Positions 1-64,000 of a stretch of DNA of 64,000 nt are shown in pieces. The notes under the pieces are model-generated. The model was not told where the DNA came from. It was given only the letters and a program-made list of their open reading frames with translations, and made no database searches. The stretch is from Antechinus flavipes. Taxonomy: Eukaryota. The stretch's first letter is position 1. Each line of letters begins with the position of its first letter. The position numbers and the translations under genes are program-made. The stretch covers positions 337,094,001 to 337,158,000 of the forward strand of contig NC_067398.1 of assembly GCF_016432865.1 (NCBI RefSeq), written 5' to 3'.

Positions 1-12
1 GTGAATCTCTCT

Positions 13-674
13 CTTTTTTTTTTTTTAATTTTTATTTAATAATTACTTTATATTGACAGAATCCATGCCAGGGTAATTTTTTTACAACATTATTCCTTGC
101 ACTCGTTTCTGTTCCGATTCCCCCCCCCTCCCCTAGATGGCAAGCAGTTTTATATATGTTAGATATGTTGCAATATATCCTAGATACAATATATGTTTGC
201 ACTACTGAACAGTTCTCTTGTTGCACAGGGAGAATTGGATTCAGAAGGTAAAAATAACCCGGGAAGAAAAACAAAAATGCAGATAGTTCACATTCATTTC
301 CCAGTGTTCTTTCTTTGGGTGTAGCTGCTTCTGTCCGTCATTTATCAATTGAAACTCAGTTCTCTTTGTCAAAGAAATCCACTTCCATCAAAATATGTCC
401 TCATACAATATCGTTGTCAAAGTGTATAATGATCTCCTAGTTCTGCTCATTTCACTTAGCATCAGTTCATGTAAGTCTCTCCAGTCCTCTCTGTATTCAT
501 CCTGCTGGTCATTTCTTATAGAACAGTAATATTCCGTAAATTCATATGCCACAATTTACCCAGCCATTCTCCAGTTGATGGGCATCCATTCATTTTCCAG
601 TTTCTAGCCACTACAAACAGGGCTGCTACAAACATTTTGGCACATACAGGTCCCTTTCCCTTCTTTAGAATTTG
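13..674 (-). mobile_element. 5'-truncated L1 (3'UTR plus ORF2 end) with TSD
   Basis: Poly-T then L1 3'UTR. ORF2-like [35 protein letters not shown] occurs at 1-12 and 675-686. Confidence 0.9.
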
Positions 675-742
675 GTGAATCTCTCTTTGGAGAGAAAGGA
701 GAACACAGGCCACATCAATATCTCCTCTCCCTGTTGTTGCAG

Positions 743-3700
743 GTGAATGAAGTGACCTTTAGCCCTACTGAGTCCCACTGTGCTACTTGTGGTGATGATG
801 GCAGTGTGCGAGTCTGGTCCTTGGCCAGCATGGAGCTGGTGGTACAATTCCAGGTGCTAAATCAGGTACTTATGGGACAGCTAAGGGATATATAATCACA
901 TTTCCCTTGGGGCTGGGGACTGTCCCTCATCACAGGGTGCTCGTCTAAATTGGGAGTGTGTTCTAGCCCTAGCCTGGGTTGTGCTTCCTGACTTGGGAAG
1001 GGGGAGCTGAGACCTTATGTCTTTTTACTCTTAAGGAGCCTAGGGAGATAGTTTTCTTACAGGGACTGAAATAGGGGGAAGGAGTGGATCTAACAGGATG
1101 AAATTTAGCAGGGATAAATAGAAGATTATATATTTGTAAAAGATTGTACAGGAATAGAAGGGAGAGATGTGGCTAGAAAGAAGTTGATGTAGAAGAGACC
1201 AGAGAGTCTTACTGTTTAGCAAATTACCCTTCTCTTTTGTAGATATGGGGTAAAAGAGTGTGATGTGATAGAGAAGCTTATTCTGTATTGCAGTTTAGAC
1301 TGCATTAATAGAAGCAGAGTTTGCATAATGAAGGAAGTGATAGCTGGAGGTAGCTTGTCCAAGAATGTCTCTTTCTCTTAGAGTTGCTTGTGTCTGGCCT
1401 GGAGTCCATCAGCCCATAGCAGCAGAAGTGAACACCAGCAAGTGGTGGCAGGCTACAGTGATGGCACAATCCGTGTATTCAGCATTTCCCGGACAGAGAT
1501 GGAACTGAAGATACACCCTCACCCTGTAGCACTGACAGCCATCTCCTTCTCTGTGGACGGTGAGGGTTAACCCAGCATTTTCTCTGGGAATCAGGTACTG
1601 GCTTCCATGGGATTTCAGCCCTTTCTAAATGGCAGAAAGTTTAGGAGATCCCTCAGACTGCTAGAGCTGAATTTTCCCTGTGGTTTCCAATGGTTGTCAT
1701 AGGAGTGGGAAAGAGCACTGGGGCTGGTGATGTTGAACTCACCACTTCAAGTGTGTGTAAATATGGCAGAGTCCAAGTAGCCCTGGAATCATAGTCAGGA
1801 GATGTTGGCTCCATCTCTGTAATCACCTATTAGTTGGATAGTCTCACACAAATCACATAGCCTTCCTCAGCTTCCTTTTTTCTGTCCCTTCTGCTCCACT
1901 TGGTGGTTGTGATAAGAGCATGTTGTGAGTTATAAAGCACTAGGTAATTGTGAATTAGGGCAACTAGGTGGCACAGAGTCTTAGGTTTGGAGTCAGGAAG
2001 ATCTGAGTTTAAATGCAGCTTCAGACACTTAGTAGCTGTGTGACCATTTCAAACTATTTCAGTGTCTTTGCCAAGAAGGTATCAAATGAGATTACATAGA
2101 GTTGAACACTCTCTCTCTCTCGCTCTCGCTCTCCCTCTTGCTCTCGCTCTCTCACTCTTGCTCTCTCTCATCCCTCTCCAACCACCCCCCTTCCTTCTCC
2201 TCTCTCTCATATATATATGAAAAATACTTTTTCAAGACCATCTGTAGTTATTTTCCTTCTGTGCAGAGAATTTTTAATTTGTATATTTTCTAATTGCCTA
2301 ATCTTGAATGATCTTTGATTTCTTTCTTTGAACCTTAGTTTCCCCATCTATAAAATGAAATGAAGATTTTAATCTTTAAATCTATGTTTAATGTTATCCT
2401 CTTTGTACTTATCCCTCCCTCACAACTTCAAAATGTCATCAATCAGAATTTTCAATTTTCAATTTTTTTAAATTTTAAAATACATCTAAGGAACCTTATT
2501 ATTTCACATGACTTAGTTTAATCATAGGAGCAGAAAATCCTTTTTTTTTTTAAAATAACTTTTTATTGACAGAACCCAGAATTTTTTACAGCATTATCCC
2601 TTGCACTCACTTCTGTTCCGACAGAAAATCCTTATAGTTCCTCCTTCTTCCCAAGAAACAGTTAGAGGGGGAAGCTAGGTGGTGCAGTGGATAGAGCACC
2701 CGCCCTGAAGTAGGAGGACCTGAGTTCAAATCTTATCTCAGACACTTCCTAGCTGTGGGTCCCTGGACAAGTCACTTAACCCCAATTACCTCAATAAAAA
2801 ACAAAAACAAAAAACAATTAGAGCTTCTTATTCCCTTCTTTGCTGTGATACAGACAACATTTCACCCAGCTTCTCCTTCCTATGCTTTCTTCCCTCTTTC
2901 CAAACCCCTTTTTATATAGGCTTCTACTACAAAGTAAGAGTGACCCCTCAGCACACAAGCATCAAACCTTTCTAAAAACATTTTATTTGTTTTAATCAGC
3001 CAAGATATAGCTTCTCAAACTTTCTCCATCTCTAAATGAGAACTCAAGAAAAACAAAACCCATGACAAACATATCAAAACATATCAATTGGTAATTAAAA
3101 AAAAAATTTCCCCATTGGTCATATCCAAAAAAGATTTTGTTTTATTCTGAATTCTGAACCTTTCACTTCTATTAGGAAGTGGCTAGCATGTTTCATCATT
3201 AGTCCTTTGGAATTCTAGTTGATTGTTATACTAATAAAAAATAGTTCATTACCATATCATCATATTTATTATATCATCATTTATTCATCCATTCCCCAAT
3301 TTATGAGCATTCCCTCACATTCCCATTTTTTGTCACCTTAAAAAGATATATGAATATTTGCTTTATTTGCTAAGAAGTAATCCTGAAATCTGCCCTCCCT
3401 ATAATTCTCTTTCATCCTTTCTCTTTCTTTCTTATTTTCTTATTGAGTGAAGTGTGTATGTTGTATTTCCTCTTTTGAACAGTTCAGATGAAGTGAGGTT
3501 TAAGTGTCGGTTGCTTCCTCATACTCCCCCTTCTTGCTTGTATAGATTTCTACTTATGAACCCTGACTATATAATTTTCCCTAACCTTCCTTTCCTCCCA
3601 CAGTGTATTCCTCTTCTCTTTCCATTTTTTCATAAGATCATCAAGATATAATTGAAACATTCCCAAACCTTCCGTCGTTTAAACTCCTTCTTTGATCCTT

Positions 3701-6700
3701 GATGAAAATTGGGTTCATCTCTCCATATTAGAATGAAAGCAATTTATACTTGTATATCTATTATAGTTGGTTTACTTTTTTATATTTCTCTTGACTCCTG
3801 TTATTTTCACTTCAGAGTTTTATGTAACTCTGATCCTTTCATCAATGATGCTTAAAAGCACTCTATTTCTTTAAAAATACATTTTTCTCCTGTAAAATTA
3901 TACTGTTTTGTTGGCTGTTATTCTTGGCTGTAAGCCTATATCCTTTATCTTCTGGAATGTTGTATTTCAAGTTCTCTGCCCCTTTATGGTGGTGCTTACT
4001 AAATAGTGTGTAATCCTGAATATTGTACCTTGGTACTACTTGAATTCTGACTGTTTGCAGGAATTTTTTTTTTTTTTTGGAAGCTTTGAATTTTAGTTCT
4101 GATGTTGTTGAGAATTTTCATTTGGGAGTATCTTTTGGGAAATGACTGGTGGATTCTTTCTGTTTCCTTTGCCCTCTAATTCAAAGAGATCTAGACAGTT
4201 TTCTTTTAAAATTTCTTAAAATATCATATCTAGACTATTTTATTAATCAAGGTAGTCAGATAATCCAATGATTCTTAAATTTTTTTTCTTCTCTATTTTC
4301 CAGATCAGTTGTTTTGTTATGAGATAGCCTACATTTTCTTTTACTTTTTTCAGCCTTTTGACTTGATTTAAAATTTCTTGTTTCATGGAGACCTTGGCTT
4401 CTATTTGGTCCATTCTAATTTTTAGGGAATTTGTTGTTTGGACAAGATTTTGTACCTCTTGCACTAAGTGGTTAGTTCCTTTTTGAATTCTTTCTTCCAT
4501 TGTTCTCATTACATTTTCAATTTCTTCCTCATTCTCATTCCATTTATAAAAACCATTTTTGACTTTTTTCTATTAATCTTTTGCTCCATCTTCCAGGAAT
4601 TTTAGTTGAGTTTTTCTCCACCCTCTGTTTTACTTTGAGGCATTGTTGGTAGATATCTTGGAGTCATGTTTGTCTTCTGTGTCTTGAGCAATTTCGCCAC
4701 TATAATATCTCATTATGATGGGATCCTTTTTTGTTTGCCCATTTTTCAATCTATCTCCTGACTGCAGACTTGTTTTTTCTCTTTTTTTTGTAAAAGCATT
4801 TTATTTAGACAACTGAAGACAATTAGATTTTCAGAAGCAGTGTGGTCATTTAAAGAGAAATCAAACCAAATAGTTTATGATGTATTCCATTTTGTACAGC
4901 TAAAGCAAAAGTTTTCCTGCCTTTAGAAAGAGTCAGTAAAATAAACATTAAATTTTGTTTCTCCATAGTAAGGTAAAATGGTTACAAGAAATCCAACTGA
5001 AAAAGGAAAAAATTTAATGGTCACTTACATATATTCATTCAAAAAAGCATTAAGAAATTAGTCTGAGTGACCAAATTCTATTTGCATATTTTTGTTTTCT
5101 CAGTTTTCACTTAGAAATAACATCATCCTGGCTCTACTTTCAGTATTAATATTATACAAGTTTTGTTTTTTTCCCCCTTTCCTTTATTTCTTAGCAATAG
5201 CTAGAATTTCTTTTTAAAAAAATATTATCTTTTGTTTTTATCCACATTTTTTCAATGTATATCTCTCCCCTCTTCTCTTCCCAGAGAGTCATCCTTTTTA
5301 ATAAATAATAAAAAAGGGAGTGTTGGGGGTCCTGCAGTAAAGTAAACAAAACATTGGGCACGCTCTTAGGTTGCATGTAACATTTCATCTCTCAAATCCC
5401 ACACTTTATGCAAAGAGCTATAAATCTGTGCATACTATTTGCTCCACCAGTCAAGACAATCCTAATAGACTTCGAATAGAAAATGTAATCCACATCCAGA
5501 GAGAGAACTATAGAGACTGAATGTGGATCAAAGCATAGTATTTTTACCTTTTGTTTTTTCCTTCCTCGTGATTTTTTTTCCCCTTTTTGGATTTTTTTTT
5601 TAGCACATCACGTGCACATGTTTAACCTATATCAGCTTGCTTGCTGTCTTGGGGAAGGAAGAGGTAGATAAGGGAGTGAAGGAGAAAAATCTGGAATACA
5701 AAGTTGTTTTTCTTTGTCTCGAGAATTTCATTTTCTTTCTTCCTGAGTTAACTCCTTTGAAAAATTTTAAATTGTGAGATTCCACCTGTCCCCTTTTAAG
5801 AGAATATTTTCAGTGAAATTCAGTGACCAGCTAGTGTAATCTACATGATATATGAAATGAATACATGAAAGGAATGCACACTGGAACATAACAAGTGATC
5901 ATCCAGCTCTAAAGTCTCCATTGCCCATTGTCTTCACCAACCAAGATGCTTCAGTTCAACTATCCACTCTTGTAGATAAACAGTTGTTTCCATTCCTGAC
6001 AGAAGACTTTATCTTCTTAGGTCTATCTTTTGGCAGTTTAGTTTTCTGCTTTAGTTTCTGTCCAGGGGCTCCATGCTGTGAGAACTACAATGTTTTCCCA
6101 TCATTTTGGATCCACAGGTCAGATCATTATTTCTGGAGACAAAGATGGAATTGTGGCTGTGAGCAGCCCAAGGACAGGAATTACCATAAGAGTGCTGGAT
6201 GACCACAAAGGCTCTCCTATCACTGTGATCCAGAGCAAAAGCAGAGAGGTAAGGTCAGGTAATAATGTGCAGTAAACATTGGGTTTTAACCACTGTAACC
6301 CAGCTTTACTTAAGACCCTCCTGAAAAAGAGTCTCAGACTAGTTTGGTGAAGTATAATTGATAGGATGGCCAATGTGGAAATGTGTTTTGGGTGACGTTA
6401 TATAAATAATGGATGTTATGTATTTTTGTCTTCTTGATGGGGCAGAATGAAGTAAGAGAATTTAGAACTAAAAATAAAAATTTTAAATAAATAAAAGAAC
6501 TATAACTAATAGAGAGCTGGAGGCTTATTTTGTGGAAGTCTTATTGTGTCATTTTCTAACTCTTAAGAGCCTATGACTAGATCTCTCTTTCCTTCATTCT
6601 CTAGTACTATGACTTTGGTTTGGAAGGTGAACTATGGTTGGCTGCCAGTGCAGATCGAAGAGTTAGTGTCTGGGCTTCAGATTGGCTCAGAGACAAATGT

Positions 6701-9700
6701 GAACTTGTTGATTGGCTAACCTTTCCAGCCCCCAACAACCCAAAGGTAAGAGTGTTCAGCTTGGTTGTTTTTTTGGGCAGGTGGGGTGATATCACTGATC
6801 TCTCCCCTGATCTTTCTCACTTTTGATTTTTCCCTACAGATCGCTACTAACTTACCTCCTTCTCTAGCTGCTTTCTGCCCTTGGAACAGCAGCATGCTAA
6901 TCTATGTCGGCTTTGGGTTGAAGGAGGAGGTCCTCTTCTACAGCCTCCATCAGAAACAGGTACTAGTGCATCTTCCAGAAAAAGACTGGGCAGGCCAAGA
7001 TAAGGAATGCCTGTTTAAAAGGGTGATCTTTGCACCACAGACCTATTTAGGCCACAGTATAAAAGAGATCACAGCCTTGCTGAGTCTTTGTGATAGGGCA
7101 CCATGTGGCCTGGGGTAGGTAGATTTAAGTCAGCATCACTGAGCAGGGCCAGGAGGTTAAAAAGAGATGCCATTTCTTACTTCAGACTTTAAGATCCTAG
7201 AATATGCCCAAGCACAGCACTGATTATGAAGCCAGTAGAACCGAATAAAAAAGCATTTCTCAGCAGTCTGGGCCTCCCTTTTGGTGGCCATCAGTACACA
7301 ACTGCATTGCTACCTGTTGGCTCAACACAGTGTGACACTCTTTTTCTATCTTCAGGTTGTAGAGAGGATCCCCTTGTCTTACTTTGCGACCTCCCTCTGC
7401 CTTTCCCCAGGATCATCTCTCATAGCTATTGGATACTGTGGTAAGTTTCTCCTCAGCCTTAAAATAGGGAAAGGGCACCAGAGCTCTGCTGTGGGCCTAT
7501 ACTTGAAATCTGAAAACTTCTGGAAAGTACTGTTGAGGTTCAGCAGGAAACCCCAAGAAATTGGGGTTGCAGAGCAGTGTCACGAGGTCTCAAACCCATC
7601 TCCATGTCAAGGGGCAAAGTTTGTTGTAATTGTAATACCAATTGAAGCAGGCGAAGTTCCAAAAGGATTTAGCAAAGAACCAGGAGAAAGATGATAAATT
7701 TATAGGACAAAGTAAAGAGAGCAGAGCTTCATGTTACTAATATGCTAATTTTATAGCAAAGAGGTAGATTTTGGGGGTGGTCTATTCACTGTAGTCTTCA
7801 GAAACTGTCGGGCCTGATCACTGACCAGCAGATTAACTGACAGTCAGCAATGTTTGTAGGACTTTCCTAAGGTCAGAAGACTTCAGAATCATTAACAGAC
7901 AGATTGTTAGAACAGTAACACTCTATGAACCTCAGGATCACGGTTATATTTCCCTAAGAAGCTGTACTCCCTTCAGTACCATGCCTTACATGACATTGGA
8001 TTTCTCTACTCTCCTTCACTCCTATTCTTTCATCCCCACTGGCAGAAACTGGTTTGATTAATGTTATAGTTTTTCTCCCTGTTGAAGAAGACATATTTGT
8101 TGGGAATTTAGTTTGCTCAACAATCCAGGCTTTTTTCAGGAGTTGAGGTAGGTGTTAAGAATTCTGACTTTTGTTATCTACCTAAAGGAAATCTAAATCT
8201 CTAAATAGGATAGGGCTTTTCATATTGCAATCAATTCAATTCAGTAAACACTTATTCTGTACCTACTGTGTGCTAGGCTTTGGGAATACAGAAAAAGGCA
8301 AAAGACATTTCCTGCCTTCATTCAAACCAAAGGGAAGCCAGGCAAATAATTATATGCAAAGCAAGCCATATAGAGTGTAAAAAGGAAATAATTAACAATG
8401 GAAAAGCACTGAGGTTGAGGAAGGTTTCCTGATGGAGGTGAGAATTTTAGTTGGAACTTAAAGAAAGCCAGAAAGTTCAGTTTTTGGAGCCAAGGAGATT
8501 GAATGTTCTAGGCATGGGGGACAGCCAGCAAGAATGCCTTCAGCTGAGAAATGTATCTTGTTTGTGCAACAGCCAAGAGACCTGTGTCAGTGGATTGAGG
8601 AGTATATGTTGGGAGGTAGGGGATAAAAGACTGGAAAGGCAGGAAGAGACTAGGTTATGAAGGGTTTTGAATGTTATGCAAAACATTTTTTATTTGATCC
8701 TGGAAGTGATAGAGAGAAACTGAGTTTTATTGAGTAGTGGGGTAACATGATCAAATCTGCACTTTAGGAAAATCACTTTAGTGGCAGAATACAGGGTGAA
8801 TTGGAGAGCACTGAGGCTGACCAACCTACCGGCAGTCTATTGCAATAATCTGAAGTAATGTAAAGAGGGCCTGCCCCAGAGAGTGACAGTATCAGAGGAG
8901 AGAGGAGAGCTTATTCCAGTAATATTGCAATGGTAAAATTGACAGTTTTGGCAATCGTTTAGATATGAGAGGTGAGAGATAGGAGTCCAGGAAAACTCCT
9001 AGATTGAGAGTCTAAGGGACTGGGAGGATAGTCTTACTCTCTATAGTAATATAGTATAGTAGGATTTAGGGGGAAAGACAATGAGTTTTATTCTGGACAT
9101 ACTCAGTTTAAAATGTGTACAAGGCAACCAGTTTGAGATGTCTGAAAGGCAGTTTGAGCTGTGAAGGTGGAAGTCAGCAATGAAATTGAGTCAGAAAAGG
9201 TAAATTTAGAAATCATTGGCATAAAGAGAAATCCATGGGAGCTGATGTAAGTGAAGTAGTATTGAGGAAGAAGAGAAGAGGGTCCTGAAGGTCAACAACA
9301 GTGAGATGGATACAGCAGAGGAGTGATCAGATAGGTAGGAGGGGAACCAGGAGAAAGCCTTCTCCTGAGAGTATCAGGGAGAGAATGATCAATAGGCTGC
9401 CAAGAGGTTGAGAAAGTGAGGATTAAGGAAGGATTGGATTTGTCAGCTAAGAGGTCATCTGCAACTTTGGGGAGGCCGGTTTCAGTGGAATGATAAGGTT
9501 GTAAGCTAGATTGAGGAGTGAAGGGAGAAAATAGAGGAACAGATTGTAGATATCTTTGGAGGAGTTTGGCTACAAAAAGTAGAAAAAAGTCTAGGACCAT
9601 ATTTAGCAAAGATAAGAGGATTGGAGAGGGAGGTTCAGAATAGGGGAGATATGAGCATGTTTGTTTATTGTTGTGGTTGAATTGTTTTAGTCATGTCTAG

Positions 9701-10469
9701 CTCTGTGACCCCATTTTCTTGGCAGAGATACTGGAATAATTTTGCCATTTCCTTCTTCAGCTCATTTTACAGATGATGAAGGTGGTCAAACAGGGTTAAG
9801 TGACTTTCACAGAGTCACACAGTAAGCATCTGAGACTGGATTGGAACTCAGGTTCTCCTAACCCTACTCCAGTGCCCTCGCTACTGTGCTACCTAGCTGC
9901 CTGAGCATGTCCTGCTGAAACCCCTGCCCATGATGAAATGCTTACTTCTGTAGGCCTCTGCATCAGAATCAAGGGTTAGGGCTGAGGGGGTGGAATGGAT
10001 GAATTTCAAGGAAAATTCCCTTTATCAGAGATTCCCAATTCTGATAATTAGGATCAACATGATTTTCTCAGCCTAGATTGGCTAGATCACTCCTGAGGTT
10101 CGGCGTCAGATTAGAAAAACAACTTTTAAACCACCAAATTGTTTAGTATGATTTGAGTATCTTTCTTTTGCTGCTTTCTCAGGCTACCATAAAGTAGCTC
10201 AGATCCTAAGGGAAGAGACATAAGACTCTGCTGTTTACTCTTATGTACCCACAGAGCGATTGCTGAGGCTGATTGACTGTATGTCGAAGACTGAGCAAGA
10301 CTTTGTGGGGCACAACGATGCTGTCCACCTCTGCAGATTCACACCATCTGGCAAACTGCTCTTCACAGCAGCTTACAATGAGATCCTTGTGTGGGAGGTG
10401 CTGAGCCTGGGAGCAGTAGCATCCAGAGAAACCAAGAACATCCCTCTTAGACCTCAGATAGCCACATAG
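743..10469 (+). CDS. WDR90: WD repeat protein 90, last 7 coding exons (5' part lies outside the window)
   Basis: Exons 743-865, 1382-1559, 6118-6248, 6605-6745, 6840-6959, 7356-7440, 10255-10469. All GT-AG and phase-consistent. Translation VNEVTFSPTESHCATCGDDGSVRVW...LPPSLAAFCPW...GHNDAVHLCRFTPSGKLLFTAAYNEILVWEV matches the recalled WDR90 C-terminus. It lies directly upstream of RHOT2. Confidence 0.93.
2104..2220. repeat. (CT)n-rich microsatellite followed by (AT)n
   Basis: Directly visible. Confidence 0.85.
2543..2621 (-). mobile_element. About 80-bp L1 3'-end insertion
   Basis: Poly-T plus L1 3' terminus. TSD CAGAAAATCCTT at 2531-2542 and 2622-2633. Confidence 0.85.
2668..2811 (+). mobile_element. 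tRNA-derived CORE-SINE (WSINE1-like)
   Basis: A box GGTGGTGCAGTGG, B box GAGTTCAAATC and A-rich tail. TSD AAACA(G/A)TTAGAG at 2656-2667 and 2812-2823. Confidence 0.85.
3000..4770 (-). mobile_element. Old degraded L1 fragments including an ORF1-like coiled-coil remnant
   Basis: ORF 4243-4509 (-) resembles an L1 ORF1 coiled coil, and the flanks are L1-like. Boundaries are approximate. Confidence 0.6.
4782..5160 (-). pseudogene. Candidate 5'-truncated retrocopy of an mRNA 3'UTR (parent unknown)
   Basis: The minus strand ends AATAAA-ATGCTTTTAC-A8. AT-rich, UTR-like sequence that I do not recognise as a repeat. Possible degenerate TSD TTGT(6-7)C. Confidence 0.5.
8228..9600 (-). mobile_element. 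Old L2 LINE fragment
   Basis: Typical L2 3' end (CAATTCAATTCAGTAAACACTTATT...CTACTGTGTGCTAGGC) and a purine-rich body. Boundaries are approximate. Confidence 0.7.
9660..9903 (-). mobile_element. MAR1/MIR-type CORE-SINE
   Basis: CORE motif CTCATTTTACAGATGATGAA...GGTTAAGTGACTT, reverse-complement B box and an RTE-like tail. Confidence 0.75.
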
Positions 10470-11092
10470 ACTTGGATTCTCAGGGGACCTTTCCGTCCAG
10501 TTTGCTGATCTGACTGTGGCTCAGTTAAAACTTGTTCCATAAATCACATAGCTCATCCTGGCCAAAGGAAGTCAGCTGCAGTCAGGGACTGAGAACTGAC
10601 TCTTCACAAACTTATTTGATAAACCCAGTGGGTAAGGTGAGAAGGCTGGACCATTTTCCTCACCAGGGTAAAAGCTAAATCTACTGATCAGGTACACAGT
10701 AGCATTGGCTTATTCATGTTCCAGAATGTTCCTGTCATCCTAGCCTCTCCCCCAATCATTTTCAATGATCTAGCTCTCCAGAAAAACTGCCCCTAAAGGA
10801 AAATGCTCTGATAACAGAGCAGCCCAATCAATTGGATCTGTGTTAAATGGGCCTGTATTTTATATATATGTGTCTGTTTTTCAATATGTGTTTTTGCATT
10901 AAGATAATCCATTTTGAGGTCTTCAGCTGTGGGCCTGCAAGACTTGATGCTAAGCCAAGAAACAATTTTTATAAAGCACACAGGCCAAAGCTGCTGACTT
11001 AAATGTTATGGAAATATGTAAAATACTTGCTGCCCTTTTATTTGTAGGGTTTTTTGTTTTTTTTTAATGTTTCTATACTTGTACAGTTTTGA

Positions 11093-11098
11093 AATAAA
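11093..11098 (+). terminator. Probable WDR90 poly(A) signal AATAAA
   Basis: AATAAA about 620 nt after the stop, preceded by U-rich sequence and upstream of the RHOT2 CpG island. Confidence 0.55.
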
Positions 11099-11968
11099 AG
11101 TGGGTGTTTGCAGTCTGGCTGAAAGCCTCAGTTGTCAGCTCCTTCCTGGAGAATTTTAGGTGATCGTGTTCTTTTCTCAGTTCCTCTTCTCTAAAGAGAA
11201 GAGGAACCCCACTTTGCCCCCTTGACCTATTGTGAGGAAGAGGAGAAAACTTCATGAACTCCAGTGAAAAGATTTGTGGCTTTGCTGGGAGAAGCCAGAG
11301 GTTGCTGCAAGGGCTCCTGCCTGATTCTTCAGGCCCTCAGCCTCTTGCTTCCCCTTCTCCCCCTACTTCCATTATCCCTATCTTGCAGATGAAGTCAGTC
11401 GGAGTGGGGTTAGGAGCCTCCCAGGAGGCATGCCGGCCCACTATCAAGCTGCCATCCTTAGCACTCACCAACTCCAGCTTCTTCCAGGGGCCCTCCAGCG
11501 CACAGTCCCAGGCAGGCACCTACCTGGTCTGTTGATTGGGAGCGACTTTTCTCTTGGCCAAGTAGCTAGTGTCAGACTCAAGGCTCCTTACCCCAAGGCC
11601 AGTGCTCGTTTTTTGTTTTTGTTTTTTTCGAAAAAATCATTTTCCACCCGCCGAAACAGCCCCCCTTCAGACATGACAGTGGGCATGACTGTAGGTGCAT
11701 GCCTCGTTCTGCAGCGGCAGAGAACTTGTAAACACTTGCGCTGAGGCCTATGAGGACCGGCGAGAGCCGCCTGGGTGCAGTGCCCATCGTGGAGCACGAG
11801 ATGGCGCCGCTGCATATGCGCCGTGGCTGCTGGGAGCCGCTCTAGGCCGGGAGCTGGCTCCCGGGCGCTCTCTGGTGCAGGTTGGCGGGCCGGGCAGAAG
11901 CTGGGCCGGAAGTGCGGTTTGAGGGTGGCCCCGGCCGGCAGAGTGGAGCCGTGGCCTCTCCTGCAACC

Positions 11969-27095
<15,127 letters not shown>

Positions 27096-28290
27096 GGGGA
27101 GGGTCTGGGTCCCACCAGACACTGTTGCTGTAATTGGCTCCTCTTCACCATCCTGCCAGGGCAGATCAGGCTGCCCCTATCCTGGAGGAACACTCCCTGA
27201 TGAGCTCTGCCTACCTCTGCCTCAGAGCCTGTTCTATAGCCTGGACTGGTGTTTCGTGATACACCCACCTCCCACTTCCCTTCCCCCCCCATCTCCTCTA
27301 AACTCAGTGTTCCCAATCTCAGGGTCCTTGGGAGGGACTGAGAAAGCAGATGGACCTCCTTCAGATCATAGCTTATATTTTTAGAGTTTTTACAGTTTTC
27401 AGGCTCAGTCACCTAAAGAAGCCATCTAACTCAGAAAAGAGTTGGCTTCAGGAAGTAGGATCTCTATCTTTCCGGCTTGATTTTAGGCTAACACATGTGA
27501 GGGGAAGGGAACCAGCAAACTCCAGAGAAAGCCTATGGTAGTCAACAGGAAGATATTTCTTTCTGACCCCAACTTTCAGCCTAGGCTTACAGTGGGGAGA
27601 GTTGACACCCAGAAAGACTACAGAAATACAGCCTTCGGGGTTCTCAGCAGTACAAATTTCTCTCCGTTAGTCACAAACTGGGCCCCGGCCCATGCTTACT
27701 CATCTGTATCTGACACACTGATTCCCAAAGTAGTATCTCTAGCAGGATTCTAGGCCACATCTTTTCTCCTTAGCTGGCTAAAATATTCTTGCATCTCCAT
27801 CTTCCTCCTCCCAGCCTCATGCCCTTGGCCTCTCCTTGACTGTAGAGTGCCACGTGCTTTGCTCTGCTCTAGGGGTTTGTGCCATGCTGGCATTACAGGA
27901 TTAGGGAATTCCAAAAGAGCCTGTGGTGGGGAGGCATGTGGCCTCAAACCTGGAATTCTCCTTAGCTAGCCAAACTTTCCTTTCCTGCTTTGGAGCTCTA
28001 AGGTTTCCTAAGCTGAAGTATATGCTGAAACTTGGATCTAAGATTGAGGATAGGGTTGGGGGACAGTATCTGGGGTGAGGGAGACCATTAGGATTTTTCC
28101 ACCACGAGTGACCCAGATTTTGGTCTGATGAAATAATCAACCCTCATTTATCACTTCAGTATGCATATCCATTAGGGCATGAAAAAAAGAGTAATTTTGT
28201 TTCCCATTTAAACTGGAAATTTTATATTTTCTATTGCTGGGACTTCACACTTTGAAAAGTGACTTTTTATGTCAGATTTCTTCATCCTCA

Positions 28291-28293
<3 letters not shown>

Positions 28294-28326
<33 letters not shown>

Positions 28327-28428
28327 AGGCAGTTTTAAGTGACTTGCCCAGGGTCACACAGCTAGAAGTGTTAAGTATCTGAGGCCTGCAGGGCCGGTGC
28401 TTTATCCACTGCGCCACCTAGCTGCTCC
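28294..28428 (-). mobile_element. WSINE1-like SINE with internal deletion and 29-nt poly(A)
   Basis: T29 at 28294-28322. TSD CATCCTCAG(C/T)CTT at 28283-28295 and 28429-28441. Confidence 0.85.
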
Positions 28429-31400
28429 CATCCTCAGTCTTAATGTGGGCTGGAATTCATGCCTTTTCTCCCTCTACTTCCTTTTTCTCTTCCTCTGTCC
28501 CTTACTGTAAAAGCATATCTCTTGAAAAATCTTCTGTGAGGAATAATCTCCCTGTCACATCCATGTCTGTTGTCTGTCCCTTTCCTTTGTGCACTCAATG
28601 CCTCATCTGGCTCCTGAGTCTGAGGCAGGGGTGAGAAGCAGTCAATTAAGCAGGGAGCAAGACTTGAACCTTTCAAGTACACTCAGGGTAGGGCAGTTTA
28701 CGTTGTGCTATTGCAATAGTGTTATGTAAACTACCTTTTTATGCAGTAATCTATTTTTAAAAAAGGATCTATTTTAGAGTCACAGCCTGGATACATTCCA
28801 GCCCTGGTTCTGTGTATCTGGAGCAGTGTTTTGTGCTTGGTTTTTACTGACATGAAGGGTCTGTGTTATTCACTTAGTTTACTTTAAAGGGGAGGCCTCA
28901 TGTATTTAAAATAGGTATTTTCCATTTGAGGCTGAGTTGTGACTTTCCTTTATGAGTAGAAAAAGGGGGTGTTGCATTTCCCCACAACAATCTCTTAAAC
29001 TTCTCCAGCCCTTAGATTACAAGCGAGACATAAAGATGCAGACAAGAAGAGGAAGTATTAATACACTGTCCTATTCAGCTAGGATATGTCCTGGGGTTGG
29101 CATTGTGTAGCTAGCTCTGCCTCGTATTGTCAAGAGGTTTCTGTCACTGGGAGTGACATAGTGTCTGCTGAGGTGGTGTTAAGAGCCCAGGCCTGGTGGT
29201 CAAAGGGCTGGAGGAGAGACAGGTTTTGGCCATCTTTATCTCCTAAATAAATATGTGCCGAACATTTGTTCTCCAGGTTGTGTCCCCAGGCCATTTCTAG
29301 GTAGGGACTGGACTGATTCAACCCAAGAAAGTACAGGGCGAAATCCAAAGTGTGTCCTAGAAGAGAACCAACTTGGGGTGAATGTCCATTTTCTCTTTGA
29401 GATGTAGTTTTGAGGGGAGTAGGAAAAGATACTAACGTTATGCCATGGAGGAGTGGGCTTCTGGTTCTCTATGTCCTGACTTCCAGTTTGGGTACAAATT
29501 CCTCTTGAGAGCCAGTACTCCTGCTTCTCTATACTCCCAATTGTTGGACTACCTGTGCCATTTCTTGACACATACGTGAAAGGCAGTTGGTGTTTTCATA
29601 GTAGTAAGGGACCTTGGGTTTTTTCTGGGTGTGAGAGAGATCTTAGGAGGCTCTACTGGTCACCAGCCTTCACTAGTAAAGTCTGGCTAAACAGAATGCT
29701 CCCAGCTCCAGCATGACTTGGAGAAGCTAGCCAAGCGCCTCAGCCTGGGATATCTGGTTTTATCACCGGCTGTTCCCCATGCTGCTCTGACCCAGAGCAT
29801 TTGGCCCAGTGTCCTGCTGCCAATGCTGCTCCTATCCAGCCCAGGAAGAACAAAGTCTGGGTTGGGATCCCAAGAAATACCACTTCTCACCTGCTATTTG
29901 ATTATCATGTTTATTGTCCAAAGCCATATAATTTTATGATGGGATAAACACTTTTCAATAAAATAAGTGTTTGTGCACACTAAAGCTGGGTTTGATCCGG
30001 TTAATGTTAATTAGTTGTTGGAAAGACCACTGTAAAATCAGTTTCCCTGATCTCCAACGGAAACATGACCACTACCCAAAGGGAAGACAACTTACCACTT
30101 ACCATTTCTCATCGGTAGTTTCTGTCCATGGTTTAAAATGCTGATCCTCACATTTCCAACCCAGTACATGACTTTTGAGGCCCTGGCTTCTCTTTAGCAT
30201 CTTGCTCTGGATTCCTGTTTGTTAGAGCAAACTCACATTGACTTCTCCTGATGTCTGAGTGCAGCTGCTGCTGCTGCTGCCTCTTTGGGCAATAAGGATT
30301 CATCTGCCGGTCAGTGCCTCCATCTTGTAAAGCAGCCCAGACCACTGGCATCTTGTAGAAAGAAGACTGGCCTGAGTCGGACCCTGGCTTCTAAACTTAT
30401 CCAGGCTCCCAGACATCCATCAGGGATAACAAGTGCAACATCTCCAGGGGTCAGTTTTTCCATTTGTAAAATGATAATATTTACCTCATAGAGATATTGT
30501 AAGAATCACAGTAAAAATACATCGAGTTCTTTTTAAGAAAATAAAGGGCATGGAAGAGAGATTTGTCTTTATTCCCCCTCACACATATTGTAACCTAGCA
30601 CAAGGGACATCTCCCACTTTGTCCTAAAGCTAGCAAATTTGATCTCTGTCCCTGCTGCTTCCCTGGTCCTTCCTCATGTGCTGCTACAAGAAGCTTTAGG
30701 GAGAAAAGCCATTCAGCTTAATGCCCCTTCTCTGAGCTCTGGGCAACCTCTTTCCTTAGGCCTATTTCAGATAGGGCAGCTTGCTATTTCTAACCTTCCA
30801 GCATCCTCTGGGGACATTAACTGCCAGGAGTAATTGCTCCTTTTCAGCTCCCCGACAGAAGGTTATGGATTTTCAAATGGTCCTTGGAGGAGGTTGCTAT
30901 GGTAACTCAACAACCTCTGTCGTAATAGTCATAAGGCCAAGTCCGCTGGGACCAAATTTCTCTCCCCTGGTATCCTTCCAGCCATGTAGATTTTGATGAG
31001 TTAGCATGTGAGCTTGGATTTGGATTCTCAAAGGATAGTCTTTTTCTATCAGACAAGGCTAGCCTCTACCTGACTTGGGAATGGGTCCTCCTTTTGTAAG
31101 GAGCTATGCTCGCTGGGGAAGATAACCTCAGGAGGGCAATCACTGGGCTTGTGAGCAGCTGGTGCCTCGAAGGCTGCTTCTTAGAGTCTAACCCCAGTTA
31201 CTTGGCAATGAATGCTAAATTGCATAAGTCCTCACTTTCAGGGTAGTCAGGGCTACAAAGACAGACAGCTCTGCTTCCACCTGATGCTTGTCCGATTTTC
31301 TTGTTAATGCTATGTTGTACTCCAGGGCCCAAGACACACATTTCCCTAAAAAAATGAAAACACCAGCCCCAGAGTTACTGTTTAGGCAATGCTTCTATCT

Positions 31401-32694
31401 CGTTTCTGAGCAACTCCCCAAAGCCCAATGTGACAGTTGCAGCTTCAAAACTGAAAAAGTTTGCAAAATTCTGGCTTGTGTCCTGCGGAGGAGCCCACTG
31501 CTTATTTCCCCTTTTCCCCACCTGTGATATTCACCCAGAAAATGTGTGCACTGTGCTGGAGAAAAGGGAGAAGGGGAAGGATTTTTCTTCAGCTTTCTGG
31601 CCTGAGGAAAGGAACCGAACAAAGAATCCTGATGCACAGAGTATAGATTCCCTGGATGGGAAACTAGCCTTTGATGATCTGAGAGACCATTGCTAGGACA
31701 TTGGGAAGAAGGGAACAAAAAAAGGAGGCGCTCCCTCAAGGGACTTAACCACTATTTGGGAAAAGCAATCTTACAAATGATTCCGTATCAAATTGGCCAC
31801 AAAAATTTCAGGAAGTCATGAAGGAGAGAAAGTTCAGGAGGGCAGGATTTGATTTTGAAGGTTGAATAGGATGGAGATTGTAGGCAGGAGACACAATTTA
31901 CCATCTTCTCCAGTAGACCACATCCTTCCAAAGTAGGATGTGATAAACTTCTCTGCCTTCTCTAGCACTGAGTCCACACATCGAACTTGTTCCATATGAT
32001 CAATACATTTGGTAAGTGAAGCAGAGGAGAATTGAGCTGTGTCTCAATTACAAAAGGTGGTGCCTCAGCTGGCCACTAGCACACCTTTCCAACACTGATA
32101 CTGGGGACTTGTCAGGTAGCAGTGAGGGATCTATTGCTGTCTCCCCCTCACCTTCCTCCACCCACATGGATCTGCACAAAGTGCATATTTGACAAATGTG
32201 CGCTGAATAATTGTTAGTAATTTTTAGAGAAGGAGGTTTTAAGTATGTTTCATTTGTGATTATAGAAATTTGGTGCACATATGTGACTGTACAAGTGGTT
32301 AGTATGGTGGTTGGAATGAATATGGACTTCATCTCTGGAGTTTTTGGTAAGATAATATAGTTAAATCTAGTAAAAATCTACCTAAATATCTAGTGCTAGC
32401 TAACCCATCACTCAAAGGTACTCTGCTCTGTTTGTGCTCTCATCTGATCCTCATGCTAGCCCTGTGGTGTAGGTGCTATTATTTTCCCCATTTGGCAGAT
32501 GAGGAAATTGAGGCTCAGAGGCTCATGCAGCCAGTGTTTGTTAGAAGCAGTATTCAAATCTAGGTTCACTTGACCACTTTCCAGTCTGTGCTATTTCACA
32601 GATATATAAAATTAAATATTTTTCAGTCATGTCTTAATCTTTGAAACTCCATTTGTACTTTTCTTGTCAGTAGTTTGCCATTTTCTTCTCCAGC

Positions 32695-32833
32695 TCATTT
32701 TCCCAGATGAGAAAACAGATAGGGTTAAAACTTGCCTAGAGTAACACAGCTAGTAAGTGTCTTCACTGCTATTTGAACTCAGGTCCTCTTGGCTCCAGGT
32801 TTGGTGCGCTATCCACTGCACCCCCTAGCGGCC
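32695..32833 (-). mobile_element. CORE-SINE (MIR/MAR1-like)
   Basis: CTCATTTTCCCAGATGAGAAAAC CORE, TTTGAACTC and CTATCCACTGCACC motifs. Confidence 0.7.
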
Positions 32834-33599
32834 CAATAGTTACTTTCCGATGTACAAATATACAAAAGTATATATATATACGCTTTACATTTGCTATTAA
32901 GTTTTTCTTTTTTTAATCCTTTAAGTTCTAAGATTTTCTTTATTTCTACTCTGATTGCTCCGCTTTCACAGATCCCCTTAGTTGTTAATGTTCTTGCTCA
33001 GATTAATTGTTTACATGGTTTATCTTCTGCCGGAGAATGTAAGCTCTCTTACATCTTACATTAAGAATGTCTGATTTTCCTTTGGTCTCCTTATTCCCAA
33101 TTCTTAGCTGAGTGTATTTGCAGTAGAAGATGATGGTTAAAATACGCTTTTTGGACTGGATTCACTGAGATGGTTTTACTAAGAGCTCTCCCACAGGCTT
33201 TCTACAAGAGAGATTTGAGGTGGGACGGAAGGAATGCAGCCCTTATTCAGACCAATAAAAGATGTAGGCAAGGGACAACATAGAGTTGACTAAAACTGTG
33301 ACTTAATTTGGACTGTGGCTCTGTGACACCCGTTTGCTGAGCACGCCCTCTGGGTATATCGCAGAGCCAGAGGGCTATGATAGTTCCCGCTCCAAGGGAA
33401 TGCCCATGGTGGCCCAAAGGCCTTGTGGCAGACAGGTACCTGATCAGCTACAGAGTACATCTTTGTCTTCCCCTACTGGGTTTAGCCTGCTGCCCTTCAC
33501 ATAACAGGTGCTCAGTAAATGCGGAGTGAACAGTCTGCAAAATGAGGAGGATAACTTGGCTCCCTCAAAGGCCTTTCTAGCTCAGGATCCTAGAACTGG

Positions 33600-34700
33600 G
33601 TCTTCCTCACCCCACACCCGCGCGTGTGTGTGTGTGTGTCGCCGTATCTGAAGGAGGAGGGGGAGAAGGAATAGAAACGGAACAGGGGGAAAGAGCGTGG
33701 GACGTTTGCGCGTTTGTGTGGATGTGTGTGTGTATCTGGAAGCTGGAGAGGAGTGGGCTGCGTGGCTCTGGGAGCGAGTGGTGGAGAGCAGAGAGGGGTG
33801 GGACGTGCGTGTGCACGGGCGCGCGCGCGCGAGTGTCTGTCCGGGAGAAGGAGAGGGAGGGGGAAGGGGAGTGGTGGCTTGTGCGCCTGCCACGGTGGTG
33901 GCTCCGTGACGCGCTGGCCCCTGTGTGCGGCAGCGGCGGCTCTAGCGGGGGCCGGGGCCGGGCCGGGAGTGCGGGGACGGCGGTGTGACCGCGGCGGCGG
34001 CGGCAGTGCCCAGAGCGGAGAGCGCAGCGGAGCTGGGGCTGGGCCTGGGGCCGGGGCCGGGGCCGAAGCGCCGGGTCCGCGGAGCAGCCGCCCCCCCGCC
34101 CGGGCAGCTCTATGGACAGGAGCTCCCTGCTGCAGCTCATCCAGGAGCAGGTGCGGAGGGCGCGGGCGCGGGCGCGGGCGCTGGCCGGGGCTGGGCTGGT
34201 CTTCTGCACAGACCGCACTCCTTATCTCCCCCCATCACCACACGCCCCCCGTTCTTTTCCCCTTTTCCCCCTTCCTTCCTCCTCCCCCCGCCCCACATGC
34301 ATGCAGAAAGACGTATGCACTGCCTGCAGCTGAGGCCAGGGGCTGGAACTTGGCCGGCCCGGAGAATTGCACCAAACCGCGGGGCCGGCGCCCGAAGGCG
34401 CGTCTCTGTCTCCCCACTGGGGCTTGCTCTCCTTCCCTTCCCAGGGATTCCGGCCAGGCTGGGCGTGCGCCGGATTACTCCAGACCGGGGTGCAAGTCTT
34501 CCCCGAGGCAGTACTCCCCAGGGAACCGAAGCGCCTAAGGGCGGGCTGGCTGAGCCACGTTTTGCCACACCCCTGAGCCTGCCTCCTTTCCGACCCGATG
34601 TCCCCCCTCCCCAACCCTAGGACACCCTGTCCTCCAACACCCCCCCAGCTGACCTGTGAGCTTGGCTCCCTCGCTAACATTGGGGGTACCCCGTGGGGCT
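33600..34700 (+). promoter_or_regulatory. RHBDL1 CpG-island promoter and 5' region
   Basis: Very GC/CpG-rich segment around the first coding exon (34112-34150), with (GT)n, (GC)n and (GGGGCC)n runs. Confidence 0.75.
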
Positions 34701-37700
34701 GAGAATTAGGGGGAAGAGGGAATTCCCCATCTCAGTCCTGAGGATGCTCTCCAGACCTCAGACCGGGGCCGGGTTCCAGGACTAATAGCCTGTCAGAGTC
34801 ATTGATGGTGTGGTTGGGGAGCCAAGAGCAAAGGGCCCTCCTCTTCCCTCCCTGCTCTCTGCCTCCACCTTGCAGTCACCTGTCTGGCTGTTCTGCCTTC
34901 CTAAATCAGAAGGATTGTCTGGCCTTAGGATGGAGGACACGAGTGGCTCTATCTCAGTGTGAATCTAAGAAAGATTTATAGGTGTAAGAAAGTTGTGTCC
35001 AGCTATTCTGTGACCTACAACAACATAATGATACAGGTTAGATCTCAGCAAGATTTCCTGACGACAGTGAATTGTTGGGTGATTGGTACAACTGTCTAAG
35101 AAATGTATAAGCAGTCTTCTGACTCGAGAATAAATGATTCATAAATGGGATGATTCTCACCTGTCTGTAGAATTATGTTTGGTCTGTCTGCCTAAAAAGA
35201 AAATATGGGACAGCAGGCCCCTTTCAACTAATAGATTTTATTCAGTTTTGTCTTCGTGATTCTTAATAACTCCCTGTTCAAGGGGTCCCTGGACTTAGGG
35301 CTTCCTTCTCCCAGCCCAGACCAGTAGGGACAATAAGCAAAGAAGGATAGGACAGGGTTGTGACACTTGTGTGGAAAGAGGAAGTATCTGGGAACACCAG
35401 AATGGAGGTCTTTGAATTAAGTAGGTGGAAACACAGGTGGAAGTGACCTGAGAATTGAGATGAAGGCAAGAAGGGGAGCTAGGGACCCTAGGGGACAGAA
35501 GGCCCCTGAGCCTTGAGGTAGAAGAGCAGTTCTCACCATTTCTGGGTCACTAAAGGCAGAAAAATAAGTTGCCCTGAGACAGATATTTTCTCTATTCTAC
35601 CCCAGCTCAACCTTTTCATTTACATGTGTGGATGTTGGGTAGGATAGGGTATGTCTGGAAAATGCTGGTCTTGACCTTGTTTTGGGCCTCATCCTTTCCT
35701 GCTCTCTGCCCCCTTTCCTATCTTCAGCAGCTGGACCCTGACAATACTGGCTTCATCGGCGTCGAGACCTTCACTGGCCTGGTGCACAGCCATGAGCTGC
35801 CACTGGACCCTGCCAAACTGGACATGCTGGTGGCATTGGCCCAGAGCAACGACCAAGGACAGATCTGCTACCAGGAGTTGGTAGATCTGGTCAGTGACAG
35901 GGGTCTTAAGCTGATTTCAGCTCCTATTGGTCCCCTGGATCTTGCTTCTGGGGTGATAAAAAGGGATTATTTAGGGAGAAATCCCCCTTCATGTGATAAT
36001 CACCACTGTAAATGGGGGAAATGAGCACTGGTGGCATTGAGTCTCGGTGCTCTTTGGATCTGCCCAAGAGTATCTGAAAGGGATGGTTTAGGCTTAGTGG
36101 AGGAAGGATTTTGGCCCAGGAAACAGGCAGCAGGAGGTGGTGGAAAGCATATTGGACATGGGTTCAAATCCTAGTGCTGCTATTTACTGACTGGGTTGGG
36201 ATTCTCATTTTTAGAATGTGAATTAGATCATTTCTAACATCCCATTCAGGCCTAAATCCCTTGCTCCTCTGACTGTAGGACTGTTGTTTCAGGGCGATGG
36301 TTCCCCTTTCTCCCTTGGGGGCTTAAGAGTCCAAGGACATTCACAGTGTCTTTATGTAGCATGTGTACCTAAGTTGTAGAAGGAATGCTTTATACATAGT
36401 AGATAACCTAAGCCAATTAATTCTCTTGACTGGAAGACAAACATGGTGGCAATATCTATTAACAGATCAGTATTTTTAAAAAATTAATTTATTTATTTGT
36501 TTTTATTTTTTTTAAAACTTTTTATTGACAGAACAGATCAGTATTGACTACTGGAAATTTGGTCCACCGAAAAATGTTTGTTATTCTGCCTCTCTCCCAA
36601 GTGGCCCCTTTGTGTCCCAGGCAGGCCCTGGTTTCTATAGCTGGATATCAGGGGCCCTTTTCTGCTCTTCCCTGGCAGATCAGCAGCAAAAGATCCAGTA
36701 GCTTCAAGCGGGCCATCACCAATGGGCAGCGTGCCCTTCCTCGGGATGGGCTACTGGATGAGCCAGGCCTTGGTTTCTATAAACGCTTTGTGCGCTATGT
36801 GGCCTATGAGATCCTACCGTGTGAGATGGACCGCCGATGGTACTTCTACCAGCACCGAACCTGCCCACCCCCAGTCTTCATGGCTACTGTCACACTCACA
36901 CAGGTAGTACCCATGGACAGCCCCTTCTCAGCTCTAACCTATTTCCCCTATTTGTAGCCCCAAGGGGCTACTGAGGGGCCAGACTGAGATAAAACTGTCC
37001 TTCCCAGATCATCGTGTTCTTGTGTTATGGGGCTCGACTGAACAAGTGGGTGCTGCAGACTTATCACCCCGAGTACATGAAGAGTCCTTTGGTGTACCAC
37101 CCTGGCCACCGTGCCCGCGCTTGGCGATTTCTCACCTACATGTTCATGCATGTCGGGTAAGGGGGGATTACCTTCAGTCTCTCTCACAGGTCAGTATAGG
37201 GGCCTCTGATAGTTCCAAAGGAATTTTTCCATAAAGGCCCAAGCTTGAAATGAGAATTGGGTGAATAATCTCTTGCTTGTATCTTTCCAAAGCCATGTGA
37301 AGCAGGCCAGTAGGGGCCCAGACAGAGAGGAAAAGGACTTGCCCAGGCCAAACGACTCACCAGGCACTGGCAGACTGGGGCAGAACCCCCTCACTCCTGC
37401 TTTCTCATGAGAAACGGTGTCTGCCCTTCTGCATTTGCAGAGCAGAGGGGACTCGTCCCCCCCTTCCAGGCTGGAGCAGATGGGGATGGAGGTTTTCAGT
37501 GAGGCAGGAGTGATGCTGGGCCATTATGGGGACGTTCTGTCCCCCCTAAGCGCCAGGGCTGGTTTGTGAGAGGTTCGGTCAGTGTCCATGCCTTGCTGAC
37601 CAGTGCAAATTCCCTCCTGCAGGTTGGAGCAGCTGGGCTTCAATGCTCTCCTGCAGCTCATGATCGGCGTGCCCCTGGAGATGGTGCACGGGGTGCTTCG

Positions 37701-38775
37701 GATAGGGTTCCTTTACTTGGCGGGCGTGCTGGCAGGTGAGGCGTTTGCTGAGGTGCTCAGAGAGCCCGGCTTATTGGGACAGCCCTCTCCAAACCTTTCC
37801 TTTCCTCCCACAGGTTCTTTGACCGTCTCCATCACGGATATGCGGGCCCCCGTAGTAGGGGGCTCAGGGGGCGTCTACGCCCTCTGTTCTGCCCATCTGG
37901 CCAACGTTGTCATGGTGAGGAGAGGGTCTATCCAAGGTTGGCAGGGGAGGCGCTGGGGACTCTGAAGAAAGGACGCAGCTCGCCCCGTCCCCCTGCTTCT
38001 TGGCCCAAGCCATTAGGATGAGCTTCTTGAGGCTCCTCATCCAAAGCCTCACCAGATGCTCCTTCTCCTTTAGAACTGGGCTGGGATGCGCTGCCCCTAC
38101 AAACTGCTGAGGATGGTGCTGGCGCTGGTGTGCAGTGAGTATTGGCTAACCCATTGGTGTGTGTGTGGGGGGTGGGCTGAATTTGGGTCAGGACAATGTT
38201 TCCCCTGGCCTGAGGAAGCCCCCGTCCCATCACAGGTTCTGAGCATGGTACACAGGGTTTCTCTATCCCCCACCTGCACCGCTAAAGGAGGAACAGTGAA
38301 TGGCTAGCAGTCAGCCACACTAGAAGGGAGAAAGGACTGGCCACAGGTAGAGTCTTTGCCAGCCCTGGGGGGGTCACTCCCTCTCTAGATGACTACAGTA
38401 GGCACCACCCAGATCCCACTGGGCTGAGGTGTGAGTGGCCCCCCACGGGCTGGGGCTCCCCCAGGAATTCCCTTGTCCTCATATCTTGCTCCCCCCACTG
38501 CAGTGAGCTCAGAGGTGGGCAGAGCTGTTTGGCTCCGTTTCTCCCCGCCCCTGCCTGCCTCAGGCCCTCAGCCCAGCTTCATGGCCCATCTGGCGGGCGC
38601 CGTCGTGGGCATCAGCATGGGCCTGACCATCCTTCGAAGCTATGAGGAGAACCTGCAGGACCAGTGTGGCTGGTGGGTGGTATTGCTCTCCTATGCCACC
38701 TTCCTCCTTTTTGCCATCTTCTGGAACATCTTCGCCTACGACCTTCTCGGGGCACAGGTCCTGCCTCCCCCTTAG
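34112..38775 (+). CDS. RHBDL1: Rhomboid-like serine protease 1, 373 aa
   Basis: Exons 34112-34150, 35728-35889, 36679-36903, 37008-37156, 37623-37735, 37814-37914, 38074-38134, 38504-38775. Total 1122 nt. Start [13 protein letters not shown], catalytic GGSGG Ser, AHLAGAVVG His and [10 protein letters not shown] motif are present. Confidence 0.96.
36475..36531 (-). mobile_element. Extremely truncated L1 insertion (tail plus about 15-20 nt of the 3' end)
   Basis: 14-bp perfect TSD AACAGATCAGTATT at 36461-36474 and 36532-36545. The insert ends TTTTATTGACAG, as do the other L1 3' ends in this window. Confidence 0.8.
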
Positions 38776-39469
38776 TACCCCATGAAAGTGCCAACACCGC
38801 CCCTCCGGTGCCACCATCTGCCAGGCAGCCAGGATGCGGTTGTTATTTCTCCCTATCAACGTGAACCTGACTGAGGTGGATCTAGTGCCTGGCCTGGTTC
38901 TCCAGTAACAAGAACAACCTAAGGTGCCAACTTCCCACTGGATTCTGGGCTGGGCTGGGCATGCAGGTGCGTGCATGTGATTTTGTGTGCAGGCTAGTCA
39001 GGGCACGGCCCCCCTTGGCAGGACCTCCAGGTGTGGGCCTGCATGTCCACCCTCTACTGAATGTATGTTTTAAAGCTGCTTCTCCCATCCCTGTCCCCTG
39101 TGCCCACCTGCCTGGGAAGGGCGGGGCCCTACTGCTCCCCCCACCCCCAATTTCCCTCAGCTGGCTCTTTTCTCTCCAATTCTCCCCAGTTGCTGCAGAG
39201 ACTTCAGCTCTATGGCCCCAAAAGCTACCGAATTCAGGGCCTCTCAAGCCTTACGCTGGTCCTGGGCCTAAATCCTCTTCCGAGTCTCCCTGCCACTAGG
39301 GAAGCCGTGGTTTGAGGCTGCCCTGTGGAAGGTAGGAGGGGATGTGCCTGAAGGAAGTCAGGGGGAGTGACCAGAGGAAAGCACCCAGGGGAGTAAAACA
39401 GAGGCTTCACAGCCTCCAGAGCAAAGAGCCAGTTTGATGGATTTGCTGTCTGAGCCTTTTTGGAGTATG

Positions 39470-39475
39470 AATAAA
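39470..39475 (+). terminator. Probable RHBDL1 poly(A) signal
   Basis: AATAAA about 700 nt after the stop codon. Confidence 0.55.
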
Positions 39476-40380
39476 TATTTTACACAGCAGCTGGCCAAGC
39501 AGTCTCAAACTAGAACGCCAGTTTCAGCTCCGGGCCTGCTCCCCCTCCCCACTGCTCAAGTGACCTTCTCTCTCCCTTCTTCCCCTTCTCCAGAGGCCTT
39601 GCTGTTGGGATAGAGACCAAGGCAGAATCCCCTGGGATTGCCTCCTGCTATTTCCAGCTTCTGGTCTTTCCCAACAACTTTTCAGGCCTGTTAAAGATTT
39701 CCCTCCTCACACCTCCGAATTTAGGCTCATGTGTGAAGGCAATTAAGAAGCTGTTTACACCTCCTGCCAGAGCAGTTAGCTAAGAACTGCTGAGCCTCGA
39801 GGGCCCACCCCATTCATTCCCTGAAATCCCAAGAGGCTCCACCAGCTTTGAAACACCTACAGCCTTCTCTCATTCCTAAATTCGGGAAAGCTCCAGTAGC
39901 AGACATTTTCTCTCTGAAAAACTAAGCTCCTTTTGATTTCCATTCCACCCCCACTCCCCCTCCCTGTGAGAATCACAGTTCTATGCAGTTCAGACTACTA
40001 ACTCTCTCTGAAAGGTGGCATGTTTCCTCATACCACACATAGGACAAGAGAAAACAAAGCCCTGGAAATGGTCAAGTCTAGGTTTATGCAGGAACTGAAC
40101 ACAACAGGGAGAAATTATTCAAACTGCAACAATAGTTTAAGTGGCTTTACCGGAAGTGATTCAGTGATGAAATTGGAGCTACACACTCTTAATTCCTAAT
40201 TCCTGGGTCAGTGCCAGCCTGGGAGAAGGTATCTAAGGAGTTGAGATCCAGATGAGGTTGGGATGGTAGGCAATTTTAATGGATGACAAAGGCTACCTTC
40301 TGCCCTGAGCCCCCCATGTAGAGGATAGGAGTCTGGCTGATGCATTTCTCTCTGAATGAAGTGTATACAGATGCCCAGGA

Positions 40381-43300
40381 TCAGTGAATGCTAGCTTTTC
40401 GTTTCTTGGACGGTCTAACATCTTCAGCATCTTCTCTGGCTTTGGGGGCTTCCCACAAAAAAGAGGGCAAGACTGTGGGACACAGTTTCTGAGCCACAGT
40501 CCAAGTCCAGAGGCACATTTCTATTTGATGAGGAGTCCATTCTGAGGAGGCATCAACTATGAGAAAAGCCCAAGGAGGGAAAATGAATCTGCAACTCTGA
40601 CCCTACTCAAACTAAAGCATCTTGCCAGAAGTTTGCTATCCCAGAGGCCTGAAGCTCCCTTACCCACTCTATTTAGGCCTAGTCATTCCCCAAACCCTTC
40701 TGGGAATAGAAGTAGTTAGTCAGATCATCAGAGACCGAGACTACTGTAGTATATGCATCTTTTCAGTTGGTAGCCCTTACCTTGGTTCAGCCTCTGAGCA
40801 CAGGCCCGGATCTTGTCCAAATACAGGACATAGTGTTTGAGAGTATACTGGAGCATAGGTAGGCCAGGGATAGCAGCCACTGCCTCATCTGCCATGAATG
40901 CTGTTGTCTCTGGGGCACCTGCTGTCAGAATTGCTGAGGAAAGCATGACTGGATTACGGGAGGGCAGGGAATCCAGGCCCATCCATACTTTCCACAGACC
41001 ATAGGGCCTTGAATGTTACCTCGTTTTAAGTAAGTTCCTCTAAACTCTTAGGTCACCACATTAGCTGGGGATGATCTGCTGCAGCAGAAGAAATCTCTTA
41101 GTAGTATGAGATCAAGTTGGGCCATTGGTTGGGAAAATGCTGAACTGACCTGATTAAAATGGTCTGGTTCTAGTGTTCTAAGGCAGCAGGTACGGGAGGG
41201 GATGCTCCCAAGTCTCAAGGAGAGCAGAGGAAGGGCTGAATGTTTTGTGCTCTGTCAGTAGTCATCATTTTAGGTCACACATACTTTCCCACCCCCTGAA
41301 CTGAATGAATGAAGCCTTCTCAGTTTGAGACAGATGTTAGAGATGGCATATCCCAGATTTCTCTTCCAGAATCTCCCCAAGAGACCAGGAGATCTGAGGC
41401 TCAGTTCTAGCCCAGAGGTTACAAATGTTCCCCAGCTGCTGGGACCCACCCTCAGCTCATCCCTTCTCTTCTTCCCTCACCAGAGGCAGTAGCTGGTCCC
41501 ACGGCTTTAAGCTGGCTCAGCTCTGTGATGGCAGCTTCCACATTAGGTAGGAGAGAGAAGGCTGCTGCTGTACATTGCTTTACCAACTCCTCTGGGTTAG
41601 TGGCCACCAAATTCTGGAGTCGTGGTCTGAATTTGCCCCTCTAAGTATGTGTAGGGAAGGACAGGAGGAGGAGGATAAGAACATAGAATTGAATTCTTAA
41701 TGATTCTCTCTGTTAGGCCCCTCACAACCTAGTTCAGGTCTCTGGTAACATATAATTACATATATTTTATATATATATAAAATAATTGGTAGAACTGACA
41801 TTCATGACTACAGGTTCTAGACCAATTTACATACTCCAATCTCTTCTCCTTAGAATCCTGAGTCTTCTTTCAAAGGAAACCATTCCTTGTCAGTTTCTAG
41901 GATACAACCCCTAACCTAAATTCAAGAAGAAATCCTGTCTTATAAACATGAAGTCATTGAAGTAAACAGAGCTCTTGGCAGGGAACAAATCTTGGGGTTT
42001 GACTTTACTAGAGTGGAAATTAGAAGACCTGAAACTTAATTGTAAATGTCATTTCCCCTTACTGGGCTTGTTTCTGCCTCTGTGAAATGAAGATTGGACC
42101 TAATTCCTAACACTGGTATTCTATTTCTGACACTGGGGGAGGGAGAGGGAGAAAATGAGACATACTTATGTTTCTAAAAACTAAAAAACAGTTAAGAGAT
42201 AGAGTAACTTACTTATCACTCAGTGGACACCAATCAATAAGCATTAAGTGCCTGCTAAATTTGAGGCACAGTGGGTACAAAGACAATCGAAATAGTTATT
42301 GCTCTTAAGGAACTTCCATTCCATTGAGGGAGACAACATATAAATATGTATGTATATATGTATATATAAAGAGAAGAAGAGAACAAAAGAGAGAGAAGAC
42401 ACAAATAAGATAATTTAATTTGTGGAGAAGGAACTAGCAATTTGGGAGATCAGAAAAGTTACTTGTTTAGTCAGTAGAGAGGCCATGTCAGGTCATCCTT
42501 CTGGATGGACCTAAGTTTCTTTTGTGCCTTCTCTGTTCAGCATGGATTTGTGCCCCTCTCTAAAGATATCACCTTATTCAGATAAAGTAAAAGCTTACCG
42601 TCAGCTTCCATTCCATCAGCTTCACCAATTCATCTCTTGTGAGGTATTTGTCCTTTCTCTCTCTTATAGAAACTGGTAGCTCCTCCTGATACCTGAAACA
42701 GGCATCCACTGACAAATCGAGTGGTATATGTATATGTTGTGGTACCAGGGATGGGTCAGTGAAATTCACTATTTCATTGGGACAACTTTTCCCAAAGTCT
42801 AGCCCTTAGATCTCAGGGTAGAACATTAAGCTGCTTTAGAGCAAGGTTCCAGACAATACTTTACCTGGATAGAGTTCCTGTGACTGAACCTCTTAGGGAC
42901 TAGCATGATGTGTCCTCCCCTTTTTGAACCCTGGAACTAGATTCTCCTAAGGTCTAGGTTGCCAGGGAGAATTGAAGAGATCCATCCAAAAGAAAACCGG
43001 GATAAAGATTGAGAGGGCATCTTGCCACCTGTTCTTATTTCCCATCTTTACCTCCACCCTCCCTCAAGAAATTCATTCAGCTTTGGGACTCTCCTTGGAT
43101 TTGAACCTGGTTGCTCCTGGTTGGTGAGCACAAACAAGCACACCAATGCCCACCCACGTGTCCCTCCACATTTGGCTCGGGCACTGCCCCACGGGTTCCT
43201 GGGACTTCTAGGACCACAACTTCCTTTTCCTATCAATCAATCAAACGATATTTACCAAACGCTGGCTGCGTGCCAGGCACCGCGCTAGGATACAATTGAT

Positions 43301-43578
43301 CGGAGGCAAGAACAGTCTCACTGGTGTTTGCATCTCCAGAGCCCGCCACGGGGCGGTTAAACCAGACGCTCCCGCCTCCTCTTCCCCTCCTCCCCCAGGC
43401 TCCCCAGGAGAATCAGGGACGATCCGGGCTCCGGTGGAAGCTCGGCTCACCATTCATCCAAAGCGACAAGCTTGCGGGTCTTGCCCTCTCTGGCTCTGAC
43501 CACGTCCTTGTAGCAGCCCAGCACGGCCGTCCAGCACTGGGGGTCGTCACAGTCATAAAGACCCCCGCTCAGGCCCAT
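40381..43578 (-). CDS. Unnamed Amun-like protein with a helix-hairpin-helix (HhH-GPD glycosylase-like) fold, 236 aa, intact
   Basis: Exons (minus strand) 43451-43578, 42599-42692, 41481-41640, 40781-40933, 40381-40556. Total 711 nt, all GT-AG and in phase, start context GCTATGG. Protein: MGLSGGLYDCDDPQCWTAVLGCYKDVVRAREGKTRKLVALDEWYQEELPVSIRERKDKYLTRDELVKLMEWKLTRGKFRPRLQNLVATNPEELVKQCTAAAFSLLPNVEAAITELSQLKAVGPATASAILTAGAPETTAFMADEAVAAIPGLPMLQYTLKHYVLYLDKIRACAQRLNQVDASSEWTPHQIEMCLWTWTVAQKLCPTVLPSFLWEAPKAREDAEDVRPSKKRKASIH. Motifs ELVKLMEWKLTRGKFRPRL, VGPATASAIL and FMADEA match my recollection of the Amun / zgc:112496 family. The gene model is more certain than the family name. Confidence 0.88.
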
Positions 43579-43579
43579 A

Positions 43580-44475
43580 GCTCCGGCCCCCAAGATAGGA
43601 ATTTCGGTGCCTCCTGAATATTGGGGGCGTCTTCAAAATGGGCAACGCCTTCCGGGCCCCTGAGGAAGGAAACGCCTAGGGCCGTAACGGGGAAGGGAAT
43701 GGAAAGGTTAGGGGGATAAGGAACGGAGTTGCCGCTTCCTCAGGTAAGGATCGCCGTCTCCGCCCGCGCACGCGCACGCACACGCACAGATATGCTGCGC
43801 ACGCACAGATATGTTCCTCTACAGTGCACCTTTTCTCCGCCCCTCTAATTACTCAGGTCCAATCCCACTCCTCGATTAAACAGACCCGCCCTAGACCCGC
43901 CCCTTCAAGCCGCGCCCTGCCTCGGTCACACCTTCCACACCGCGCACGCGTAAAAACACGCATGTTCCCCTCCTAGGGTCTACTCTTCTCATCCTCCTTT
44001 CTTGGCGGGCTCAATCGAAGTCCTCGGCCCCAGCCCTTCTGTGTCTGTGCCTAGACCACCGATCCTCGTACGCACTGACAAACCCCGTTTACTTAGGGCC
44101 TAACTCGACTAGCCCCGCCCCCTCGTGCTCGTTCGCTGTTACATCTCTGGGCTCGACTTTTGCCCCGCCCCCAAGCTTCTCGATTTTTTGGCGTCCTTCT
44201 TCACGGGCTCATCCCTTCTCTTCCGGCTCCGCCCCCCTCGCTCTACTGGGCCGGGACTTCCGGTTGGGTGACGGCGCTGGGTCTCCGCAGGGAAGAATTC
44301 GGGGCATCTTGGGACTGGAGCTCGGGGGTCCGAGCTGAGTCGCTGGCGCTTTTTGTCGGCAGCGCCCGGGGCGAGGGCGGGCCCAGACCTGAGTTCAGCG
44401 GCTGGGGCCGGGGGCCGTGATCAGATCACGGGGCCGGGCCGGGGTAGGGGCCGAGGCCGGGGCCGGGCCGGAGCC
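43580..44475. promoter_or_regulatory. Bidirectional CpG-island promoter shared by STUB1 and the Amun-like gene
   Basis: The ATGs at 43578 (-) and 44476 (+) are about 0.9 kb apart. Contains NRF1-like GCGCACGCGC (43766-43775), ETS ACTTCCGG (44256-44263) and several CCCCGCCC GC boxes. Confidence 0.75.
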
Positions 44476-49922
<5,447 letters not shown>

Positions 49923-50130
49923 AGTTTCTAGCCTTTTAAGTTGGAGCCCCTCTGTCCCCCAGGGCCAACACATGCCTTACTGTCCGTCTGATCTGTCTCT
50001 TACCCTAACCTGCCTGCTGGGTACTGAGCCAGTCTTCCATCTCTGTACTGCCTATGGATTGGGGACCCTGGGCTTGGCTTTGGGGGCTTTCTGGAGTTAT
50101 AGAGGGTATCTGCCTCCCAAAGGGTAAGAC

Positions 50131-50136
50131 TTTATT
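50131..50136 (-). terminator. Probable JMJD8 poly(A) signal
   Basis: TTTATT on + (AATAAA on -), about 580 nt beyond the JMJD8 stop. Confidence 0.5.
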
Positions 50137-50374
50137 CTGGCACTGGCCAGGTTCCTGTTGTGGAGGTTGGCGTGATTTCTGGCACCTACCCTCCACTTTC
50201 TTTTCCCATGTATATAATTTGTGTTCACTCTCCTTTTTCATTTAACAGCCATTACCTGTTCTGAGCCATGACCCTAGCCCTGGGGGAGGGCTCTCCCTGG
50301 CCCCTTTTACCCTGTTCTGCAATTGTCTGAAGGGGCTGGAGTAGGAATGGACTGAAAGAAGCTCTATGGAGGGT

Positions 50375-50380
50375 AATAAA
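50375..50380 (+). terminator. Probable STUB1 poly(A) signal
   Basis: First AATAAA I found after the STUB1 stop. Confidence 0.55.
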
Positions 50381-50711
50381 AGTTGTGAGCAATATGCCTT
50401 TGAGCTGGTCTAGCCCTGCAGGTGCTGGACTCAGCAAAGAAGAGACACCTCTCCCTCAACACCTGGATGGAGCTCTCTTTGGTTGGAAGCCCCGTGAGAC
50501 ACATGCTTACCTTTCCTCTTCCCTTTTCACTTCATTTGTCTCATTTGTCTTCCAGCCCCAAGCAAGAGGGCAAAAAGTGGCTGGCACAGAGACACAAGGC
50601 AGCAGAGCCAGCACCATTACTTCATTATAGGGAAATTGTGGCAATAAATTAACAGCACTCAGAGTCAGAGGTGGCAACAGATCAGCCTCAACCTGGAGGA
50701 TGCTGTCACTT

Positions 50712-52987
50712 CTAGCCCAGAAACGTAGAGATGAAGACACTCGTGTCCAGATTCAGGGTGGCGTGCCACCAACGGTCAGGGAAATACAGCACCTGGAGAT
50801 GGGATGAAACTTAGCATAGGCCTTTTTTTCTTCCCACTCACCCAATAAAGTGAACCCCTCTGACCTCACCAGCCTGGACAGTACACTGTAGGGGCCGTTC
50901 AGTGATTGGGAGCGCTGGGTATGTGTCCCGTAACCAGCTCAAGGTGGTTTTGTTGGGGTGAAAATCAGGCCTCTTCTCTGGAGGATACAGGAACCAACGC
51001 TGTTGGGGATGGGGAGGAAGGGCCTGGTCAGAACAGGCTTATCCGCTGGCCCCCTTCCAACATCTAGGGAGACTCCTGCCTCACCTTTCTTCCAAAGATC
51101 ACCTCCGAATAACCTGGCCCATGCCAATGGAAAGGTACTCCAGAGCCAACACCTGTGGGGGAGGATTTATCAACAGATCTAGACTCCCAGCAGCTCCCTA
51201 TCCCTGAGAGCCATACTGACCTGCGATTCCAAAGCTGTAAGCCGCCTTAGTGCCCAAAAGACGAAAAGGAGGTGGGGAGTAGTGTTGGAACAATCCACCC
51301 CACTCAGTGAAGTTATTGTCCCCAAAGAAGTAAAGTGTATCTGGTGGGAGGAAATCAGAGAATGTAGCCTTTTACTCCCCAAGTGCTCTCGAAGTGGTTA
51401 AAGGACTTGAGCTTTGTTGGCCCTTGAGGATAGGCACTTAACTCACCATTCCCTAGGGATTTTGGGTCTTGAGGCTCCAGCAATTGTTCCACATATTCTT
51501 GGAAAGAGAGGTCCACTGTAGGGGAAGGAGAAGGCTGAAAGTCAGGACCAAGTGGCAAAAAAAGGTCCTGCTGGAGGTTGCACAAAGATGGTGGTAGGAA
51601 AGTAGGACTTACCTTTCTGATAAGAATATGTGTTAGCTGTACTCAATCGTATCCTGAAGTCCCCAAATTCTGCCAGAAGCTTCTCTTTGGAGCACAAGTC
51701 CTGGAACAGCTAAGGTGAAAGGAAGGGCCCTGAGGCTTAAAATAGATGTGTCATATTGCCCATCATACTGGCCTTTAGTGAGTACCACATATTTATGGGC
51801 AGGACACAGCTTGTGGGACTTACCGAATTGTTAGTGAGTCTTTGTAGAATGACAGGTCTAGAGAAGGCGTATCTATGAAAGAAGGACAAAGGGCATGGGC
51901 AGTTCTCACCCACATTGATTCTCCCTTCTAGCCAGGTGTGACCATGGTGATGGGTACTGACAGCTGAGGTGACGGGGATTCAAGCTTAGGGGTCTGCTAT
52001 ATTTTCACAATGTGCTTCCTGAACTCCCAGGTCACCCCCAGAGACCATGGAGAGGGTTCAAACATTCCTTCTTCCCCCCCCACTTACTGATGGATGAATT
52101 CTGCATAAGTCAGGTTTGCTCTTCGATCCACTGTACACTGCTCCTCCTCTTCTAGGGCCAGGTGCCCACTCAGCTCCCTGAGTGGGGGTGCAGTGGTGGG
52201 TAGAAGAATGAAAATGAGGTAACCCATATTTATCTTTCCCTATGGGCTTGTTTGCCACCCAAACCAAGCATGAGGTGAGGGTTATTGAGCTATTCTCAGC
52301 TAGGTAGTTGATGGACTACTACCACATCTTGGACTTGGTCTGTATCCTTAATTTTTTGCACTAATTTTAACACTCCTATTCCTTACTGCTCTACTTCCAA
52401 GCCTAATCAAGCGACCCAGGTGGAGCCGATGGATGATTCATCAGAGGCAGGTTGGTGGGAATTTTAAACTAAAATTTTCTAAGAATCCGGGTTGAATCTG
52501 GCTCCTCGACCTCAAACTGGTCGCTGTACTCCAGACTCCCCTACTTCCTTTTCTGACAAACGAGGCCAAATCTTCACTGGATTGGCTGACGAATCAAAAA
52601 GCATTCAGGGTCCCCAACCCTAATTTCATCCGTTCCGTCCCTCAGTGAATTCCCTTTTTCACTGTCCCCTCTACGAGTAGGGGCAAAGGGGCTGAGAAAT
52701 CGTGAAGGCGGCGGGAAGGGGCCTGCTTCCTCTTTGGGACGCAGGAAGTTGAGACAAAAGCAGTGGCGAGTGGGATCTGGGCCGACTTTGAGGCCCGGCC
52801 CCCGCCCCCTTTTCATCTTGCCTCCGTGACTCTCCCGAAGGCCGCCCCTCTCCTGGACCATGCTGCCCGCCCCCCCATATGCTCACCAGCCCCCGCTGAC
52901 AGGGGTCCCGCTCTCAAGGCAGGCAAAGGCTATCAGCGTTAGGAACAGGAACCACATCCCGAAACACCGCCACCGTCCTAGCTCCAT
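50712..52987 (-). CDS. JMJD8: JmjC domain-containing protein 8, 269 aa, with N-terminal signal-peptide-like segment
   Basis: Exons (minus) 52887-52987, 52088-52177, 51824-51872, 51613-51709, 51447-51515, 51221-51340, 51085-51152, 50865-50999, 50712-50792. Total 810 nt. Motifs VDLSFQEYVEQLL, GSGVPFHWHGPGYSEVIFGRKRWFLYPP and LYFPDRWWHATLNLDTSVFISTFLG. Confidence 0.95.
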
Positions 52988-53962
52988 GAAGACTGAACCT
53001 TCCGAGGGTTGCGGGAACTGGAATCCCCTAAGAGAGCCGGGCAGTGCACAGCTCCGCCTGACCGAAGGTCCGCCGCATCCACCGCGGAGCATTGTGGCCT
53101 TTGTAACAGGGACTACATCTCCCAAGAGGCTTCACGCGAAGGACAAGGTTGAGATTGGCAGAAAAAAAGGTTGCCCTGGAGACTCCTTTAGCAACCGGAA
53201 AACTCTTTCCTAACGGGAACGTGCTTCCGGTGGCGTTTTTCCCTCCGTTCCCTCCCTACCCCAATTCTTCTCCCCGCCTCGAAAGTGCCCGCCTTACCTT
53301 TGCTAAATAAAGTACAGCCTTACTGCTGCGGAAGGCCTCCTTTGATCGCACCTCAAATTCATTATCCGCGGGGCTCTCCTCCTTTGCTTTAACTGGAGAG
53401 ATGGCTCTCCGGCTTATCCCAACCAACCCCGCGCCCCTGACTAACCCCAGGCTCTTCCAGCACTTTCACCATCGCCTCAAATCCCATCTAGGCAGCCCAG
53501 ACTCCCTTCTTATTTGTCTCCTCTTCTAAGAACTTTCCTGTTGCCCAGCCCAGCCTCCGGGGAGCCGCCAGTTACATTGCTAAAACATAAATTGGCCTGA
53601 GTCGATTCTCCTATTGCTTCCAGGTCTACGTAAGGCTCATTTTGGCTTTTTAAAAGCTCTCCATACGACTCTCGTCTATCCTCCAATCATTTCCTATTAC
53701 TCCAAACTGGGCTGTGAGCTGTTCCCCACTTCTCTGAGAAATCTTCCAGTTAAAGCCCTGAAGTATGTCATGGCCTATTTCCTCAGCACCCTAGATTCAA
53801 GGCAGAGCTTACCAAGGGCCTTTGCGATTCTCCCAAATGTTAGTGCACTCTCCCTCCTGAGGGTATTTTGTATTTCCTTATGTGTATCCCCAGAAAGGCA
53901 TGGCTTAGTGAAATTCTCCACCCCCACTTAGCACACAGCTCAGAACTTAAAAGTATTTAATG

Positions 53963-53968
53963 TTTATT
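53963..53968 (-). terminator. Probable WDR24 poly(A) signal
   Basis: TTTATT on +, about 450 nt beyond the WDR24 stop and before the JMJD8 promoter. Confidence 0.6.
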
Positions 53969-54414
53969 GAAGCAAATTCTGTCCTAGTCTGTCCTGCTCC
54001 AGAATCTCTTCTGGGGAGTGTCAGAGAGAGCGTTCAGCTACTGACAGCCACAGTCTTCTTAAAGGAGACTTTCCTGGAAGGAGGTAAGAGCCTGGATGTT
54101 GGCCAGCCTCTCAGACTCCAATGGAACCAGCTCCTCTACTTATGTAACAATTCATAAAGTGCTTTTCTCCCAATAGCTCTGCAATTTTTACACATGAGGA
54201 AACAGACTGGAGAGAAGCTATGACTTGCTAGCAGAGTTCAATCTTGACCAGACGTCTCCCAACTCTCAATTCAAGGGCAGATGATGTAAATGCATCTTTC
54301 CTTTTCTTCAGAAGACGATCAGGGGCAGGAACATTCCCGACTTGATTTGGCAGTCTCGCGTTGTTTCTGGGGGCCCCAAGGACAGCTGGTGCCGACAGCA
54401 GCCCTTGGGGCAGC

Positions 54415-57400
54415 TCAGGTGTACTCACAGAGATGGCCACAGCCTGCTGGACAGTGTGTGCTACTCTCCAGCCACTTGAGGATATGCTGTAGATGACCGC
54501 CGTGGCTGCAGCCCTGGCACCACACAAATAAGCCCTTCACGACGTGGTGGCACACAGCACAAGTACTGGCACACTGGCGGCACCTGTGATCCGCAGAGAG
54601 AACAAAGGGTCATCGAGGGGCCGGGGGGACGCTGCTCTGAGGCCTGAGGCTCAAGCTCTGCTCCCCCGCCCTCCTCATACCTCAAGGCCCCTGCCCTGCC
54701 CCCTCCCAGAGGGCCTACCCCTGACCTGTCACAGATCCAGCCCTTGTTGCTCATGGGCCTCTTGCAGTTGCTGCAGTTCACGTGCAGGGTGGTGGAGGCC
54801 TGGTTCAGACAGGTGATGGCTCGGCAGGTGCTTAGCTTGATTACTTGGTTAGATATGTTCCAGAGCCTGAATCGCTGTAGCAGATCTATGTAGGAGGTGT
54901 ACCAGTGCTCCTGGGGAAGAGGAGAGAGCAGGCTAAAGCGGAGGAGAGCCCTGGGCCTGTCTGCCTTCCCGCAGCCCTTCATCTCCTGTTCCCTAAAGGA
55001 CAAGAGAGCACAACGAGTGACATAAGGTAGCTGTGTCAAGGACATTGAGACCACCACCTCCCGATAATGAAAAGTGACAAGTGGCAGATTCCTGGAACTC
55101 CATCCCCCTGGCAACTAAGGGGTAAAGCATAAAAAGCCTGGAGTTAGGAGTCAGAAGATCTGATCCTCAGACTCAGTTGTAATTTCATATGAGCAAAACA
55201 TGTCTTTTCTGGGCCTATGTTTTTCCCATCTAGCAAATGGAGATTATAAGCCTGCCAATATCATAGGGATGTTATAGGAATTGAATGGGAAACTGTTTTG
55301 TAAACTGCAAGGTACTAGACATAGGTAGTAATAGGCCCAGAATTATCCCATTTTAGTAATGTCTGAGATTATGACATGTGTAATTACTTCATTACTGAGT
55401 TATTACAGCTAAGTTTGTGTTAAAGAGAAGCTTTGGTAAACTAGTTGGCTGAAGACCATCCTACATCTTAAAGAATAAGGTTTGGATTGACCCAAACCTC
55501 TAATCAACTTCCTCCTCATATTTTCCAACCTCATCTGATGAATGTATAGTCTGGCAATTCCAGTTTAAATCCTACCTAATCTCTTAGGTAATCTCTTATC
55601 TAACCCAATTTTTGATCTATTTGACCTTCTCCTGTCCTGTCAAAGCTTTACATTTATCGATTACACTGGGAAGGGCAGAAAGGCACAAGAGAGTAAGACT
55701 GGAAATGAATTCACTTCTGAGGCAGAAACATTTGTGCCTAGTAACAATTCACATTACACATACAGTGATATGAGGTTTATAAAATACTTTTCCGATGCAA
55801 TCTTAAATAAATGCAAATGCAGTTCACAAAGGAAGAGTGGCCAGCTCACAATCACACAGGGGACCCAAAGCAGCAGCTCTGAACCTGCTCTGCCACATCA
55901 GCCTCCGCTCCGCCCCCTCCTCCCCCACCAGAACACATGGGAAGGTGGGCACCTGAGTTTGCTCGTCAATCTCTTTTCGGATGCGCTCGCCCAGCACGAT
56001 CAGCACAGACACGGCCATCTGTACATCACCCTGCTCAGCATAGAAGCGCAGCATGTCCCGCACCAGTGCACTGAAGAAGTCAGGAGGCAGGCGGCTCTCA
56101 TAGAGTGTGTGGGAGATGGAGATGAGCGAGAAGGACTCCACGGGGGTCAGAGATACTGTCTCAGCCTCGTTGCCACTCACGTGGGGTGAGTCAGCCTTGT
56201 CTTGCAGGTGGTCAGGACCAGAGGGATTGTCCACGATCTCATGGCGGAGAGGGAAAGCTTCCTGGGGCAGGACGTACTCTGGCTCCTCCGCTGGGGTGGA
56301 GGGCAGACACATATCAGTTTGGGGGCAGTGACACTCACCACACCAACAGGAGCTTTCCCAGACCCTGCTGCCACTTACTGTGGGCGTTCTCATGATCCAT
56401 TAGGTACAGCTCATCTTCGTCTCCCTCCACATCGCCCAGGAGGTAGTCAGCAGGGACGTCGCTGCCTTCCGTCTCCTCGTTCTCTGAAGGGAGAAGCCAT
56501 CGGATTTCTACAAGACCTGAGTATGACCCTCCTGCCCATGTACTCAGGTATTTCCAAGCAGTCCTGGAGCCCATCTGGCAAGGGGGAAGCAGGCTCCCTT
56601 CAGTCCTTACCATCATTAGTGATGAGGGTAGTAGAGGAGTCCAGCAGGAGGTTCTCGCTCCGGTTCTCCCCCTTGCTCCAATCCAAGCGGGCCTCACTGC
56701 CCATTCCAGAAGCCATGTCCTTCAGGCTGAAGCTTTTTGGAATGGGGCAAAAGGGGAAGAGGCAAAGTCCAGAGGAAGGAAAAGAGTCAGGCGCTGCCCC
56801 ACCAGATCCCTCTTCAGCGCCCCTTCTTCCCTACCCCTTGATTACCTATTCATGAGCGGAAGGCTGGTGCTGCCCTTCCCGATGCTGTGGTTCAGGTTGG
56901 CAGAGGGCATGGTGCCAGGACTGCAGTAAATAATTCTCAGCATGGTCCATGTTTGAGCAACCTATCCCAAGGAGAGTAAGCACCTGATCATGCCTTGGAG
57001 AAGGGGAGAGTGAGGGAGGCAGAGCACAAGAAGCCCACCTAGGTCTCGCTCTGGCGAAACCTTTAAATCACGAAGTCAATTTCTTGCCTTCCCCAGGCGG
57101 TAAACTCTGAGTTGTTGATTTGGGGAATCACAAAATTACTGATTTATAGGATATTCATCCTAGGGAATCCTAGGGTAAGGGAATGAGGGGTAGGGACGAA
57201 CCTATGTGAACTGGGGCCCATAGCCTAGGGTTATGTGCTAAGCCTATCTGCTTCCATGGGGCCTGAAACTTTCTAAGTATTCTCTCCATAACTTGGTCGG
57301 TATCAAGAGAACTCTGGGGAAAGTCTTTCCCGACTCCTATGTGTCCCAAAGATGAACTGACTTATTTAGGAATTAGAATAACACTGCTGATCCTGTTTTT

Positions 57401-60400
57401 CCCAGCTATTATCCCCTCTAAGAGTTTTCCTGACACTGCTCTCTCAGTGCTCCTCTATGTATGTCCATACTAGCCTCCTAAACTGAATCTTCATCCATAC
57501 AATACTCATTAATTGTGGGTGCCTCCAAGGCTCTGTCTTGGGTCTTCTCTTTTCTCTCTATACCAAAGCTTCTTTTTTTTTTTTTTAATTTTATTTTATT
57601 TAATAATAACTTTGTATTGACAGAATCCATGCCAGGATAATTTTTACACAGCATTATCCCTTGCAATCACTTATGTTTCGTTTTTCCCTCCCCCTCCTCC
57701 TCCCCCCCCCCCCCCCCCCCGGATGGCAAGCAGTCCTATATATGTTAAATATGTTGCAGTATATCCTAGATACAATACATATTTGCAGAACCGAACAGTT
57801 CTCTTGTTGCACAGGGAGAATTGGATTCAGAAGGTAAAAATAACTCGGGAAGAAAATCAAAAATGCAAATAGTTCACATTCATTTCCCAGTATTCCTTCT
57901 TTGGGTGTAGCTGTTTCTGTCCATCATTTCTCCAATGAAACTCAGTTAAGTCTCTTTGTCAGAGAAATCCACTTCCATCAGAATACATCCTCATACAATA
58001 TCGTTGTCGAAGTGTATAATGATCTCCTGGTTCTGCTCATCTCACTTAGCATCAGTCCATGTAGGTCTCTCCAAGCCTCTCTGTATTCATCCTGCTGGTC
58101 ATTCCTTACAGAGCAATAATATTCCATAACATTCATATACCACAATTTACCCAGCCATTCTCCAATTGATGGGCATCCATTCATTTTCCAGTTTCTAGCC
58201 ACTACAAACAGGGCTGCTACAAACATTTTGGCACATACAGGTCCCCTTCCCTTTTTTAGTATCTCTTTGGGACATAAGCCCAGTAGTAACACTGCTGGAT
58301 CAAAGGGTATGCACAGTTTGATAACTTTTTGGGCATAATTCCAGATCGCTCTCCAGAATGGCTGGATTCGTTCACAACTCCACCAACAATGCATCAGTGT
58401 CCCCGTTTTCCCGCATCCCCTCCAACATTCATCATTATTTTTTCCTGTCATCTTAGCCAATCTGACAGGTGTGTAGTGATATCTCAGAGTTGTCTTAATT
58501 TGCATTTCTCTGATCAATTATACCAAAGCTTCTTAAATCCGTGGTTCATGACCCCATATGGAGTCATGTGACTGAATGTAGGTATCATCGAAATCATGAT
58601 TATCAACAAATGTTTGATTTATATACCTACATATCTGGGACCAGGTAAAAATTTATTAAACAAAAAGAGGTTGTGAATGGAAAAAGTTTAAGAAGCCCTA
58701 CTCTATACTACCTCACTCAGAAATCTCATCAGCTTCCACAGCTCCAAATTGTCACCCTACTGATCAGCATATTTAGCCCTATTCTCTTTCCTGAGCTCCA
58801 GTCCCAACTGACTTCACTCAGCATTTTGAAATGGATGTCCTATGAGCACCTCAAATTCAACTAAACAAAACAAACCCACCAAATCCACTTCTCAATTTCT
58901 GTTACTGTGTACCATCAACCTGTCACCTAGATTTGCAACCTCAATGTCATTTTTGTCTCATCATTCTTGCTCATCTCACATATTTACTCAGTTCCTAAAT
59001 CTTGTCATTTCTATTTTGACAAGAAAAATAACATTAGTGACTATATTTTGCTTTTATCCAACATTTTGTGAAATAAATTTCAGCTGCTTGGAAATCACCT
59101 ATTTTTGGGTAAGATAACAAAGTCACTGATTTTAGGAATGCCAAAAATCTAATCTTCTCTCCCCCCCTCCCCCCATGACTCCTAAACCCTTCTGCCAAAA
59201 AACCTGATATCTCAATCACTATAACCCTTTTTCCTCCTTTTTTCCTCCAAACTGTATGTTGACTTTGTAAAAATCAAGGTTCTGGGTCCTTGGCCACCTA
59301 GTCTTGCTAAATAAATCACTTGTCTGAATAGAACTAGTGAGTTTCTTTTTTTCTTTGTAACACTGCCTTCTCCATAATAACATTTATGTTCCTTTTCTCT
59401 ATTCACACTGCCACCATCCCCGCCCCCCCGCCCCTTCCCACCCATCCACTCTCCACAGACCTGTCAGAAGTTTTCTAAAACTCAAGTTTGACCATGTCAC
59501 TTTCCTACTAAATAAACTTCAATGGCTTCCCACTGCCCACAGAAACAAATATAACAGTCTTTTTGTTTGGTATGTAAAGCTTTTTATGAACTGGACCCCT
59601 TCCTATTGTGGCAGTTGTCAGATTTCCCTCCATGTGCTCTATGATTCCTTAGCATTCCCTCAGCCATCTTAGCAGGGCCTTTGCCCGGCAGACTGTCCCT
59701 GGCTGTCCCTCCTCACCAACACCCCTTTGAATTCCAGGATTCCTCGAGGGCGACTTTCTGCAGGAAGCCTTTCCTGGTGCCCCTTGGTGCCAAAAACCTA
59801 TCATTTACTCTGTATTTACCTTGTATATTTCTGTTCACTTAAGGGTTGTCCACCATTAGAACATAAGCTCCGAAGTGTATTATTTTTTGTCTTGCTTTGA
59901 TGTCCCCAGAGCTTAGCAAATTGCCTGTCCCATGGTAAACAATAAATATTTGGTGATTCATATTTAACCTGTATCAGATTGCTCACTGTGTTGGGATGGA
60001 GAGGAGGAAAGGAGAAAACACAAAGTTCACAAACCTTTCAAAAATGAATGTTGAAAATTGCCTTTGGAAAAATAAACTACATGGCTAGAAGCTGGAAAAT
60101 GAATGGATGCCCATCAATTGGAGAATGGTTGAGTAAATTGTAGTATATGAACGTTATGGAATATTATTGTTCTGTAAGAAATGACCAGCAGGATGAATAC
60201 AGAGAGGCTTGGAGAGACATGAACAGAACCAGAAGATCATTATATACCTCAACAATGATACTGTATGAGGATGTATTCTGATGGAAGTGGATCTCTTCGA
60301 TAAAGAGAGCTAATTCAGTCTCAATTGATCAAGGATGGACAGAAGCAGCTAAACCCAAAGAAAGAACACTGGGAAATAAATATAAACTGCTTGCATTTTT

Positions 60401-62537
60401 GTTTTTCTTCCCGGGTTATTTATACCTTCTGAATCCAACTCTCCCGGTGCAACAAGAAAACTGTTCGGTTCTGCACACATATATTGTATCTAGGATATAT
60501 TGTAACCTATTCAACATGTAAAGGACTGCTTGCCATCTGGGGGAGGGGGTAGAGGGAGGGAGGGGAGAAATCGGAACAGAAGTGAGTGCAAGGGATAATG
60601 CTGTAAAAAATTACCCTGGCATGTGTTCTATCAATAAAAAGTTATTTAAAAAAAAGAAAAGAAAAATAAACTACAACTGAGAAAATAAATAACTGGAGAT
60701 GAGTAGAATACTGCTTAAGGTTTTCGCATTGCCTAGGAGCTGCCTCAGTACTACATGCTCAAGAAGATTGAGCATGTGCACGGCCCCTCTGCCCCATTCC
60801 TTTCTGAGGGTAGACAGCTCCTGGGCTCCCCCACCATCAGCCAGGGCCTGGGGCCAACCATTACCCCTAGCCTTGGAACTCACCTGATTTCGGCTCAGCT
60901 CCTTGGCAACCTTGGCATTGTGATCACAGAGCTCAGCCAAGGACCTGCCAGCCAGAGCGTAGCGGCGAGCCGTGTCCACAAACCAGCCCATGCTGCTGCT
61001 GTCTGGCTCTGTTTCAAAGACACTCAGGGCACTGGATGACACTGACTCAAACTGCTCTGTGGGGTCCAGCTTGCGCTTGAAGAAGATGGGGTGGCGCCGG
61101 TCCCCCGGGTAAGGCTTGCGGTTTGAGTCCACTGTCACCAAGCTCTCTTTGGCTGCGAATGCCAGGTCCCCAAAGAGCCCATAGCACAGGCCTTCGGGGT
61201 TGGCCCGCTCAATGGGCTGGCTGGCATCTTTGAAAATGTGCTGGTAGAGGGTGCTGTCCTTGGAGCCAGACAACAGGAAGTAGGGATCGTGAAGGTGGCG
61301 CCAGACGATGCCGGTCGTGACGTCTCGATGCTCTTCAAACATGGCCGAGGGAATATAGGGCCGCCGCACATCCCACACATAGATGTTGTGGTCCACCATC
61401 ATGGAGCACGTGGCCAGGTGGTGTTTGCACTCTGGCCTCCACTTGACCCGGGCCACTGAGGCGATGCTCTGCACGCAGTAGATTTCTTTGGCCCTGTTCG
61501 TGTTCATGTCCCACACTTTGACCATCTTGTCCCGTCCCCCGGTGGCCAACCAGCCCCTGTGGAGTGAAGTTGGTGTGGGAATGGGGGCTTCCCACGCCCT
61601 AGTGTGCATTGTCCTACAGATAGCGTCTCAGAGACCCAAGAATGAGGCCTCTGGGTGGGGGAGGGAAGGTCAGGAAGGCGGATCCACCAGAAGGGGCACT
61701 TTGGTTACAACCTGGCCCCAGAGGAGGGTTTTCCAACTCTTCAGAGCCAGCTCCCAACATGTCCCTATGGTGGGGAAGCTCTCGCTCACTTTCTTTCCAG
61801 ATTTCATCCCTTAACAAAGGCTACACAACTGGTGGTTTGAGGGACCTTGGTGGCATGGTAGGAATAACACCAAACCAGGGGTCAGCTACTTGTCCACTCC
61901 CAGGGCCACAACTTAAAAGGCTGCAACTTCATGCAAGAAATTCTTCTCTATGCCTTAATACCTCTGCTAATAAAATGGGGATAAAACCCCAACTCTCAGT
62001 TATAGTGCCAGCTCAAATGAGAGAAAAGAAAGTGAAAATGCTTTATAAAGCTCTTGGTAAATGAGGAGTCGCACAATGTAGAAGGGAAAATGATGGCTTT
62101 AAATCAAGAGTTCCATATGCTACTATACCACATAAAGTGGCATGTTGGACAAATCCCTTCTCTTCTCCTGGTTGGTTTCTGTTTCGCAAAACAGAAGGGC
62201 TGGACCATAAAGCCTCTCAAGTCCCTTCCAACATTCAATATTATGATCTCATTCTCTTAAGGATTTGGTTGTTCTCCTCTCTGACTTCAAGAACTGCCAC
62301 CACACTCCCCTCCCTCCCCTCCCCCCCGCCGACACCCTTATCTGCTCTTTACTCCATACCTATCTTCAGGGTGCCAATCACAGCAGAAGACAGGGCCATT
62401 GTGAGCAGTGAACATTCTTTCATATCGGTCTGGCCTCCGAATGTCCCAGAGCTGCACATTGCCATTCTCAAAGGTGGCAGCAAAGGTAAAGTAGTCACGG
62501 ATACTGAACTGGACATCACGTACACTCTCTGACTGAC
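54415..62537 (-). CDS. WDR24: GATOR2 subunit WDR24, coding exons 2-9 (exon 1 lies beyond the window end)
   Basis: Exons (minus) 62360-62537, 60884-61556, 56846-56961, 56611-56732, 56379-56483, 55953-56290, 54726-54910, 54415-54583. Motifs [34 protein letters not shown] and a C-terminal Cys/His-rich region [26 protein letters not shown]. Confidence 0.96.
57575..58518 (-). mobile_element. Young 5'-truncated L1 with an open ORF2 C-terminus
   Basis: Perfect 16-bp TSD TATACCAAAGCTTCTT at 57559-57574 and 58519-58534. ORF 57978-58517 contains the Cys-rich [18 protein letters not shown] motif. Confidence 0.95.
58524..58700. mobile_element. hAT (Charlie-like) MITE interrupted by the L1 at its left TIR
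   Basis: TIR CAAAGCTTCTTAAA and reverse complement TAGGGCTTCTTAAA (11/14). 8-bp TSD CTCTATAC at 57556-57563 and 58701-58708. Confidence 0.75.
60082..60660 (+). mobile_element. 5'-truncated L1 in WDR24 intron 3
   Basis: ORF2 end, 3'UTR and A-tail. 15-bp TSD GAAAAATAAACTACA at 60067-60081 and 60661-60675. Confidence 0.92.
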
Positions 62538-63099
62538 CTGAGAGGAGGCAAAAAGGGGAGAAAGAGGCAGCACTAGTAAAACCAGCTTAACCACTAATCT
62601 GACCCAAACAATCCCTCAACATTACTATCCAGTGCCATTTTTTCTTTCCCACGCCCTTCCTTACTTTACTTCCTAATTCTCAAAACATAAAGAATATAGT
62701 TTTTCATTCAGTCTCAAGGGCAGAAGATGGAAAAGGCAGTGTGAAAAGGTCAGAAATTAAATAAATTTTAAAAAAAAATTTTTTAAAAAGAGTCTTTTAA
62801 AATTGTCTTGGATCATTGTATTGTTGAGAATAAATAATTCGTTCATTAAAAAAAAAAAAAGAAAGAAAGAAAAAAAAGGAGGTCACGTCAGATTTGTGCT
62901 GAGTCTTCTTTAGGTCCACAGAGCAAATTTGAATGAGAAAGAGAAGATGGGGACATTCTACCCAAAACTGGGATACATTTGGTGGTCCCATGGGAAGCTG
63001 GCCTTAGACTAAACCAAAGCTCCAGGGGTGTGACCTTCCTGGGCAGCTTCACTTCCAGCATTCATCACTTCATTAAATGCTATGAGGTCAGAGGCAAAG

Positions 63100-63800
63100 A
63101 GGTCATAAGACTGATACAAACCAAAGACTCTCTCAAAAGGCCCCTTCTAAATTTAAACTATCAAGAGTCATATATTAAAAAAAAAAAGTTCCAAATCACT
63201 CATTATGAAATGCAAAATAAAATAACTCTGAAATTCTACATCAGATAGAAAAGGGAATAGAAAAGGACAAATAACAAATGTGGAGTAGCTGCACAAAAAC
63301 AGGAACATTAATGCATTATTGGTAGAGTTGTGAATTAATCCAGGCATTCTAAAGAGCAATTTGGAACTACGCCCAAGAAGTCACTAAATTCCATATACTC
63401 TTTTATCCAGAGATACAACTATTAAGATCAAACCTCAGAGAGACCAAAGAAAATCTAAATGTACAAAATATTTGTAGTACTTTCTTATGCAATGGCAAGG
63501 AACTACACAGTACAAAGGGTAACTGTCAATTAGGAGAATGGCTAAACAAATTATAGTAAATGGATATAAAGGAATATTACTCTGCCATACAAAATGATGA
63601 AAAGGATGATTTCAAAGAAACCTAGTAAAAGCTGTACGAACGAATGCAGAGTGAAGTGAGAAGAACCAGGAAAAGTGTATATACTAAGAAAATTGTGAAA
63701 AGAACTTTGAAGGATTTAAGAACTCTGTTCAATGTCATGACCAACCATAATTTCAGAGAAATAATGATGAAGCTTTTATTCCAACTAAAAACTCAAAACA
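63100..63800 (+). mobile_element. Old degraded L1 ORF2 3' fragment
   Basis: GAAATGCAAAATAAAATAACTCTGAAATTCTAC...TGGTAGAGTTGTGAATT...GGAGAATGGCTAAACAAATTAT resembles the L1 ORF2 C-terminal region, with disablements. Confidence 0.7.
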
Positions 63801-64000
63801 TGATTCCAGAGCTAGTGGCTATTCCAATAACTCCCAAACACCCACAGATCCCTTTTGAAGGATTTAAAGCATGACCCACTTATGATGTCCATGTGCTTTC
63901 TGAAACAGAAGGAAAGGAGCAGGGTTCTGATTCCATCTTACAGAAGAACAGAAATGGGGGCTAGTGGAGAGAAGCAGCAAAGAGATTCCAAACATATGTT

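Follow-up and report, generated by a model that had tools for sequence, protein, structure and literature searches.

A minus-strand gene in the 64,000-nucleotide stretch of Antechinus flavipes DNA analysed here (the window, which contains no N) was confirmed as real, expressed and conserved. It is very probably a functional protein-coding gene, the orthologue in a dasyurid marsupial of the zgc:112496 gene of vertebrates and the Amun gene of arthropods, and its product is modelled with the helix-hairpin-helix (HhH)-GPD fold. A script-rebuilt model runs from 43578 to 40381 in five exons with four GT-AG introns and matching phases, and the joined coding sequence of 711 nt encodes 236 aa and closes with TGA at 40383-40381. 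Around the ATG, the context GAGCTATGG carries G at both -3 and +4; upstream, an in-frame stop lies 19 codons away and no in-frame ATG occurs. The rebuild reproduced what an earlier note on this DNA had described, namely five GT-AG exons in matching phases, 236 aa and a strong start context. The features of the locus are as follows.

43451..43578, minus strand: exon 1, coding part (128 nt; ATG at 43578-43576; GT donor at 43450-43449)
42599..42692, minus strand: exon 2 (94 nt; AG acceptor and GT donor; codes YQEELP...LTRDELVKLMEWKLT)
41481..41640, minus strand: exon 3 (160 nt; RGKFRPRL motif and helix-hairpin-helix LKAVGPATAS)
40781..40933, minus strand: exon 4 (153 nt; codes AILTAGAPETTAFMADEA, which holds the candidate catalytic Asp143, through ...RLNQ)
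40381..40556, minus strand: exon 5, coding part (176 nt; codes VDASSEWTPHQIEMCLW and a basic C-terminal tail, RPSKKRKASIH)
40257..40380, minus strand: proximal 3' UTR (ATTAAA signal at 40280-40275; contigs reaching beyond 40301)
43200..45000, no strand: CpG island common to this gene and STUB1 (base-composition scan)

The product of exon 1 consists of N-terminal helices ending in ...LVALDEW, and the exon gave gapless blastn matches over nt 1-128 in Petaurus and Dromiciops and over nt 1-122 in Macrotis and Notamacropus. When single exons were run against Pfam, the sole result was a weak HHH match with exon 3 (E 0.0088). As a peptide, exon 3 matched 217 cluster representatives at E ≤ 0.001 in a search of 1.84 billion proteins; alone as an atlas query it gave no usable result. 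The full protein carries the motifs LTRDELVKLMEWKLTRGKFRPRL, LKAVGPATASAIL, FMADEA and WTPHQIEMCLW, so that each of the family motifs quoted in the earlier note was found, and the tail in exon 5 is, judging from its residues, likely a nuclear localisation signal. Because the protein is 94.5% identical from end to end (1-236) to the annotated 236-aa Sminthopsis protein LOC141549818, and because of the 217 matches to exon 3, the gene model lies far beyond chance. A 231-aa variant using an AG acceptor at 40541, 15 nt further downstream, was ruled out by the family alignment and by the RNA joint 40556>40781.

Transcription was examined in assembled, unstranded RNA contigs from a closely related sister species (4 runs from at least two studies). 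These contigs were spliced exactly at all four predicted junctions. Joints were observed at 40556>40781 (4 runs), 40933>41481 and 41640>42599 (4 runs), and contig coverage of exon 2 spanned exactly 42599-42693. For the joint to exon 1, a 27-nt loose contig end past 42693 fits 43452-43478 with 3 mismatches, the next best place having 12. Some contigs had longer 3' ends, at ~40147 (run X8) and ~39576 (run X1, calculated from contig size); since the contigs are unstranded, the extent of this distal 3' UTR is uncertain.

The gene lies head-to-head with STUB1, whose ATG is at 44476 on the plus strand, placing the start codons 898 bp apart, and the exon-1 peptide of STUB1 falls within an ORF at 44353-44844. 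Spanning both start codons, 43200-44999 has a GC content of 55-77% and a CpG observed/expected ratio of 0.6-1.1, compared with 0.1-0.24 in the flanks, and the island is likely a bidirectional promoter. On its other side the gene is tail-to-tail (convergent) with RHBDL1, the domains of which were detected in the window. The position between RHBDL1 and STUB1 claimed earlier was thus borne out, and the order is repeated in other vertebrates. Annotations of the bilby, sugar glider, monito del monte, wallaby, cattle (the sole placental locus fetched for synteny), green turtle and Xenopus loci all show the head-to-head pairing with STUB1, and a gene with a Rhomboid domain follows downstream at every locus fetched (four marsupials, cattle, Xenopus and platypus) but the turtle's. 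In platypus, the head-to-head neighbour of the orthologue has no Pfam hit on record.

We compared the coding sequence with those of four other marsupials (Macrotis, Petaurus, Dromiciops and Notamacropus), in each of which the 711-nt CDS is intact, its exons are identical in length and its introns are GT-AG. Pairwise dN/dS was 0.16-0.30 (core, 0.10-0.21; Fisher p 6e-9 to 3e-18), well short of the value of about 1 that the earlier note had named as speaking against a functional gene. The gene is under purifying selection in marsupials. Degenerate-looking loci in some placentals, and the name STUB1-DT, a divergent-transcript name that NCBI gives to the hedgehog gene, might suggest that the ORF is decaying or non-functional, a transcribed relic akin to a divergent lncRNA of STUB1. 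Against this stand an ORF that is intact with unchanged exon lengths in all five marsupials compared, the dN/dS values (p < 1e-8 throughout) and the exact splicing in RNA contigs, which leave such a relic only a very slight probability. For marsupials, a pseudogene is ruled out by the dN/dS values and the intact ORF.

The gene is not new: NCBI and Ensembl annotate it as an uncharacterised LOC in related species, including Sarcophilus, Sminthopsis, Vombatus, Dromiciops, Macrotis, Petaurus, Notamacropus and both monotremes. The earlier note was therefore right that the gene has no proper name, but it is already on record in several marsupials. Apparently intact placental orthologues are annotated in cattle (where the orthologue occupies the equivalent genomic position), pig, deer, hippo, whales, camelids and horse, and further in bats, shrew, manatee, dugong and beaver. 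For Pongo, Pygathrix, elephant and black rhino the predicted proteins appear degenerate, and the two primate predictions have in common a break immediately past the GVGP hairpin. As the note had expected, no human or mouse protein was among the family hits in the protein collections searched; this absence, together with the naming of the hedgehog gene, leads us to infer loss in human and mouse. The earlier note's proposal of retention in marsupials and loss in some placentals was supported, although retention is not specific to marsupials, as many placentals keep the gene. Given the existing LOC annotation and the many placentals that retain an orthologue, the novelty of the gene is lower. The name STUB1-DT occurs in one paper, which by its title is a cancer expression survey.

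Tests of family membership and structure were run on the Sminthopsis protein (P0152) as a proxy for the window protein. By BLASTP it matched a tick 'protein amun' (48% over 199 aa; E 4e-62), a mayfly 'Amun' (41%; E 4e-51) and a 544-aa drosophilid homologue (Scaptodrosophila P0415; 47%; E 4e-45), and fish and shark proteins named zgc:112496 were recovered at E values of about 1e-63 to 1e-68. These matches uphold the assignment to the Amun / zgc:112496 family, with the link to Drosophila Amun (CG2446) running through NCBI-named arthropod orthologues and the drosophilid homologue. The window protein contains all of the signature blocks WKLxRGKFRPRL, LKxVGPATAS, FMADE and WTPH..E..LW, which across an alignment of 79 members are either invariant or conserved to 90% or more. 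The family extends to fungi and plants, and the pair D143-E144 is kept in animals as far apart as cnidarians, molluscs, echinoderms and marsupials.

An AF2 model of the same Sminthopsis protein (pLDDT 91.1, pTM 0.85) aligned in VIA-align with HhH-GPD enzymes, in line with the glycosylase fold proposed earlier. The best matches were MjOgg 3knt (Z 10.4; 162 aa, rmsd 3.8), TmOgg 3n0u (Z 10.0) and SsOgg 3fhg (Z 9.2), although the tool itself cautions that for helical proteins a Z of ~10 does not settle the matter. Z was at least 5 for 147 of the 999 chains compared, and all 50 entries listed were HhH-GPD enzymes. The top Foldseek rows against the PDB belonged to the same superfamily with weak E values (best 0.09). 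Since none reached E ≤ 0.001, the fold call rests on the VIA-align Z-scores and the uniform identity of the matches. As modelled, the protein would be all-helical and adopt the HhH-GPD DNA-glycosylase fold, in a form nearest to that of the compact Ogg2-type enzymes. Neither the profile nor the core retrieved a significant relative when the PDB was searched by sequence, and every Pfam match of the marsupial protein fell below its gathering score. PF21790 (OGG) scored 18.1 bits against a cut-off of 27 (E 0.0023; residues 76-194), and HHH (PF00633) scored 15.6-17.8 bits in marsupial and bovine proteins, under its 24-bit cut-off, and 24.6 in Xenopus, just over it. PF00730 (HhH-GPD) gave no match at E ≤ 1 in six family members.

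Within the 79-member alignment, K72, G122, A124, T125, A126, F140 and Y157 are conserved in every member, D143 in 75 and E144 in 77. The monofunctional MutYX 8uuc has a GIGPATA hairpin, with which the HhH aligns. A Gly/Pro loop followed by an Asp ~20 residues past the hairpin is the signature of EndoIII, MutY and OGG1; here G133 and P135 precede D143, which lies 19 residues past A124 and is, by this motif spacing, the candidate equivalent of the catalytic Asp. The known hairpin pattern that carries a Lys is GVGxKTA, and it is this catalytic Lys in the hairpin that makes the Ogg2 enzymes glycosylase/lyases. In a register taken from this pattern and the MutYX hairpin alignment, the lyase-Lys position is the invariant Ala124.

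From these features we propose a nuclear, monofunctional mechanism of N-glycosidic bond hydrolysis, to which, taken jointly, we assign slightly less than an even chance. The basic KKRK tail would take the protein into the nucleus, where the helix-hairpin-helix at L115-L130 would bind the DNA backbone. Lying 19 residues past the hairpin, the nearly invariant Asp143 might then assist in hydrolysing the N-glycosidic bond, either as general base or as stabiliser, and the family-specific WKLxRGKFRPRL block may shape the substrate pocket. With the invariant Ala124 in place of the lyase Lys, the protein would be a monofunctional glycosylase devoid of AP-lyase activity. Text searches of the literature found no enzymatic activity reported for any family member. 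Fly Amun is reportedly a nuclear regulator and a modifier of the Notch pathway affecting sensory organs, a phenotype that fits a role in transcription or chromatin as well as one in repair.

Two other functions were weighed against this mechanism. The protein could be a non-catalytic nuclear regulator that binds DNA or lesions, using the glycosylase fold only for DNA or chromatin binding in a transcription or chromatin role, in the manner of S. pombe Mag2, which binds abasic sites but excises no base. We consider this unlikely, though a serious candidate: the fold comparison matched Mag2 structures (4hsb, Z 6.9; 4b21, Z 6.7), the catalytic Lys is missing with A124 invariant, fly Amun is described as a nuclear Notch-pathway regulator, and repeated placental loss suggests that the role is dispensable and not part of core repair. 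However, the deep conservation of D143-E144 and of the pocket-like residues K72, F140 and Y157 is more typical of an active site than of a surface for binding. QNG1 (DUF2419), a queuosine-salvage enzyme that re-uses the HhH-GPD fold, provides the model for a hydrolase whose substrate would be RNA or a free modified nucleoside or nucleotide instead of DNA. QNG1 structures were indeed among the matches (7ugk, Z 6.1; 7u07, Z 6.0; 7ulc and 7u07 in Foldseek), and the WKLxRGKFRPRL block has no mappable counterpart in DNA glycosylases. The protein nevertheless has a canonical HhH of the kind that binds the DNA backbone and a conserved KKRK nuclear tail, and the DNA-bound Ogg2 match is clearly better (Z 10.4 versus ~6), making a substrate other than DNA improbable.

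The presence of the Asp and the absence of the superfamily Lys narrow the hypothesis to monofunctional excision or lesion binding. What emerges is a well-conserved glycosylase-fold protein extending from fungi and plants to mammals, with a putative chemistry, and belonging to a family that has probably been neglected because it is absent from the human and mouse protein sets. As livestock, bats, marsupials, frogs and fish retain the gene, in a constant place next to STUB1, model systems exist, and placentals in which it has repeatedly decayed can serve as natural knock-outs to compare. A broader and rather unlikely proposal is that the Amun/zgc:112496 proteins are overlooked, eukaryote-wide active monofunctional glycosylases for DNA or modified bases, missed because human and mouse lost the gene, with the human divergent transcript STUB1-DT as its transcribed relic. 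If so, the independent decays in primates, elephant and rhinoceros would reflect repeated relaxation of the need to handle the lesion or base modification concerned.

Compared with known systems, the vertebrate zgc:112496 orthologues (Sminthopsis LOC141549818, Sarcophilus LOC105749541, platypus LOC103167439, Bos and Xenopus LOC100145131) show no substantive difference from the window gene and are the same gene in other species, with a similar length of ~230-240 aa. Beyond the full-length identity to Sminthopsis, the window protein is 96% identical to that of Sarcophilus over exons 2-5, 81-89% to other marsupials (bilby and wallaby 81%, wombat 89%), ~63% to platypus and turtle and ~56% to placentals. 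In the RefSeq models for Sarcophilus the first exon is wrong, being intron read-through, and those of Dromiciops and Notamacropus carry spurious extensions. Arthropod Amun proteins share an N-terminal domain of ~200 aa (41-48% identical; E 4e-45 to 4e-62) with the blocks WYQ(E/N)ELP, WK..RGKF.P.L, LK.VG..(T/M)AS and FMADE, but have long additional C-terminal tails, for totals of 351-544 aa. The two insect proteins compared have the hairpin GVGTTMAS and the block RGKFYPQL, and the tick protein has RGKYRPQL and GIGPATAS.

Among known glycosylases, the best structural matches were of the Ogg2 type (M. jannaschii 3knt, T. maritima Tm1821 3n0u and S. solfataricus 3fhg; 161-167 residues aligned), which share the compact two-lobed, all-helical HhH-GPD architecture with neither an Fe-S cluster nor an extra beta domain. 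Identity is just 11-14%, however, and the catalytic hairpin Lys of Ogg2 is replaced by Ala124. With this Lys absent and PF21790 below its cut-off, the Amun-like protein is not a member of the Ogg2 family. In the monofunctional HhH-GPD glycosylases (MutY/MutYX, MagIII, AlkA and Mag1), the superfamily fold is held in common (Z 5.6-7.4), but there is no detectable sequence relation beyond the hairpin, and the Amun-like protein differs in having no Fe-S cluster motif and in its family-specific substrate-pocket residues. Like the Amun-like protein, these enzymes have a hairpin without the Lys and an Asp after a Gly/Pro-containing loop, and the clusterless MutYX 8uuc has the identical GPATA string.

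We found that the minus-strand Amun-like gene between RHBDL1 and STUB1 is real, and that its interpretation in the earlier note was largely right. The rebuilt gene model is as follows:

43578-43451, minus strand, exon 1 (coding part)
42692-42599, minus strand, exon 2
41640-41481, minus strand, exon 3
40933-40781, minus strand, exon 4
40556-40381, minus strand, exon 5 (coding part)

As had been read from the sequence alone, every donor is GT, every acceptor is AG and the exon phases are compatible, giving a spliced CDS of 711 nt that encodes 236 aa and ends in TGA at 40383-40381. The start codon, previously called strong, has G at both -3 and +4. The first in-frame stop 5' of it is 19 codons away, and a scan of the 5' sequence found no in-frame ATG upstream. 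The window sequence contains no N. A second AG (40541-40556) lies 15 nt past the used exon-5 acceptor, and its use would remove five residues, VDASS, in frame. This 231-aa form was ruled out by RNA use of 40556 and by homologue alignment, since the ~7 residues separating the LN and W positions in homologues fit the 236-aa form only; the alternative AG (40541) was unused in all four RNA runs.

At least two studies of a close relative supplied these four runs, which were aligned to 40300-43800. The assembled, unstranded contigs from this sister species were about 96-97% identical to the window in exons, and joined 40556 to 40781, 40933 to 41481 and 41640 to 42599, reading CT..AC on the plus strand and hence GT..AG on the minus strand. 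Moreover, a 27-nt loose contig end beyond 42693 fits 43452-43478 with 3 mismatches (12 at the next best place). The three joints and this loose end together indicate that all four introns are removed as predicted. An unspliced contig across intron 3 (40905-41510) was also present in all four runs, at a depth of 5-25 compared with up to 465 in spliced exons, and could stem from a retained intron, from pre-mRNA or from carried-over DNA. Some RNA contigs extend past a proximal ATTAAA at 40280-40275. The 3' ends of the gene and RHBDL1 converge within 39470-40380, with a plus-strand AATAAA at 39470; one unstranded contig from RNA run X1 starts in exon 5 and, by arithmetic from its length, ends near 39576, so the 3' UTRs of the two genes may come close together or overlap.

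Homologous exons of four other marsupials aligned to the window exons without gaps, with two exon-1 and one exon-4 and exon-5 alignments ending 2-6 nt short of the exon end in blastn. Taken at the window's exon lengths, all four CDSs were intact at 711 nt with GT-AG introns. Pairwise Nei-Gojobori dN/dS was 0.16-0.30 for the full CDS and 0.10-0.21 within residues 36-205, and the excess of synonymous changes was significant (Fisher p 6e-9 to 3e-18).

The exon 3 peptide alone recovered 217 cluster representatives at E <= 0.001 in a search of 1.84 billion proteins. Identity to the window protein was 94.5% end to end for Sminthopsis LOC141549818 (236 aa; P0152 below), 96% across exons 2-5 for Sarcophilus LOC105749541, 81-89% for other marsupials, about 63% for platypus and turtle, and about 56% for placentals. 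These identities place the window in a dasyurid marsupial. Some public marsupial models are imperfect: in Sarcophilus (P0001/P0151) intron read-through upstream of exon 2 replaces the true exon 1, the Dromiciops model (P0154) has a 119-aa N-terminal extension and the Notamacropus model (P0157) a 20-aa insertion; a clean five-exon, 236-aa version exists in the latter two loci (L003 and L005, respectively). Named vertebrate matches came from marsupials, both monotremes, turtles, crocodilians, lepidosaurs, amphibians, ray-finned fish, sharks and many placentals, the latter including cattle, musk deer, reindeer, deer, hippo, pig, warthog, camelids and whales, as well as horses, bats, shrew, hedgehog, manatee, dugong and beaver. 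Distant members were found in coral, hydroid, oyster, crinoid, sea urchin, ticks, spiders and insects, and the family extends to fungi and plants as well as to ichthyosporeans and a choanoflagellate. The matches included no protein from birds, mouse, rat or human. Birds were absent among the best matches even though turtles and crocodilians reach E about 1e-76 to 1e-79, which may reflect loss in birds or gaps in bird assemblies.

Membership of the Amun / zgc:112496 family, put forward in the earlier note, was borne out. Ray-finned fish and shark matches carry the name zgc:112496, and P0152 matched a tick "protein amun" (48% identity over 199 aa, E 4e-62), a mayfly "Amun" (41%, E 4e-51) and a drosophilid 544-aa homologue (47%, E 4e-45), so that the link runs via these proteins and not D. 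melanogaster Amun itself. For the 2009 study of fly Amun, known here by its title and a preprint's summary, that summary describes a nuclear regulator in the Notch pathway that carries a glycosylase domain.

The neighbouring genes in the window are:

35.6 kb, plus strand, RHBDL1 EF-hand, upstream piece
37.6-38.7 kb, plus strand, RHBDL1 Rhomboid domains, upstream pieces
44476 (exon-1 peptide start) to 49.9 kb (U-box end), plus strand, STUB1, downstream, from peptide matches
60.7 kb, minus strand, WD40 gene

The start codons of the gene and STUB1 lie 898 bp apart within one CpG island (43.2-45.0 kb; GC 55-77%, CpG observed/expected 0.6-1.1), which suggests a bidirectional promoter. The shared region contains a (GCAC/GCGC)-type simple repeat at 43770-43795, and intron 2 contains TA-rich microsatellites at 41755-41786 and 42335-42380, which the RNA alignment passed over. 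STUB1 exon 1 encodes a Gly-rich stretch before the first TPR (44476-44660), located where the GC content of the island peaks (76-77%). Annotations of bilby, sugar glider, monito del monte, wallaby, cattle and Xenopus place STUB1 head-to-head and RHBDL1 tail-to-tail with the gene. In platypus a Rhomboid gene lies downstream of the orthologue, the head-to-head neighbour being a 329-aa gene with no recorded Pfam hit, and the green turtle locus has the STUB1 pairing. Based on these loci, the arrangement is common to tetrapods, from frog to mammals.

The proposal that the gene was kept in marsupials and lost in some placentals held with a correction: the gene is intact in five marsupials and its predictions look degenerate in some placentals, and it is also widely retained in placentals. 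Loss was read here from gene predictions rather than genomic lesions. The hairpin is lost in Pygathrix (P0292) and disrupted in black rhino (Diceros, P0284/P0304), the Pongo protein (P0070) is scrambled from hairpin GVGP onward, and in elephant (Loxodonta, P0285) the RGRFRPRL block is gone and His replaces the Asp. In contrast, manatee, dugong and horse proteins look intact, and this pattern, with two catarrhine primates among the degenerate cases, suggests several independent decays. The hedgehog model (Erinaceus, P0279) is without the RGRFRPRLQQ block, perhaps through an error in the model; NCBI lists this gene as STUB1-DT, a divergent-transcript name. Given the wide placental retention and an existing annotation as an unnamed LOC in sister species, the window does not bring a new gene to light.

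An AlphaFold2 model of P0152, made with a 79-sequence alignment, was all-helical (pLDDT 91.1, pTM 0.85). In the proposed fold comparison, the top Foldseek rows were HhH-GPD superfamily glycosylases, none with a significant E-value. In VIA-align the model scored Z 10.4 against M. jannaschii Ogg over 162 aa at rmsd 3.8, Z 10.0 against T. maritima Tm1821 and Z 9.2 against S. solfataricus Ogg. These three exceeded EndoIII, MutY, OGG1, NTHL1, MagIII, Mag1/Mag2, AlkA, AGOG, QNG1 and ROS1 by two to three Z units, and Fic proteins appeared only below Z 4.3. Pfam gave sub-threshold matches to PF21790 OGG (E 0.0023, residues 76-194), HHH and HHH_5, and no match to PF00730. A biochemical role of the family as a glycosylase is putative. 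The protein ends in a basic tail containing KKRK, which suggests import into the nucleus.

K72, F140 and Y157 do not vary across the 79-member alignment, and the block WKLxRGKFRPRL scarcely does. The hairpin, LKAVGPATASAIL, includes Ala124, and D143 (75/79 members) lies 19 residues past it, after G133 and P135, and is followed by E144 (77/79). In the GVGxKTA pattern of EndoIII, OGG1 and the compact Ogg2 enzymes, the Lys is the lyase nucleophile, whereas Ala124 occupies this position in all 79 family members. In clusterless MutYX, a monofunctional glycosylase (structure 8uuc), a GPATA string aligns with the identical GPATA of the family hairpin. Judged from these residues, the protein would fit a monofunctional glycosylase or lesion binder rather than a glycosylase/lyase.
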